Below the pieces are notes generated by a model, which saw only the letters and a list, made by a program, of their open reading frames with translations, was not told the origin of the DNA and did not search any database. This document shows positions 1 to 64,000 of a stretch of 64,000 nt of DNA, piece after piece. Position 1 is the first letter of the stretch. Each line of letters opens with the position of its first letter. The stretch spans positions 7,543-71,542 of the forward strand of contig JAZSJJ010000009.1 of NCBI GenBank assembly GCA_045534225.1, given 5' to 3'. The translations under genes were made by a program, and so were the position numbers. The stretch is from Clostridia bacterium (GTDB lineage: Bacteria > Bacillota > Clostridia > TANB77 > CAG-465).

Positions 1-966
1 AAGACCAAGCATTAAACATATACATGTTGTTAATTTTATATTTGCTAATTTATTTTTTATCTTATTAAGAAGATTTGTTATAAGCGCACTAACTCCCGCA
101 AAACCTACTACACTTAACCACGCAAATATATAGATTTTTTCAGGTATAAATAGATTTAAGATTTTTATTCCTATAAAAGATAATATAATATTTATCAATA
201 ACACACATGCGTTATATACTCTATCTTTATTAAATAAAAAATACATTCCAAACACTAAAACTGTAATAAGCCATACACTTCGTGAGTATGTCATTATTAA
301 AGCTAAAGTAAATATATACATTAAACTTGCATACACGTACCACAACATATCTTTTTTATTATTATCTTTATTATTGTTAGTCTCTATATTATTAATCTTA
401 TTTAATTTATCTAAAACTAAAAATATACCTATTGCCATAAGCACAGCAAATGTATTGGCATAGCATAATACAGAAAACATTCTAGCTTCATAATTTACTA
501 CATTAGGTATTCCAATATATTTCATATATCTATATACTGTTCTACCCAACATTTCATCAAATCCAAAGAAAGATAATATTAAAAGTCCAGCAAGCAATAT
601 ATTAATTATCTTTTCTTTACCACTGCTACTTTTATTCAATTTATCTTTTAACATTAAATATATATTAAATAACGCTATGTTTTTGGTTAACGCTATTAAT
701 GTATCTTCTAAATTAGCATAAGAATTAAACAAAAGCGGTATTAATGGAGTTAAGTAAAATAACATAACAAATATATCTATTTTGCTTGTAAATAATTTCT
801 CTTTTTTTACTATTTTATATATTCCTAATATTATTCCTATCCCTATTATACACATACTAAATACCAGTGTATTTTCTTTAAGCGGTGTTCCCACTAGAAC
901 AAAGGATATTAAAAGAATTAGCATAAATATATATTCTGTTCCTTTTGTTACTACATTCTTTAGCAT
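1..966 (-). CDS. O-antigen ligase / Wzy_C-family membrane protein (3' end runs off the window)
   Basis: Not in the ORF track; read manually from ATG at 966 (MLKNVVTKGTEYIFMLILLISFVLVG...). Multiple hydrophobic segments plus the in-frame motifs CYANTFAVLMAIG and LIMTYSRSVW typical of Wzy_C/O-antigen ligase proteins. Confidence 0.75.
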   Translation of the reverse strand, partial: MLKNVVTKGTEYIFMLILLISFVLVGTPLKENTLVFSMCIIGIGIILGIYKIVKKEKLFTSKIDIFVMLFYLTPLIPLLFNSYANLEDTLIALTKNIALFNIYLMLKDKLNKSSSGKEKIINILLAGLLILSFFGFDEMLGRTVYRYMKYIGIPNVVNYEARMFSVLCYANTFAVLMAIGIFLVLDKLNKINNIETNNNKDNNKKDMLWYVYASLMYIFTLALIMTYSRSVWLITVLVFGMYFLFNKDRVYNACVLLINIILSFIGIKILNLFIPEKIYIFAWLSVVGFAGVSALITNLLNKIKNKLANIKLTTCICLMLGL

Positions 967-1023
967 ATATGTTTTATTCCTTTCATCTTATTTTCATTAT
1001 TATATACTATATTGTTTAATAAA

Positions 1024-1057
1024 AAAAGGACCATGAATTATTTATCATCGTCCTTTT
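1024..1057 (-). terminator. Intrinsic terminator after the prepilin-like gene
   Basis: Imperfect hairpin AAAAGGAC-CATGA...TCAT-CGTCCTTTT with an A-run on + (U-tract on -). Confidence 0.55.
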
Positions 1058-1068
1058 ATTCTTAATAT

Positions 1069-2304
1069 TTAATTATTGACATATATATTATATGTTCCAG
1101 GTGTTTTTTGACTTTCGCTTAAAATCACATTATCTGCCAATGTTACAACCGCTCTTACTTCATATTCCGGCGAGTTGCCATAATGCCACGAAATATACAC
1201 ATCGTCATCAAAAACCTCACCGTTTCTTAAACTTCTAATACCAAAACGAACATGATCTGTACGAACATTTATAAACTTAGAATTTAGCCAATATGTTTCA
1301 ACCGTATTATATGGAGCAGATCTGCTTTGGAATATCATACTATATGCAGGCAATGTTGTATCCATATAATCCGCACCAACATAGCCATAATAATCATTTG
1401 TTATTTTAGTTATTTCAGTTGGTGTTGTTGTAAAATATGATGTTTTCCAAGAAGAAGTTGCTTTATCATAATATCTAAAACCGCTATCTTTATGTGAACG
1501 ACTGAAATTACCAGTCACACTACCATTTGTATATTTAGGATAGTCTGATCCATCCCATTCTATCGTTACAGTTGTATTGTATTCATTTATTAAGCCAACA
1601 TTAAATGTTGTTTTATCATATCCAGTTAAAGCATCTATATCTTCTACTTTTATACTTCTAGAGCTAATTCCCATTACTCCGTCTGCATAAGATGCAGCTG
1701 CAGTGTCAAGAATCGTTTCGGCATTTACCCAACCATCTCTTATATATAGTTCAACTTTATCTTCTGTAACACCCGCATTAGATAAAATTAAAAGTCTTCC
1801 ATTGGCATCAGCGCCCATTATCTTCCAACCTTCAGTATAGTTAGTATCTCCAACTCCGCCAGGCATATAATCTATAGTAGCACCTACATTTAGTTCTACT
1901 GTACCGTTTGTTACAACGGCTTTAGTAACCTTTCCTGAAGTTTTAGTGATTTTTAGTTCCCACGGCCCTACAAGTAATGTTCCTGCTTTTTCCTTATCTA
2001 TTACTGTTACACCTTTATCTGTAACTGTAATATTATAATCATAAGGATTTACTCCACCCTCTCTTAGTGTTTCATAGACCTTATCTCTTAAATCTGCTCC
2101 TCTATATTTTTCCAAAAACGCTTCCGACCACGCAATCGAAGCTATTTGCTCTACTTGTTTTATATTAGTTTTATCTACTGCATCACCTGCTCTATCTATA
2201 ATATTAGCATTACTAAGTGTTACTACTACCGCAGATGCTAGTATTATCATAACAATTATTGTTATAACCAACACTATTAATGATATACCTTGTCTCTTTT
2301 TCAT
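1069..2304 (-). CDS. Prepilin-type (class III signal peptide) surface protein, 411 aa
   Basis: N-terminus KKRQG|ISLIVLVITIIVMIILA is a type IV prepilin-like cleavage site plus hydrophobic helix (no Glu5); C-terminal YWLNS...FGIR...VRAVVTL segment. Confidence 0.8.
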   Translation of the reverse strand: MKKRQGISLIVLVITIIVMIILASAVVVTLSNANIIDRAGDAVDKTNIKQVEQIASIAWSEAFLEKYRGADLRDKVYETLREGGVNPYDYNITVTDKGVTVIDKEKAGTLLVGPWELKITKTSGKVTKAVVTNGTVELNVGATIDYMPGGVGDTNYTEGWKIMGADANGRLLILSNAGVTEDKVELYIRDGWVNAETILDTAAASYADGVMGISSRSIKVEDIDALTGYDKTTFNVGLINEYNTTVTIEWDGSDYPKYTNGSVTGNFSRSHKDSGFRYYDKATSSWKTSYFTTTPTEITKITNDYYGYVGADYMDTTLPAYSMIFQSRSAPYNTVETYWLNSKFINVRTDHVRFGIRSLRNGEVFDDDVYISWHYGNSPEYEVRAVVTLADNVILSESQKTPGTYNIYVNN

Positions 2305-2363
2305 TTGTTCCTCCGTAATTTATATATAAATATTATTATATTTTTATTTTTTATTCAACATTT

Positions 2364-2987
2364 TTAATTAACTTTTCTCTTATTTATAATTCTTAAAAAG
2401 ATTACAGATATAGTCCTAAAAACTATTTTTATATCTAATCCTAATGAAATGTTTTCTACATAATATAATTCCATTTTCATACGTTCTTCATATGTTGTAT
2501 TTTCATCAGAAAACGCACACCAATATCCAGTTATACCTGGTCTTACACTAAGCAGCTTTTCTTTGTCTTCTTTATATCTTTCAACTTCATCTAAAACAAC
2601 CGGCCTTGGCCCTATTAAAGATAAATCCCCTTTTAATACATTTACTAGTTGTGGGAGTTCATCTAATCCACTTTTTCTTAAAAACTTCCCAACTTTAGTT
2701 ATTCTTGGATCGTTATTAAGTTTGTAATTTATCTTGTATTCTTCTAATTGTTCTTTAGAAAATTCTTCTAGTCTTTTATCTGCATCATGTACCATTGTTC
2801 TAAATTTAATTATGTTAAACTTTTTACCATCCTTCTTTATACGTTCTTGTAAATAAAAAACTTTTCCTTTAGAATCTAGTTTTATTACAAGTGCTATCAA
2901 AAGAAATATTGGTAATAACAATATTATTCCAATTAAAGATATTAATATATCTAGTACCCTCTTTATTACTTTATATACTTTCTTCAC
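2364..2987 (-). CDS. Priming sugar (phosphoglycosyl) transferase, Bac_transf family
   Basis: KRVLDI, KFRTM, DPRITKVGKFLRKSGLDELPQLVNVLKGDLSLIGPRP motifs. Confidence 0.93.
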   Translation of the reverse strand: MKKVYKVIKRVLDILISLIGIILLLPIFLLIALVIKLDSKGKVFYLQERIKKDGKKFNIIKFRTMVHDADKRLEEFSKEQLEEYKINYKLNNDPRITKVGKFLRKSGLDELPQLVNVLKGDLSLIGPRPVVLDEVERYKEDKEKLLSVRPGITGYWCAFSDENTTYEERMKMELYYVENISLGLDIKIVFRTISVIFLRIINKRKVN

Positions 2988-4365
2988 TTTTTCTTCCTTT
3001 ATACTCCTTAAATATATCTAATATATTATCCTTAAACACAAAAATTGTAAACAGAAATAATGCTATTGATAGATACCAATTTACCATTAATGTAGCAGTA
3101 CTAAACAATATATATGCTAGCAACAGCAACACTGTTTTAACATTATTTATCCTTACTTTAACGTATTTTCTTGCAAATATTAAGCTAGTTATTAACATTG
3201 TTAATGCTCCTGAAAATTGTGCTAAAACTACTCCTAATACCCCAACTCTTCTAATACTTAAAAACATTACCATTATTGTAACTACTACTCCAATTAATGT
3301 TGCAAGTAGGCTATATTTATTCTTGCTATATTTCTTAAATACGGTAGAAATATGATTTACAAGTGTTAAAAATATAAAATACAAAATAAGTAATGGTACA
3401 TACTTCTTAGACTCATAATACTTTGTTTTCTCTATTATTTTATACACTGTCATTATTAACGGCATTGCAATTATTCCTAAAGTTATATAACCATTTGTAA
3501 GTTTATTTGTTACATTAGCAAACTCTTTATTAAATTTATCTTTTGAAAGAGTTAACATTTCTTCTGATATTGCCGCACCTAATATCGTAGATATAAATGT
3601 TATAATTATTGTAAATTTATGTGCAAAAGAATATATTCCATTTGCCTCATCACTTATATAATTTTGTATAACAAACTTACTTAGTCCTGTTATTCCCCAT
3701 GTTAAAATAGCAGCTATAACAAGCGGCATAGAATATTTAATCATGTTATTTAACATAGATAAATCTATGTTATTTTTCTTAATATACGCTAAAATATGTT
3801 CCTTAAACTCTATTATACATATACTTGTAATTGTTCCAAGTAAGCTAGAAACAAACAATGCAACAAGTTGTAATCTAAAGCATACAACCATAATAACCAC
3901 TGAAACTATACTTACTACATTTCCAATTACGCTAGATTTAACATACACATCATATTTGTTAAGTATCTTTAGATAATGTTGCCACATTATTCTAATACCA
4001 TCTATCACAAATGTTAAAGTTACAAAGGTTGGTATTAAAATACCAGAATTATTAAAACAAAAATATGTTATGCATACTATAGTAAGTATAACAGCCATAC
4101 CTAATGTAAATATTGCGCTTGTACCAATTACTTTTTGCTTATTTACTTTTTCATCTAATCCAAACTTTAATATTGCTTCCCATATACTTAAGAAAGAAAA
4201 CGGGACAACTATATTTATTAAAGATTGAACATATTCATAATCTCCAAAATTGTCTGGAGATATGTAAAAGGCATAAAGAATCACTAAACAAAAGGAAAAA
4301 ACTTTTGTTAATGCATTAGATATAAAATACGAATTTACTCTTTTAAGTAATCTAGCCTTTTCCAC
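2971..4365 (-). CDS. wzx: Wzx-like oligosaccharide flippase (polysaccharide biosynthesis protein)
   Basis: About 12-14 TM segments, ISPDNFGDYEY N-terminal motif, GIYSFAHKF; sits between GT and priming transferase. Confidence 0.85.
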   Translation of the reverse strand: MEKARLLKRVNSYFISNALTKVFSFCLVILYAFYISPDNFGDYEYVQSLINIVVPFSFLSIWEAILKFGLDEKVNKQKVIGTSAIFTLGMAVILTIVCITYFCFNNSGILIPTFVTLTFVIDGIRIMWQHYLKILNKYDVYVKSSVIGNVVSIVSVVIMVVCFRLQLVALFVSSLLGTITSICIIEFKEHILAYIKKNNIDLSMLNNMIKYSMPLVIAAILTWGITGLSKFVIQNYISDEANGIYSFAHKFTIIITFISTILGAAISEEMLTLSKDKFNKEFANVTNKLTNGYITLGIIAMPLIMTVYKIIEKTKYYESKKYVPLLILYFIFLTLVNHISTVFKKYSKNKYSLLATLIGVVVTIMVMFLSIRRVGVLGVVLAQFSGALTMLITSLIFARKYVKVRINNVKTVLLLLAYILFSTATLMVNWYLSIALFLFTIFVFKDNILDIFKEYKGRKSEESI

Positions 4366-5945
4366 TATTTATACTCCTTTGCTCCTTTTAACATATTTTT
4401 TAATGCAAGTCTAAAACTTACACTCTTTTTATACATCGGATATTTTCTAATTACATATTGTAATATCCAAAACAAATACCACTTCTTTGTTAATCTTTTA
4501 TATACCTTGCCTTGTATATAGAAATAATTTTCATCGTAATCTTTTAACCATGTACTTTCTGTTTGATCAATATCTGCAATCTTTTTATTAACAAATACTA
4601 CATTAAGATTCTTTCTTAAAGCCTCATAAATTAATATTTGTTCTTCACCCCTATTGTTAGGTGCCCCTATGCCAAAATCTTCGTCAAATCTAATTTTAGC
4701 TCTCTCAAATGATGCTTTTTTTATACTCATCTCTGCAGATATTATTTTCATAGCGTTTATATATCCAAGCTTACCTGTTCTAATTCTCTTTGTTTTTCTT
4801 TTGTTATTTGTACTTTCTACATAAAAGCAAATCATATCCGCTTTAGGATGTTCTAAATAGGCATCTAATACTATCTCAGAATAGTTGTCTAAATATTTAA
4901 CATCATCATCTGTAAAAAGAATTACATCTGACTTGCAATTATCTAATGCTGTATTTCTACTTTTACTTAATCCCCTCTCGAACCTTGTAACTACATTTTC
5001 ATTAGATATATTTATATTATCTTTATCCGTTTGATTTACTATTAAATAATCTGATGTAATCTTCATTTTATTAATAATGTTATTTACATCTTCATCGTTT
5101 TTTAGATGCATTGTAGACAATGCTACAGATAAAGTATTATCTTTTCTAACACTGTATTTTCCACCACGTTTTTTCACAGCATTAAACATATAATGCATAA
5201 AGCAATATATACTCTTAAAGATGTTTAGTTTCTCTATCTTTCTATATAACTTCCATCTAAAATATGCACTTTTAATCTTATTTCCACTTCTTGATTTTTC
5301 TGTTATTCTACAATATGCAAGCGTTTTATTTAAGCCATAAGCACTGTATCCATTTTTTAATATTTTCCACCAAGTAGCCATATCTTCATGTTTGAAACGG
5401 GGCATATAACACAAATACTTAGGAATCTTTTGTAAATCTATTAATGCTGTTATTGTTAGAATTCTAGTATTTAGAAGCGCGGTATCATAGTCCAACTCAA
5501 ATGGGACTTCTATCTTTTTGCTTATCTTGCTTCCATCATCTGTAATATACTTAAACGCAGAGTATGTAAAAGCATAGTTATTTCCTTTAGCGAATTTTAT
5601 CTGTTCTTCAAGTCTATGTGGAAGCCATAAATCATCTGAATCTAAAAAAGCAATATAACGTCCACTTGCTTTTCTTATACCAATATTTCTTGCAAAAGAG
5701 ACGCCCATATTTCTCCTAAGCTTAATTAGTGTGAACTTAGCATTATTCTTTGTGTATTCTTCAAGTATACTAATACTAGCATCTGTAGATGCATCATCTA
5801 CAAATATTACCTCGTAGTTTGTATATGTTTGATTAAGAATACTTTGTAGTGTTTCTTTTATATATTTTTCTCTATTGTATACAGGAACTATTATCGTGAC
5901 TAAATCTTCGTTTTTCATATATACATATACCCTCTCTTGTTGCAA
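4365..5945 (-). CDS. Two-domain GT2 glycosyltransferase (TuaG-like N-domain plus second GT-A domain); likely start 5918
   Basis: VTIIVPVYN, VDDASTD, FLDSDD in first half; second GT-A with RGLSKSRN, FTDDD, RFDEDFG. Confidence 0.88.
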   Translation of the reverse strand: MQQERVYVYMKNEDLVTIIVPVYNREKYIKETLQSILNQTYTNYEVIFVDDASTDASISILEEYTKNNAKFTLIKLRRNMGVSFARNIGIRKASGRYIAFLDSDDLWLPHRLEEQIKFAKGNNYAFTYSAFKYITDDGSKISKKIEVPFELDYDTALLNTRILTITALIDLQKIPKYLCYMPRFKHEDMATWWKILKNGYSAYGLNKTLAYCRITEKSRSGNKIKSAYFRWKLYRKIEKLNIFKSIYCFMHYMFNAVKKRGGKYSVRKDNTLSVALSTMHLKNDEDVNNIINKMKITSDYLIVNQTDKDNINISNENVVTRFERGLSKSRNTALDNCKSDVILFTDDDVKYLDNYSEIVLDAYLEHPKADMICFYVESTNNKRKTKRIRTGKLGYINAMKIISAEMSIKKASFERAKIRFDEDFGIGAPNNRGEEQILIYEALRKNLNVVFVNKKIADIDQTESTWLKDYDENYFYIQGKVYKRLTKKWYLFWILQYVIRKYPMYKKSVSFRLALKNMLKGAKEYK

Positions 5946-5994
5946 ATTGTATCACAAAGATACAAAAAAGAAAAGAAATTTATTTTGAACATCT

Positions 5995-6023
5995 AACAAT
6001 TCAAGGCACTCTTACATAAAATA
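5995..6023 (+). promoter_or_regulatory. Possible sigma-K/E-type sporulation promoter
   Basis: AACA-16 nt-CATAAAATA upstream of the GAGGTG RBS of the Cys-rich ORF; matches the mother-cell consensus AC-N16/17-CATAnnnTA. Confidence 0.4.
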
Positions 6024-6051
6024 TACAAAAACTATTTTTATGAGGTGTATT

Positions 6052-6303
6052 ATGAATAACATTAATAACTCTAACTTGATAAACAAACTCCTGTGTTGTC
6101 TAAATCCTCGTTTTAGACTGCCTTGTAATCATTATGTATGTGGTTGCAATCTAGCTTTATTCTCTTCAATCGCTCAAGTAGAAAATTGTTTAACTAGTGC
6201 TACTAACAGTTGCAAATGTTTAATTGCAAATAACAAAAAGTGTTTAAGAGAATCTAAAGATAGAATAGATACTATGGAAAATCCTAACGAAAATACACAA
6301 TAA
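6052..6303 (+). CDS. Small Cys/Asn-rich hypothetical protein (about 83 aa)
   Basis: RBS GAGGTG then ATG at 6052; fills an otherwise empty gap; many Cys residues. Confidence 0.6.
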   Translation: MNNINNSNLINKLLCCLNPRFRLPCNHYVCGCNLALFSSIAQVENCLTSATNSCKCLIANNKKCLRESKDRIDTMENPNENTQ

Positions 6304-6416
6304 ATATACATATATATGTGCTCTTTTGTGGGTTGTATTTTAGTTCCTTTTGTGCTATACTGTCCTTGACAGAAGATAAAAAATATTGCTAAAAATATTT
6401 TAAGGGGGATTTTTTA

Positions 6417-7682
6417 GTGGAAAAAATAATAGTTAATGGGCCTTGTCGCCTTGAAGGTGAAGTTACAATTTCTGGTGCAAAAAATGCAGCAGTTGCAATA
6501 CTTCCAGCTACGTTACTAGTTGCTGGCAAATGTCATTTAGAGAACGTACCTAACATTTCAGATATACGTGCTTTCGTTAAAATATTAGAAAGCTTAGGTT
6601 CTAAAATAGAATACGTTTCTGAACATGAAATGATAATAGATAACACAAATATACATACAACAGTAGCTCCATATGATTTAACAAGTAAATTTAGAGCGTC
6701 ATACTACCTACTTGGAGCTCTTTTAAGCCGTTTTGGTAATGCTCAAATAAGCCTACCTGGCGGATGTAATATTGGTGCAAGACCAATAGATCAACATATT
6801 AAAGCATTTGAAACTTTAGGTGCAGAAGTTGAAGTTAAAAGAGGAAATGTTTATGCTACTTCTAAAAAATTAGAAGCATCTTCTATCTTCTTTGATGTTG
6901 TTACAGTTGGAGGAACAATTAATGCAATACTTGCAGCTACTTTAGTTCCTGGTACAACAACAATAGAAAACTGTGCTAAAGAACCACACATAGTTGACGT
7001 AGCTAACTTCTTAAACTCTGTTGGTGCTAACATAAAAGGTGCTGGTACAGATGTTATTAAAGTTACAGGTGTTAAAAGCTTAAAACAAACTTCAAGCTAT
7101 GCAATCATACCAGACCAAATTGAAGCTGGTACATTTATGGTTGCTGCCGCAGCTACTCGTGGTGATGTTTTAATTAAAAACTGTATTCCAAAACATATGG
7201 AACCAATATCTGCAAAACTAGAAGAATCTGGTGCAGAAGTTATAGAATACGAAGATAGTATTAGAGTTAGAATGAACAAAGCGCCAAAAGCCATAAACAT
7301 TAAAACTCTACCATACCCAGGCTTCCCTACAGATATGCAACCACAATTTGGTACATATTTAACACTTGCAACTGGAAGTTCAATGATAGTTGAAAGTATT
7401 TGGGAATCTCGTTTCCAATATACTGCTGAACTTGTTAAAATGGGTGCTACTATCTCTTACCATGATAGAACAGCAATGTTTACTGGTGTAAAAGAACTTT
7501 ATGGTTCTCCAGTTAAAGCAATGGACTTAAGAGCTGGTGCTGCTATGATAATTGCAGGTCTTACTGCTCATGGTGCAACAGAAATATATGACATACACCA
7601 CATTGAACGTGGTTACGAAAATATCGTAGATAAATTCAAAGCACTTGGTGCTAATATTGAATACGAAATTACAAACGACTAA
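6417..7682 (+). CDS. murA: UDP-N-acetylglucosamine 1-carboxyvinyltransferase
   Basis: SGAKNAA, LPGGCNIGARPIDQH (active Cys), PYPGFPTDMQ, DLRAGAA, HIERGYE. Confidence 0.97.
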   Translation: MEKIIVNGPCRLEGEVTISGAKNAAVAILPATLLVAGKCHLENVPNISDIRAFVKILESLGSKIEYVSEHEMIIDNTNIHTTVAPYDLTSKFRASYYLLGALLSRFGNAQISLPGGCNIGARPIDQHIKAFETLGAEVEVKRGNVYATSKKLEASSIFFDVVTVGGTINAILAATLVPGTTTIENCAKEPHIVDVANFLNSVGANIKGAGTDVIKVTGVKSLKQTSSYAIIPDQIEAGTFMVAAAATRGDVLIKNCIPKHMEPISAKLEESGAEVIEYEDSIRVRMNKAPKAINIKTLPYPGFPTDMQPQFGTYLTLATGSSMIVESIWESRFQYTAELVKMGATISYHDRTAMFTGVKELYGSPVKAMDLRAGAAMIIAGLTAHGATEIYDIHHIERGYENIVDKFKALGANIEYEITND

Positions 7683-7700
7683 TAAGAAACGGAGCGTATT

Positions 7701-8495
7701 ATGCTAAAACTATATCCATTATATAGTGGCAGTTCAGGTAATATGTATTTAATTAGATCCCCAAAGGCTACTGTAATAGTAGACATTGGGGTTTCTTTTA
7801 AGTCACTTACAGAATCTTTAGATACCCTTGGTATCAACATTTCTGAAATTGACGCCCTATTTATTACCCATGAACATATAGATCACACAAAAGGTGTTGC
7901 CACTTTAATTAACAAAACAGATATACCAATATATACATCTAACGGAACTAAAACATATCTTTTAGATAAACATAAAGACAAGCTAAAAAAAGAGCCCGTA
8001 TTTGTTACTGTAAGCCAAAATAACGAGTTTTATCTTAAAGACATAATAATTACACCATTTAGAATTTCACACGATGCTAAAGAACCGCTAGGCTTTACAT
8101 TTGCAAATGAGGAATCTATACTAACAATAGCTACAGACTTAGGTTATGTTTCAGATGATGTATATAAACATCTTTCAGATTCAACATTTACAGTCCTAGA
8201 GTGTAACTATGATAGAAACCTACTTATGTATGGTCCTTACTCTTACCCACTTAAATGTAGAATACAAAGCGATATTGGTCACTTATCTAATGATGACACA
8301 TCTGACACAATACTATGCCTTGCTAAAGAAGGAAAACGAAATTTCCTTTTAGGACACATTAGTGAAAACAATAATGAACCCGAACAAGCACTATTTGCTG
8401 TTAACCAAACATTACAAAACAATGGTTTTGATTTAAATGAGTTTAACATCCACTGTGCTACTAGAGATGTTTCATACGAGGAGTACGTTTTATGA
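7701..8495 (+). CDS. MBL-fold metallo-hydrolase, YycJ/WalJ-like
   Basis: SGSSGN, THEHIDH, SHDA, ATDLG, LECNYD, GHLSN, LGHISENNN; classic position upstream of rlmH. Confidence 0.9.
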   Translation: MLKLYPLYSGSSGNMYLIRSPKATVIVDIGVSFKSLTESLDTLGINISEIDALFITHEHIDHTKGVATLINKTDIPIYTSNGTKTYLLDKHKDKLKKEPVFVTVSQNNEFYLKDIIITPFRISHDAKEPLGFTFANEESILTIATDLGYVSDDVYKHLSDSTFTVLECNYDRNLLMYGPYSYPLKCRIQSDIGHLSNDDTSDTILCLAKEGKRNFLLGHISENNNEPEQALFAVNQTLQNNGFDLNEFNIHCATRDVSYEEYVL

Positions 8496-8980
8496 TAAAT
8501 ATAAAGATAATATGTATAGGAGATTTAAAAGAAAAATATTTAAGAGAATATGAAGCAGAATATGTAAAAAGACTTTCTAAATATTGCAAGTTAGAAATAA
8601 TATGCTTAAAGGATGAAAAGCTCCCTACTACACTTAATGAAAGTAACATTAATATTGTTAAAGAAAAAGAAGGACAAGCAATACTTCAAAAATTAAATAA
8701 TATAAACAACTCATTTAATTTTGTGTTAGATGAACATGGAAAAGAATTTACTTCTGTGGAACTTAGCGAAAAATTAGCTAAGATTCCTACCGAAGGTAAC
8801 TCCACTATTACATTTGTTATTGGTGGAAGTTTAGGTTTAAGTGAAAATGTTAAGAAAAGCGCGAATGTATTACTTTCGTTTTCAAAATTTACTTTCCCTC
8901 ATCAAATGATTAGAATATTCCTTCTAGAGCAGATATTTAGGGCGTTTAAGATAAATTCAGGTGAAACATATCACCACTAG
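8492..8980 (+). CDS. rlmH: 23S rRNA pseudouridine-1915 N3-methyltransferase
   Basis: GDLKEKY, EYVKRL, FVIGGSLGL, SKFTFPHQMIRIFLLEQIFRAFKI...YHH. Confidence 0.96.
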   Translation: MINIKIICIGDLKEKYLREYEAEYVKRLSKYCKLEIICLKDEKLPTTLNESNINIVKEKEGQAILQKLNNINNSFNFVLDEHGKEFTSVELSEKLAKIPTEGNSTITFVIGGSLGLSENVKKSANVLLSFSKFTFPHQMIRIFLLEQIFRAFKINSGETYHH

Positions 8981-9043
8981 AATATAAAAAAATACTTGTA
9001 TTTATTTTACAGCTATGGTATTATCTTATCGAGGTGTAAAATT

Positions 9044-9283
9044 ATGAAATCAACAGGAATAGTTAGAAAAGTAGATGAATTAGGAAGAATCGTACTTCCA
9101 ATGGAACTTAGAAGAACTTTAGGTGTAGATACAAAAGATGCTTTAGAAATCTATGTAGAAGGCGAATCTATAATTCTTAAAAAATATGCTCCTTGCTGCA
9201 TATTCTGTGGTGAAGGAAATGACGTTACAGTATTTAAAGATAAAAACGTTTGTGCAAAATGCAAAAAAGAACTTGCTAAATAA
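9044..9283 (+). CDS. abrB: AbrB/MazE/SpoVT-family transition-state regulator with Zn-ribbon tail
   Basis: MKSTGIVRKVDELGRIVLPMELRR and CxxC...CxxC tail; RBS GAGGTG before ATG 9044. Confidence 0.9.
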   Translation: MKSTGIVRKVDELGRIVLPMELRRTLGVDTKDALEIYVEGESIILKKYAPCCIFCGEGNDVTVFKDKNVCAKCKKELAK

Positions 9284-9306
9284 TCTAACAAAACATATAA
9301 AATTAA

Positions 9307-9335
9307 CCCTTGACTAAGTCAAGGGCTCTTTTTTT
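9307..9335. terminator. Bidirectional terminator between abrB and uvrB
   Basis: CCCTTGAC-TAA-GTCAAGGG hairpin followed by a T-run, between convergent genes. Confidence 0.75.
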
Positions 9336-11283
9336 AGCTGTTTTTTAACTCATTTATTAAATCTCTTAATACTGCTGCTTTTTCAAACTCATATTTTCTA
9401 GCATACTCAAACATTTCTTTAGTAAGTCTATCTATAGTTTCTTCTAATGTTTCACCTTTTTCTTGTTCTATTACAGGTGCTTCTTCATCATTAAATACAG
9501 CTTTAACACTGTCTCTAACATCTTTAACAATACTCTTTGGAACAATACCATGTTTTTTGTTATATTCTTCTTGTATCTTTCTTCTTCTATTTGTTTCTCT
9601 TATTGCATTTTCCATGGAGTCTGTAAGTTCATCTGCATACATTATTACTTGCCCTTCAGAGTTTCTTGCTGCTCTACCTATTGTTTGTATTAGTGAACGC
9701 TCACTTCTTAAGAAGCCCTCTTTATCCGCATCAAGTATAGCTACTAAAGATACTTCTGGGATATCTAATCCTTCTCTTAAAAGGTTAATTCCAACTAGCA
9801 CATCAAACTTGCCTAGTCTTAGTTCACGAATTATTTCAAGTCTATCTAGTGCTTTTATGTCTGAGTGCATATATCTTACCTTGATACCTTTTTCTTCAAG
9901 ATAACTAGTAAGTTCCTCTGCCATCTTTTTAGTTAAAGTAGTAACTAAAACTCTTTCCTTCTTGGCAACTCTTTCATTAATGTTTTGTATTAAGTCTTCT
10001 ATTTGCCCATCAGTTTCTTTAACTGTAATCTTAGGATCTAAAAGTCCTGTTGGTCTTATTATTTGTTCTACTACTTGAGTAGAATTATTCTTTTCATAAT
10101 CTCCAGGAGTAGCGCTTACAAATATTAATTGTCTTGTTTTTTCTTCCCATTCCTTAAAAGATAATGGTCTATTATCCATAGCAGATGGAAGTCTAAATCC
10201 ATAATCTACAAGAGCTTGTTTTCTTGCTCTATCTCCGTTATACATACCACCTATTTGAGGTATTGTTACATGAGATTCATCTATTACTGTTAAATAGTCT
10301 TCTCCCATAAAGTCGAAAAGACAATATGGTGTACTTCCACGTTCTCTATCTGCCATATACACAGAATAGTTTTCTATTCCTTGACAAAAGCCTGTTTCTT
10401 GAAGCATTTCTATATCAAAATTAACACGTTGTTCCAAGCGATACGCTTCTACTATTTTTTCTTCTGCTCTTAGTTCGGCAAGTCTTTCATCTAATTCTTC
10501 TTTAATTCTAGCTATTGCTTTATTTACTTTGTCTCTAGATGTTACATAGTGAGATTTTGGATATATTAATTCATGATCAATTCTTGCTATTGTCTTACCG
10601 GAGATAGGTTCAATAAATGTAAGTTTATCTATTTCATCTCCAAAGAATTCTATACGAAGTGCATGTTCATTGTTACCTACTTCATATACATCTATAATGT
10701 CTCCCTTAACTCTAAATGTACCACGTAAGAATTCCATATCCGAACGTGTATATTGCATCTCAATTAATTTTTCCATTACTTGTTCACGAGATTTTTGCAT
10801 TCCAGGTCTAACAGATAATGTATGGTCCCTATATTCTTCTGGTGAACCTAATGCATATATAGCTGAAACAGAAGCGATTATTATTATATCTTTTCTTTCA
10901 AAGACAGCTGCTGTAGCGCTATGTCTCATTCTATCTATTTCATCATTTATACTACTATCTTTTTCTATATATGTATCCGTTGCTGCAATATATGCTTCTG
11001 GTTGGAAGTAATCGTAATAGCTAATAAAATACTCAACTGCATTTTCAGGGAAGAACTCCTTGAATTCCGAATACAATTGTCCTGCTAGTGTTTTGTTATG
11101 TGCCATTATTATAGTAGGTTTATTTACCTCAGCTATAACATTAGCAACCGTAAAAGTCTTACCACTACCTGTTACACCAAGTAGTGTTTGTCCTCTATCT
11201 CCTCTTTTTATTCCTTCCACCAAAGCTTTAATTGCTTCTGGTTGGTCTCCTGTTGGTTCAAAATTTGATACTAATTTAAACAT
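9334..11283 (-). CDS. uvrB: Excinuclease ABC subunit B
   Basis: [47 protein letters not shown] domain tail. Confidence 0.98.
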
Positions 11284-11340
11284 GTCTTCTCCTTTTTCAG
11301 CTTGTACAAAATATACAACAACTGAATTTATATATTATAT

Positions 11341-12096
11341 CTAATCTATTTGTTTTGCATGTAACACTATCCTATATGCGTTATTATCTGCACAAGTAGA
11401 TAATGTTAATATGTTATCTTGTTCATCTATTTCTGTTCCAAAATCTTTTATGCTTCTATCTTTTAGTGTATTTATAAATTGCTCAAATTCGTTTTCTTTA
11501 AACTCAGTATCTATATAATAATCTTCCGTCTTTATTTTATATACTGAAAATACTTTGTACTTTTTCTCTTCTTTTTCTGTTGTTAAATTTATTATATAAT
11601 TTTCTTCATTGTTATACCATTCTTCTTTTAATATGTTTTTTAATGTTCCAAACATTGAATCATTTTTCATATTATGTCCATATATTACAATGTTTTTATC
11701 CGTTCCATCTAGTTTGTTTTTATAGTCCATAAATATTGAACCGCCAACATTATATTTTTTATCTAAGCTTTTTCTTAAATAATAACTATTATCTTTTGCT
11801 TGCACTACTGCATATTCTATTTTTGTTCCATTTACCTTTAAGTATGCTACTATTTGATTATTTATTTCTTTTAACTTAACAAAATCTACTTTATACTCTA
11901 CTTCTTCGTCTTTGCTTTCGTTAATTTCTATTATAGCCTCCAATACTTTATCTGATATCTCTTTGTTTTCTTTGTTATCCATAAACCACTTAGCAGTACA
12001 ACCAATAGAAATTATTAATATTATTATAAATAACAGTATTAATATGTTTAGAAATATTTCTTTTACGCTTCTATTTTTTATTCTCTGTTCTTCCAT
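11341..12096 (-). CDS. srtB: Class B sortase
   Basis: N-terminal TM, IYGHNMKNDSMFGTL, TLSTC and downstream Arg (YRIVLHA). Confidence 0.93.
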   Translation of the reverse strand: MEEQRIKNRSVKEIFLNILILLFIIILIISIGCTAKWFMDNKENKEISDKVLEAIIEINESKDEEVEYKVDFVKLKEINNQIVAYLKVNGTKIEYAVVQAKDNSYYLRKSLDKKYNVGGSIFMDYKNKLDGTDKNIVIYGHNMKNDSMFGTLKNILKEEWYNNEENYIINLTTEKEEKKYKVFSVYKIKTEDYYIDTEFKENEFEQFINTLKDRSIKDFGTEIDEQDNILTLSTCADNNAYRIVLHAKQID

Positions 12097-12117
12097 AAAA
12101 CACTCCCTATAAAAAAC

Positions 12118-12137
12118 GAACTAGCTTTCACTAGTTC
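12118..12137 (-). terminator. Short hairpin between surface protein and sortase
   Basis: GAACTAG-CTTTCA-CTAGTTC preceded by an A-run on + strand. Confidence 0.5.
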
Positions 12138-12150
12138 ATTATATCATATG

Positions 12151-14037
12151 TTAATTGTTTTTTATAGCTTTTTTAGCTCTTATTGTTATTATTAAACCTA
12201 CGCTAGATACAAAAGCTAACATTAAATATAGCATTATATTATCTCCTGTTGGTGGATTATTTGAAATTTCGACAGTTACAGTGCTAATATTTCCTGCTTT
12301 ATCTGTTGCTACTATTTTATAAGTACCAAGATTAGTTTTCTTAAGAGTTATTTTATTTGTTACTTCTTCTCCGTTTAATGTTACTTTATCTAGGTTCTCA
12401 TCAGATATTGTAATTGTTTTTGTAGAATTATATATTTTTCCATCTTCAACTCCACTTATCTTAGGAGCTACTGTATCAAATACTAGTCCGTTAGTAGATA
12501 ATAGTGCCGTGTTATTAGCTTTATCTGTAATTCTTACATAGTAAATTAACTTATTGTTTTCTGCTTTTAAGTTGAGTTTTCCATCAATAACTGTTTCCCA
12601 CTTTTCATCTTCTAGCAAATTAGCATCTATTATTTCTTCACTTCTATAGTATTCTATTTTATCTACTCCAGATAAATTATCATTAACAGATATTTGTAAT
12701 ATTTGATCTGTATTAAAGAATAATTCAAATGTAATAGGTTCAACTATTTGATTCCAATTAGCACTAGCTATTCCATTTATGCTAACTGTTCCCACAGGCG
12801 CTATTGTATCGGCTACGACAACATTTACTTTTCCTTCAACTGTGTTATAGTTATTATCTTCTGGAGTAAAAACATATTCTACTTCATTGTTTCCATATAC
12901 TATTGTTTGGCCATCTTTAATTTTTAGAATTCCTTTTAATGTTGTGTTAGTTCTACTTAGAACAACTTGAGAAATATCTGTTGTATTATTAAGCACTTGT
13001 GCAGTTACTTCACCAATATCTGTATTTGCCTTAGAAATACTAACGGTAATAAACTGTTTAGTACTGTCTAAATGATTAGCGTCTCCTTTTACATAGTACC
13101 AAACTGTATATTCTCCCGCATTTTTTGCCTTTGGAATGTTTTCACTATACGTTCCATTTTCTTCAAGACTATACATTAATGTACCTTCTGTACTAGTCCC
13201 TTTATTTACAAGTTCTTGTTGTTTCTCATTATATGTTAATGTCTTTGCCGTAGGAGCAGTATAAGTTGCTTCTGGCTTTAATTCTGTTGCTATTGTTATA
13301 GTAACTGGTCTTTCAATTGAATTTACATTTACTTTTCCGTCTTGCTCTGAATAATTTGTACCATAGCTTGCAGATATGCTTTTTACTTTATATCTGCTAT
13401 CTGTAATAGTATAATTTATACTTGTATTTCCACCATAAGTTACTGCATATTTATTATTGTTTATAGCCGTACTTTGTGAAACAGTATAACTTACGCCATC
13501 TCCAGCATTTACAGTAACAATTGGTTTAAATATAGCACTTAAGTAATATGTACCTTTCCACAAGTCTTCTTTATATACACTCATAGATCCAGCAGCATAA
13601 TATTTTCCTGATACTACTTTTTCATCAGCATTTCTTTCAAAGTAATTTAAATCATCATCGTATTTTGGATTTGCTTTATCACTAGTTACAACTCCTGCTC
13701 CTAGTTGACTACCTTTATACCAAGTACGCCAACCATCAAAATACCAATTACTGCTATCATAAGAAGGTATTTCAAAAATTGCCATATTATCATTAATTTC
13801 ATATTTAATAGTGTCCGAAACATTAGGTGTACTATATACCAAAATTGTAGAATCATAACCACCTTCAAAAGTACCTGTTATTATATCTGTTAGAACATGT
13901 CCTTCCGCTCCAGGTACAGACGTATTTACCGCACTAACTGTCACTGGTAATATGCTTAAAAGCATACTTATGCACAAGAAAATTATCAATGTTCTTTTTA
14001 ATATGTTCTTATTTTTCATAAACCTTCTTCCTTTCAT
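12151..14037 (-). CDS. Cell-wall-anchored surface protein with NPPTG sorting signal
   Basis: Signal peptide; Ig/MBG-like repeats (APTAKTLTYN...AGEYTVWYYVKGD); C-terminal NNPPTGD + hydrophobic helix + basic tail; directly upstream of srtB. Confidence 0.85.
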   Translation of the reverse strand: MKGRRFMKNKNILKRTLIIFLCISMLLSILPVTVSAVNTSVPGAEGHVLTDIITGTFEGGYDSTILVYSTPNVSDTIKYEINDNMAIFEIPSYDSSNWYFDGWRTWYKGSQLGAGVVTSDKANPKYDDDLNYFERNADEKVVSGKYYAAGSMSVYKEDLWKGTYYLSAIFKPIVTVNAGDGVSYTVSQSTAINNNKYAVTYGGNTSINYTITDSRYKVKSISASYGTNYSEQDGKVNVNSIERPVTITIATELKPEATYTAPTAKTLTYNEKQQELVNKGTSTEGTLMYSLEENGTYSENIPKAKNAGEYTVWYYVKGDANHLDSTKQFITVSISKANTDIGEVTAQVLNNTTDISQVVLSRTNTTLKGILKIKDGQTIVYGNNEVEYVFTPEDNNYNTVEGKVNVVVADTIAPVGTVSINGIASANWNQIVEPITFELFFNTDQILQISVNDNLSGVDKIEYYRSEEIIDANLLEDEKWETVIDGKLNLKAENNKLIYYVRITDKANNTALLSTNGLVFDTVAPKISGVEDGKIYNSTKTITISDENLDKVTLNGEEVTNKITLKKTNLGTYKIVATDKAGNISTVTVEISNNPPTGDNIMLYLMLAFVSSVGLIITIRAKKAIKNN

Positions 14038-14193
14038 ACGTTAACCTCTTAAATCGTCTTATATAATTTACAATATATTTATCACATTTCTTGTTTTTTC
14101 ACAATATTTTTTATATTATTTACAATTCTTTTATGTGATATGCATCTTTACATATCTACTTAAACTATTTTGCACTATTAAAACATATATTTT

Positions 14194-15672
14194 TTATTTT
14201 GCATTATTAAATTCTAATATCTCTTTTGAATTTTCTGTTACAAGATAATATATAACATCTTTTTGCATTTTGTTATTTATATATATATAATTCTTACATT
14301 CTAGTTCTTTACCATTTGTTTCAAATATCACATTATTATTTTCATCTACTATCTTAAAACCATTTAAATTATTAATAATTGCATATGGCGTTTTTGTAGC
14401 CTCTAATGTCTTTTGATAATTTGTTGTTAAGAAAAACTTATCTGAATTTTGTGCTAAAATTATTTCACCTTCTAAAGTTATTGGCTTTGTTATATGAGCA
14501 TATGTTTCTATGTTATATGCATACACTTCTATTTTAGAATTATTTACACTAAATTCTCTAGATTGTATACCATTATCTCCCACCTTCATATACATACTAC
14601 TATTTGCTATGTCTATTTTCCCCATTATATCTAATGCATCACCATTAACATCAATATTAATATTACTCTTATCTACAAGTAATTTGCCTTTTTCTTCATC
14701 ACTTACAATATTTAGTGCGTCGTCATCACCTGAAATATTTAAATTAGATGATTTAATTATTATATTTTCTGCTTCTATTCCTTCGTAACAGTTTTTTATA
14801 TCTATGTTGCATTCTTCCAAAATTATTTCTGTATCTGAATTTATAGTATCATCGTTTGTATTCATTATGCCATTTGTTTTATGCATATTAATAGTTTTCT
14901 TTGCGTTAATTGTATCATCTATACTATCTATATCTAAATTAGATTCAATTACATTTAATGTTTCTTCTATATTCATTCCTTTACTCGAAACAGCAAGAGA
15001 ATATAGCTTATTATATTCTTCAAGATCTGATTTTGCCACCTTTATATATCTATTATTTATATAAGCATATCTGCCACTTTCGTTATCTTCAATATACGTT
15101 CCGTTTGTTTTAATTTTAATATCTACTTTATTTAATCCAAGTGCTTTTGCTTCTATTGCGTCAGAAGTAGAACTAATATTTAAATTAGCTTCTTCTACTT
15201 GCAACTCTCCATCTGTCTTAATTCCCTCATATGCATCTATATTTAGTTTTCCTGTACCTTTTATATTTATATCACATTTACTATATATACCTACTCCTTC
15301 TATAGACGAAATAGTGTTGTCTCCAATAACTTCTATAGTAATATCTTTTGCGTTTAGTATATTAATAGCATCTTTACCTCTTTCCAAAGAAAGGTTGTCT
15401 AATACAAGTTTAACCGATTTATTTGTATCTATTCTTACTTCATAATCTTTTGCAAGACCACTTAATATATATTTCCCACCTTGTGATATATATATAACAT
15501 TATCTTTTAATGTAACATTATCTGATATATTAACACTCGTATTGTTAAAAGTAATATTAAATTCTTTTTCATCCTGAATAAAAAATACACCTAACAAAAT
15601 TACAATTATAATAATTATACCTATTAGTATTTTCTTCATTAGCATCTTTTCTTTTTCCGTCATATGTTCCAC
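14194..15672 (-). CDS. Cthe_2159-like (DUF4353) beta-helix carbohydrate-binding protein
   Basis: N-terminal TM anchor, IYISQGGKYILSG, VKLVLDNLSL, repeated DD(T/A)I/CYEGIEAENI/GDALD motifs. Confidence 0.75.
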   Translation of the reverse strand: MEHMTEKEKMLMKKILIGIIIIIVILLGVFFIQDEKEFNITFNNTSVNISDNVTLKDNVIYISQGGKYILSGLAKDYEVRIDTNKSVKLVLDNLSLERGKDAINILNAKDITIEVIGDNTISSIEGVGIYSKCDINIKGTGKLNIDAYEGIKTDGELQVEEANLNISSTSDAIEAKALGLNKVDIKIKTNGTYIEDNESGRYAYINNRYIKVAKSDLEEYNKLYSLAVSSKGMNIEETLNVIESNLDIDSIDDTINAKKTINMHKTNGIMNTNDDTINSDTEIILEECNIDIKNCYEGIEAENIIIKSSNLNISGDDDALNIVSDEEKGKLLVDKSNINIDVNGDALDIMGKIDIANSSMYMKVGDNGIQSREFSVNNSKIEVYAYNIETYAHITKPITLEGEIILAQNSDKFFLTTNYQKTLEATKTPYAIINNLNGFKIVDENNNVIFETNGKELECKNYIYINNKMQKDVIYYLVTENSKEILEFNNAK

Positions 15673-15680
15673 CTAAAATC

Positions 15681-16472
15681 TTATACTAATTCTTTTCTAT
15701 CATATCTAAATAATGTAACTATAAATAGTATTAAAGATAATGTTACTGTTACAACTATCATAATAGGGTTTATACAAACTTCTGTCATTACATTACGTAT
15801 ATCTGCTAGTGTAAATGCAGATGTATACTTTAAGAATTCTAATTTTTCTCCCATAGTAGACAAGACTTGTAGCACATAACTTAGCATTACTATTCCTAAA
15901 CTTATTCCTAATGTCTTCTTAGTCTTATGTGTAAATGTAGATAAAAACATACATAAAAAGTATATTACTATTGCTGGTAATAATGGTGTTATACTAAGCA
16001 ATAGTAGAAGTTTTTCATCAAATTCTTCTGTTATACTTAATCCTATGAAGTTAAATATTCCAAGTAATGCTACCATTAAAACTATGTATATTAATCCTGC
16101 AAATACTTTACTTATAACAATCTTTGTTCTACTTACAGGTAAGCTATTTAAGTATTCTATTGTTTTATCACTTTCCTCTTTAAGTAGTATATTAGAACCT
16201 AATACTCCAGCATAGCATCCTATTATTAAAAGTATCATAACAAAGCCTTCAGATTTAAGCCAACCAAAAGCCGTATTAATTGAAGATATATCCATATTAA
16301 ATGCTTTTAACAAGTCTTCTGGAAACATCTTAAGCATTTCATCCATCATTTCTGCGCTTTCACCTGCTATTACATTAGGATAAATAACAAGTATTAAGAA
16401 AAACATACCAACAAGTATTGCTGTCCAAATTAAAAATCCTTTTAGGTTTATTTTCATTTCTCTCTTAAACAT
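15681..16472 (-). CDS. ABC-2 type exporter permease
   Basis: Six TM helices, KEESDKTIEYLNSLPVSRTKI motif, follows ABC ATPase. Confidence 0.88.
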   Translation of the reverse strand: MFKREMKINLKGFLIWTAILVGMFFLILVIYPNVIAGESAEMMDEMLKMFPEDLLKAFNMDISSINTAFGWLKSEGFVMILLIIGCYAGVLGSNILLKEESDKTIEYLNSLPVSRTKIVISKVFAGLIYIVLMVALLGIFNFIGLSITEEFDEKLLLLLSITPLLPAIVIYFLCMFLSTFTHKTKKTLGISLGIVMLSYVLQVLSTMGEKLEFLKYTSAFTLADIRNVMTEVCINPIMIVVTVTLSLILFIVTLFRYDRKELV

Positions 16473-16483
16473 ATTATTGCCTC

Positions 16484-17359
16484 CTATTCATAATAATGTA
16501 GGAAGATATCTTCTAGACTTGCTTCCTCTATTAAAATATCATCTATATCATATTTAGATATAACTTTTATTAACTCATTTGCAGGTAATACGTTTTTGAA
16601 CTTAACAGTATTCTTTTCCTTCTCTATGGCTTCTACTTTAAGTTCGGATAAAATAGCAGATACCTCTTTAGATTCAATTGTAACTAAATCTAAATTCTTC
16701 TTAAGAAGTTCTCCTATTTTTTCTACCTTTAAAAGCTTTCCATTTTTAATAATACCAACTCTATCACAAATCTTAGATATTTCACTTAATATGTGTGTAG
16801 AATAGAAAATTGTTGTTCCTTTTTTCTTTTCCTCTACAAGTAATTTATAAAACTCTTGTTGCATAATAGGATCTAGTCCACTTGTTGGTTCGTCTAATAT
16901 TAAAAGCTTTGGTTCATGCATAAACGCAAGAACAATTCCTAGCTTTTTAGAATTCCCTAAAGATAAATCTTCTACCTTTTTGCTCTCATCTAATTTTAAT
17001 CTTTCTACTAGTTCGCATCTTCTTTTATGTATGTCTTTGTTATAAAAAGATTCATGGTAATCTAGCATTTGCTTAACTGTTAAATCTTCATAAAGATTAA
17101 CTTCACTTGGAAGATATCCAATCATCTCTTTTATACTGGTATCATTTCTATTAAACTCTTTACCATTAACTAAAACGGTTCCCGCTGTTTTGTTTATTAA
17201 ATGCATTATAGAACGAATAGTAGTACTTTTACCTGCACCATTAGGTCCAATAAAGCCAAAGACTTCACCTTCATTTAAAGATAAAGATAAGTCTTCTACA
17301 CCTAATATTTTCCCATAATACTTAGTTAATCCTTTTATTTCTAACATTATGTTTTTCAT
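16484..17359 (-). CDS. ABC transporter ATP-binding protein
   Basis: GPNGAGKST Walker A, LSLGN signature, LILDEPT Walker B; RBS GGAGG before ATG 17359. Confidence 0.95.
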   Translation of the reverse strand: MKNIMLEIKGLTKYYGKILGVEDLSLSLNEGEVFGFIGPNGAGKSTTIRSIMHLINKTAGTVLVNGKEFNRNDTSIKEMIGYLPSEVNLYEDLTVKQMLDYHESFYNKDIHKRRCELVERLKLDESKKVEDLSLGNSKKLGIVLAFMHEPKLLILDEPTSGLDPIMQQEFYKLLVEEKKKGTTIFYSTHILSEISKICDRVGIIKNGKLLKVEKIGELLKKNLDLVTIESKEVSAILSELKVEAIEKEKNTVKFKNVLPANELIKVISKYDIDDILIEEASLEDIFLHYYE

Positions 17360-17374
17360 ATATACCTCCATTTA

Positions 17375-17707
17375 TTAACTTTCTAAATATCTAACTGTCT
17401 TTCCTGTGTTTTCTGCATAAGCTATTTCAGACTTTGTACTTTCACCAATGTAACCACCAACATTTATAACAAATATTTCATCTGCCATATCTATCTTTCT
17501 TTTATGCATATCATCTAACATTTCTTTAGTTTTAGTAAGAGTTCCTTCATCCATACTCTCCCAAACTTCATTATCTCCAGAATGTCCAAACAGTCCTACA
17601 GAAACTACTATATTACCATCTAATGTTAACCTTTTTTGTTCTCTTAAAAACTCATCCTTAAATTTAGTAGAACCACATAATGTTATTACTTTATATTTTC
17701 CAACCAT
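17375..17707 (-). CDS. Conserved hypothetical protein (ITLCGSTKF family; possibly NDT/SLOG-like)
   Basis: ITLCGSTKFK, HKRKIDMADEIFVINVGGYIGESTKSEI match a widespread small-protein family; fold assignment is inference. Confidence 0.6.
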   Translation of the reverse strand: MVGKYKVITLCGSTKFKDEFLREQKRLTLDGNIVVSVGLFGHSGDNEVWESMDEGTLTKTKEMLDDMHKRKIDMADEIFVINVGGYIGESTKSEIAYAENTGKTVRYLES

Positions 17708-17739
17708 ATATTGTTTACCTCTTTTATTTGTTTTAATTA

Positions 17740-18249
17740 TTACTTCTTATCTTTATATTGTTTCAAATAGTTTTTCATTAAATCATATGAAGGATTTATT
17801 GAAGGTACTACTATTCCTTTTTCTATCATATTATCAAATTCTTCCATAGTTACTAGTTTAGCATCTGCTACTTCCTCTTCTTGGAATACTAACTCATCTA
17901 CATTTACTTCCTGTTCTACAAGCCATACATCTACTATGTCTCTTGTACGTGTGTAACTTCCAACATAGTACATATTATTTTCTTCTACAGTTAGATTTAA
18001 TTCTTCCATACATTCTTTAATAACTGTTTCTTTGCTTGTATCTCCTGCTACTACTCCGCCACCCACTTGAGCCCACATACCAGGGAATTTATCTTCCTGT
18101 TCTGAACGTTTAAGTACAAGAATTCTTCCTTCTAAATCCCTTACCCAAATGTGTGTAGAAATTCTGTATTCTCCAGATTCTACTTCTTTTCTTCCTTTAG
18201 TTATGCCTGTACATTCTCTAAATCTGTTGTAGATATCCACCTTTTCCAT
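17740..18249 (-). CDS. NUDIX hydrolase
   Basis: GGGVVAGDTSKETVIKECMEELNL Nudix box; LVFQEEEVADAK. Confidence 0.9.
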   Translation of the reverse strand: MEKVDIYNRFRECTGITKGRKEVESGEYRISTHIWVRDLEGRILVLKRSEQEDKFPGMWAQVGGGVVAGDTSKETVIKECMEELNLTVEENNMYYVGSYTRTRDIVDVWLVEQEVNVDELVFQEEEVADAKLVTMEEFDNMIEKGIVVPSINPSYDLMKNYLKQYKDKK

Positions 18250-18299
18250 AGAAAACCCTCCTTTAATATCTTATTTTAATTTTATTTTATTAAACTATA

Positions 18300-19202
18300 T
18301 TAGTGATGATGGTGGTGATGATGACCATGTGAGTGTTCTTCTTTATGCTCTATCTCGCATCCATCATGTTCACACTTGTTATATTCTATTTCTATAGTAG
18401 AATGTGTAAGATTATATTTTTCTAATACTTCTCTTATTTTATGTTTTGCGTGTTCTATATCTTTGTTTTCTTCATCTAATACCGCATGAAGTGTTATATA
18501 ATGGTGTATATTATCCATAGTCCATATATGCATATGATGTACATCTTTTATTTCTTCTAATTCATTTAATTCATGTGTTAGTTTTTCCATATCTACGTCA
18601 CTTGGAGCCTTTTCTAGTAGCACTTCAAATACCTCTTTAATATTTCTATATACGTGATAAAGAATGTACATTGTTATACCAATAGATAGTATTGGATCTA
18701 TTATATATAACCCTGTAAACTTAATTACTACACTTCCTGCTAGAACTGCCACCCATCCTAATACATCTTCAATTAAATGAAGATTAATAGCTTTCTCATT
18801 TAAATTATGGCTATGTGATGTTCTTGCTGCTGCAATTAGATTTACTACTACACCTAGTATACCTAGAATTATCATACCAGTATGATTTACTTCAGTTGGA
18901 TTCATTAATCTTGGCACTGCGTTTATTATTACAAATATTGCTCCAACAAGTAATATTACTGATGTAAGTAACGCACTTAATAATGAATATCTAAGATATC
19001 CATATGTATATTTAGTATCTGGCTTTTTATTAGATTTCTTCTCTAAGAAAAATGCCATTCCTATACTTAACGCATCTCCAAAATCATGAACAGAGTCTGA
19101 TACTATAGAGATACTATTTGTCACAAATCCACCTATAAGCTCAACTATTGCAAATAGCAAGTTTAATATAAACGCTATAAATATATTTTTTTCAGATTTC
19201 AT
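18300..19202 (-). CDS. czcD: Cation diffusion facilitator, CzcD/ZitB-like, with His-rich tail
   Basis: SDSVHDFGD, YTYGYLR, HLIEDVLGW, VHHMHIW, C-terminal HSHGHHHHHH; start set at ATG 19202 after GGGGG RBS. Confidence 0.88.
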   Translation of the reverse strand: MKSEKNIFIAFILNLLFAIVELIGGFVTNSISIVSDSVHDFGDALSIGMAFFLEKKSNKKPDTKYTYGYLRYSLLSALLTSVILLVGAIFVIINAVPRLMNPTEVNHTGMIILGILGVVVNLIAAARTSHSHNLNEKAINLHLIEDVLGWVAVLAGSVVIKFTGLYIIDPILSIGITMYILYHVYRNIKEVFEVLLEKAPSDVDMEKLTHELNELEEIKDVHHMHIWTMDNIHHYITLHAVLDEENKDIEHAKHKIREVLEKYNLTHSTIEIEYNKCEHDGCEIEHKEEHSHGHHHHHHH

Positions 19203-19294
19203 ATTACCCCCATTAAAATCTTTGTTTCTTTTATAATAATTTACTTTGTAATTATATAACAAGGTATAAAAAAATAAAAGGTCATAACGACCTT

Positions 19295-21088
19295 TTATTT
19301 ACAATCTTCTACAAATTTTAATTTAGAAACTATATCTTTTCCAAGATAGCTCCTAGCAAATTTTATCATTTCTTTATGACTTCTTATTTGTCCTCTAAAA
19401 TGTGCATCTATACCATATATTACTGGCACATCATATTCTGATACAATTCTCCAGAACTCTCTATTTGGATATTCTATATTTTGTTTCTTTCCACACATAT
19501 GCTTAAATATATCCATAAGATTTATCTCAAGTATTATATTATGCTTTTCTGCAAGTTTAGCTATCTTTCTTGCTATCTTTTCTTCAAACTCACCAAATTC
19601 TTTTCTTACGCACATATACATATCTGGATGAACAATAATTTTTACTAAATCATGTTCTACAGCTTCTTTCATATATTCATAATGTTCCATTATTTCATCA
19701 TTTGAAAATTCTGGCCTTATTTTTTCGTTAAACACTTTTACTTCGTTATTTTTTCTATCATATGTATAATGTTGACCTAATACTAAAAAATCGCATTCTT
19801 CTTTTAGTTCTTTAAGTTCTTCCAAATGCTCTGGTAGATATTCTATTTCAAAGCCTACTTTTATACTTATTTTATCTTTATACTTTTCTTTAAGAGTTCT
19901 AACACTATTTAAATAGTCTTCTTTTTCGCTATAATCCATTCTCATGCGTTTTCTTGTATCAATGACATTCTTTTGTGGTGCATGATCTGTAAAGGCTATT
20001 TCTTTAAATCCAGCCTTTATATATTCTTTTACATAATCTTCATCTGTTACCGTATCATCTGCATGACGACATCTATATGTATGCGAGTGGTAATTCGTTA
20101 ATTGCTTTATACCTGTATTCTTTACTGGTTCATCTTTCTTTACAAGTTTTTCTAAAACCTTAAGCATGCCTTGTATTGTTCTTTCATACATGGCAAACTC
20201 TTTTAATAGGTGCACTACAGCGTTTATTCCTTGTTTTGCTTGTTCCTCATCTTTAGATTTACCTCTGTCTAAACTGTACTTAAGCCAAGAAAACTTACCG
20301 TAAAGTGTCATATAAAGTACATCTTCGAAATTATCTAATGAGTAATGATACTTAAGATAATTTGCCATAAATAGTTCATAACGTTTTAAGTCTATTTTAC
20401 CATTCTTTGTACACCATACATATGCGTATTCGTTTGCTGCACACATATGGTTTACATATCCTACTGCATCAAAGTCTATAAAGTATGGATTAAATTTATC
20501 CCATAAAACATTATCTAATTTAAGGTCATTATGACTTATTACCTCTTTAGATTTCAAAGAAGCTATTGCATTATTTATTTTGCTTTGTAATTTTTCTATT
20601 AACTCTTTATTTTCTCTTAATGTAACATTCATCTTGTTGTTTAGGTTATATAGCCTAATGTATTTATCTACATCAATATTAAATTTCTCTTTTTTGCTTT
20701 TTAACACTGGAACATCTACATTAACATTATGCATTTTAGCTACAAAGTTACTTATAGCTAAAATATGTTCTTCTGTTATTTCTTCTTTAGTAATACTCTT
20801 CATTTTTACTTTAGGATATATTACAAAGTATGGATTATCTCCTTGTATGTATCTATCTTTAAACATTAAAGGAAGTACCATAGGTACTCCTTTATCCTTA
20901 AAGACTTCTGCAACCATTTCTTTTAGCTCACGTAAGTTTTTTTCGCTCTCACTATTTACTGCGTCTTTACTAAATACTTTAAGTACATATTTACCATTAA
21001 CATCATATGTTTCATTTTGAGAACCAATTGTCATCTTTGTGATTTCAGGTTTCTTAATACCTAAATATTTTTGTATTATTTTTTTCAT
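19295..21088 (-). CDS. Fusion: APH/choline-kinase-like phosphotransferase + HisK-type PHP phosphatase
   Basis: N-half SHNDLKLDNVLW and IDFD (Brenner motif); C-half NYHSHTYRCRHA, FTDHAP, HPD, GIDAH. Confidence 0.82.
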   Translation of the reverse strand: MKKIIQKYLGIKKPEITKMTIGSQNETYDVNGKYVLKVFSKDAVNSESEKNLRELKEMVAEVFKDKGVPMVLPLMFKDRYIQGDNPYFVIYPKVKMKSITKEEITEEHILAISNFVAKMHNVNVDVPVLKSKKEKFNIDVDKYIRLYNLNNKMNVTLRENKELIEKLQSKINNAIASLKSKEVISHNDLKLDNVLWDKFNPYFIDFDAVGYVNHMCAANEYAYVWCTKNGKIDLKRYELFMANYLKYHYSLDNFEDVLYMTLYGKFSWLKYSLDRGKSKDEEQAKQGINAVVHLLKEFAMYERTIQGMLKVLEKLVKKDEPVKNTGIKQLTNYHSHTYRCRHADDTVTDEDYVKEYIKAGFKEIAFTDHAPQKNVIDTRKRMRMDYSEKEDYLNSVRTLKEKYKDKISIKVGFEIEYLPEHLEELKELKEECDFLVLGQHYTYDRKNNEVKVFNEKIRPEFSNDEIMEHYEYMKEAVEHDLVKIIVHPDMYMCVRKEFGEFEEKIARKIAKLAEKHNIILEINLMDIFKHMCGKKQNIEYPNREFWRIVSEYDVPVIYGIDAHFRGQIRSHKEMIKFARSYLGKDIVSKLKFVEDCK

Positions 21089-21118
21089 TTTTCCTCTTAC
21101 TTATATTTTTTCTTTAGA

Positions 21119-21937
21119 TTATTGTTTTAATAATTTTTGATCAAAAAAATCTCTTTTGTTAAAGCCTGCTGTCATAAATCTCCAAGCAGCTTTAGAACTT
21201 GTTAACCATTCTATCTTAGCATCGTTTTTTGTATTCTTTAACATTCCTTCTACTAAAAACTTAGCAACAACATCTGGATAATCTCCTAGTATATTGTATA
21301 CCTTTTTAGTTTTATCTGAAAGGTTAATTGCTTCACCGTTACCAAGTGCGTTAGTTATAAAGTCTGTTATCATAATACCAGGACTAAGTTTTCCAACAAT
21401 AACACCTGTATTTCTCTCAGCAGATTCTTTCGCTAATGCTTCTGTAAAATATGTAACAGCTCTTTTACTTGTTCCATATATAGATAAGCCTAACATTTTA
21501 GCATCATTGCTACCATAACCTTCAATGTTATATATAGCTCCACCACCATTTTTAGTCATATCTAACATAGCATACTTAGAGCCTATTATAGCACCCTTTA
21601 GATCTACACTTAAAACAGTATCTATATCTTTAGTATCTAGTTCCCATATAGCTCTTTCTGGTTGGTTTACACCAGCGTTATTTATCCATATATCTATTCT
21701 GCCAAATGTTTTATTTGCATGAGCAATTAAATCTAAAATTTGTTCTTCGTTTGTTACATTACAAACTGCATATGACACTTTAGATTCGCTTTCAATTTCA
21801 TCTAATAATTTTTTAGCTTTCTTTAGATTTTCTTCCTTTAAATCGCTTATTACAACATTAACATTGTTTCTCTTAAATACCTTTGCCATTTCAAACCCAA
21901 GCCCTCTTGCGCTTCCAGTTATTACGACCGTCTTCAT
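21119..21937 (-). CDS. Short-chain dehydrogenase/reductase (NYC1/NOL-like subfamily)
   Basis: TGSARGLG, IWINNAG, YGTSK, LSPGIMITD. Confidence 0.85.
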   Translation of the reverse strand: MKTVVITGSARGLGFEMAKVFKRNNVNVVISDLKEENLKKAKKLLDEIESESKVSYAVCNVTNEEQILDLIAHANKTFGRIDIWINNAGVNQPERAIWELDTKDIDTVLSVDLKGAIIGSKYAMLDMTKNGGGAIYNIEGYGSNDAKMLGLSIYGTSKRAVTYFTEALAKESAERNTGVIVGKLSPGIMITDFITNALGNGEAINLSDKTKKVYNILGDYPDVVAKFLVEGMLKNTKNDAKIEWLTSSKAAWRFMTAGFNKRDFFDQKLLKQ

Positions 21938-22072
21938 ATGTTTTACCTCCTAAGATACTTAACCTAAATCTATGTATAAGTATCCACTATACTATTATAC
22001 AAATATATGTTATCACAAAGATTTTTCAAATGCTATATGTTTTTTGTTATTTTTTTAGTTTTTATAAAACAC

Positions 22073-22105
22073 TAAGACTACGTTCTATATTAAAACGTAG
22101 TCTTA
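22073..22105 (-). terminator. Terminator after acetyltransferase gene
   Basis: Perfect 12-bp stem TAAGACTACGTT / AACGTAGTCTTA. Confidence 0.7.
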
Positions 22106-22109
22106 TTTA

Positions 22110-22670
22110 TTATACCTTATTATTTATATATTCTTCTGTTGCATTTTCTCTTGGAATAATTCTACCAGGATTTCCAATTACTATAGAATGATCTGGTACA
22201 TCAAAATTAACATATGTAAGAGGTGCAATTAAAACATCTTCTCCTATTGTTATATTACCAACAATAACGGCATTAGTACCAATCCATACATTATCTTTAA
22301 TAGTAGGAGTACCTTTTCTTTTTCCTCTATTTTCTTGTCCTATTGTAACACCGGTTGCAATGTTTATATTTTTACCTAAAACTGCATTATGGTTAATAAT
22401 AATTCTACCACAGTGGCCTATATAGAAGCCCTCTCGTATTTTAGTCTTTGGAGATATTCTAATATGTGTTATTCTAGATAATTTATCTAATCTTTTTTCA
22501 TACCACCATTTCTTAATACCTTTAGATTCTTGGCATTTACGAAAATAATATATATATTTTATTTCATTACCACGATTACGTTTTTCTTTTCTACTTTCAC
22601 CTTGTTCTCCATAGTAACGATATATGTCTTTTTCAAATACAGATTTCATAATCTTCTCCTTTGCACACAT
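22110..22670 (-). CDS. Hexapeptide-repeat (serine acetyltransferase-like) polysaccharide O-acetyltransferase
   Basis: GFYIGH, GKNINIATGVTIG, PTIKDNVWIGTNAVIVG, VIGNPGR; terminal gene of glycan locus. Confidence 0.85.
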   Translation of the reverse strand: MCAKEKIMKSVFEKDIYRYYGEQGESRKEKRNRGNEIKYIYYFRKCQESKGIKKWWYEKRLDKLSRITHIRISPKTKIREGFYIGHCGRIIINHNAVLGKNINIATGVTIGQENRGKRKGTPTIKDNVWIGTNAVIVGNITIGEDVLIAPLTYVNFDVPDHSIVIGNPGRIIPRENATEEYINNKV

Positions 22671-22711
22671 ATATTCTACTACAGATTAGTTGTTTTTGCA
22701 AATTAGTTAAC

Positions 22712-24142
22712 TTATGTAAGCAGAACTTGTTCTTCTGACATTTTTTCTAGCATATCAATTATTTCCGAATTTGACTTTTCGTCATCTGCTTTAATCGTTT
22801 TAGAAATTGTAGTTACCAATTCTTCTATTTTTTCTACATGCCCATAATTGTGTTCGCGTGAATAATGCTTATATCTGTTTAATTCTTCCATCAAATAATC
22901 CATTATTTTTTGATATATTTCAAATTTATCGCGCTTATTTTTTGCTGTTTTCAATTGATGTGAAAGTAGTTTATATTTTTCTTTATCTATTCTTAACGAA
23001 CCACTTCTATTATCTGTATTTAATTCAATATAATTTACGATATCATCAATGTAATCTTTCACAATTTTAACTTCATATTCATCATTGTTATATATGTATT
23101 CTTTAAGATTCAAAAGCTTTTGATATGCTCTATCCCTCACCCATCTTGATACATTTGCTCTAAAAATAACATGTTTTAATGCTATAAATATTTCTGCTGG
23201 ACTACTTAATTCTTCAATATTGTTTTTTAAGTAATTTAATCTGCTTAATACGATATTATCATATTCTCTATCCCTCATTCTTCTTACTTCTTTTAGTTCA
23301 TCTATAATATCTTTATTAGCACTTCCTTGTTCCAAGTTTTTATTACAAGCTTCTGCAAAACCATCTGCTGTATATAAAAGTAATAAGTGTCCTGTTTCAT
23401 TATAAAACTCATTTAACAATTCGCTTCTTCCACCTAAAGTCTTACCATTCATCCTGCTGAACCAATCCTCTTTTGCGTCATCAGTTACAAATATAATATC
23501 TTTTTCTTCTTGTTTGGCTTTTTTTATAAATGCATAATAAATATAATAATCCCCGTTTTCCGGCTTGCTGCTATCTTTATAGCCCGGAGGAATTTCTTCA
23601 CTTACCCTACGTTTTCCTTCGGCTTTTATGGTTTTATATTCTTCTCCTGTTATTTCTTCTCCTATTGAATCATTAAATAAATCAATTATTTCTTTTCCTA
23701 TTTTTTCACCCAGAATTTCAGGCTTTTTAGTGCTTTGTTCTTTAGTCAATATATCCTTTATTCTATCTTGACTCTCAACCAAAATTCTAATTATTTCTTC
23801 TTTACATTTTAATTGTGTATTCTTTTTAGATTCCACAGCACCTTTTGCTTCTTTTATCTTATCGCTTATTGTTCCTAACAATGATTTATATTCATTATAT
23901 GAATCATACATTACTTTATTTTTATTCTTAAAATACTCTTTTCCTACATAATAAGGAATCCATAGTCTATCCTTTTGTTTTTTTAATATCTCATAAATAC
24001 TTTTTCTTGTATCCTCAGAATACCTATAAAAATTCAATAAGATATTAGTATCTACTACTATTATTCCATTACTCCAAATTCTTTTATATTCTTCTTTTGA
24101 GTAATCAGCATAACCCTTGAATAATTCTTTCATATTAGCCAT
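22712..24142 (-). CDS. PIN-like domain protein (PIN_8/DUF4935 type) with helical C-terminal extension
   Basis: VVDTNILLNFYRYS, RLWIPY, IPPGYKD, NGDYYIY, FVTDDAKEDWF acidic motifs. Confidence 0.8.
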   Translation of the reverse strand: MANMKELFKGYADYSKEEYKRIWSNGIIVVDTNILLNFYRYSEDTRKSIYEILKKQKDRLWIPYYVGKEYFKNKNKVMYDSYNEYKSLLGTISDKIKEAKGAVESKKNTQLKCKEEIIRILVESQDRIKDILTKEQSTKKPEILGEKIGKEIIDLFNDSIGEEITGEEYKTIKAEGKRRVSEEIPPGYKDSSKPENGDYYIYYAFIKKAKQEEKDIIFVTDDAKEDWFSRMNGKTLGGRSELLNEFYNETGHLLLLYTADGFAEACNKNLEQGSANKDIIDELKEVRRMRDREYDNIVLSRLNYLKNNIEELSSPAEIFIALKHVIFRANVSRWVRDRAYQKLLNLKEYIYNNDEYEVKIVKDYIDDIVNYIELNTDNRSGSLRIDKEKYKLLSHQLKTAKNKRDKFEIYQKIMDYLMEELNRYKHYSREHNYGHVEKIEELVTTISKTIKADDEKSNSEIIDMLEKMSEEQVLLT

Positions 24143-24240
24143 ATTTTTCCTTCTCCCTCCTCGATAATTGTATTTATAATATCAATATATTTTGTCGTAT
24201 TATGTAGAAAATTGAAGTAATATTATGACTCTATGTGATA

Positions 24241-24271
24241 AAAATGTGTAAATTTTACATTTACACATTTT
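24241..24271. terminator. Perfect 12-bp inverted repeat (terminator or operator) upstream of PIN gene
   Basis: AAAATGTGTAAA-TTTTACA-TTTACACATTTT. Confidence 0.5.
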
Positions 24272-24353
24272 ATTGGTTTTCAAAGCAAAAAAGAATACAG
24301 CCAAAAATATTTGTCTGCATTCTTCGTGTTATCTGCCGATGGAATAGTATTCA

Positions 24354-24630
24354 ACTCCAACTTTTGACATTGCTTTCAGTTCCGATAACGATACGCTTAA
24401 CCTGAAGCGTATCCCTTACAGCAGTTCCCTGTACAAGGAACTCGGGGTTACTTGCAACCTCAACTTTGACATCATGCACAAGGCAGCTTTAATGAACTGT
24501 TCAACTTTGTCATTAGTACCAATAAGCACTGTAGATTTTACAACAATACAGTCCTTTTCAACCGTTTCTGCAATCTGTCTTGAAACCTCCGCTGCATAGT
24601 TCATATTTGCAGCAGCGCCAGGCGAAGCAC
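24354..24630 (-). pseudogene. ugd: Internal fragment of UDP-glucose/GDP-mannose dehydrogenase, frameshifted
   Basis: One frame reads RQIAETVEKDCIVVKSTVLIGTNDKVEQFIK, the shifted frame continues HDVKVEVASNPEFLVQGTAVRDTLQVKRIVIGTES; no N- or C-terminus; GC-richer than flanks. Confidence 0.85.
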
Positions 24631-24653
24631 CTAATTTTACTATATATTTTTAA

Positions 24654-25175
24654 TTATTTATTTCTCATTTTTATTATTTCTAAGAATTTTACACCTAAAT
24701 ATACAAATAATACTCCTACCGTTACTCCGCTGCTATCTATTATTACATCTCTCAATTCCCCACATCTACCCGGAACTAACAATTGGTGGATTTCATCAGT
24801 TACTGCATACATAGCACCGAATAGTATAGATAACGTTTTTGTATACACTACTTTTTCTTTAAATTGTATTGTTAAATTGTATATTAACATTCCACCCAAT
24901 ACATAAAGTATAAAATGTGCTAACTTTCTTGTTATTGGCTGAAGCAGTATTACTAATTCTTCTAGTTTAGCTTTTGTAATATTTTTATTAAATAAAGTTA
25001 TTAGCCACCTAATTGTATTGCCACTTGTTCTATCTGAAACATCTGCCACTTCGGCAGAAAGAAAAAAAACAATTAACATCCATAATATTAAAAGAATTAT
25101 ACTAACACTTATATATATTATTTTTTTATAATTTACTTTACTCATATTATTATTTATATAACTCCATGTTTTCAT
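24654..25175 (-). CDS. VanZ-family membrane protein (likely start about 25145)
   Basis: WMLIVFFLSAE, RKLAHFILY, YAVTDEIHQLLVPGRCGELRDVIIDSSG. Confidence 0.9.
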   Translation of the reverse strand: MKTWSYINNNMSKVNYKKIIYISVSIILLILWMLIVFFLSAEVADVSDRTSGNTIRWLITLFNKNITKAKLEELVILLQPITRKLAHFILYVLGGMLIYNLTIQFKEKVVYTKTLSILFGAMYAVTDEIHQLLVPGRCGELRDVIIDSSGVTVGVLFVYLGVKFLEIIKMRNK

Positions 25176-25407
25176 TAAATATTCTTGATATTTCCTCTTT
25201 GTTTCTAATATCTACTCTATACAATGTATAGTTTAAATTGTCTAAAAACTCATTGATATTATTTTCTTTTATAGAAGGATTATAGAAATCGCAAAAATTA
25301 TCTATTGCAATTACTTTATTTCCTTCATTTAACAGTCTCTCTGTTACGCTAGAACCAATAAGTCCAGCTTCACCTGTTACTAAATATGTTTTCACATTTT
25401 TCTCCAC
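25150..25407 (-). pseudogene. Truncated NAD-dependent nucleotide-sugar epimerase (N-terminal 85 aa only)
   Basis: YLVTGEAGLIGS (degenerate GxxGxxG), IDNFCDFYNPSIKENN, DIRN; stops before the HLAA motif. Confidence 0.8.
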
Positions 25408-26485
25408 TTAAATATATTTCTTGCATTTTATTTGCTACCTTAGTAATATCATACTCATTAAGTCTTATATCATTTATATCTTCTCTTTTCATGTCTATAT
25501 TACTTAATCTTTCGGACCATACCTCACTTGAGTTATTCAAATCTTCAAAAATTACATTTCCAGTTACATCTGTATTAACATCTATAGTATTTGATGTTAA
25601 TACTTTTAAACCGTTGCATTGTGCTTCAATTGCTGTAACACTTAGCCCTTCATACAAAGATGGAAGTAGAACAATATCCATAACAGAATATAATCTATAT
25701 ACATCTGTCCTGAGTCCTAAAAATTTAACTTTGTTTTGGAGTTTAAAACTTTCTACTTTATCTATAATTGTTTGTTTTAATTCTCCATCTCCAATTAATA
25801 ATAAAACTGCATCATGTGTCTTTTGATATTCATTAAATATATCAACCAAAAACTCATGATTCTTTTGTTTACAAAATCTGCCAACGTGTCCTATAACTGT
25901 AGTATCATCTGAAACATCTAGTTCTTTTCTTAGTTCAACTCTAGTTTTCTTATCAAATCTAAATTTTTCAATATTAATTCCATTATTTATAACTATGGCC
26001 TTGTCACTTTCTTTAGTATATAGCCATTTCGCAGCTTGTTCACCACATGCTAGTTTCACAGTAGTATTTTTATTTATTTTACTTTGCAAATATTTTTTAT
26101 ATATCTTAGCAACAATATTGTTGGAATTTCTTGTATTATGGCTATGAGAAATAATGTTTTTTACTCCACATTTTTTTGCTGTCTCAACAATTATACCACT
26201 TACTTGATCAATATGTGAATGAACGGTTTTATACTCTGGATGTTTACTAAAGAATTTTTTCAACTCTTTTCCATATTTAACCTGTCCTACTTCTGTCAAA
26301 TATGGAATTTTATATATTTTTCCACCTAAACGCTTTATTTCTTCATCATAATTTCCATTATCACTAACCAAAAAATCGAATTGCACTTTATCTCTATCAA
26401 TATTCCTATAAACATTCATAATAAATGTCTCTGCGCCCCCAAAGCCCATCGCTCTTATAATCTGTAAAACCCTAATCTTTTCCAT
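25370..26485 (-). CDS. GT4 glycosyltransferase (Cap1E/EpsF-like)
   Basis: GGAETFIMNVYR, HVGRFCKQKNHEF, PSLYEGLSVTAIEAQ. Confidence 0.92.
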   Translation of the reverse strand: MEKIRVLQIIRAMGFGGAETFIMNVYRNIDRDKVQFDFLVSDNGNYDEEIKRLGGKIYKIPYLTEVGQVKYGKELKKFFSKHPEYKTVHSHIDQVSGIIVETAKKCGVKNIISHSHNTRNSNNIVAKIYKKYLQSKINKNTTVKLACGEQAAKWLYTKESDKAIVINNGINIEKFRFDKKTRVELRKELDVSDDTTVIGHVGRFCKQKNHEFLVDIFNEYQKTHDAVLLLIGDGELKQTIIDKVESFKLQNKVKFLGLRTDVYRLYSVMDIVLLPSLYEGLSVTAIEAQCNGLKVLTSNTIDVNTDVTGNVIFEDLNNSSEVWSERLSNIDMKREDINDIRLNEYDITKVANKMQEIYLSGEKCENIFSNR

Positions 26486-26506
26486 TTATTCTACCTCTAT
26501 GTCTTA

Positions 26507-27610
26507 TTAGTTTTTATAAATTTCCTTCATATTCTCTGAAATAGCGCTCTTAGTATACTTTACAGTATCTACACTTGCATTTATTTCGTTATTAAATATA
26601 ACTTTTTTTATTTTTTCTATTAATCCCTGCTCGTCTCCAAGTTCAACTATATAACCATTTACACCATCTTGTATTAAATCTCTATTTCCTCTACAGTTAG
26701 TTGCAATTATAGGTAAACCCGCTATCATTGATTCCATAATATTTACTGGTAGACCTTCCTGTTTAGAAGTAGATACTGATAAATTAGATATCTTTAATAA
26801 TTTTGGAATATCATCTCTAAAACCAAGAAATTTAACATGTTGTGTAATATTTAGAGCTTCTGCTAATTGTTGATATTTGCCATTAAGTGAATCTCTCCCC
26901 GGTAGTAATAGTTTTATTTTTACATTCTCATTAATTAACGACGCAACTGCTCTTATTAACATGCCTTGATTTTTTCTTTCACTCAACTCAGCTGTATAAA
27001 TTATAATAAAATCTTCTTCTTCTATTTCTAATTCTTTCTTCAAGCTATTTTTATCTTGTTCTGCTACTTCAAAATTAAATCTATTTTCATCAACTCCTAT
27101 ACCATTAACAAACTCCACTTTTTTTGCATGGAATTTAGATTTTGCTATGTTGTAATCTTCTTTATTAATCGTAATTAACGTGTCAGTATATTTAGAAAGC
27201 CATTTTTCTATAGGATAAAAAACCAGCCAATTCATCAGAGGTGCCCCCTTGAAAAAATGGAACCCGTGAGCAGTATAGAACACTCTTGTTCCATTTTTCT
27301 TTGCTTTCCTTGCTGCAAGTCTCGTTAAAACTCCCCCCATAGGCGAATGACAATGTATAAGGTCATAATCCCCCTCAGCTATAATTTGTTTTACTTGTTT
27401 ATACGCTTTTATATTTGTTAGTAAATATGGTGAACGTTGTATATCGAATGGATGCCTTATTATCTCCAATTCATCAAGCGCTTCAGTAGCATCATCAAAA
27501 TTAGCAGCACAATGTATTTCATACCCTAATCCTTTTAATACTTCTATATTTCCTCTTTCAAATAATGTAAATTGTCTGCTTACTGTAGATACTATTAAAC
27601 ATTTTTTCAA
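26507..27610 (-). CDS. GT4 glycosyltransferase (EpsD/Cap1E-like)
   Basis: HCHSPMGGVLTRLA, YTAHGFHF, SKQEGLPVNIMESM. Confidence 0.92.
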   Translation of the reverse strand: MKKCLIVSTVSRQFTLFERGNIEVLKGLGYEIHCAANFDDATEALDELEIIRHPFDIQRSPYLLTNIKAYKQVKQIIAEGDYDLIHCHSPMGGVLTRLAARKAKKNGTRVFYTAHGFHFFKGAPLMNWLVFYPIEKWLSKYTDTLITINKEDYNIAKSKFHAKKVEFVNGIGVDENRFNFEVAEQDKNSLKKELEIEEEDFIIIYTAELSERKNQGMLIRAVASLINENVKIKLLLPGRDSLNGKYQQLAEALNITQHVKFLGFRDDIPKLLKISNLSVSTSKQEGLPVNIMESMIAGLPIIATNCRGNRDLIQDGVNGYIVELGDEQGLIEKIKKVIFNNEINASVDTVKYTKSAISENMKEIYKN

Positions 27611-28368
27611 TTTTTATTCCCCCATACATGATATATACTATTATAGTGTGAAACTCTGTAACCACAAGAGATATAAAAGTTTTGTGCCGTTATATTCTGT
27701 AGTTGTGTTCCTACTTCTAATTTTTCAATTTCTCTATTATTTACATACCACTCAAAAGATGTCATCATTTTTCTTCCAATGCCTTTTTGGGAATGCTCCT
27801 TATCCACAGCTATTAACTCAATTGTTGCTACGCTTTTTTGTTCGTCGAGACTGAATAGTAAAAATCCCAACTCTACCCCATTCTCTTTATAGATACAAAT
27901 ATACTTGTCCTCTCTATTGAACGAGTTCTTTAACCTGTTATAATACATATCTTTAGATTTCTCAATGTCTAGATTAGAATCATTGAAAAACCTTGAATAT
28001 ACAAACGAATTCTTACTTATCTGTAATAATAAATCATTTGCTGGAATATTGTTGCCAATTTCAACATTTTCATCTCTAATATTTCTATTACACTGTTTAA
28101 CTAATTGCACATTAACATCTCTTAACACTGCATTTCTAATTTTAGCAATATATTCATTGTTTATATTTGAATTGTTATGATTCATTATTGTCACATAATC
28201 ATAACTAACAATTCTATTTTTTATTTCTTCATAATCTTGCTCACATATATCTCCTAACAAATCAACTCTTCCGCTAGTAACACCAAAATATTCTGTATCC
28301 CAATCTAAATCTCTTATTTTATATTTTTCGCTATCCAACTTAATTTTCTCCCTCTTCTTTAGTTTCAT
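27607..28368 (-). CDS. GNAT acetyltransferase, WecD-like
   Basis: LDWDTEYFG, YSRFFND, IELIAVDKEHSQKGIG, VGTQLQNITAQNFY. Confidence 0.8.
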   Translation of the reverse strand: MKLKKREKIKLDSEKYKIRDLDWDTEYFGVTSGRVDLLGDICEQDYEEIKNRIVSYDYVTIMNHNNSNINNEYIAKIRNAVLRDVNVQLVKQCNRNIRDENVEIGNNIPANDLLLQISKNSFVYSRFFNDSNLDIEKSKDMYYNRLKNSFNREDKYICIYKENGVELGFLLFSLDEQKSVATIELIAVDKEHSQKGIGRKMMTSFEWYVNNREIEKLEVGTQLQNITAQNFYISCGYRVSHYNSIYHVWGNKN

Positions 28369-28960
28369 TTATATAAACATTCTCTAGTCTAACTAAAATA
28401 GATATTGTTTTTAAAACAACTTTAACATCTAGTAGAAATGACATATTATCTATATAATAAATATCATTTTTTATTCTATCTTTCCATTCTACAGAATTTC
28501 TGTAATAAGCTTGATTATATCCTGTTATTCCTGGTAAAACTTCCAATTTTCTTTTTTCGCTGTCAGTATATAATTTCATATGCTCGGGCAAATCAGGTCT
28601 TGGCCCTATAAAACTCATATTTCCTATAAGTACATTAATTATTTGTGGTAATTCATCTATGCTGGTTTTTCTAATAAATTTACCTACTCTAGTTAATCTA
28701 GGATCGTCTTCACCGTTATATGTAGAACCATCCGCATTTCTAATATCTTCAGCATTTACTTTCATCGAACGAAATTTATACATCTTGTATATTTTACCAT
28801 CTTTACCAAGCCTTAAGACATTATAAAATACCGGTCCTCTATCATCTATTTTTATAGCTATAGCTACAAACATATATACGATAACAAATGGAATCACCAT
28901 AACACAAGCCATGATAAAGTCCAATACTCTCTTTACTATTTTTTTATACATATCTTTCAC
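28340..28960 (-). CDS. Priming phosphoglycosyl transferase (PglC/EpsL-like)
   Basis: KRVLDF, KFRSM, DPRLTRVGKFIRKTSIDELPQ, GPRPDL, PGITGYNQ. Confidence 0.92.
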   Translation of the reverse strand: MKDMYKKIVKRVLDFIMACVMVIPFVIVYMFVAIAIKIDDRGPVFYNVLRLGKDGKIYKMYKFRSMKVNAEDIRNADGSTYNGEDDPRLTRVGKFIRKTSIDELPQIINVLIGNMSFIGPRPDLPEHMKLYTDSEKRKLEVLPGITGYNQAYYRNSVEWKDRIKNDIYYIDNMSFLLDVKVVLKTISILVRLENVYINETKEEGEN

Positions 28961-30154
28961 CTATTTTAAACAATGTTGTACATTTTCTATAATGTATTCT
29001 ATTTCTTCTTCCGTAAGTAATGTATGTAATGGTAATGTTACTTCGTTTTTATACATTTCATACGCATTAGGATAATCATTAATACTAAATCCCATATTTT
29101 TATATGCAGTCATCATAGGAAGTGGCTTATAATTAACATTCGTAGCAATACCCTTCTCGGCAAGTTTTACAATAATATCATTTCTTTGTTCTTCTGTAAT
29201 TCCATTGACTCTTAACAAATATAAATGACCGCTAGACTTTTTGTCTTCTGTAATATGCACTGGACATTTTACATTATAATCTTTTAATCCAGCAGTATAT
29301 TTTTGTATAACTTCTTGTCTTCTTTCTAATAAAGCATCGTATCTTTCTAGTTGCGCTAATCCTATTCCGGCCATTATATCTGTCATATTGCATTTATATG
29401 CAGGATATACAATATCGTATTCCCATGCTCTTAATTTATTTTTAGCTAGAGCATCTTTTGATTGTCCATGCAAAGATAAAAGCATAAATTCTTTGTAAAG
29501 TTTTTCATTATCTAAGCCCTCTATCGTTTTCCATGTTAAAGCCCCACCTTCTGCTGTTGTTAAATTTTTTACAGCATGAAATGAAAAACTTGTAAAATCT
29601 GCTACGTTGCCCGTTTTTTTTCCTTTATATTCAGCACCAAAAGAATGTGCGCCGTCAGCAACAACAACAACTCTTCCATATAAAGACTGAATATCATTAT
29701 TAGATTCAAATAAATCCTTTTTCTTATATACTATATTAAATATTTTTTCATAATCACAAGGTACTCCTGCAATATCTATCGGAATTATCGCTTTTGTTTT
29801 ATTAGTTATTGCTTTTTCTAAAGCTTCATAATCCATTTCAAATGAATCCTTAGCAACATCTACTAATATTAATTTTGCACCTATATGTTCAACCACACTT
29901 GCTGACGCCGTATAAGTATAAGCTGATGTGATAACCTCATCACCTTTACCTATCCCTAATACTCTTAGTATTAATTCTAAGCAAGCCGTTGCTGAATTTA
30001 AACAAACTACTTTTTCAACATTGCAATACTCCGCAATTTTTTGTTCAAATAATTTTGTTTTAGGTCCGGTTGTAATCCAACCAGATTTTAATACTTCCAC
30101 AACATTTTCTATTTCTCTTTCAGATATATCGGGCTGCGAAAATTTTATATTCAT
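28961..30154 (-). CDS. DegT/DnrJ/EryC1/StrS sugar aminotransferase
   Basis: SGWITTGPK, DGAHSFG, SFSFHAVKNLTTAEGG (PLP lysine), YKCNMTD; start set at ATG 30154. Confidence 0.93.
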   Translation of the reverse strand: MNIKFSQPDISEREIENVVEVLKSGWITTGPKTKLFEQKIAEYCNVEKVVCLNSATACLELILRVLGIGKGDEVITSAYTYTASASVVEHIGAKLILVDVAKDSFEMDYEALEKAITNKTKAIIPIDIAGVPCDYEKIFNIVYKKKDLFESNNDIQSLYGRVVVVADGAHSFGAEYKGKKTGNVADFTSFSFHAVKNLTTAEGGALTWKTIEGLDNEKLYKEFMLLSLHGQSKDALAKNKLRAWEYDIVYPAYKCNMTDIMAGIGLAQLERYDALLERRQEVIQKYTAGLKDYNVKCPVHITEDKKSSGHLYLLRVNGITEEQRNDIIVKLAEKGIATNVNYKPLPMMTAYKNMGFSINDYPNAYEMYKNEVTLPLHTLLTEEEIEYIIENVQHCLK

Positions 30155-30241
30155 ATATTTTCCTTCTTTCTTAATTCGATTCGCTTTTCCATTCTTTGGG
30201 TTTTCTTTCGATTTCGTTTGTACCACTCTTATTATCTATGG

Positions 30242-32140
30242 TCACAATATATCTTCTGTTTCTACAAATGTTGGTACAATTTTCTTTATAATGCTTTTTA
30301 CTTTTATTCTATCTATTGCATCATTTGAATCAATTAATGTTCTTAATGTATCCAAATCCTTATTTACTGCTTTAGGATCAAAATCCATTATCTTAGTAAC
30401 CATTATCTTTTCGTGTATAGTTTTAGATAATCCTTCTTCTTCTACTAACAATTCTTCATATAGTTTTTCACCAGGTCTTAAACCAGTAATTTTTATTGGT
30501 ATATCTACATTTGGTTCATAACCACTAAGCTTAATTAATTTATATGCTAAATCATAAATCTTAACCGGGCTTCCCATATCTAATACAAATATTTCTCCAC
30601 CTTCTGCAAAAGTAATTGCTTGAAGTATTAATCCTACTGCTTCTGGTATGGTCATAAAGTATCTTGTTATATCTTTATGCGTAACTGTTACAGGTCCCCC
30701 CGCTTCTATTTGGTTCTTAAATATTGGTATTACTGAGCCATGACTTCCAAGTACATTACCAAATCTTACTGCAACATAATTTGTTTTAGTTTTTTCGTTT
30801 TGCATTTGGATAATCATCTCACAAATTCTTTTTGTGGCTCCCATTACACTTGTAGGGTTAACCGCTTTATCTGTGGATACAAGTATAAACTTGTCCACGT
30901 TACATTTATCTGCGGCTTTAGCTACATTATATGTCCCAAACACATTGTTTTTTATCGCCTCTATTGGGCTTGTCTCCATTAATGGCACATGTTTATGCGC
31001 TGCTGCGTGGAATACTATCTCCGGTTTATATTTAGCAAATAGTTCATTTATTCTCTTACTATCTCTTACACTAGCTATTATTGCTGTTAAGTTAAGTTCT
31101 GGATACTTCTTTCTTATTTCCAGTTCTGTTTCATATAATGTGTTTTCATAAATATCTACCATAAGTAATTCTTTAGCTCCAAAACCAGCTATTTGTCTAC
31201 ATAGTTCTGAACCAATTGAGCCACCACCACCAGTTACAAGTACAACTTTACCATGAATAAATTTCTTTATGTCATTGTCTTCTAGTCTTATTGGCTCTCT
31301 GCCTAATAAGTCTTCTATTTGAACATCCTTAAAAGCTTTTATTTCTATAGGTTTATCGCTTAGCATTAATTCCTTCATGTCTGGTATTACTTTTACTTTA
31401 GCTTTTGTTTCATTACAAATATTTAGTATCTCTGCTTTTTGCACTTTATCTATATTAGAAATTGCAAAAAGAATAACATCAACATTTTCCTTTTCACAAA
31501 TTGAAATTATCTTATCTCTGCCACCAACTATTTTTATTCCATTTATTATGCTATTAATTTTAGCCTCGTTATCGTCTATTATTCCAACTACTTTATATTT
31601 TTTATCTATTTTAGGAAGTAGATCTCTTATGATTTGTACACCTGCACTACCTGCTCCAATAATAAGAAGTTTTTCAACGCCAACTCTAGTTAACTTTAAG
31701 TTCTCATAAAAAGCTAATGAGAATCTTATCATAACCCTTGCGCCTATCATTAAACCTGCAACAAAAAAAGAAGTTAATATGTTTTCTCTTATAGAATACA
31801 CATCATAAGGTGTCAATTCTGTTAATCCACAAACTACTATCCCTGCAAATACAGAAACTGCCGCATATATAACATATTCTCTAGCTCCCGTGTATTCAGT
31901 TATACTTCTATATACTCTTGCAAGTAAATACACAGGAATATATATTGCAATAGCAACTAAATATGTTTGATATGTTCCTTTTAATAGTTCTCCTGTTCCC
32001 GTGAAAAAGTTCATTAATGCAAACGCAACGATTACTAGCATAGCATCCATTGCAATCAATAATCCTTTTCTGCATATTTTATTTTCTAATATATATTTCC
32101 CTTTCAATATACTTATATCCTCACTATTTTTCCCCGACAA
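30242..32140 (-). CDS. capD: CapD/PglF-like UDP-GlcNAc 4,6-dehydratase
   Basis: N-terminal TM block, IEDLLGRE, TGGGGSIGSE, HAAAHKHVP, STDKAV, RFGNVLGS, RPGEKLYEEL. Confidence 0.93.
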   Translation of the reverse strand: MSGKNSEDISILKGKYILENKICRKGLLIAMDAMLVIVAFALMNFFTGTGELLKGTYQTYLVAIAIYIPVYLLARVYRSITEYTGAREYVIYAAVSVFAGIVVCGLTELTPYDVYSIRENILTSFFVAGLMIGARVMIRFSLAFYENLKLTRVGVEKLLIIGAGSAGVQIIRDLLPKIDKKYKVVGIIDDNEAKINSIINGIKIVGGRDKIISICEKENVDVILFAISNIDKVQKAEILNICNETKAKVKVIPDMKELMLSDKPIEIKAFKDVQIEDLLGREPIRLEDNDIKKFIHGKVVLVTGGGGSIGSELCRQIAGFGAKELLMVDIYENTLYETELEIRKKYPELNLTAIIASVRDSKRINELFAKYKPEIVFHAAAHKHVPLMETSPIEAIKNNVFGTYNVAKAADKCNVDKFILVSTDKAVNPTSVMGATKRICEMIIQMQNEKTKTNYVAVRFGNVLGSHGSVIPIFKNQIEAGGPVTVTHKDITRYFMTIPEAVGLILQAITFAEGGEIFVLDMGSPVKIYDLAYKLIKLSGYEPNVDIPIKITGLRPGEKLYEELLVEEEGLSKTIHEKIMVTKIMDFDPKAVNKDLDTLRTLIDSNDAIDRIKVKSIIKKIVPTFVETEDIL

Positions 32141-32228
32141 ATCGTCTCATATATATTATCACAAAGTATGTACATTTTCAATGATTTTATGTCGTTTAAT
32201 TATGTTTCCGTCGTTTGGTTATGTACAT

Positions 32229-32259
32229 TAAAGAAGTAGGCTATAAACCTACTTCTTTA
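32229..32259. terminator. Terminator upstream of capD
   Basis: TAAAGAAGTAGG-CTATAAA-CCTACTTCTTTA perfect stem. Confidence 0.7.
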
Positions 32260-32280
32260 TGCCATCTTTACTGCTAAAAT

Positions 32281-32514
32281 TTATTTATTTTTTATCTCTT
32301 GTAGTTGTTGTACTAGCTTTCTAAACTGTAATTTTATACTTTTATCATTTATTAATAATGCTACTTCCTTAAACATTGGAATACTTTTATTTGCACTAGT
32401 AATTCCTAATTTAGAATATATATTTGCTGTCTTCACGAATGTATCTGTTACTATACATTCACGAGTTTCATTAAACTCATATTCTTTATTAGATTTTTCT
32501 TTTTCAAGTTCCAC
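32281..32514 (-). CDS. Hypothetical protein, possibly the 3' half of a disrupted gene
   Basis: 77-aa ORF with GTG start and no clear RBS; an adjacent open frame continues upstream to about 32690. Confidence 0.35.
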   Translation of the reverse strand: MELEKEKSNKEYEFNETRECIVTDTFVKTANIYSKLGITSANKSIPMFKEVALLINDKSIKLQFRKLVQQLQEIKNK

Positions 32515-32828
32515 AGTCTTTTCTATGCTTATTAATATATTTTATTATAGTTGTAAAACTCTTGCTTGTTAGACTTTTAACACTTGCTTTAGTTGAGGCT
32601 ACATTAAGTTTTTCACCTTGTTCTTCTTTTATCTCTTTATATAAAGTAGTTTCTAAATTTCCTAAATAATCTATAACTTCTTCTATTACATAATTTTACT
32701 ACATATAATTCAACCGGTCAACTAAAGAATTCTTTTTAATGTAACAAAAAACATAGCGTGTTTATACATTCTATGTTTTTTATAATAATATAATAATTAA
32801 TACTATTAGCTGTTTATTATACAATAAT

Positions 32829-33371
32829 TTACTGGTTATTTATTTTTACTGTATACATCTTCTTAGACCTTAATAATTTGTAATTTGAATATACAAAATC
32901 TACAAATATTATTCCAAACAATAAATATATTGCAAATATTAATGTTGGACCTTTAGCTAAATAAAAGAATCTCGTTAACGCAGGAAGTAAATATTTAATA
33001 TATAACACTCCTAGTGTTCCCCAAATCACAGAAAATTCCAAGCAGACTTTTTCATCTAATTTAAATGTCATATCCGAATAATCCCAAAGTTTAAGTCCAT
33101 ACATATCTCTTAAAAGAATATATGTTACATACTCCATTAGTGTAAGAACTGCCGCAGATAGCAAAAACAATATAGCAGGATTTGTTGTTATCCTAGATAT
33201 TATGGTTGAAAGTACAACAGTACCTAATCCATATAATATGCAAAACGGAGTGTTTAATATTCCCGGACTTTTATCTAAATGTCCTGCCACATATCTAAAA
33301 GCACATTCTAAAAGCCAACCTGCAAACGCTCCAATAATAAAAAAATATATACATTCTAACATAATCGTCAC
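32829..33371 (-). CDS. Putative ABC transporter permease-like membrane protein (DUF1113 type)
   Basis: GWLLEC, PFCILYG, LKLWDYSD, CLEFSVIWG motifs. Confidence 0.8.
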   Translation of the reverse strand: MTIMLECIYFFIIGAFAGWLLECAFRYVAGHLDKSPGILNTPFCILYGLGTVVLSTIISRITTNPAILFLLSAAVLTLMEYVTYILLRDMYGLKLWDYSDMTFKLDEKVCLEFSVIWGTLGVLYIKYLLPALTRFFYLAKGPTLIFAIYLLFGIIFVDFVYSNYKLLRSKKMYTVKINNQ

Positions 33372-33428
33372 CTGTATATATTTTTTACCAATATTTAGTT
33401 TTTATACTGAATATACTGTTATTTACTT

Positions 33429-34520
33429 TTATTTTGTATATTCTCTATCTACTCTTTTACCAATTGTAGTTATTACTTCATAATGAATTGTATTTGTTAA
33501 AGCCGCTATTTCTTCTAATTTAATTCCATCATAATCAAAAATTATGGCTTCATCACCCAGGCTAACATCTATACCTGTTACGTCTATCATACAAGTATCC
33601 ATGCATATTCTACCTATAATTGGTGCCTCTTTTCCATTTACTATAACTTTGAATTTATTAGACAAAGCTCTTGTTAAACCATCCGCATATCCTATTTGAA
33701 GAACAGCTATTTTAGTTTCCTTATCTGTAGTATATGTAGCACCATAACTTACACTATGACCTGTTCCAACCGTACGTATATTGCATACTGGTGCTGTTAA
33801 TTTAAATATACCTTTTAAATCCGCTTCACCTTTAAACATAGCATCTGGGAAATAGCCATATAGCGAAATACCAAGTCTCACAATATTATATTTCTCTAAA
33901 TTGTATTTCATTATACCAGCGCTATTATCTATATGTTTATTTGGAATAACTATACCATTTTCTTCTAATATTTTTACACTTTCTTCAAATGTTTCCATTT
34001 GTTTTTTTGTAAAATCTTCTTTACCTTTAACATCTGCACACGAGAAATGTGTATATATTCCGTCAACTTCAATATTTACTAAAGACTTTAATACGTTTGC
34101 AAGTTCCACTAATTCTTCTTTAGCAAATCCAAGTCTAGTCATACCAGTATCTATAGCAAGTTCTACTTTAATTTTTCCACTTGCTTTTTCATTTAGTTCT
34201 TTTAATATCTCTATATTTGATACGCTATATATAGCATCTACATTTACCGCTTCTTCTACTTCGTATGGAAGTAATCCTGAAAACACAACTATTTTCCCTT
34301 TAATACCATTACTTCTTAGTTTCTTTGCTTCTTTTAGATAAGCAACACCAAAGTTTTTTATGCCGTTTGACTCTAAATATTTAGTGGACTCTACAAGGCC
34401 TGAACCATACGCATCAGCTTTAACCATTGCAAGTATTTCTTGACCATTATGTAATTTTGTTTTTATACTTTCTATATTATGTTTTAAATTAGAAAGATTA
34501 ACCGTAAGTCTTGCTGGCAT
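33429..34520 (-). CDS. alr: Alanine racemase
   Basis: AMVKADAYG, DTGMTRLG, YTHFS, SYG, IGYADG, GRICMD. Confidence 0.96.
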   Translation of the reverse strand: MPARLTVNLSNLKHNIESIKTKLHNGQEILAMVKADAYGSGLVESTKYLESNGIKNFGVAYLKEAKKLRSNGIKGKIVVFSGLLPYEVEEAVNVDAIYSVSNIEILKELNEKASGKIKVELAIDTGMTRLGFAKEELVELANVLKSLVNIEVDGIYTHFSCADVKGKEDFTKKQMETFEESVKILEENGIVIPNKHIDNSAGIMKYNLEKYNIVRLGISLYGYFPDAMFKGEADLKGIFKLTAPVCNIRTVGTGHSVSYGATYTTDKETKIAVLQIGYADGLTRALSNKFKVIVNGKEAPIIGRICMDTCMIDVTGIDVSLGDEAIIFDYDGIKLEEIAALTNTIHYEVITTIGKRVDREYTK

Positions 34521-35338
34521 TATGCTTCACCTCCAATATATCCACTGTACATAAGTATTGCCGCTGCTACACCAACATTAAGTGATTCTTGTATACTTTC
34601 CATCGGTATTTTTACAAACGAATCACAAATCTCTTTTATTTCTTCGCTCATACCATTTGCTTCGTTTCCTAATACATATACTGTTTTATTATTAGGTTCT
34701 ATTTCGTTTAAATATTTAGTAGCTTTAAGGTCTGTTCCACATAAATCATAGCCATTTAATGTTAAAGCATCTTTAACATCTTTCATTTCATCTAAATTTA
34801 CATAGAATATATTTGTTTTATATATTGCTCCCATTGTACTGCGTATTACCTTAGAAGAATATACATCTACACTACCTTTTAGACATATTATATTATTTAT
34901 TCCAAAAGCTACTGCTGTACGAATTATAGTACCCATATTTCCTGCATCTTGAATTTTATCTAGTACTATAATCTTCTCACTATTATTTATATTATTAATT
35001 AAATCTTTTAATTCGCATTTTTTCTTTTCTAATACTACCAAAACACCCTGTGGAGTTTCTGTATCAGATAAATACTCAAACACTTTATTATCTACTTCTA
35101 ATACATTACTTAAGTCTTTAAGATTTTCGTATAACTCCTTGCCGCCTTGATGTGCTTCAAGAAGTTCCCTAGAGATAACAATAAACTCAAGGGTATTATC
35201 CCCTGAGCTTATGTGTTCATTTACTAGTTTAATACCTTCCAAAATATATTTGTTATATTTGTCTCTGTATTTTTTATCTTTTAGACTATTAATGTATTTG
35301 ATTTTTTCGTTACTTTTACTAACTATTATCATATACAC
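34520..35338 (-). CDS. TrmH/SpoU-family RNA methyltransferase
   Basis: IQDAGNMGTIIRTA, LGNEANG, ESLNVGVAA. Confidence 0.92.
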   Translation of the reverse strand: MYMIIVSKSNEKIKYINSLKDKKYRDKYNKYILEGIKLVNEHISSGDNTLEFIVISRELLEAHQGGKELYENLKDLSNVLEVDNKVFEYLSDTETPQGVLVVLEKKKCELKDLINNINNSEKIIVLDKIQDAGNMGTIIRTAVAFGINNIICLKGSVDVYSSKVIRSTMGAIYKTNIFYVNLDEMKDVKDALTLNGYDLCGTDLKATKYLNEIEPNNKTVYVLGNEANGMSEEIKEICDSFVKIPMESIQESLNVGVAAAILMYSGYIGGEA

Positions 35339-35355
35339 TATCTTCTTTTCTTTAA

Positions 35356-36387
35356 TTATTTTGTTTCAGTAGTTTCATCTTCATGAATGATTCCTAATTC
35401 AGTATCTATTCTTAAAGATAATTCTTTAACTGCTTCTAATTCTTTTTTGCTTGTTTCATCAGCTGGATCAAACACTTCACTTATTCTATCTGAAATGTAT
35501 GCATTTATGAAGTATGAAAGTTCAGTTTCATCTGTAAGTCTTCCATTCTTTTCAATGCTATCTAATTTTACGATATGATATCCGTATTCTGTTTCAACAA
35601 TTTTAGCTGCAACTTGACCTGCTTTTAATTTAGTAACTGCTTCTCTATATTCTTTTACAACTGAAGCGTTGTTAACCATATCAAATTGTCCACCATTTTG
35701 AGCCGAACCATCATCAGAATATTCTGCTGCAAGTTTTGCAAAATCATCACCTTTTTTAACTTTTGCTAAAACATCATTAGCTTCTTTTAATAATTTAGCT
35801 TTATCTGCATCTGTCATATCTGCTTTAAATGCAAATAATATGTGTCTTGTTTTATAAATGTTAAGGTCAGCATCTTCGCCTTCTTCTTGAGTTATGAATT
35901 TCTTCATTTCTTCTGTAGTTATTTTTTCTTGTTTTGCATCAAGATAAGCTGTTATAACTGAGTTTTTCTCAAAGAATACTTTTAATTCGTCTACGTCAAC
36001 ACCTTGTGCTACTAGACCTTCAACATTTTCTTTATCTGCGAATTGATCATTTATTGATTTTTGATCTTCGTCAGTAATTTTAAATCCTGCTTCTACAGCT
36101 TCTTTATATAAAACTTCGTTTAATAATATTTCATCTACTACTAATTCTGGTGCTGCATCTGGATTATATCCATAGTATGCTAATGTTGGCGCCCAGTATC
36201 TATACACAGCTTCGTAAGTTCCTCTAGTAACTTCTCCACCTTTGTAGTGTATTACTACTTCACTGTTTACTCCCCAGAATACATAGCCTACAATTGCTGC
36301 TGTAAGTACAAGTACAACTGCTATAACAATTCCTATTATTAAAGAATCTTTGCTACCTGGTTTTTTTACTTTTTGTTCTTTTTCCAT
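35356..36387 (-). CDS. prsA: PrsA-like peptidyl-prolyl isomerase (parvulin)
   Basis: N-terminal anchor, RHILF, FAKLAAEYSDD, GYHIVK; downstream of mfd. Confidence 0.85.
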   Translation of the reverse strand: MEKEQKVKKPGSKDSLIIGIVIAVVLVLTAAIVGYVFWGVNSEVVIHYKGGEVTRGTYEAVYRYWAPTLAYYGYNPDAAPELVVDEILLNEVLYKEAVEAGFKITDEDQKSINDQFADKENVEGLVAQGVDVDELKVFFEKNSVITAYLDAKQEKITTEEMKKFITQEEGEDADLNIYKTRHILFAFKADMTDADKAKLLKEANDVLAKVKKGDDFAKLAAEYSDDGSAQNGGQFDMVNNASVVKEYREAVTKLKAGQVAAKIVETEYGYHIVKLDSIEKNGRLTDETELSYFINAYISDRISEVFDPADETSKKELEAVKELSLRIDTELGIIHEDETTETK

Positions 36388-36408
36388 TTTTTCTACCCCT
36401 ATTCTTTC

Positions 36409-39400
36409 CTATTTACTCATGGTTTGTTCAAGTATACCAATCGAGCTATTTACAAAGCTCAATATATCACTTTTTGAGCTATTTGTCAACCTATATTTTA
36501 TGTGATTTTTTGTATTATCCATAAAGTATAAAAAGTCTCCCATAACTTTTACTTCTTTTATACCTAACTTCCTACATTTGTTTCTTAATTTAACTATTTC
36601 AATTAAATTCATAGTTTCCTTTGGAATTTCACCAAATCTATCTATAAATTCATCAATTACATCTTCAATATCTTCTTCCGTATCAGCATTTGAAAGTTTA
36701 CCATACATCTCAATCTTAAGCATACTGTTTTTAATATAATCGCTTGGAATATTAGCAGATACATCTAATGTAATCTTAACATCTTCGGAAATTTTTTCAC
36801 CCGATGCATCATTATCTATCTTAAGTTTTTCTTTTTCTATAGCTTTGTTTAACATTGATGCATACATATCATAACCTACCATCATCATATGGCCAGACTG
36901 CTCTGCACCTAAAAGGTTACCTGCTCCTCTTATTTCAAGATCCCTTAAAGCTATCTTAAATCCACTTCCAAATTCACTATAGTCTTTAATTGCACCTAAA
37001 CGTTTAGAAGCTTCTTCTGTTAGTATACTTCCTCTATTATATGTCACATACGCATAAGCAAGTCTATTTGAACGACCAACTCTTCCGCGTATTTGGTAAA
37101 GTTGTGCTAAACCTAACTTGTCTGCGTTTTCTATAATTATCGTATTTGCATTTGGTATATCTATACCAGACTCTAGGATCGTTGTACAAACCAAAATATC
37201 TGATTCATGGTTCATATACTCTACCATCGTATCTTCAATTTGATTTGGTGTCATCTTACCGTGCGCATAAGCAACTCTTGCTGTTGGTGCTAGACTTCTA
37301 ACTTTAGCAACTATGCTTTCAATGTTTTCTACTCTATTACTTAAATAGAATACTTGACCATCACGAGCAAGTTCTTTCTCTATTCCCTCAGCAACCATTG
37401 CTGCATTATATTCTGATACATATGTATGCACTGGCAATCTTTCTTGTGGTGGTTCTGTTATTACAGAGACATCACGTATTCCTATCATAGACATATGTAA
37501 TGTTCTTGGTATTGGTGTTGCTGTCATAGAAAGTACATCTATATTGTTTTTATACTTCTTAATCTTCTCTTTATCTTCAACACCAAATCTATGCTCTTCA
37601 TCTATTATTAACAATCCTAAATCCTTAAACTTAACATCTTTAGAAAGTATTCTATGAGTTCCTACTACTACATCTATTTCTCCACTTGCAAGTTTAGCTA
37701 TTATTTCTTGCTGTTGTTTTGCCGTTCTAAAACGGCTAAGCATTTCTACCTTAACACCAAACTTTTCCATACGGTTTTTAAATGTATTAAATTGTTGCAA
37801 AGATAGTACTGTTGTTGGAACTAGATATGCAACTTGCTTAGAATCCATAACTGCTTTAAAAGCGCCACGAATCGCCACTTCAGTTTTAACATAACCAACA
37901 TCACCACATAAAAGTCTGTCCATTGGTTTTTGGTTCTCCATATCTTTTTTCATTTCCATTATGGCTCTTTTTTGGTCATTAGTTAATTCATACTCAAAGT
38001 CTGCTTCAAACTCTCTTTGCCATGGTGTATCTTTAGAGAACGCAAATCCTTTCGCTTGAGCTCTTTTTGCATAAAGTAATGTTAACTCTTTTGCCACATC
38101 GCTAACATGTTTAGTAACCTTAGCTTTAGTATTTTCCCATTCCTTAGTACCAAGTTTGTTCATTTTAGGAGCAAAACCGTCTTCACAGACGTACTTCTTA
38201 ATACTGTCTAAACTTGTGATTGGAATGTATAGTGTTCCTCCATCTTTATATTCTAACTTGATGTAGTCTTTTACCACACCTGCCGTATCTATTGTTTCAA
38301 TACCTAAATATTTACCTATACCGTGATTTACATGTACTACATAATCTCCAACCTTTAAGTCTTCATAAGAATTTAGCATATCTCCCATAAAAGCTTTTGA
38401 AGATTTAATTTCTTTCTTAGAAGTACCCGCTACATTTTCAGATACTACAACAAGATCAAATTCATCATAAGCAAATCCGGCTGAAATCAATCCTTGTGTA
38501 ATATATATAGTGTTATTATCTAAATCATCTATCATAGATATATCTTGTATAAACTTAGTTTTTACACCATTGTCTTCCATAGCATTTTTTACAGTTTCAA
38601 CTTTTTGAAGTGTAGAAAATACCATTAATATTATTTTTCTTTCGTCTTTATATCTCTTGATGTCCTTAATAAGTAGATCCATTGTGCTACGAAAAAAGTT
38701 GACCTCCCTACAGCTAAAGCTGTACTCTTTTCTTTTCGCATGCATAACTCTATCTTGTCCTAGTTTACTCATATATACTGTAGATAGGCTTTTTAGTTTA
38801 AGTTCTATTTCCTCAAAACTAACGTATTTGAATGCATATTTAGAATATACATTACCACTCATTGTTATTACTTTTATCGCTTCGTTATTTTCGTATTTAA
38901 TGGCCTCTGCTCTACTAATTTCCCTTGCAGTTTCATCCATAAAGATTGCATAGTTAGATTCTAAATAATCTAGTAATGTAACTCTTTCCGGAACAAACAG
39001 TTCATAATATCTATCTATTAGTCCAGAAATATTACCTTCTTCCATTCTCTCTATGTCTGCTTTAATACTTTTTTTGACATCTAAAGAAATATCTTCATCA
39101 AGAACACTCTTAAGTTTATTAATAGCGTTATCTTTAGTATCTATTGATACAACATGTTCCGTAGAAAATGTTATATAGAAATCATGGACAGTATCCATAC
39201 TTCTTTGTGTTTCAGTATCAAAAGTTCTGATGTTATCCACTTCAGTACCAAACAGTTCAACTCTATATGGCATCTTAGCATCAGTTGGGAATATATCTAT
39301 TATTCCACCTCTTACAGAAAATTGTCCTTTAGCAAGAACAACATCCTCGCGACTATACCCAAGTCTATCTAATTTTAATATAACATCGTCTAAATCCAAT

Positions 39401-39837
39401 TCTTGTCCCAAAGATATTGTCATATTAAGGTTTTCATATTCCTTTTTAGGTAACATTGGTTGAAGTAGTGCATCAATTGTAGTAACAAGTATCATATCTT
39501 TGTTTTCTACAAGTTTAGATATAGCCTGTACTCTTGCATTATTTGTATCTCTACTTTGTGCGTCTATATCATAATATATAATTTCACGCGCAGGCATAAA
39601 TACAATGTCCTTTTCTGCATAAAACTTAATATCTTGCATAAATCTTTTTGCAGAACTTACATTTGGGCACACAACAACTGGGCGCACGCCACTATAATTG
39701 TACAAACTATATATGACGTGTGCCTTAGTTGCATCTGTTAGTCCCGTTATACTTAAATTTGTTTCACCATCTTTAATGCACTTTAGAAGTTCCTTAAACT
39801 TACTGTGCTTTGGCAGTTCTTTAACTAGCGGATTCAT
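36409..39837 (-). CDS. mfd: Transcription-repair coupling factor
   Basis: UvrB-homology region, VVHVNHGIG RID, DEEHRFG, SATPIPRTL-like MTATPIPRTL, QIRGRVGRS, RDLEIRGAGNLLG; Walker A reads GDVGYVKT. Confidence 0.96.
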   Translation of the reverse strand: MNPLVKELPKHSKFKELLKCIKDGETNLSITGLTDATKAHVIYSLYNYSGVRPVVVCPNVSSAKRFMQDIKFYAEKDIVFMPAREIIYYDIDAQSRDTNNARVQAISKLVENKDMILVTTIDALLQPMLPKKEYENLNMTISLGQELDLDDVILKLDRLGYSREDVVLAKGQFSVRGGIIDIFPTDAKMPYRVELFGTEVDNIRTFDTETQRSMDTVHDFYITFSTEHVVSIDTKDNAINKLKSVLDEDISLDVKKSIKADIERMEEGNISGLIDRYYELFVPERVTLLDYLESNYAIFMDETAREISRAEAIKYENNEAIKVITMSGNVYSKYAFKYVSFEEIELKLKSLSTVYMSKLGQDRVMHAKRKEYSFSCREVNFFRSTMDLLIKDIKRYKDERKIILMVFSTLQKVETVKNAMEDNGVKTKFIQDISMIDDLDNNTIYITQGLISAGFAYDEFDLVVVSENVAGTSKKEIKSSKAFMGDMLNSYEDLKVGDYVVHVNHGIGKYLGIETIDTAGVVKDYIKLEYKDGGTLYIPITSLDSIKKYVCEDGFAPKMNKLGTKEWENTKAKVTKHVSDVAKELTLLYAKRAQAKGFAFSKDTPWQREFEADFEYELTNDQKRAIMEMKKDMENQKPMDRLLCGDVGYVKTEVAIRGAFKAVMDSKQVAYLVPTTVLSLQQFNTFKNRMEKFGVKVEMLSRFRTAKQQQEIIAKLASGEIDVVVGTHRILSKDVKFKDLGLLIIDEEHRFGVEDKEKIKKYKNNIDVLSMTATPIPRTLHMSMIGIRDVSVITEPPQERLPVHTYVSEYNAAMVAEGIEKELARDGQVFYLSNRVENIESIVAKVRSLAPTARVAYAHGKMTPNQIEDTMVEYMNHESDILVCTTILESGIDIPNANTIIIENADKLGLAQLYQIRGRVGRSNRLAYAYVTYNRGSILTEEASKRLGAIKDYSEFGSGFKIALRDLEIRGAGNLLGAEQSGHMMMVGYDMYASMLNKAIEKEKLKIDNDASGEKISEDVKITLDVSANIPSDYIKNSMLKIEMYGKLSNADTEEDIEDVIDEFIDRFGEIPKETMNLIEIVKLRNKCRKLGIKEVKVMGDFLYFMDNTKNHIKYRLTNSSKSDILSFVNSSIGILEQTMSK

Positions 39838-39874
39838 CTTATCTCCTTTATATGTTTAATACTATATATGCTTA

Positions 39875-40540
39875 TTAGTTATATAATATTTTTATTCTTT
39901 TTACTGTGTAGTCTATTTTTCTATCTACAAATTCCATAAAGCCATCCATAATATAATGCGGATTAAACATATATTCTGTATCTTTAGAAACAGTTACTCT
40001 TGTAGCATCGTTTATTTGTATGTCCCAACTCATTATTGCTGGTTTAATATCTATTCTTTCACTTCTGTCTAGCGATTTAACTAATACTAAAATATTAGGT
40101 TCAGATAAATATGTTTTCATTTGGTATCTGTACCACGCTCTTAAATCGTCATATTCACGATTTGTCATTTTAGAAACATCCCCGAGTTTTGGTGTTATTT
40201 CATATGTTACTGCGTATGCGCTTTTATCTATTTGTGGTTCAAAATCTCCAATCTGTTCCACAGTAAGCACAACTATTCCCGATGGCAATTCTCTGTTTAA
40301 GCTCTTTACAATGTATGTAACATCTATTGGTTCTTTAAGCACAACATCGCAAATCTCCGCTGTACTTTCAATACCTAAAGCAATGTTGTCTGCGAATGTA
40401 ATATCCGGAATATTGTCCTTTGTATATGCAACATACACACCAGCTCTTATCATAGCAGATTCAAGTATTCTTCTTAATTCACTAGATGGTATATATATTG
40501 CTTCTTTAGATTTTGTATAAGTTATTCTTACAATATACAT
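39875..40540 (-). CDS. TIGR03936/DUF2344 radical-SAM-linked family protein (divergent)
   Basis: ITYTK...YI...RAG...ALGIESTAEICD pattern; RBS AAGGAG before ATG 40540. Confidence 0.65.
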   Translation of the reverse strand: MYIVRITYTKSKEAIYIPSSELRRILESAMIRAGVYVAYTKDNIPDITFADNIALGIESTAEICDVVLKEPIDVTYIVKSLNRELPSGIVVLTVEQIGDFEPQIDKSAYAVTYEITPKLGDVSKMTNREYDDLRAWYRYQMKTYLSEPNILVLVKSLDRSERIDIKPAIMSWDIQINDATRVTVSKDTEYMFNPHYIMDGFMEFVDRKIDYTVKRIKILYN

Positions 40541-40658
40541 GACTTTCTCCTTATATCTCGAAATTATATCACAAAGCACGCTAAATCTCAACATTTAGAG
40601 TACATTTAACAAAAGAAAAAAGACATACATTTTCACGTATATCTTTTGTTCATCATTA

Positions 40659-42167
40659 TTATTTCTTTGTTTCCTTTTTTGCTGGTGCTTTTTTAGTTGT
40701 TGCCGCAGCTTTTTTAGTAGTCGTAGTTTTCTTAGCTGGGGCTTTTTTAGCAACTGGCTTCTTTACTTCTTTTTTAGGTTCTACTTTAGCTTTAGATTCC
40801 ACTTTTTTAGCAGCCGACTTTTTAGTTGTTGTGGAAGTTTTTTTAGTAGTTGTAGTTTTCTTAGCTGGGGCTTTTTTTGTTTCTTTCTTCGCTTCAACTT
40901 TTTCTACTGTCTTTTCTTCCTTTTTAGGCTCTGCTTTTACTTCTTTTTTTACTGGTTTATTAGCTTTATCATAAACTTGTTTTAATTGAGTATCTGTTAC
41001 ATTTTCTTGAGATATGTACATTCTAAATAGATTATTACCTAAAATTCTTCTTACAGTATCTTTAACCTCTTCTTTATTTAGTTTATCATCTTTTAGTTTA
41101 AGAACTACATTATATACAAATGCATTCTTTTTGTTTTTATACATTTCTATTTCTCTGCCAAGCCAAACTTTTTCTACTGAAGGGATAGTCTCAAAATATT
41201 CGTTTATATCTTTTTCTATCTCTGTCATCTCTTCAGAAGGTGCATAAGAACCTTGTAACACAGTTACATCTTTTAACAATTCGTTATGTTCTTTTATTGC
41301 ATTATAGTAGTATATATCACTTGCTGGTAAATCTAATGCTACATCTCCTATTATTTTTAATCCAGTTATAGCACCATGAGCCGCATCCATCATTGTAACA
41401 TAATCGCTAAAATCAAAAACAGATACATAAGTTTTTTCTAAATCTGCTTCTAAATCATTAACTATTCTATCTGCATCTACAAATAAATAATATTTTCCTT
41501 TTACTCCGTCTTCTGTTATAAATACAACTCTATCTTTATTTACGATGTAGTTTCCAATACTATCAGTTTCACCTGTTGGGAATACTGGAGTATAGAATTT
41601 TGCATGATTAACAAATTCATCTAAGAATTTATTTAATAATTCTTCTCTTTTTTCTTCAGATTCTTCTTTTTGTGCATCTAGATATACTTCTAATAATTTC
41701 TTACTAGTAACTTGTGTATTAACTTCTGCTAAACTCATAGCTCTGCATTTAAAGTCAGCATCAACATCTAAATGTAATGGATAGCTTGCATCTGCATAAT
41801 ATTTTTCCCTATATAATTTAGAAATTTGTGGCGCTGTCAATGTTAAAGATTCCGAACTTGGATTAATTAATATATATCCAACGTTATTTACATTAACATT
41901 TTCATAAATATCATCAAAAGACATTTCTGTAATATCATATTTTTCTTTAACTTCAGGATCAATATCTACATCATGTGTATAAACACATAATACAGTAGTT
42001 CCAGTTTCAGATTGTAATAATCTTAATGCATTGCCTTTATTATATTTTTTTGTTGCAACATAGAATTTAGTATCAAATACCATTGTTCTTAATAATACGT
42101 TTTCGTTGTCCAAATTTGGACTTGCTGAATATACAGCACATAGTTCCTTAAAATCTTTTGTTTTCAT
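40659..42167 (-). CDS. SseB-family protein with Lys/Ala/Thr-rich histone-H1-like tail
   Basis: Two SseB-like segments (YILINPSSESLTL; F.PV), SseB_C-like PSVEKVWLG, and about 100-aa KKAPAKKTTTTKK tail. Confidence 0.65.
   Translation of the reverse strand: MKTKDFKELCAVYSASPNLDNENVLLRTMVFDTKFYVATKKYNKGNALRLLQSETGTTVLCVYTHDVDIDPEVKEKYDITEMSFDDIYENVNVNNVGYILINPSSESLTLTAPQISKLYREKYYADASYPLHLDVDADFKCRAMSLAEVNTQVTSKKLLEVYLDAQKEESEEKREELLNKFLDEFVNHAKFYTPVFPTGETDSIGNYIVNKDRVVFITEDGVKGKYYLFVDADRIVNDLEADLEKTYVSVFDFSDYVTMMDAAHGAITGLKIIGDVALDLPASDIYYYNAIKEHNELLKDVTVLQGSYAPSEEMTEIEKDINEYFETIPSVEKVWLGREIEMYKNKKNAFVYNVVLKLKDDKLNKEEVKDTVRRILGNNLFRMYISQENVTDTQLKQVYDKANKPVKKEVKAEPKKEEKTVEKVEAKKETKKAPAKKTTTTKKTSTTTKKSAAKKVESKAKVEPKKEVKKPVAKKAPAKKTTTTKKAAATTKKAPAKKETKK
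40712..40880 (-). repeat. Imperfect ~40-bp direct repeat encoding KKAPAKKTTTTKK
   Basis: TTTTAGTAGT(C/T)GTAGTTTTCTTAGCTGGGGCTTTTTT occurs twice (about 40713-40749 and 40841-40877). Confidence 0.8.
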
Positions 42168-42267
42168 ATTTCCGCTCCTTATAATTACTTTCATTCTATA
42201 ACATAATAAAAATTTTTTCAACACTATTTTGCAAGTATTTTTAGATATTTTTATTTTCTTTTTCCAC

Positions 42268-42337
42268 TTGATTTATGTAAACAAGTATGGTATAATATAC
42301 GCAGGTCAATTTTCAAGCCACAAAAATTTTTGGAGGT
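42268..42337 (+). promoter_or_regulatory. Sigma-A promoter plus conserved leader/RBS motif (copy 1)
   Basis: TTGATT-17-TG-ext TATAAT (42268-42296), then CCACAAAAATTTTTGGAGGT (42318-42337). Confidence 0.75.
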
Positions 42338-42343
42338 ATAAGC

Positions 42344-43168
42344 ATGAGTAATTTTGAAAAAATTTTACCGGAAGCATGTTATCCTCTCGCTAACATGACT
42401 TTCAAAGACGTTGAAAAAGCATTTAAAGAGAACATGACCGTTGTAGGTTACGTAGAAGCAATTAGCCAAGCAAACCAAACCCTTTCTATCCGGTTAGGCG
42501 ATGAAGTTGTCGCCTATTTGCCTTTTGACGAGGCAACAATGTATCCTTTGACATATTCCCAAAACAATCCGGAATTTCCCTTTCCTCTCCAGGTAGGATG
42601 TCTTAAGGAAAAAAATATCTGTGCGAAAATTAAAAACATTAAAGGTCACAGAATTACATTGTCTAGAAAGGATAACATGCTTGAAGTCCTAGAGCTCATT
42701 AGGGATGCAACCACGCTCCCGTTTAATGTCACAGCCACCAGAACTAAAATTGTATTTGGTGATGTAGGTCAAGGAGTTCAAGCAAGAATCAGCGTTCCTG
42801 ATCTTTGCAAAGCACGAATTCGTTCAACTGCTGAAATTTGCAAGAAAGGAGATTCTTTCTTTGTAAAGGTGATAAACTTGGACGATCTCGGTCGCTTTAA
42901 CGTATCGTACAAAGATACATTCCCGGAATACAATCCTGAGTCATACACTCCCGGCGAAATGATAACCGGCGTAATCAACGAGCCCGTTGATTCTAATTTT
43001 TCAGGTTTCTTCGTGAATGTGTCCCCGCAAGTAGCAGGTATTTTGGATTACCAGACCTGGCATCCTATTCTGCACTATGGTGATACCGTTGAATGTGTTA
43101 TTTCTAGCGCATCTAAAAAAGGACTTCATTTGAAACTTTCAAAGGTAGTCTCAAAACAACCAAGATAA
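42344..43168 (+). CDS. Divergent three-S1-domain RNA-binding protein
   Basis: LSRK, VFGDVGQGVQARI, NVSYKD, PGEMITGVI, GFFVNVSPQVAGI align by eye with the clostridial 3xS1 protein family. Confidence 0.7.
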   Translation: MSNFEKILPEACYPLANMTFKDVEKAFKENMTVVGYVEAISQANQTLSIRLGDEVVAYLPFDEATMYPLTYSQNNPEFPFPLQVGCLKEKNICAKIKNIKGHRITLSRKDNMLEVLELIRDATTLPFNVTATRTKIVFGDVGQGVQARISVPDLCKARIRSTAEICKKGDSFFVKVINLDDLGRFNVSYKDTFPEYNPESYTPGEMITGVINEPVDSNFSGFFVNVSPQVAGILDYQTWHPILHYGDTVECVISSASKKGLHLKLSKVVSKQPR

Positions 43169-43169
43169 T

Positions 43170-43197
43170 GAAAAGCCCCGACAAACGGGGCTTTTTC
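43170..43197 (+). terminator. Intrinsic terminator of the S1 gene (bidirectional)
   Basis: GAAAAGCCCCG-ACAAA-CGGGGCTTTTTC. Confidence 0.85.
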
Positions 43198-43229
43198 ATT
43201 TTTTCTTTTCATTTATATAGTTTATATTT

Positions 43230-44456
43230 TTACCATCTATTTTCTCTAAACAAATACATGTCCTTTATATGATACTTTTTAGAAACATCCTTTAACATTT
43301 TTGCGCCTATCATAGATTGAACTATTCCATTACAGCCAACACTTAAATTTAAATATACATTAGGTTTATCTTCTATTTCATCTATTATTGGTAAATTGTC
43401 TTTTGTCTCAATATACATTCCATAAAAGCACTTGTCTATCTTAGGAGCTTCTACCAATGGTATCATTCTATTTAATGCATAATATAGTTTTTTGTACTTA
43501 CCTTTTTCTAGATAGTTAAAATATTTTTTATCCTTCATTCTATCCGTTTCTTTTGTAATCTCTCCACTTAAAATAATCCTTTTATCTTCTGTAAAAGTAA
43601 CAATGCTACTTCCACTATTTATGTTTTTTGCAATTACAGCTGTAGCGTTTACATCTAATGTTTTAACTGGTTCTGTGACTATAGTAAATATCTTGTATAT
43701 ATCCAAATCTTTATTTTCTATGTAATTTAAAGTGTGTATACCTGTAGTTAATATTACACATTTAGAATATATCTTAAACCTATTACTTGTTACACTCTCT
43801 ACTCTATCCTCTGTTGGATTTATTTTTTCGACAAATGTATTTTCATATATTTCTACATTTTCTTTTTTAGATAAATACATATATATTAAACATGTTAAGA
43901 CATATGGATTTAATACTACACCATATTTAGGTATTAATATACCACATCTTAAATTAAGAATAGGATCTTCTTCTAAGTATTCTATCTTGTTATTCTTAGC
44001 GCCTAACTTTTCAAATTGTTTATACATAAAATATTTGTTAGTAACTTTGTTTGTATAATACATCAAATCCATTTGCTTTAGTCCAAGTTCAGCTATATAT
44101 TTTTTGCAATCTTCATCTTCAGATATTTCGCTAATTATATTCAAAATATCCTCTACTGCGATAGAACATAATTTATTATATTTCTCTATTTTCTTTTCAT
44201 CCGTCTCTTTTGCTTTCAAATCCATACATTTAAGCAGTGTACCATCTGTTTTAAGCGTTGTCCCATATCCTAATATATTTTTATCCACAACAATAACATT
44301 TGCACCAGATTTAGCTTGCATATATGCCGTGAGAGCTCCGCCGATTCCTCCGCCTATTACTAGCGTGTCGCATTTTCTATCTTTTGCTAGATATTCATAC
44401 TTTTTAATAATTCCTGTTTTGCTGTTCCAAAGAAAGTTCCCTTCTTTTATATTCAT
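43230..44456 (-). CDS. FAD-dependent oxidoreductase, DAO/YhfW-like
   Basis: LVIGGGIGG dinucleotide-binding motif, TKDNLPII, GCNGI; RBS GAGGTGG before ATG 44456. Confidence 0.8.
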   Translation of the reverse strand: MNIKEGNFLWNSKTGIIKKYEYLAKDRKCDTLVIGGGIGGALTAYMQAKSGANVIVVDKNILGYGTTLKTDGTLLKCMDLKAKETDEKKIEKYNKLCSIAVEDILNIISEISEDEDCKKYIAELGLKQMDLMYYTNKVTNKYFMYKQFEKLGAKNNKIEYLEEDPILNLRCGILIPKYGVVLNPYVLTCLIYMYLSKKENVEIYENTFVEKINPTEDRVESVTSNRFKIYSKCVILTTGIHTLNYIENKDLDIYKIFTIVTEPVKTLDVNATAVIAKNINSGSSIVTFTEDKRIILSGEITKETDRMKDKKYFNYLEKGKYKKLYYALNRMIPLVEAPKIDKCFYGMYIETKDNLPIIDEIEDKPNVYLNLSVGCNGIVQSMIGAKMLKDVSKKYHIKDMYLFRENRW

Positions 44457-44519
44457 TTGTTCCACCTCATGTATATTATTTGAGACAAAATAAAATATAT
44501 ACATTTTTTAGAAATTTAG

Positions 44520-44548
44520 TTCTAAAAATACAAGCTTGTACATAAATA
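44520..44548 (+). promoter_or_regulatory. Possible sigma-E promoter of SH3-CAP gene
   Basis: TTCTAAA-14 nt-CATAAATA followed by GGAGGT RBS. Confidence 0.45.
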
Positions 44549-44567
44549 TATATTGGAGGTAATTTAC

Positions 44568-45539
44568 ATGGAAAAACTAAAGAAAATATTTTTAGCTACA
44601 ATCATACTATTTTTTCTTAGCGTAACGTTATTAATCACAAAAGTTTCTGCAATATCTGTTACAAACTATGCGCCTAAATATGGCACTGTAACAACAACTG
44701 TAAATTTTAGAGCTACTGCTTCTACTAAAAAAGGAAAACTTGGAACATTAAAGAAAAACACATCTGTTAAAATACTGGCTACAACTGGCGAATTTTACGT
44801 TGTGCAAACTAGTAACAATGAGATTGGGGTGGTTAGCAAAAGCTACGTTAAAACAAGTTCTAGCGCGCCTAAAGGGGCAAAAACTTATACAATGGTTACT
44901 AAAAAAGTGGGAACTACAACTGGAAACATTGTTTTACGCGGTGGTCCTGGAACAAACTTTTCTAAACGAATGACTTTAGATAAAGGAACAAAAGTGACCG
45001 TTGTTGGTTACATATCTAATTGGTATGTAGTTATAACTGATGGTGGAAATGTAGGGTGCATTAGAAAAGATCTTCTAAAAACATCTAATGTAACAGCCAG
45101 CAACACAAACACTTCATCTAACACTAATACTACCACTACTACAACCAAAGTTTCTATGAGCGAAAACGAACAAATTATTTTTAACTTAATAAACAACGCT
45201 AGAACTAAAAAAGGATTAAGCAAATTAACCGCTGGTGTAAGTTTAACCAAACTTGCAGGATTAAAATCTGATGATATGGTAAATAAAGAATATTTCTCTC
45301 ATACTTCCCCAACATATGGTGATCCGTTTAAGATGCTTACTAATAACAAAGTAGAATACAAAGTAGCAGGTGAAAACATTGCAGGTAATCCTAGTTTAGA
45401 AGATGCCGTAAACTCGTGGTTAAACTCTGAAACTCATAAGGCTAATATTCTTTCTAATTCCTACAACTATGTTGGAGTTGGTGTAACTAAAAGTGATATA
45501 TATGGTTATGTTATATCTGTAATGTTTATAGGGCAATAA
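44568..45539 (+). CDS. Secreted SH3b x2 + CAP (SCP/YkwD-like) domain protein
   Basis: Signal peptide; VNFR..ST and LRGGPGTN SH3b repeats; Thr-rich linker; CAP motifs YFSHTSPTYG, AGENIA, SETHKANIL, VGVGV. Confidence 0.88.
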   Translation: MEKLKKIFLATIILFFLSVTLLITKVSAISVTNYAPKYGTVTTTVNFRATASTKKGKLGTLKKNTSVKILATTGEFYVVQTSNNEIGVVSKSYVKTSSSAPKGAKTYTMVTKKVGTTTGNIVLRGGPGTNFSKRMTLDKGTKVTVVGYISNWYVVITDGGNVGCIRKDLLKTSNVTASNTNTSSNTNTTTTTTKVSMSENEQIIFNLINNARTKKGLSKLTAGVSLTKLAGLKSDDMVNKEYFSHTSPTYGDPFKMLTNNKVEYKVAGENIAGNPSLEDAVNSWLNSETHKANILSNSYNYVGVGVTKSDIYGYVISVMFIGQ

Positions 45540-45574
45540 AGAAGTTCACTGGTTTTGTTCCAGTGAACTTTCTT
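45540..45574. terminator. Bidirectional terminator
   Basis: AGAAGTTCACTGG-TTTTGTT-CCAGTGAACTT-TCT hairpin. Confidence 0.75.
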
Positions 45575-45709
45575 TTATATATGAAACTTAGCTAAAATTA
45601 TTCTTCCGAATTTCTTTGTGTTTAGAAACAATTTAACATTCTCTTTTATTCCCGCTTTTATTGCTCCTCTTACAGCTTTAGCTACCTTTCTTTTATCCTT
45701 CTTTTTCAT
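45575..45709 (-). CDS. Possible 44-aa basic small protein
   Basis: Manual read: MKKKDKRKVAKAVRGAIKAGIKENVKLFLNTKKFGRIILAKFHI; exactly fills gap between the acyltransferase stop and the terminator, but no clear RBS. Confidence 0.35.
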   Translation of the reverse strand: MKKKDKRKVAKAVRGAIKAGIKENVKLFLNTKKFGRIILAKFHI

Positions 45710-45716
45710 TTTTATA

Positions 45717-47003
45717 TTAGTCGGATACATCTACCAAATCATTCCCTTCTATCCTTACAGATATATTTCTTTCTTTTAATAATTCCTTAAATTTATTTTC
45801 TACTAGATTTTCTTTAAGTATAGTTGAAAATGTAACAACTATATCGTTTTCATAAGATACTATACCACATTTAATCTTTTCTGCCCAATCCGGTGAAAGT
45901 ATTACAAAATATCCTTTTATATATTCTTTGTAATCCCCCTCTACATTTACAACGCCTATGTTAGAAAAAGAAGTAGTAAACTTTCTTTTAACTTGCATAG
46001 AACCTATTCTAAACGCTAGTTTCTTAAGAACTAATGGTACTATTCTTACAAATATATTATTTGTACTTCCCGCATCTTTTGTTATTGTAGAAAGTATTTT
46101 ATCTAGTATTAATTTCTTTTCAAATTCCTTTTTTACAAGAATTAATATATCATCAAAAGTATATACCTTTTCTTCTTTTAGTGCAACGCTTACTTGCATA
46201 TATGAAAAGAAATTAGATATTGTTTCTGTTTTAATATATTTTTTAAGATTAATAGGAACAGAAATATTTATCGGTCTTTTACCATTATATATTCTGTAAT
46301 TTGTTTCATATATTGAATAAGCTATTAAAGATACTAGATATTCTGAAAGGCTACATCCAACACTTCTTGCATACTCTTTTAATTCTTTTAGATTAATAAT
46401 TTCATGAGTTATGCCATATTCTCCTTTTTCTAATTCTTCGCCTTGAAGCATATATGCTTTTTTTATTTTTTTCGTTTTTACTCTTTTCTTTACATAGCTT
46501 TTCTTATATGCATCTTCTGTGTCTTCAGACATCTTTCTAAATTCTTTTTTGTGTTCAGAAATTTTATCTGGATATTTCATTTCAAGATATCTATATACTA
46601 CTTCATTTAAGAATAATATGGCGCCATTACCATCTGTTAAAGCATGAAACACTTCTAGATTAATTTTGTTATGAAAATATGTAATCTTAAACAGGTATTC
46701 ATTATTAGCTTTATCATTTACCTTCTTAAATGGATAGTCTACTTCTTCTGACACAACTGGCATTAATTCATTTTCTTCAAAATAATACCAAAACAAGCCA
46801 GATTTTAGCTTTACCTTGAAAGCTCTATACTTCTTAATAGCAAGTTCAACAGATTGTTGCAACAAATCTTTATCTATATTTTCATTGAGTAAAACGGATA
46901 ATCTATATATTGAACTATACTTTTTATTTGAAGCTAAAGTAAACACCTTTGCTTGATCGTCTAATTTTCTCCAATATGCCTTTTTTATTATTTTTTTCTT
47001 CAT
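45717..47003 (-). CDS. Condensation/alcohol-acetyltransferase-fold acyltransferase
   Basis: WRKLDD, GLFWYYFE, FHALTDGNG (HxxxDG), TISNFF, FSNIG. Confidence 0.75.
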   Translation of the reverse strand: MKKKIIKKAYWRKLDDQAKVFTLASNKKYSSIYRLSVLLNENIDKDLLQQSVELAIKKYRAFKVKLKSGLFWYYFEENELMPVVSEEVDYPFKKVNDKANNEYLFKITYFHNKINLEVFHALTDGNGAILFLNEVVYRYLEMKYPDKISEHKKEFRKMSEDTEDAYKKSYVKKRVKTKKIKKAYMLQGEELEKGEYGITHEIINLKELKEYARSVGCSLSEYLVSLIAYSIYETNYRIYNGKRPINISVPINLKKYIKTETISNFFSYMQVSVALKEEKVYTFDDILILVKKEFEKKLILDKILSTITKDAGSTNNIFVRIVPLVLKKLAFRIGSMQVKRKFTTSFSNIGVVNVEGDYKEYIKGYFVILSPDWAEKIKCGIVSYENDIVVTFSTILKENLVENKFKELLKERNISVRIEGNDLVDVSD

Positions 47004-47050
47004 TATTATATTACTTTTATTCCCTTTAATGCGAGTATTATATAATAAAA

Positions 47051-47083
47051 AAACATAATTAGCAACTGGTGCTAATTATGTTT
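47051..47083 (-). terminator. Terminator after ruvC
   Basis: AAACATAATTAGCA-ACTGG-TGCTAATTATGTTT. Confidence 0.7.
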
Positions 47084-47095
47084 ATCATTTATTTT

Positions 47096-47602
47096 TTATT
47101 TCTTCCTTATTTCTTTTTCTATATAACTGTTATACTTATTACTATTTGCGTGACATATTGCTATTGCTAAAGCGTCTGTAGTATCGTCAATTTTAGGCAT
47201 TTTATCTAGTTTTAATATATCTTTTACCATATATTCTACCTGATCTTTTTTTGCTCTTCCGTACCCAACTAACGCTTGCTTTACTTGAAGTGGTGTATAT
47301 TCACTTATCTTTATACCATGCTTTTCTAACGTACAAAGGACAACACCTCTTGCTTCTGCAACTTGTATACCTGTTGTTATGTTTTGGTTGAAAAATAAAT
47401 CTTCTATTGATGCTTCATCTATTTTATTTCTAGATAAAACTTCTTCTAAATCTTCTTCTATTTTCTTAAGTCTTAAAGATAATCTTTCTTTAGCAGGAGT
47501 AGTAATACATCCATATTCTACTGTTCTAAACTTATTATTTCTATATTCTATTATTCCATAACCTAGTCTTCCAAACCCAGGATCTATTCCTAATATGTAC
47601 AT
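47096..47602 (-). CDS. ruvC: Holliday junction resolvase
   Basis: ILGIDPG, IEDLFF, ARGV, GYGRAKKDQV, DDTTDALAIA. Confidence 0.95.
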   Translation of the reverse strand: MYILGIDPGFGRLGYGIIEYRNNKFRTVEYGCITTPAKERLSLRLKKIEEDLEEVLSRNKIDEASIEDLFFNQNITTGIQVAEARGVVLCTLEKHGIKISEYTPLQVKQALVGYGRAKKDQVEYMVKDILKLDKMPKIDDTTDALAIAICHANSNKYNSYIEKEIRKK

Positions 47603-47622
47603 TTACTCTCCTCCTTTTTTTC

Positions 47623-49449
47623 TTAAGTTAACATATCAAAAGCACGAATAAGCTCTGCATTTGTCATGGCAGAAACTGTATTACCAATAGCCTTTTTAGT
47701 CTTTTCATTATATTTATATTTAACCGTTCCAACTGTATTTTTACCTATCTCTTGGAATGCATCTTTAACTAGATTATATGCTAGTTTTTGGCTTGCACGT
47801 GTTACACCCATTTGTCTTAAATTTGCTTTTAAGAAATGTACTAATAAATGTGGATAAACATACCCATCATATCTTGGTGAATTTATTTCACCAAGTCTCA
47901 TTCCTAAAGCTGTATATAGCTTCTTAAATGTAGTATCCATAAGTTTCATGCTTACGTTGCCATCATGTATTACCTTGTATGATAAACTAAGTGCAAAAAG
48001 CATATCTACTGTTGCATAAGATTCTGCGTCTTTTTCATATTTAAGAACTGCTTTTTCTTCATCCCAAAATTCTTCTACAATTTTGTATTTTACATTTTCC
48101 GAAACATTATATATGTATTCTGAGTTTTCTCCAAACTTATCTGCTAAGTCTACATATATTCTAAGTGCATTATACCACAAAGCATTTAACTTGATATATT
48201 TCTTTCCATCTACAACTAATAGGTTGTCTTTCTCGTCCGCATACATATTTTCTAATCTTCTATTTAATAATTCATATATATTATCTCTAATAAACGAATA
48301 AAAGTCTTTTATTTCCTCTTTAGGCGACTCTGTAATAGCAACATATCTATTTAATGCTTCTATATATAATAGTATGGCTTCACATCTATCTATATCTTCT
48401 AATTTGTATGTTGTATCTTTTAGCTTTATCATCATACTTTCAAGAATCTTGTGTGCTTCTTTATATCTTCCAAGCAACAGATAATTTCCTTCTATAGAAA
48501 CTATCATATTCTTTACATATTCTTTAGAATCATAAATTGGTGGCATAGATTCTAAGAGTACAAATTGTCTTTTTTCTTTATCTATATATTGCAGCGAATA
48601 TGCTGTTTTAGCTAAAGATTTAAGTTCATAATACATTTCATCAATTGAATGATAACGCATATCATCTCTATCTTTAATGTCCATTTCCATATTCATAGAT
48701 TCACACATTTGTACGTTTATATCTTCCGTAGACACAAATACTAAAAATGTTGATGTATTCATATTCTTAACGTGTGCTTCAAATACACCAGGTATAAACA
48801 AATCTTCTACATATGTTTTAATATTTCCAAAACCATCTTCGTAGTCTGAGTTTACTCCAGATAAATATGTTTCTTTTTTATCATAACGCATATTAGGAGA
48901 TTTAATATATAGATTTAATCTATCCGTAATACTTAAAGCTACTTTTGCTGCTGTCGGTGCATACTGACTAGTAAACTTCATATCACTCTTACGTTTAAGT
49001 GTAACTAATGATCTTTTAGTCACACATGGCATTGCAAAGAATTTTACCATCTTTCCAGTATTATTTGTTACTGCATAATCTATGCATAAAAGCTTGCTGT
49101 TTGGATCTAGTTTATATTTTTTAACTATTCTACAACCATGTATATTGTATGTATATGTTGGTACTGGTTCATTTGTAAATTCTTCTAAGTACTCTACTCC
49201 GCCATAATTTTCTTCACTAGTCTTAACATCCATTATGTCATATCTTTCATGGTCTATTATTACGTATTCTATCATTTTAGATAAGTATATATCGTTACCT
49301 TTTGGTGTTTGGTTTATATATAAACCATGATAGGGTGCAAAATTTGCACCCGTAACTGAAGTATTTATATATATTCCTTGATTGTTTGATTCTACGTATT
49401 CTACCCTTGTGTCATCAGTCAAGGTTTTATTTGTTCTTTTATATATCAT
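47623..49449 (-). CDS. Glycogen-debranching-enzyme-like (amylo-alpha-1,6-glucosidase fold) protein with degenerate active site
   Basis: GDE N-domain (YHGL, YLSKM, PVPTYTY, EDLFIPG) and NALWYNAL, YPHLL, TNAEL remnants of the catalytic domain. Confidence 0.75.
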   Translation of the reverse strand: MIYKRTNKTLTDDTRVEYVESNNQGIYINTSVTGANFAPYHGLYINQTPKGNDIYLSKMIEYVIIDHERYDIMDVKTSEENYGGVEYLEEFTNEPVPTYTYNIHGCRIVKKYKLDPNSKLLCIDYAVTNNTGKMVKFFAMPCVTKRSLVTLKRKSDMKFTSQYAPTAAKVALSITDRLNLYIKSPNMRYDKKETYLSGVNSDYEDGFGNIKTYVEDLFIPGVFEAHVKNMNTSTFLVFVSTEDINVQMCESMNMEMDIKDRDDMRYHSIDEMYYELKSLAKTAYSLQYIDKEKRQFVLLESMPPIYDSKEYVKNMIVSIEGNYLLLGRYKEAHKILESMMIKLKDTTYKLEDIDRCEAILLYIEALNRYVAITESPKEEIKDFYSFIRDNIYELLNRRLENMYADEKDNLLVVDGKKYIKLNALWYNALRIYVDLADKFGENSEYIYNVSENVKYKIVEEFWDEEKAVLKYEKDAESYATVDMLFALSLSYKVIHDGNVSMKLMDTTFKKLYTALGMRLGEINSPRYDGYVYPHLLVHFLKANLRQMGVTRASQKLAYNLVKDAFQEIGKNTVGTVKYKYNEKTKKAIGNTVSAMTNAELIRAFDMLT

Positions 49450-49466
49450 GTAATTTTCCTCTCATT

Positions 49467-50867
49467 TTAGGAATTATGTTCTTCTTCCGTTCTTTTTCTT
49501 CTTTCTAACTCTGCGTTAATTATTTTTTCTTTCGTTTCAGGACTAATTCTGCTAACTACTTTTTTCTTTTTCTTAGAATTCTTTCTTTTTAACAAATTCA
49601 AAGAGCCAATTCCTTTAGTTTTAGCAATTTCTATAATTATTTCAGCCACTCTTAAATTATCATGTAAGATAGAGTTTGGAGCTGTAATAACTAAGTCCTC
49701 TTCAATAACAGATATTGTTCTGTTTTTAATATTTTCTAAATCTATTGTTACTGGAGTTGAAGCTCCTTGGTTAAAGTCTAATATCATATCCTCTGTAATT
49801 TCGCCGTTATTGCTTATTACATAATCTAAAACTTGTTTTCCTAGATATCTTTCAACTTCATTAACATGTTTTGCAAGTGTATAACCAGTAGTTTCACCTG
49901 GTTCATTCATTATGTTTGAAATCATAACCTTTTTAGCTTTACTTTGTATTATTGTTTTACTTACATCATTTACAAGTAAGTTGCAAATAACACTTGAGTA
50001 AAGGCTTCCTGGTCCGATTACTATAACATCTGCTTCTTTTAGTGCTTCTAGCACACCTGGTGCTGGATCTGCTTCTGTATCTTTTAAGAATATTTGTTTA
50101 ATTCTGCTCTTAGACTCTAAAGCTCTTGGTCTAATATTGTCTTCACCAACAACGAGTTCACCATTTTCTAAGCTTGCACAAAGTTTAGCTTTATCTAAAG
50201 ATACAGGTAGTATTTTCCCTTTAACTCTAAATATTTCAGCTATTTTTTGCACAGCTGGTGCAAAACCACCCATAACTTCTGTCATAGCAACTATCATTAA
50301 GTTACCTAAAGAATGGTTATCTATTTTACCATCTTTAAATCTATAACTTAGAAGTTTTTCCATACAAGGTTCAACTTCAGATAATGCTATTATACTTCTA
50401 CGAATATCTCCAGGAGGTAATGTATCTATTTGTTGCATTATTCTTCCTGTAGAACCACCATCATCAAAAGTTGCTACAATTGATGTGATGTTTGATGTAA
50501 ATTCTTTAAGACCACTTAATATGTTAGATAGGCCTTTTCCGCCACCTATTATAACAACTTTAGGTCCTTTTTTTAGCATAGATTCTGTAAATAACAATTT
50601 ACGGATATCTCCATTTTTCTCTTTGTATGCCATATTCTTTAATGTTATTTTAAGAATACTTCTTTGAGCTAGTATAAACGAGTATACTGTTGTAAATAGC
50701 GATATAGTGATTAACGCTATATATGCTATTATTCTTTCTTTACCGTGGCCTTGTTCACCAAAACATTTATATGTTGTATATCCTAATAATACAACAGATA
50801 AAATTTGTAATATAACATAACGTTTTACTTTTATTCCTGGTTTTAACCACTCTAAAAATGCTTTCAT
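49467..50867 (-). CDS. yvcK: YvcK/UPF0052 gluconeogenesis-morphogenesis factor with N-terminal TM segments
   Basis: GGGKGL, DDGGSTG, PPGDIR, HSLGNL, GPGSLYSSV, EPGET. Confidence 0.92.
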   Translation of the reverse strand: MKAFLEWLKPGIKVKRYVILQILSVVLLGYTTYKCFGEQGHGKERIIAYIALITISLFTTVYSFILAQRSILKITLKNMAYKEKNGDIRKLLFTESMLKKGPKVVIIGGGKGLSNILSGLKEFTSNITSIVATFDDGGSTGRIMQQIDTLPPGDIRRSIIALSEVEPCMEKLLSYRFKDGKIDNHSLGNLMIVAMTEVMGGFAPAVQKIAEIFRVKGKILPVSLDKAKLCASLENGELVVGEDNIRPRALESKSRIKQIFLKDTEADPAPGVLEALKEADVIVIGPGSLYSSVICNLLVNDVSKTIIQSKAKKVMISNIMNEPGETTGYTLAKHVNEVERYLGKQVLDYVISNNGEITEDMILDFNQGASTPVTIDLENIKNRTISVIEEDLVITAPNSILHDNLRVAEIIIEIAKTKGIGSLNLLKRKNSKKKKKVVSRISPETKEKIINAELERRKRTEEEHNS

Positions 50868-50875
50868 TTTTTCTC

Positions 50876-51796
50876 TTAAACTTCCTCTCCAAGTATTATT
50901 ATTTCTTCTTCTAGTTTAACTTTGTTTGCCTCAAATACTTTTTCTTTGATGTAATCTATTAAATCTTTTACATCTTTTGCTTTAGCATGATCTACATTTA
51001 CTATAAAGCCAGAATGTTTAGTAGAAACTTCAGCTCCACCAATTCTATGACCTTTTAGTCCTAAATCATCTATAAGCTTTCCAACAAAATATCCTTCTGG
51101 TCTTTTGAAAGTACTTCCTGCATTTGGATACTCTAAAGGTTGTTTAGCTTTTCTAGAATCGTTATTTTCTTTCATCTTAGCTTCAATTTCTTCTTTATTA
51201 CCTTTAGCTAATTTAAATTTAGCTTGAAGGATTATATTGCCTTCTTCTTTATGATTCTTGAAATAACTTTTTCTATATCCAAATTCTAATTCATCTTTAG
51301 CTAGAGTTTTAACTTCGTTATTTTTATCTAAATATGTAACTTCTTCTATTACATTAGCCATTTCTCCGCCATATGCTCCAGCGTTCATAAATACTCCGCC
51401 ACCAAGATAACCTGGAATTCCTGCTGCAAATTCTAAGCCAGCAAGCTCATTATCTTTGGCAATTATTGCAAGACGAGGCATACTAAGTCCTGACTCTGCT
51501 GTAATATATTCTCCGTTTACTTCTACATTAGAGAATTTACTTCCTAACTTTATTACTAATCCTCTAATTCCACCATCTAGTACAAGTAGTTTGCTACCGT
51601 TACCTATAACTGTAACTGGCACATCGTATTTTTTAGCAAATTCCATTGCATCAATTACATCTTGTACATTATCTGGTAAAACTAGTATGTCTGCTGGTCC
51701 ACCAACTTTTAATGTTGTGTGTTTCTCCATTGGCTCGTTAAATCTAACCTTTGATTCATCTATATATTCTTTAATTTTATTATATTCTACTTTCAT
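50876..51796 (-). CDS. murB: UDP-N-acetylenolpyruvoylglucosamine reductase
   Basis: HTTLKVGG, GNGSKLL, GIPGYLGG..MNAGAYG, PNAGSTFKRP, KHSGFIVN. Confidence 0.97.
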   Translation of the reverse strand: MKVEYNKIKEYIDESKVRFNEPMEKHTTLKVGGPADILVLPDNVQDVIDAMEFAKKYDVPVTVIGNGSKLLVLDGGIRGLVIKLGSKFSNVEVNGEYITAESGLSMPRLAIIAKDNELAGLEFAAGIPGYLGGGVFMNAGAYGGEMANVIEEVTYLDKNNEVKTLAKDELEFGYRKSYFKNHKEEGNIILQAKFKLAKGNKEEIEAKMKENNDSRKAKQPLEYPNAGSTFKRPEGYFVGKLIDDLGLKGHRIGGAEVSTKHSGFIVNVDHAKAKDVKDLIDYIKEKVFEANKVKLEEEIIILGEEV

Positions 51797-51915
51797 AAAT
51801 CCACCCTTTTATATTTTATTAGGACTTTAAGAATTATATCACAATATGAATATTATTTCAACTATAGACATCTTTTCTACAGTCCAATTAACTACAATAA
51901 ATATTAATAAAATAA

Positions 51916-51987
51916 TTGTAATTTCTTGCTAAAAATGTTATAATTAAATTAGTGGTTATAGCACGGATCCCAAATAAATTTGGAGGT
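51916..51987 (+). promoter_or_regulatory. Sigma-A promoter plus conserved leader/RBS motif (copy 2)
   Basis: TTGTAA-17-TG-ext TATAAT (51916-51944), then CCCAAATAAATTTGGAGGT (51969-51987). Confidence 0.75.
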
Positions 51988-51993
51988 AAAAAT

Positions 51994-52458
51994 ATGGCAC
52001 TTGTAGTAAAGAATGTCGATGAACGCACAATTCGTAGAATGGCAAGTGAGTACCTCTCTGGTTCTTACGTTTCATTAAAAACCATTGCTACGAAGTACCG
52101 GACAACCGCAACAACTATTTCCAACATTCTCTGGCGAGGAATCGCTGAAGATATTATCGACTTTAGAGTAGCGAAATGCATCTATAACAAAGTTGTAGAT
52201 AAGCCCTCTATCGGTTGGTATCAACGGAAAATGCGGTGGGATGAAGCTTTTGACAGACGAGACGAGTTTATCAAAGAAAAAGAACGTGAAGCAAAAATTC
52301 AAGAAGAACTTCTTAATCTCGAGGCCCTTAAAGAGTATTACGAGCATGCAATCGCAAGCTACGATAGCTACTTTACAAACGAAGACGATGGCCCTTCTAA
52401 AGAAGAACTTCAAGATAAACTTGATGAAGTCATAAGAAAAATCGAAGCCCTGTCCTAA
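51994..52458 (+). CDS. Hypothetical protein, HTH-like N-terminus + coiled coil (paralog A)
   Basis: RBS GGAGGT, ATG 51994; SLKTIATKYRTTATTISNILWRG; clear paralog of the next ORF. Confidence 0.8.
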   Translation: MALVVKNVDERTIRRMASEYLSGSYVSLKTIATKYRTTATTISNILWRGIAEDIIDFRVAKCIYNKVVDKPSIGWYQRKMRWDEAFDRRDEFIKEKEREAKIQEELLNLEALKEYYEHAIASYDSYFTNEDDGPSKEELQDKLDEVIRKIEALS

Positions 52459-52471
52459 CAAAAGGATTTAA

Positions 52472-52507
52472 GCCTGATTGCAAATATGCAGTCAGGCCTT
52501 TCCTTTT
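52472..52507 (+). terminator. Terminator of paralog A
   Basis: GCCTGATTGCA-AATA-TGCAGTCAGGC followed by CTTTCCTTTTT. Confidence 0.8.
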
Positions 52508-52530
52508 TACCCTATTTATTAATATAAAAT

Positions 52531-52601
52531 TTGTGTTTTTATGTTAAGTGTGATATAATATATGCGTTATTAAAAATGGTACCACAAATAAATTTGGAGG
52601 T
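52531..52601 (+). promoter_or_regulatory. Sigma-A promoter plus conserved leader/RBS motif (copy 3)
   Basis: TTGTGT-17-TG-ext TATAAT (52531-52559), then CCACAAATAAATTTGGAGGT (52582-52601). Confidence 0.75.
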
Positions 52602-52612
52602 TAAAGCGGAAA

Positions 52613-53065
52613 ATGAAATCGAAAGATGTTGACCGAAGGTCAATCTGGTTACTTGCAAAAGAGTACCTGTCTAGCCCTTATGTAACATTTGAATGTGTCG
52701 GTGCGAATCACGACATTTCAGGAAGAATGGTATCTAACATTCTTTGGCGCGGCATTGCCGAAAACATTCTCTCAACGACAATTGCAGAAGCAGTATACTC
52801 TAAGATCATTCACAGTTCATATAGAGGTCGTTCAGCTCGGGCTAATCGTTGGGACGATGCTTTTGATAGGCGCCAAGAAACCAGAGAAAAATTAAACAAG
52901 AAGCTTGCTATGTTCAAAGAATGGGAAAACTTACTTGCTTATAGAGTAGAACATTACGATGAATATGTAGCATCTTGTGATTCCCCATCATCTCTTGAAG
53001 AAATTAACGAACGGCTTAACAAATTGCGTGAAATAATTCCGCACTATGTTTCAGCTTTACGCTAA
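52613..53065 (+). CDS. Hypothetical protein, HTH-like N-terminus + coiled coil (paralog B)
   Basis: Shares VD.R.I...A.EYLS..YV, SNILWRGIAE.I, RWD.AFDRR and Y..Y...D.PS..E...L motifs with paralog A. Confidence 0.8.
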   Translation: MKSKDVDRRSIWLLAKEYLSSPYVTFECVGANHDISGRMVSNILWRGIAENILSTTIAEAVYSKIIHSSYRGRSARANRWDDAFDRRQETREKLNKKLAMFKEWENLLAYRVEHYDEYVASCDSPSSLEEINERLNKLREIIPHYVSALR

Positions 53066-53072
53066 TTTCCTT

Positions 53073-53102
53073 ACGGTATAGCCAACAGGTTATACCGTTT
53101 TT
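53073..53102 (+). terminator. Terminator of paralog B
   Basis: ACGGTATAGCC-AACA-GGTTATACCGT-TTTT. Confidence 0.8.
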
Positions 53103-53179
53103 CTTTATTTTTACCATTTTATTTTATTTTTCACTTTACATTTTATTTTCTTTTTGTTATAATAAATATCGTAGCTGAT

Positions 53180-53255
53180 GTGCGATTAGCTCAGTTGGTA
53201 GAGCAGTAGACTCTTAATCTATTGGTCCGGGGTTCGAGTCCCCGATCGCGCACCA
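53180..53255 (+). tRNA. tRNA-Lys (anticodon CTT)
   Basis: Acceptor GTGCGAT/ATCGCGC, D-arm AGCTCAGTTGGTAGAGC, anticodon arm GTAGA-CTCTTAA-TCTAT, T-arm GGGTTCGAGTCCC, encoded CCA; 76 nt. Confidence 0.96.
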
Positions 53256-53258
53256 AAT

Positions 53259-53288
53259 AAAACCGTTAAGATTTTTCTTAACGGTTTT
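53259..53288. terminator. Bidirectional terminator after tRNA-Lys
   Basis: AAAACCGTTAAGA / TCTTAACGGTTTT perfect stem. Confidence 0.8.
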
Positions 53289-53856
53289 ATTTTATGCTCT
53301 TTTCTCTATTAATTAAATTCTCTACTCTAGGCCTATTAAATCTTTGTATTAATATAAACTGCGCATCAAACAACATTGCTAATATACATGTTACTAAGAA
53401 TATTGCAAACTCTCCCCATATAAACGCAAATAACAATGTAGATAAAGATATAAGTTCATTTATCCAATGATCAAGTTCGGATTTAAGCATTGTTTGTAGC
53501 ACTTGTTCTTTTGTATTCTTTTTAAGATTAAAAGCATCCGGATCATATGTTAATGCTTTAGACTTCCACTTCTTTACTTTAAGAATTTTGTATAATTTTT
53601 GTTCAAACTTTCTTTCCTTAAATAAAAATTGTTTAGTGCTTAATTTTTCCTTAAATTTCGTTGTTATAACCCCAAACTCTAGCCTTAATCCTAATTGATA
53701 TACTATTGTAAATGCAGTAACGCCTAAATATAGCACTACATCATTTTTGAAATACCCAGTGTAATATAACAAAAAGCACGCTATCATTATAAATACACAT
53801 ATTTCTATTATTATATCTATTAAAAGAGCTGCTCCACTCTTCTTTTGCTTTTTCAT
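53287..53856 (-). CDS. CrtO-like (glycosyl-4,4'-diaponeurosporenoate acyltransferase family) membrane protein
   Basis: FEQKLYKILKVKKWK, SELDHW, ILIQRFNRPR motifs. Confidence 0.72.
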   Translation of the reverse strand: MKKQKKSGAALLIDIIIEICVFIMIACFLLYYTGYFKNDVVLYLGVTAFTIVYQLGLRLEFGVITTKFKEKLSTKQFLFKERKFEQKLYKILKVKKWKSKALTYDPDAFNLKKNTKEQVLQTMLKSELDHWINELISLSTLLFAFIWGEFAIFLVTCILAMLFDAQFILIQRFNRPRVENLINREKSIK

Positions 53857-53967
53857 ATTATTCCCTCTTTAATATGTTTTAACATATTCACATTATACCA
53901 TAAAACGATAAAAAGCAACACAAGTTTTGTGCCGCTTTTTCTGTTTACATGTTTTTATTATTATTTA

Positions 53968-54840
53968 TCACTCATCTGGATTAATATGTACAACTGCATC
54001 ATATACATCATCGTTTCTACATACTAACTCTCTTATCATACCTGCTATCTTATGGCTTTCTCTTACTGTCATATCTGGATTTACAGATACCTTTATTATC
54101 ATCATATGAAGAGTTCCTGTTGGTTTAGACTTAATGCTATCTATATGATTTACACCTGGAAGTTCTTCTATGTTTTTTCTCATTTCATCTACTTTATCTG
54201 CATCAATACACTTATCTATTAATACATCGTAAGCTTCTTTTATTATCATAAGACCTGTTACAACAATAACACCAGATATTGCTATGCCAACTAAGCCGTC
54301 TATATATGTATATCCTAGTTTACTTGCTATTATTCCAACAAGTACACCTAAAGATAAAAGAATATCATTTCTATGGTCTTTTGCATTTGCTTCTAATAGC
54401 AAAGAATTATTTGTTTTAGCTAGTTTTTTACAATACATTAAAAGTAATCCTTTTACTAGTATTGTTACCACTGGAACAATTAACAATATAACAGAGAATA
54501 TTAAACTTTGTTTATTTATTATTGAATCAAAACCACTTCTTATTGTTTTGAAACTTACAAATACCATAAATATTCCAATTAACAGAGATGCTACAAACTC
54601 TGCTTTACCATGACCAAATTCATGATCATCATCTGCAGGTTTAGAAGATATCTTTCCTCCCACAAATGTTACTATTGAAGAAAAGACATCTCCAAAACTA
54701 TTTATTGCATCTGCTATTAATCCTTGAGATTTAAATACAAATCCCACTATAAATTTTATTACAAGCAAAAAGAGATTAGCTATTACACCAATAGCTCCTA
54801 CTCTCTTTACTTCATTACTTTTATTATTTGTCATAAACAC
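53968..54840 (-). CDS. Cation diffusion facilitator, FieF-like
   Basis: IADAINSFGD, KPADDDHEFGHGKAE, DHRND, VHINP. Confidence 0.9.
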   Translation of the reverse strand: MFMTNNKSNEVKRVGAIGVIANLFLLVIKFIVGFVFKSQGLIADAINSFGDVFSSIVTFVGGKISSKPADDDHEFGHGKAEFVASLLIGIFMVFVSFKTIRSGFDSIINKQSLIFSVILLIVPVVTILVKGLLLMYCKKLAKTNNSLLLEANAKDHRNDILLSLGVLVGIIASKLGYTYIDGLVGIAISGVIVVTGLMIIKEAYDVLIDKCIDADKVDEMRKNIEELPGVNHIDSIKSKPTGTLHMMIIKVSVNPDMTVRESHKIAGMIRELVCRNDDVYDAVVHINPDE

Positions 54841-54842
54841 CT

Positions 54843-56918
54843 CTATTTACTAGCTTTTTTAGCCGTAGTTTTCTTAGTAGTTTTTGTTGCTGTTTTTTTA
54901 GCAGTTGTCTTTTTAGCAGCTTTTTTTACAAACTTTTTCTCAGGTGCTCCTGGCTTGTTCCAAGATATATAATCACATTTTTTATTTTCATCATTTGTAT
55001 TATTTTCACAAACATAGAATGTTTTCTTTGCTTTGCTCTTACGTATTAAAACTTTGCCACCACAATGTGGACAAGGTTCTTTAATACTATTTACTATAGG
55101 CTTAGCATTCTTACATTCTGGATACCCCGGACAAGCTAGGAATTCTCCAAATTTACCATGTTTAATTACCATATTTCTTCCACAAAGTTCACAGATGACA
55201 TCTGTTTCTTTTTCTTGAAGTTTTACATGTTCTATACTTCCTTCTACCTTTTCTAGATTTTTAATAAATGGTTCATAGAAATTAGTAAGCATTGCTACAT
55301 AATCTGTTGTACCTTCAGCAACACCATCTAATTTAGATTCCATATCTGCTGTAAATGTAATGTCTACTATATCTTCAAAGTGTTCAACCATTATTTTATT
55401 TACCACTTCTCCAAGTTCTGTTGGTACTAACATTCTTCCGTCTTTTTCTACATATAATCTATCTATTAAAGTAGAAATTGTTGGAGCGTATGTACTTGGT
55501 CTTCCTATACCTTTTTCCTCCATTACTTTAACTAGCGTTGCTTCACTATATCTTGAAGGTGGTTCGGTAAACTTTTGTGCAAAGTTTAATTTATTTTCTG
55601 TAAGTACATCTCCAATTTCAAGTTTTGGAAGTTCTTTAGATTCTTCATCTAAATCTCCTTCTTCTACTTTCTTATTATCCTCTTTAGACTCCTTATATAA
55701 TGCCATAAATCCATCAAATTTAATAACTGAGCCTGTTGCATGGAATATATAATCTTTTACATTAAGTGTAACTTTAGTAAAGTCATATACACAAGCTTCC
55801 ATTCTACTTGCAACAAATCTATTAAATATTAACGCATAAAGTCTTGCTTCATCTTTCCCTAGTTCAGCTTCTACTTGAGACAAGCTACCTAAATGAGTAG
55901 GGCGTATAGCCTCGTGAGCATCTTGTGCACCCTCTTTAGTCTTGTAGTTTCTATTTAAGTAATATTTCTCACCATATGTTTTACAAATATATGCTTTTGC
56001 CATTTTAATTGCATCATCTGAAACTCTTGTAGAGTCTGTTCTCATATATGTAATAAATCCGGCTTCATATAACTTTTGTGCAACCATCATTGTTTTCTTA
56101 ACTGGGAAGCCTAATCTTCTTGATGCATCTTGTTGAAGTGATGAAGTTGTAAATGGTGGCGGTGGACTCTTTCTTTTTTCTGTCACTTTAATGTCCGTAA
56201 CAGTGTATTTGCCGCCTTTTATAACGTCAACGATATCTTTTACCTGTTTTTCTTCTTTAAGCTCTATTTTGCCGTTTACATCGCCGTAGAACTTAGCATA
56301 TACAAGTCTTGGTTCACCGTCTTTTTCAAGTATTACATCAAGTAGCCAATATTCTTCTGGAACAAAATCTCTTATCTCTTGTTCTCTGTCCATTATTATT
56401 CTAAGTGTTACCGATTGAACACGACCTGCACTTAATCCTCTTTTTACTTTTTTCCATAAAAGCGGACTAATTTTATACCCAACTAGTCTATCTAATATTC
56501 TTCTAGCTTGTTGAGCATCCACAGTATTCATATCTATAGTTCTTGGATTTTTAACGGCTGCAGTTACTGCAGTTTCAGTTATTTCATGAAATTCTATTCT
56601 ACACTTATCCGTGTCTTTTATTTTAAGTTCATTTCTTAAATGCCATGCTATTGCTTCTCCCTCACGGTCAGGGTCGGTTGCAAGAAATACTTTTTCTTTA
56701 CCTTTAGCTGTATCTTTTATATCTTTTATTAATTTTGCTTTTCCCTTCATTTTAATATATTCAGGTTTAAAGCCATTTTCTGTGTCTACACCCATTCTAC
56801 TTGCAGGTAAATCTATAATATGGCCTTGAGAAGCGATTACATCATAATCGCTTCCTAGGTATTTTTTTATAGTTTTTGCTTTTGATGGTGATTCCACTAT
56901 TACTAATTTGTTAGCCAT
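54843..56918 (-). CDS. topA: DNA topoisomerase I with Lys-rich C-terminal tail
   Basis: IVESPSKA, ATDPDREGE, GRVQS, LITYMRTDS-like FITYMRTDS, DAHEAIRPT, Zn-ribbon repeats. Confidence 0.97.
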   Translation of the reverse strand: MANKLVIVESPSKAKTIKKYLGSDYDVIASQGHIIDLPASRMGVDTENGFKPEYIKMKGKAKLIKDIKDTAKGKEKVFLATDPDREGEAIAWHLRNELKIKDTDKCRIEFHEITETAVTAAVKNPRTIDMNTVDAQQARRILDRLVGYKISPLLWKKVKRGLSAGRVQSVTLRIIMDREQEIRDFVPEEYWLLDVILEKDGEPRLVYAKFYGDVNGKIELKEEKQVKDIVDVIKGGKYTVTDIKVTEKRKSPPPPFTTSSLQQDASRRLGFPVKKTMMVAQKLYEAGFITYMRTDSTRVSDDAIKMAKAYICKTYGEKYYLNRNYKTKEGAQDAHEAIRPTHLGSLSQVEAELGKDEARLYALIFNRFVASRMEACVYDFTKVTLNVKDYIFHATGSVIKFDGFMALYKESKEDNKKVEEGDLDEESKELPKLEIGDVLTENKLNFAQKFTEPPSRYSEATLVKVMEEKGIGRPSTYAPTISTLIDRLYVEKDGRMLVPTELGEVVNKIMVEHFEDIVDITFTADMESKLDGVAEGTTDYVAMLTNFYEPFIKNLEKVEGSIEHVKLQEKETDVICELCGRNMVIKHGKFGEFLACPGYPECKNAKPIVNSIKEPCPHCGGKVLIRKSKAKKTFYVCENNTNDENKKCDYISWNKPGAPEKKFVKKAAKKTTAKKTATKTTKKTTAKKASK

Positions 56919-58147
56919 TAAGCTGTATACCTCCCACGTAATACTGCCACTAATTCTTTTGCATGAGCTATATTTTCCTCTGTGTTATCTTTTCTTAAAG
57001 TTAAATCCATAGCTTCTGCAAGTATTTTCATATCTGTTTCCTTTAATCCCTTAGTTGTAACCGCAGCTGTTCCTACACGAATACCACTTGTTACAGTTGG
57101 TTTCTCTGGATCATTTGGTACAGAGTTTTTATTTACTGTTATTCCAACATTATCTAACCATTCTGTAGCTTCTTTACCAGTTATTCCTTTATTTCTTAAA
57201 TCTATAAGCATCAAATGATTATCTGTTCCATTAGATACTAAATTAAATCCGTATCCTATTAATGCATCTGCTAATGCTTTTGCATTAAGTATTATATTAT
57301 GTGCATATTCCTTAAACTCAGGTTTTAACGCTTCACCAAAGCACACTGCTTTACCAGCAATAACGTGTTCTAATGGTCCACCTTGTATTCCTGGGAATAT
57401 TGTTTTATCTAATTTTTTAGCATATTCTTTTTTGCAAAGTATTAATCCTGCACGAGGACCTCTTAAAGTTTTATGTGTTGTAGTTGTAACAAAGTCTGCA
57501 TATGGAACTGGTGACATATGTTCACCCGCTGCTACAAGACCTGCAATGTGTGCCATATCTACCATTAGATATGCGTGTACTTTATCTGCTATTTCTCTAA
57601 ATTTTGCAAAATCTATACTTCTTGGGTATGCGCTTGCACCTGCAACTATCATCTTAGGTTTAAATTCTAATGCTTTAGATAGAACATCTTCATAGTCTAT
57701 ATATCCATTTTCATTTATACCATATGCCACAAAGTTATATAACTTTCCTGAAAAGTTAACTTTACTTCCGTGTGTTAGATGTCCTCCATTAGATAAGTCC
57801 ATTCCAAGAACTGTATCTCCTGGCTCTAACACTGACATATATACTGCCATATTAGCTTGCGAGCCGCTATGTGGTTGTACATTTACATGTTCTGCACCAA
57901 ATAATTCTTTAGCCCTAGATATTGCTAAAGCTTCTATTTCGTCTATATTATGGCATCCGCCGTAATATCTAGCATTTGGATAGCCCTCTGCATATTTATT
58001 TGTTAAAATGCTTCCTACAGCTTCTAAAACAGCTGGGCTAACAAAGTTTTCTGATGCTATTAGCTCAATATTTTCACTTTGTCTTTTCTCTTCTTTTTTT
58101 ATTATATCAAATATCTCTTTATCCATTTTTTCTAAATTACTATACAT
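56918..58147 (-). CDS. glyA: Serine hydroxymethyltransferase
   Basis: [37 protein letters not shown]; stop overlaps topA start (TAATG). Confidence 0.97.
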
Positions 58148-58172
58148 AAACCATCCTCCTACGCTCACCATA

Positions 58173-58201
58173 TTATATACAATTGTTTGTGTAAAGTCAA
58201 T
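58173..58201 (-). promoter_or_regulatory. Sigma-A promoter of glyA-topA
   Basis: On minus strand TTGACT-17-TATAAT just upstream of AGGAGG RBS. Confidence 0.65.
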
Positions 58202-58245
58202 GTGAAAGTTATGAACAATATACTAGCATAATCCCTTTAGATATA

Positions 58246-58274
58246 TTGACAAGTGTATTTTAGGATGTTATACT
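58246..58274 (+). promoter_or_regulatory. Near-consensus sigma-A promoter pointing at the 3' end of the MuF-C-like gene
   Basis: TTGACA (58246-51), 17-nt spacer with TG extension, TATACT (58269-74); no annotated + strand gene downstream. Confidence 0.75.
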
Positions 58275-58280
58275 TTATTT

Positions 58281-58395
58281 ATATGAGAGAGCTATCCGTT
58301 AATAAGTCACTACGTGGCTTCGATAGTTCTAACATATCTAAGAGTTGGCAATGTCTGGGAATTGGACCCTTTCATTGAAATCCATCTCTTTTTTT
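58281..58395 (+). ncRNA. Candidate structured small RNA (or leaderless 31-aa peptide), convergent with MuF-C-like gene
   Basis: Nested stems AGAGCTATC/GATAGTTCT and AAGTCAC/GTGGCTT downstream of the promoter; T7 run at 58389-95 could end it. Confidence 0.45.
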
Positions 58396-58911
58396 ATACA
58401 CTAATTCCAATTTACTTAGCTTAACATATTCATTAATATTTTTCTTACCGTATATTGATTTTATTTGATTCTCTTTTATCATTATATTATTATATATTCC
58501 CCTACCATCTACCTGTATAGGAATTATTATATTATTGTTTTCGTTATCTTTTATGTTTGTTATTATGACAAAATTGTCATTAGCATTTGCCCTGCTAATA
58601 TTTTTATATATTGCTATTGGATTTTCTAAATCTTTTATACCTCTTAAAAATAATTCTTTACCCAGTCCATGATAATGAGTTTTGTTATCTAGTGGTAGAT
58701 TTAATGTTCTTGCTTGTTCTAAATTAAAAATTGCAGTTCTTATATGGCGTTGCGTAATTAGCATAGGTAAATTCTTTATACCATTTTCTACTAAAATTTT
58801 TGGTGTATCTTCCCTTATCATAATTTGATTGTTTGTCGGTAATTTATTCGTTAAAACTAAATCTATTTGTTTAGATAAATATTTCATATACATACTTTTC
58901 TTTTCTGACAT
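58372..58911 (-). CDS. Stand-alone MuF-C-terminal-like (predicted BECR-fold RNase) domain protein
   Basis: TPKILVENGIKNLPMLIT, HYHGLG, LENPIAI, FVIIT, IIIPI, NQIKSIYGK resemble the phage MuF_C/PBECR family; RBS GAAGGAG. Confidence 0.62.
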   Translation of the reverse strand: MSEKKSMYMKYLSKQIDLVLTNKLPTNNQIMIREDTPKILVENGIKNLPMLITQRHIRTAIFNLEQARTLNLPLDNKTHYHGLGKELFLRGIKDLENPIAIYKNISRANANDNFVIITNIKDNENNNIIIPIQVDGRGIYNNIMIKENQIKSIYGKKNINEYVKLSKLELVYKKRDGFQ

Positions 58912-59052
58912 AAACTCTCCTTCGAATAAAAAATTAGAATAAATTTCTTTGATTAAAATAATATAATTATATTAACATCCAAGCGCCTAATTTGCAAGAA
59001 AAATCGACCGCGTAATTCGACAGAAAATTTTATCTTGTAGCTTTTTAACAAA

Positions 59053-59094
59053 AATAATTCCTAGTATAACTTCTATGTTATATTAGGAATTATT
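59053..59094 (-). terminator. Terminator ending the teichoic acid operon
   Basis: AATAATTCCTAGTATAAC / GTTATATTAGGAATTATT long stem. Confidence 0.7.
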
Positions 59095-59096
59095 AT

Positions 59097-60206
59097 TTAT
59101 TTCAAATACTCTGTTATTAAATTGCAAACACTTTCTGTGTTGTTTATATTATGTGTTTCAACATATTTGTCTCTAAAAGCTTCTAAAGATTTAAAGTCAT
59201 AATTACCATTTTCAATAATATTTAATATATCCTTAAATTCTTTAAATGTACTTGTCTTTAATTCTTCTGTAAGGTTTACATTTAGTCCTCTAATTTCACT
59301 ATAATTATCTAAATCGTAAACATACAAGAATAATGGTTTGTTAAGTACACTTGCTTCTATCGCTGTTGCAGAATAATCTGTTATTATATAGTCTGCAAAC
59401 TTCATCATATCGTATGTAGTGAAATTTCCTTTTACAAGATATTTGTCATCTACAACTGTATTATCTAACGGATGTAATTTTATTACTAAATTATATTTAT
59501 TTATATCTACTAATTTTATAATGTCTTCTGTGTAAACAGTATCATTTTTTCTAAATGTAGGAATGTATAATATTGTTTTTTTGCCATTATATTCTGGATT
59601 TGCATCTAATATTTCAGTATCTCTATTATCTCCTAAAATATCATCTACTCTAGGCATACCAACAACTTTTACTTTGCTTATATCTGTATTAAATGCTTCT
59701 GCAAAGAACTTTGCTGTAACTTTACTAGATGTAGTTACCGCATCATAGTTATTGTGCATTTTCATTGTATATGCAACATCAGATGAACTACCTTCTTTTT
59801 TACCAATTACTTGATATCCAAATTGTTTTATTGCTCCTAATGCATGCCAGATTTGCACAACTCTTAAACTCTTTTTATGTTTAAGAACACTAACAGGTAT
59901 TATATATGTATCTATTACAACTACTTTAGATGTTGCTATATGATACATTTGTACAAAAGTATGTAATCCATACTTTAGTTTTCCTATTATTCCTTTTCTT
60001 ATTTTTTTAGTAAGCATTACTTGTACTAAATCGCTATCTAATTCTTTCATTTTGTTATATAACAAGGTAAAGTCTATAGATGGTGTATCTGATTGTCTGC
60101 TTATATATGTTAATTTATGTTTTGTTTTTAGACACTTAAATGGTAGATACATTACATTTAATACAAATATTGCTATTTTAATAACTAGCTTCTTTATATT
60201 AAACAC
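59097..60206 (-). CDS. CDP-glycerol glycerophosphotransferase (TagB/TarF-like)
   Basis: QIWHALGAIKQFG, GMPRVD, LYIPTFR, KLHP, ITDYSA. Confidence 0.88.
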   Translation of the reverse strand: MFNIKKLVIKIAIFVLNVMYLPFKCLKTKHKLTYISRQSDTPSIDFTLLYNKMKELDSDLVQVMLTKKIRKGIIGKLKYGLHTFVQMYHIATSKVVVIDTYIIPVSVLKHKKSLRVVQIWHALGAIKQFGYQVIGKKEGSSSDVAYTMKMHNNYDAVTTSSKVTAKFFAEAFNTDISKVKVVGMPRVDDILGDNRDTEILDANPEYNGKKTILYIPTFRKNDTVYTEDIIKLVDINKYNLVIKLHPLDNTVVDDKYLVKGNFTTYDMMKFADYIITDYSATAIEASVLNKPLFLYVYDLDNYSEIRGLNVNLTEELKTSTFKEFKDILNIIENGNYDFKSLEAFRDKYVETHNINNTESVCNLITEYLK

Positions 60207-60612
60207 CAGCCTTATCGTCCATTAAATGTAATTCAGATTTAATTTGTGTTGAGCTTATACCTTCTGTTCTTGGAAGATAGTATACATCGCAGTATTGTCT
60301 TAATGCTTCAAATTTTTCATTGCCTTCCCAGTCGCTTCCCATAACAACTTCATCAGCACCATATTTTGCAATGTCTCCTGGTTTTTGACCCCATTCGCAT
60401 TCCGGTATAACTTCATCAACATATTTAATTGCTTCTAGCATTTCTTTTCTTGTTTCATAATCATAGTATGATTTTTTACCTTTTATGGCATTAAACTCAT
60501 CTGTAGAAATACCAACTATTAAATAATCTCCTCTTTCCTTTGCTCTTCTTAATAGGTTTATGTGTCCTCTATGAAGAACATCATATGTTCCATACGTTAA
60601 TATTTTTCTCAT
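60199..60612 (-). CDS. tagD: Glycerol-3-phosphate cytidylyltransferase
   Basis: TYGTYDVLHRGH, MGSDWEG, RTEGISST. Confidence 0.93.
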   Translation of the reverse strand: MRKILTYGTYDVLHRGHINLLRRAKERGDYLIVGISTDEFNAIKGKKSYYDYETRKEMLEAIKYVDEVIPECEWGQKPGDIAKYGADEVVMGSDWEGNEKFEALRQYCDVYYLPRTEGISSTQIKSELHLMDDKAGV

Positions 60613-60630
60613 ATAATTACTCCTTTTATA

Positions 60631-61737
60631 TTATTTATTCTTGAAACTTTCTTTTATTGCTTCTATTATTCTTATGCTTGCATTGCCGTCTCCATAAGGA
60701 TTGCATGCACCGCTCATTTTGTCATAGCTTGATTTATTTTCTAATAATTCTTTAGCTTCGTTATATATAACTTCTTCATCAGTTCCAACAAGTTTAAGAG
60801 TTCCTGCATCTATTCCTTCTGGTCTTTCTGTAGTATCTCTTAATACTAAAACTGGTTTTCCAAGTGATGGAGCTTCTTCTTGTATACCACCACTATCTGT
60901 CATTATTAGGTAAGATTTATTTATGAAATTGTGGAAATCTAAAACCTCTAGAGGTTCTATTAGTCTTATTCTATCGTTTCCTTGTAAAACTTCATTTGCA
61001 ACTTCTCTAACTTTAGGATTTAAGTGTATTGGATATACCACTTTGATATCTTCAAATGTTTCAGTAAGCCTTCTAATAGCTTTAAATATATTTCTCATTG
61101 GATCGCCAAGATTTTCTCTTCTGTGTGCTGTAAGGAGAATCATTCTATCATTTCCAACCCAATCTATAACTTCATTTGAGTATTCTTCTCTTACAGTTGT
61201 TTTTAATGCATCTATTGCAGTATTACCTGTTATATATATTTTAGATCCATCAACATTTTCTTTAAGTAGGTTTGATTTACTTAATTCTGTTGGTGCAAAA
61301 TATAAATCTCCAATAGCATCTATTATTTTTCTATTCGCTTCTTCTGGATATGGTGAATATTTATTAAAAGTTCTAAGTCCAGCTTCTACATGTCCTATTG
61401 TTTTTTGATTGTAGAATGCTGCTAGCGCTCCAACCATTGCAGTTGATGTATCACCATGAACTAGAACTACATCTGGATTGCATTCTTTTATTACTCCGTC
61501 AAGTCCATTTAATGCTCTTGTTGTAATATCTGATAATGTTTGTCCTTGTTGCATTATATTAAGATCATAATCTGGTACTATGTTAAATGCATTTAATACT
61601 TGATCTAACATTTCTCTATGTTGCGCTGTAACACAAACTATTGATTCAATATCTTTATCTTTCTTTAACTCTAGCACAAGTGGTGCCATTTTTATAGCTT
61701 CTGGTCTTGTCCCAAAAATACTTAAAACTTTTATCAT
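60631..61737 (-). CDS. wecB: UDP-N-acetylglucosamine 2-epimerase (non-hydrolysing)
   Basis: FGTRPEAIKMAP, TAQHREMLDQ, HGDTST, HVEAGLRT, TAHRREN, DSGGIQEEAP. Confidence 0.96.
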   Translation of the reverse strand: MIKVLSIFGTRPEAIKMAPLVLELKKDKDIESIVCVTAQHREMLDQVLNAFNIVPDYDLNIMQQGQTLSDITTRALNGLDGVIKECNPDVVLVHGDTSTAMVGALAAFYNQKTIGHVEAGLRTFNKYSPYPEEANRKIIDAIGDLYFAPTELSKSNLLKENVDGSKIYITGNTAIDALKTTVREEYSNEVIDWVGNDRMILLTAHRRENLGDPMRNIFKAIRRLTETFEDIKVVYPIHLNPKVREVANEVLQGNDRIRLIEPLEVLDFHNFINKSYLIMTDSGGIQEEAPSLGKPVLVLRDTTERPEGIDAGTLKLVGTDEEVIYNEAKELLENKSSYDKMSGACNPYGDGNASIRIIEAIKESFKNK

Positions 61738-61746
61738 AACATCCCC

Positions 61747-63528
61747 CTATTTTAATACTTTTAATTTAATTAATTCTTCTATTAATCTTTCTCCATTTTT
61801 ACCATCATGGAATTCATTTATTTTTCTATATCTTTCTTCATATTCTTTGTCCATCACATAGTTTTTAGCTATTGCATTTTTAACTTCTTTAACTAATTCT
61901 TCTGGGCTATATACCGGAACACCGTCACAATTTGTTTCATTTAGTGCTGGTATTGCTTGATATTGTTCTATTAAATATTCTTTATCTGCCCAGTAGTATA
62001 GTATGTACGCTCCTCTGTAGTGAGCATCATATGATGCAGATGAATAATCTGTTATGAATACTTTAGATTCTGCTAAACCTGCTGTTAAATCTGGTTGTAG
62101 TATTTCCTTGTATTCTGGTGCAGATTTTACCATACATTCTGCCACTTTTGGATGACAAGATACTCTAAACTTATCTAGCATACCCGCTTTTTCAAAAGCC
62201 TTAATTACTTCCATATTAGACTTATAATATGTTGTTTCTTTTATTTTATCTTCATCACCTAATGCGGCTTCTTCCCAATATCTATATGTTTGCATAAATA
62301 GTATCTTATCTGCATCTTCATTCATAAAGCTTGTATCAAATTTAGTTAATCCACATTTTATAAGGTCATTATCCTCATATCCCATTTTATAGAATTGTGT
62401 TGCTTCTAAATCTGAAGAAATTACATTCTTCCAAATGTTTATTTGTGATTTCCCTTTATGGAATCCAAGTGCCGCAGGGTTGTCTACTGGTTTTGCAAAC
62501 ATTATTCCATGTTGTAAAAACACTAATGGTTTTTTATTTATTTCATCATTTAAAGATTTAATATAAAATCTTGCGCTAACTATGTGGCTAGAAAGTTCAG
62601 ATGAAACAAAATATTTACTTAGATATATGTATAAATAATATCTAAATGAGAATTTCTCTAATATATATTTCCCATGTTTTTCTTTAATAGATTTGTACGC
62701 TTTTGCATTTTTATCTATTACAAAATAAGTTTTTGTTTTCTTAAATTTTCTATCTTGTATTTTTTCAAATATATAGTAACCAGATTCCTCTGCTCTTTTA
62801 GTTTCTTTTTCAAACATTAATACAATGTTCTTTTTACCAATAACTTTAGAAATCAGTCTAGCTACTGTATTCTTGAATAAATTTATCTTTTTGTACTCGG
62901 GTTGCATTGGTACTCCAGTTATTCTAACATTTGAAGAATTTGGTGTAGTCCTAATCAAAATATACTTATTACCAATATTTTTATGGCTATAATATTGAGA
63001 ACCCTTTTTTACTGTTTTAATTTTTCTTAATGGCACTGCAATTCTTTCGGAATTTCCAACTCTAACCATATTATTAAACATTCCTGAATCTAATACATTT
63101 TTCATTGGAACTTTAACTATAGCAACATCTTTTAGTCCTATTTTCTTCAACGGTCTGTTAACAGTTCCTACTTTATCGTCATTAAAGTATATATTATCAA
63201 AAGTTGCTTTTTTTCTATTTTTGTCTGATAATATGCCATAAAACAAAATATTCTTCTTTGTCATACAAGATAGCAAATACATTTTCATAGGTAATATGTT
63301 TCTTACTATATTTGTTAATATAAGTTTTCCAGATTTGTCTCTTCCTAAATATAAAATTTTATAGTTTATATCTAGCGAATCTATTATTGTATTTGATTCT
63401 TCCGTATGTTTTTTATCATCTAAAACCATAATCTTCTTTTCTAATAGTTCTGGTATAGATATTTCCATGTTAATTTTCTTGTATTTTACTTCTACTCTAT
63501 CGCCTTCTAATAACTTCAAGTACCCCAT
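61747..63528 (-). CDS. CDP-glycerol glycerophosphotransferase family protein with extended N-terminus
   Basis: VFLQHGI, CGLTKFD, FITDYSSASYD, FHDGKNGERL. Confidence 0.8.
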   Translation of the reverse strand: MGYLKLLEGDRVEVKYKKINMEISIPELLEKKIMVLDDKKHTEESNTIIDSLDINYKILYLGRDKSGKLILTNIVRNILPMKMYLLSCMTKKNILFYGILSDKNRKKATFDNIYFNDDKVGTVNRPLKKIGLKDVAIVKVPMKNVLDSGMFNNMVRVGNSERIAVPLRKIKTVKKGSQYYSHKNIGNKYILIRTTPNSSNVRITGVPMQPEYKKINLFKNTVARLISKVIGKKNIVLMFEKETKRAEESGYYIFEKIQDRKFKKTKTYFVIDKNAKAYKSIKEKHGKYILEKFSFRYYLYIYLSKYFVSSELSSHIVSARFYIKSLNDEINKKPLVFLQHGIMFAKPVDNPAALGFHKGKSQINIWKNVISSDLEATQFYKMGYEDNDLIKCGLTKFDTSFMNEDADKILFMQTYRYWEEAALGDEDKIKETTYYKSNMEVIKAFEKAGMLDKFRVSCHPKVAECMVKSAPEYKEILQPDLTAGLAESKVFITDYSSASYDAHYRGAYILYYWADKEYLIEQYQAIPALNETNCDGVPVYSPEELVKEVKNAIAKNYVMDKEYEERYRKINEFHDGKNGERLIEELIKLKVLK

Positions 63529-63548
63529 TTTTATCCCCTTTACTACTT

Positions 63549-64000
63549 CTATTTGAATATTTTTTCTATTACTCTCTTGCTACAATCTCCACTATCTAAA
63601 TAAGTGAATCTATTTGTAAATGCTGTATATTTATCGTTATACTTTTTATCATAATCTTTAATATTTAATATTTCATTTTCAAGTTCATCTTGAGTTTTTA
63701 CAATTGGTCCTGGAAGTTCCTCTAGTCCAAAGTAGAAATCTCTAAGTTTTCCTTGGTATTCGTCAAGATCATACATATAGAATAACATTGGTCTCTTTAA
63801 GTTTGCGTAATCAAAGAATACGCTTGAGTAGTCTGTTATTATAATGTCACTTAGTATATAACATTCGTTAACATCATCATGACTAGACATATTAAATATA
63901 AATCCTTTGTATTTATCAAAATTAAACTGACTTGCAACAAAATAATGTGTTCTAAATATTATTACATATTCGTCACTTATTTTTTCTCTTAATCTATCAA
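63549..64000 (-). CDS. TagF-like CDP-glycerol glycerophosphotransferase, C-terminal part (5' end beyond window)
   Basis: Frame stays open to the window edge (DRLREKISDEYVIIFRTHY...), ITDYSSVFFDYA, YLDSGDCSKRV. Confidence 0.88.
   Translation of the reverse strand, partial: DRLREKISDEYVIIFRTHYFVASQFNFDKYKGFIFNMSSHDDVNECYILSDIIITDYSSVFFDYANLKRPMLFYMYDLDEYQGKLRDFYFGLEELPGPIVKTQDELENEILNIKDYDKKYNDKYTAFTNRFTYLDSGDCSKRVIEKIFK

Follow-up and report, generated by a model that had tools for sequence, protein, structure and literature searches.

Why should three genes at two chromosomal loci, only two of them related, be preceded by one and the same promoter, leader and ribosome-binding site? The question arises in a 64,000-nt window of a Clostridia bacterium (TANB77; CAG-465), which is the whole stretch of DNA analysed here (contig JAZSJJ010000009.1, assembly GCA_045534225.1). 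An earlier note had described the shared architecture and had offered two explanations, a regulon under common translational control or a class of mobile single-gene cassettes. The reading that we consider rather more probable than the others taken together is that the three are ordinary chromosomal genes, restricted to the genus and inherited vertically at fixed loci, which diverge fast and are expressed as monocistronic units from a module stereotyped across the family. Because open reading frames were called with our own crude longest-ORF caller, the class counts given below are approximate; we inferred start sites and monocistronic status, and likewise any enhancement of translation.

The three genes and their products

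The features of the two loci, in window coordinates, are as follows.

42268..42296, + strand: promoter of the S1-like gene, TTGATT-17-TGgTATAAT, from the sequence and conserved in orthologues
42297..42343, + strand: leader of the S1-like gene, about 40-45 nt, G-poor
42344..43168, + strand: S1-like gene (ATG at 42344), 274 aa, three predicted S1/OB-fold domains, GC3 0.36
43170..43196, no strand assigned: intrinsic terminator hairpin, T-runs on either strand, separating the convergent S1-like and DAO genes
51916..51944, + strand: promoter of gene A, TTGTAA-17-TGtTATAAT, from the sequence
51945..51993, + strand: leader of gene A, ATTAGTGGTTATAGCAC then CCCAAATAAATTTGGAGGT (51969-51987)
51994..52458, + strand: gene A (ATG at 51994), 154 aa, GC3 0.37
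52472..52497, + strand: terminator of gene A
52531..52559, + strand: promoter of gene B, TTGTGT-17-TGaTATAAT, read off the sequence itself
52560..52612, + strand: leader of gene B, ATATGCGTTATTAAAAATGGTA then CCACAAATAAATTTGGAGGT (52582-52601)
52613..53065, + strand: gene B (ATG at 52613), 150 aa, GC3 0.32, paralogue of A
53073..53098, + strand: terminator of gene B
53180..53255, + strand: tRNA-Lys(CTT), outside the module

The architecture noticed earlier is real, as TTGnnn-17-TGnTATAAT, a common motif and a terminator of its own are present in all three genes. The leader of the S1-like gene ends in CCAC, an A5T5 tract and GGAGGT, with the motif CCACAAAAATTTTTGGAGGT at 42318-42337. Genes A and B are paralogues of 35% identity whose leaders have a 21-nt repeat in common, and the ATTAGTGGTTATAGCAC element of the gene A leader is conserved across orthologues. 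The S1-like gene is unrelated to either, so that, as had been argued, the shared leader is not a mere by-product of the A/B duplication. The tRNA-Lys(CTT) gene has its own promoter, TTTACA-17-TGtTATAAT, at 53135-53163. The GC-richness first seen in spot counts is borne out by GC3, which is 0.13-0.24 in the neighbours. All three genes do lie on the + strand, but so does the neighbouring CAP/SH3 gene at 44553-45539.

The S1-like protein is predicted to consist of three tandem S1/OB folds. Its AlphaFold model (pLDDT 91.5) has three five-stranded barrels, and Foldseek matched it to bS1 (9gut_B, E 9e-16) and to 3go5, SP_0946 of S. pneumoniae (E 2.7e-9). It is below the Pfam S1 thresholds, with no PF00575 match, and NCBIfam rpsA models gave 24 bits vs cut-offs of several hundred. 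A second triple-S1 protein, of 257 aa and ordinary codon usage, is encoded at C1:129903-130676. The model of gene A (pLDDT 89) is all-helical with a long central helix, and its N-terminal helices form a possible HTH. No Pfam match was obtained for A or B, and Foldseek returned TetR/DeoR-type matches only at E > 0.8; distant family members have faint Sigma70_r4 and HTH_24 matches in the equivalent region. The proposal that all products bind nucleic acids thus fits the S1-like protein; in A and B, faint HTH signals do no more than suggest it.

A promoter-leader-RBS module

The motif C(A)AAWAAWTTTGGAGGT occurs in all three genes; in the window, CAAAWAAWTTTGGAGGT with at most one mismatch gave 3 matches vs 0.01 expected. 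Genome-wide, CAAA-N3-6-TTTGGAGG was found only 4 times. By contrast, TTTGGAGG alone is a common ribosome-binding context with 35 genome copies, about 21 of them (judged by eye) just 5' of a start codon. A composite module is defined by its geometry: 18-36 nt after an extended -10 stands a C, followed by 9-22 nt of A/T only (in many cases with AATAATT) and a strong SD. Among genes with their own leader, this module was present in 22/71 with high GC3, 8/71 with mid GC3 and 0/483 with low GC3, the last being the ordinary genes.

The individual elements show the same trend. AATAATT is present in the leaders of 16/71 high-GC3 vs 14/483 low-GC3 genes (Fisher p = 3.7e-8), the A/T-only run 5' of the SD has a median length of 11 nt vs 4 nt in bulk genes, and a C bounds this run in 77% of high-GC3 vs 39% of low-GC3 genes. 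An extended -10 was found in 55% of high-, 51% of mid- and 19% of low-GC3 genes, and a -35 TTG in 95, 86 and 85%, respectively. Spacing is tight: the interquartile range from -10 to start codon is 50-60 nt, and the medians are 28 nt from -10 to motif and 5 nt from motif to SD. Orientation is independent of local strand bias, 51% of these genes being anti-oriented vs 13%.

The class has about 30 strict members in this genome, and a simpler pattern extends across the family. Here, TATAAT-N16-36-AATAATT-N1-10-GGAG has 27 copies, vs 0 for the reversed control; congeners have 9-34, genomes of the same family 2-37 and those of sister families 0-7. Reversed-pattern controls gave 0-3 per genome, vs up to 37 for the forward pattern. 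In a genome of another genus (G025), 2 of 20 module genes have a homologue here, vs 62% of other genes. As judged from sequence comparison, the module marks lineage-specific genes across the bacterial family. The class is far larger than the three genes first noticed.

These counts bear on the simplest alternative, that there is no class at all and the three genes share the organism's generic AT-rich ribosome-binding context by chance. The many copies of TTTGGAGG speak for it and, as common descent explains the leader shared by A and B, only one independent coincidence would be needed. Against it stand the 0/483 ordinary genes vs 30 GC3-elevated own-leader genes with the module, the reversed-pattern controls and the 3 window matches where 0.01 was expected. 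A generic ribosome-binding context in front of housekeeping genes probably does not account for the module, and we regard chance as a highly improbable explanation. On the preferred reading, the motif is common to the S1-like gene and A/B because all belong to the module class, A and B being related by descent as well.

The products of the class are very mixed. No Pfam domain was detected in 11/20 other members scanned, or in 14/23 when the three studied genes are included. The data support a dispersed monocistronic class with one promoter-leader-RBS geometry; they do not support a functional regulon of nucleic-acid binders.

Function of the leader

Each unit would start with a near-consensus sigma-A-type promoter, TTGaca-17-TGnTATAAT, giving a G-poor leader of about 45 nt with a C that often lies inside TAGYCC or CCAC. 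A tract of 9-22 nt that is A/U-only, with AAUAAUU as its most enriched word, would then abut a strong SD (GGAGG or AAGGAG) or lie within a few nt of it, followed by the start codon about 8 nt on and, at the end of the gene, its own terminator. At the RNA level, we infer that the tract is most likely an unstructured enhancer or standby platform for the 30S, which would give strong, largely unregulated initiation. Orthologue leaders keep the tract while the exact sequence drifts; those of the S1-like gene retain the A/T tract and GGAGG even at 23-39% protein identity. The best evidence for A/U-rich enhancers comes from E. coli S1, yet neither a canonical multi-domain rpsA nor Hfq was found in this genome, which speaks against such a platform.

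The earlier note had seen that the leader can fold (CCAAA/TTTGG) over the start of the SD and had proposed a common translational control element. Together with CC:GG pairing, such a hairpin would sequester the SD as a common translational switch. Every leader can indeed draw a small stem, (((.((((....))))..))), that touches GGAGG, the C 5' of the A/U tract is present in 77% of class leaders, and the SD of gene A has an unpaired probability of 0.21 vs 0.51 in shuffled sequences. However, the stems consist of 3-5 mostly A-U pairs, with local folds of -3.1 to -4.7 kcal/mol; z-scores are -0.29 to -1.95 when local windows are folded and +0.6 to -1.2 when the leader is folded whole. Class-wide, the SD is unpaired with a probability of 0.50 in module leaders vs 0.55 in shuffled ones (p = 0.07), which is not a significant difference. 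Orthologue leaders vary stem and loop freely, and no Rfam match was obtained on the leaders. Because any A-run that precedes a U-run is self-complementary in a trivial way, substitutions in these stems are uninformative and no true covariation can be scored. With such weak folds, a hairpin switch appears improbable.

The unstructured platform that we prefer also has its difficulty, since SD accessibility is, if anything, slightly lower than in the shuffles, a poor fit to a purely open leader. As the spacing is tight relative to both the -10 and the SD, the element may act at the DNA level, as an operator or pause element.

Inheritance and divergence of the loci

Gene order is fixed across the genus at both loci. 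The S1-like gene adjoins the DAO-type oxidoreductase gene in every relative that has it, and wherever a relative carries gene A, murB flanks it on one side and tRNA-Lys(CTT) on the other, the tRNA gene always following A, or A + B, downstream. The genes diverge much faster than their neighbours, with 23-39% identity vs 59-69% for MurB. In G003, G004 and G011, for example, identity is 37-39% for the S1-like protein and 31-36% for A, vs 66-69% for MurB and 54-57% for DAO. Gene A is missing from G002, G008 and G012; the whole murB neighbourhood is rearranged there, so that no clean empty site exists. Gene B is present in some relatives and missing from others.

These observations decide largely against integrase-less mobile cassettes, or old moron-like imports from GC-richer donors that brought their own promoter, leader and terminator. 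Such an origin would suit the deviant GC content, the self-contained signals, the freedom from strand bias, the mostly lineage-specific nature of the module genes, the lack of a Pfam domain in 14/23 scanned and the patchy distribution of gene B. Yet position is fixed in all carriers, and at the loci only short AT-rich chance repeats were seen in place of flanking repeats. The neighbours are housekeeping genes with no integrase or recombinase among them, and no phage homologues of the genes were found. In G003 and G011, A and a downstream partner form an operon and not two cassettes. Furthermore, GC3 of the S1-like orthologue found at this position in G002 is close to that of bulk genes, which argues that the deviant composition did not arrive with the gene. 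Mobility or import is hence a quite improbable origin, and vertical inheritance at fixed loci remains the preferred reading.

Codon usage of the class

Third-position A is 0.25 in the class vs 0.47 in bulk genes, and C is 0.24 vs 0.08. The codons avoided are ATA, TTA, CAA, AAA, AGA, CCA and ACA; those favoured are AAG, CAG, ACC, ATC and AAC. GC3 is low in the genes for EF-Tu, EF-G, S12, RpoB, DnaK, enolase and GAPDH, and the codon usage of the class differs from that of highly expressed genes.

GC3 of the same-position S1-like orthologue is 0.19 in G002 and 0.26 in G008, vs 0.33-0.48 in the subclade of this genome. For high-GC3 genes, the mean of the G002 orthologues is 0.26 vs 0.41 here (n=5), and for low-GC3 genes the comparison gave 0.177 vs 0.180 (n=228). 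The share of ORFs whose GC3 is above 0.35 is 1.1% in G002, 4.7% in G003 and 8% here. Since the shift is weaker or absent in the orthologues of the outlying congener, it was apparently acquired in place, and it is probably kept by class-specific selection or biased gene conversion. In another genus, the module is present with almost no codon shift (GC3 0.19 vs 0.17), so that leader and codon bias can be uncoupled.

A further possibility is a codon-defined post-transcriptional regulon, in which the leader is a shared site for a trans-factor and the mRNAs, through their A3-poor, C3/G3-richer codons, need G34 or C34 tRNAs and not the U34 tRNAs on which bulk genes draw heavily. Translation of the class would be favoured in a particular state, such as amino-acid starvation, stationary phase, or damage to tRNAs or their modification. 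In favour of this, the coupling of leader and codons is strict (0/483 vs 30/142), and the codons avoided and favoured are those listed above. The C34 tRNAs Lys-CTT, Gln-CTG, Glu-CTC, Leu-CAA, Arg-CCT and Thr-CGT are kept even though bulk genes seldom use the codons they read, and A/B always have tRNA-Lys(CTT) as a neighbour. GC3 is still elevated in orthologues at 37-39% protein identity, a distance at which synonymous sites should be saturated, which points to a maintained state and not to leftover composition. On the other hand, only U34 tRNAs were found for Leu CTN, Pro, Val and Ser TCN, where a change from A to T or C changes no tRNA, in an assembly whose tRNA set is incomplete. The module genes are without a common function, no trans-factor was identified, and the other genus has the module at a GC3 of only 0.19 vs 0.17. 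We hold this reading to be unlikely, though less so than chance, import or a hairpin. The same low weight is given to its evolutionary form, in which the family marks fast-evolving, lineage-specific genes with a promoter-leader kit and one genus has recoded them in place into a codon-defined translational regulon.

Significance

Lineage-specific genes are usually AT-richer than the genome and have weak or idiosyncratic expression signals. The reverse is seen consistently in this gut Clostridia lineage, which is uncultured and has a genome of 1.2 Mb: dozens of lineage-specific genes have near-consensus promoters and one fixed leader design, to which the module genes of this genus add GC-richer, A3-poor codons unlike those of highly expressed genes. 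If selection maintains this codon usage, it would be a natural case of class-specific codons coupled to a common initiation element. Should the codon-defined regulon exist, a shared initiation platform would bypass U34 tRNAs and favour translation in starvation, stress or tRNA damage. For practical use, the module provides a ready-made strong expression signal for these organisms and a simple sequence tag for locating their accessory gene pool.

Comparison with known systems

Compared to bS1 and stand-alone multi-S1 proteins such as SP_0946 (3go5), the 274-aa protein is similar in its three predicted tandem S1/OB folds. It differs in being sub-threshold for Pfam S1, genus-limited and fast-evolving.

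Like prophage morons, the module genes are monocistronic units of atypical composition that lie in arbitrary orientation between a strong promoter and a terminator, and most have no assigned function. Unlike morons, they have no prophage or mobile-element context, their positions are fixed in the genus and their composition was apparently shifted in place.

Codon-biased translation of gene classes occurs through selective tRNA charging in starvation and in stress regulons such as the mycobacterial hypoxia response. As in those systems, the synonymous choice of a subset differs from that of bulk and highly expressed genes; unlike them, the class here is linked to no condition, tRNA or modification, and part of its shift falls in boxes with one detected tRNA.

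The leader of phage T7 gene 10 contains AAAUAAUUUUG. A/U-rich translational enhancers or standby sites just 5' of the SD include S1-dependent enhancers in E. coli (PMC2176067, PMC5934652). The module shares with the E. coli and T7 gene 10 elements a short leader in which a tract of A and U only, free of G, immediately precedes a strong SD and is conserved in composition and position and not in exact sequence. It differs from the E. coli case in that its genome yielded neither a canonical ribosomal protein S1 nor Hfq, and from such enhancers generally in that its tract is part of a fixed-geometry promoter-leader unit, which is reused on dozens of genes, limited to lineage-specific ones and coupled to a distinct codon usage.

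Three genes with a common upstream arrangement

In each of the three genes under study, the promoter TTGnnn-17-TGnTATAAT, the shared leader motif and an own terminator were confirmed as the earlier note had described them.

Features of the three genes (GC3, third-position GC)
42344-43168, + strand: S1-like gene; TTGnnn-17-TGnTATAAT promoter, GC-rich terminator; GC3 0.36
51994-52458, + strand: gene A; TTGnnn-17-TGnTATAAT promoter, GC-rich terminator; GC3 0.37
52613-53065, + strand: gene B; TTGnnn-17-TGnTATAAT promoter, GC-rich terminator; GC3 0.32

The motif CC(A)CAAAWAAWTTTGGAGGT is located 21-24 nt 3′ of the -10 box in all three genes, and CAAAWAAWTTTGGAGGT with at most one mismatch is matched three times within the window, against 0.01 expected. 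CAAA-N3-6-TTTGGAGG has four copies genome-wide, and TTTGGAGG alone has 35, most of them, as judged by eye, directly 5′ of a start codon. The higher GC content claimed for these genes also held, as all of their neighbours have a GC3 of 0.13-0.24. A and B are paralogues with 35% identity.

A module dispersed across the genome and the family

ORFs were called genome-wide, and those of at least 80 aa were binned by GC3 into 95 high (>0.35), 109 mid (0.25-0.35) and 975 low (<0.25). Leader comparisons used genes with their own upstream intergenic region (71 high, 71 mid and 483 low). The module, consisting of an extended -10 promoter, a leader with a C and an A/T-only tract, and a strong Shine-Dalgarno (SD) sequence, was defined in its composite form as TGnTAnAAT, 18-36 nt, C, 0-2 non-G bases, 9-22 nt of A/T and (G)GAG. 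The S1-like gene, A and B are all members (3/3), and the proposal of a dispersed class with one promoter-leader-RBS geometry generalises beyond these three genes.

Upstream features of the three GC3 classes
Extended -10 (TGnTAnAAT): high 55%, mid 51%, low 19%
AATAATT within 45 nt 5′ of the start: high 16/71, mid 13/71, low 14/483 (p = 3.7e-8, high vs low)
A/T-only run before the SD, median: high 11 nt, mid 5 nt, low 4 nt
C as the base bounding the A/T run: high 77%, mid 56%, low 39%
Composite module: high 22/71, mid 8/71, low 0/483

Words of the TAGNCC or TAGCAC type are enriched directly before the tract (odds ratio 7.9), and a -35 TTG is present at 95/86/85% in the high and mid classes. The interquartile range of the distance from the -10 box to the ATG is 50-60 nt, with medians of 28 nt from the -10 box to AATAATT and 5 nt from AATAATT to the SD. 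The function of the module genes is mixed. Among 20 that were scanned for domains, 11 have no Pfam domain, and the other nine include beta-CASP nuclease, HAD hydrolase, hexapeptide transferase, TelA, PP2C, PIN and WG-repeat proteins.

The search of the genome and its relatives for the motif at its spacing to TATAAT, which the earlier note had suggested, returned 27 copies of TATAAT-N16-36-AATAATT-N1-10-GGAG here (reversed control, 0) and more across the family: 9-34 in each of 12 congeners, 2-37 in 24 genomes that represent five further genera of the family, and 0-7 in four sister families. In G025, a genome of another genus, 2 of 20 module genes have a homologue here compared to 62% of its other genes; thus, the module marks lineage-specific genes family-wide. 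GC3 is raised only slightly in the G025 module genes (0.19 vs 0.17); the strong codon shift is later and genus-specific. In orthologue leaders of the S1-like gene and A, the order of C, A-run, T-run and GGAGG is kept across deep divergence, while the exact letters of the tract drift (A5T5, A3TA2T4, A5TA2T6, A6T7).

Several module promoters show further features. Over its promoter and the first transcribed bases (window 52531-52575; TGTGATATAATATATGCGTTATTAAA), B is near-identical to the sequence upstream of an unrelated 125-aa gene at position 114841 of contig C12 (TGTGATATAATATTTGCGTTATTAAA), and starts of the type TATAAT-N4-6-GCGTT recur among other module promoters. Inverted repeats of 9-13 bp, for example AACGCAGTAAT-TATGATATA-ATTACTGCGTT, surround the -10 box upstream of C5:16792, C2:69990, C2:27232 and C12:87378, and could be gene-specific operators.

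Codon composition of the high-GC3 class

Compared to bulk genes, with third-position fractions of A3 0.48, T3 0.35, C3 0.08 and G3 0.10, high-GC3 genes have A3 0.25, T3 0.34, C3 0.24 and G3 0.17. They avoid ATA (0.18 vs 0.66), TTA (0.13 vs 0.51), CCA, ACA, CAA and AAA, and favour ATC, CTT, ACC, AAG and CAG. Two general explanations were rejected. First, this codon usage is not an expression-linked optimisation, because the genes for EF-Tu, EF-G, S12, RpoB, DnaK and the glycolytic enzymes enolase and GAPDH all belong to the low class (GC3 0.13-0.19). Second, a replication-strand effect does not account for it, because anti-oriented ordinary genes reach only A3 0.40, T3 0.40 and GC3 0.20, far from the class. 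Class genes take either orientation at random with respect to local strand bias (51% anti-oriented vs 13%).

The mark is graded within the genus, ORFs with GC3 >0.35 accounting for 1.1% in the congener G002, 4.7% in the congener G003 and 8% here. High-class genes have a mean GC3 of 0.41 here and their G002 orthologues 0.26 (n=5), compared to 0.180 vs 0.177 for low-class pairs (n=228), and the S1-like gene at the same position has 0.19 in G002, 0.26 in the congener G008 and 0.33-0.48 in this genome's subclade. Given the lower GC3 of the G002 and G008 orthologues, the composition apparently changed in place, and it is kept across orthologues diverged enough that synonymous sites must be saturated. 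This points either to selection specific to the class or to gene conversion with a bias. On the coding strand A is down, T steady and C up by a larger amount than G, an asymmetry more easily reconciled with selection acting on codons or mRNA than with a conversion bias that treats both strands alike.

AAG makes up 54% of Lys codons in the GC3-rich class vs 24% in the bulk. The window covers C1:7543-71542 of a genome of 1.24 Mb, 15 contigs and 31% GC. This genome comes from lineages of uncultured "Clostridia bacterium" from gut and rumen metagenomes and has a listed CheckM-type completeness of 100%. Despite this figure, the assembly lacks the rRNA operons along with the tRNAs that belong to them (Ile, Ala, Tyr and others), as shown by the presence of only 32 tRNA genes and the lack of a 16S 3′ end. 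In this incomplete set, C34 tRNAs were found for Lys, Gln, Glu, Leu, Arg and Thr, and U34 tRNAs alone for Leu-CTN, Pro, Val and Ser-TCN.

Gene order and divergence in relatives

The S1-like gene is convergent with a DAO-type oxidoreductase gene in every contig or genome that carries it, and its 5′ neighbour is a DUF2344 gene or an intervening 491-521-aa ORF. In its exact position, G002 and G008 encode a ~270-aa protein of 23-24% identity. The 521-aa ORF upstream of it here (window 40659-42224) has a weak SseB N-terminal domain match only, and some relatives (L005) lack it in the stretch that separates DUF2344 from the S1-like gene. A conserved 428-aa ORF without a Pfam domain occupies window 45717-47003.

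Gene A is limited to one subclade of the genus and, in all contigs or genomes with it, is transcribed divergently to murB and has tRNA-Lys(CTT) downstream. This tRNA gene invariably follows A (or A and B) where A is present; here (window 53135-53255) it has its own near-consensus promoter, TTTACA-17-TGtTATAAT. A is absent from G002, G008 and the congener G012. Because these genomes have another gene arrangement throughout the region 5′ of murB, the presence/absence comparison proposed earlier yielded no clean empty site for A. These three genomes (L061-L063) have a four-gene block upstream of murB whose counterpart here is on contig C2 (39150-41580), and the rearrangement breakpoint falls right at the A/tRNA-Lys locus.

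In the more distant congeners G003 (L071) and G011 (L073), A and a downstream partner (193-213 aa, weak B-like similarity) form an operon with no internal promoter. Two self-contained A/B cassettes are thus only a local arrangement, and B's own promoter here was either a later acquisition or lost in the G003/G011 species. The suggestion of mobile single-gene cassettes is not supported: gene order is fixed, and there are no flanking repeats at the loci, no recombinase near the genes and no phage homologues by tblastn.

Against G003, G004 and G011, all congeners, the S1-like protein has 37-39% identity and the A protein 31-36%, compared to 66-69% for MurB and 54-57% for DAO; on these identities, the S1-like gene and A are fast-evolving. 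Collectively, the best reading is a standard, family-wide expression module on fast-evolving lineage-specific genes, coupled in this genus to in-place codon recoding.

The encoded proteins

The S1-like protein (274 aa) is predicted with high confidence (pLDDT 91.5) to fold into three S1/OB barrels, and its structure matches bS1 (9gut_B, E 9e-16) and the multi-S1 protein 3go5. Its sequence falls under the Pfam S1 threshold, and rpsA matches are sub-threshold in Pfam and NCBIfam. A second triple-S1 protein of 257 aa (C1:129903-130676, on the same contig outside the window), encoded inside a co-oriented housekeeping array with ordinary codon usage (GC3 0.12), aligns weakly with it (blastp, ~170 residues). 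A canonical multi-domain rpsA was not detected in the genome. A and B are predicted to be all-helical (pLDDT 89). They have no significant neighbour in the structure search and no family assigned by Pfam or NCBIfam, and their family is small, with 116 clusters at 50% identity. Faint Sigma70_r4 and HTH_24 matches in distant members, over the segment that corresponds to the N-terminal helices of A, make a DNA-binding role plausible.

Leader structure and comparison with known systems

A CCAAA/TTTGG hairpin over the SD had been proposed for these leaders. Folding of 11 leaders gave local energies of -3.1 to -4.7 kcal/mol (z-scores -0.29 to -1.95) and whole-leader z-scores of +0.6 to -1.2. SD accessibility was compared with shuffles in 448 leaders; in the 54 with AATAATT or a close variant, the unpaired probability was 0.50 vs 0.55 shuffled (p = 0.07). 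Gene A alone stands out, at 0.21 vs 0.51. Covariation cannot be scored, because a stretch of A and the stretch of U after it are bound to be complementary. At E <= 1, Rfam returned only tRNA and sub-threshold terminator matches over 41500-54000. The hairpin is not supported. Because the folds are weak, accessibility is near that of shuffles and covariation is unscorable, an unstructured platform is favoured: the tract would serve as a G-free A/U enhancer or standby platform of the kind known from E. coli (PMC2176067, PMC5934652). The spacing to the -10 box is equally tight, and the tract may instead act at the DNA level.

Hfq was rejected as the A/U-binding factor, its gene being absent. Like Hfq, a canonical S1 is not encoded in this genome, a caveat to the likeness with the E. 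coli leaders.
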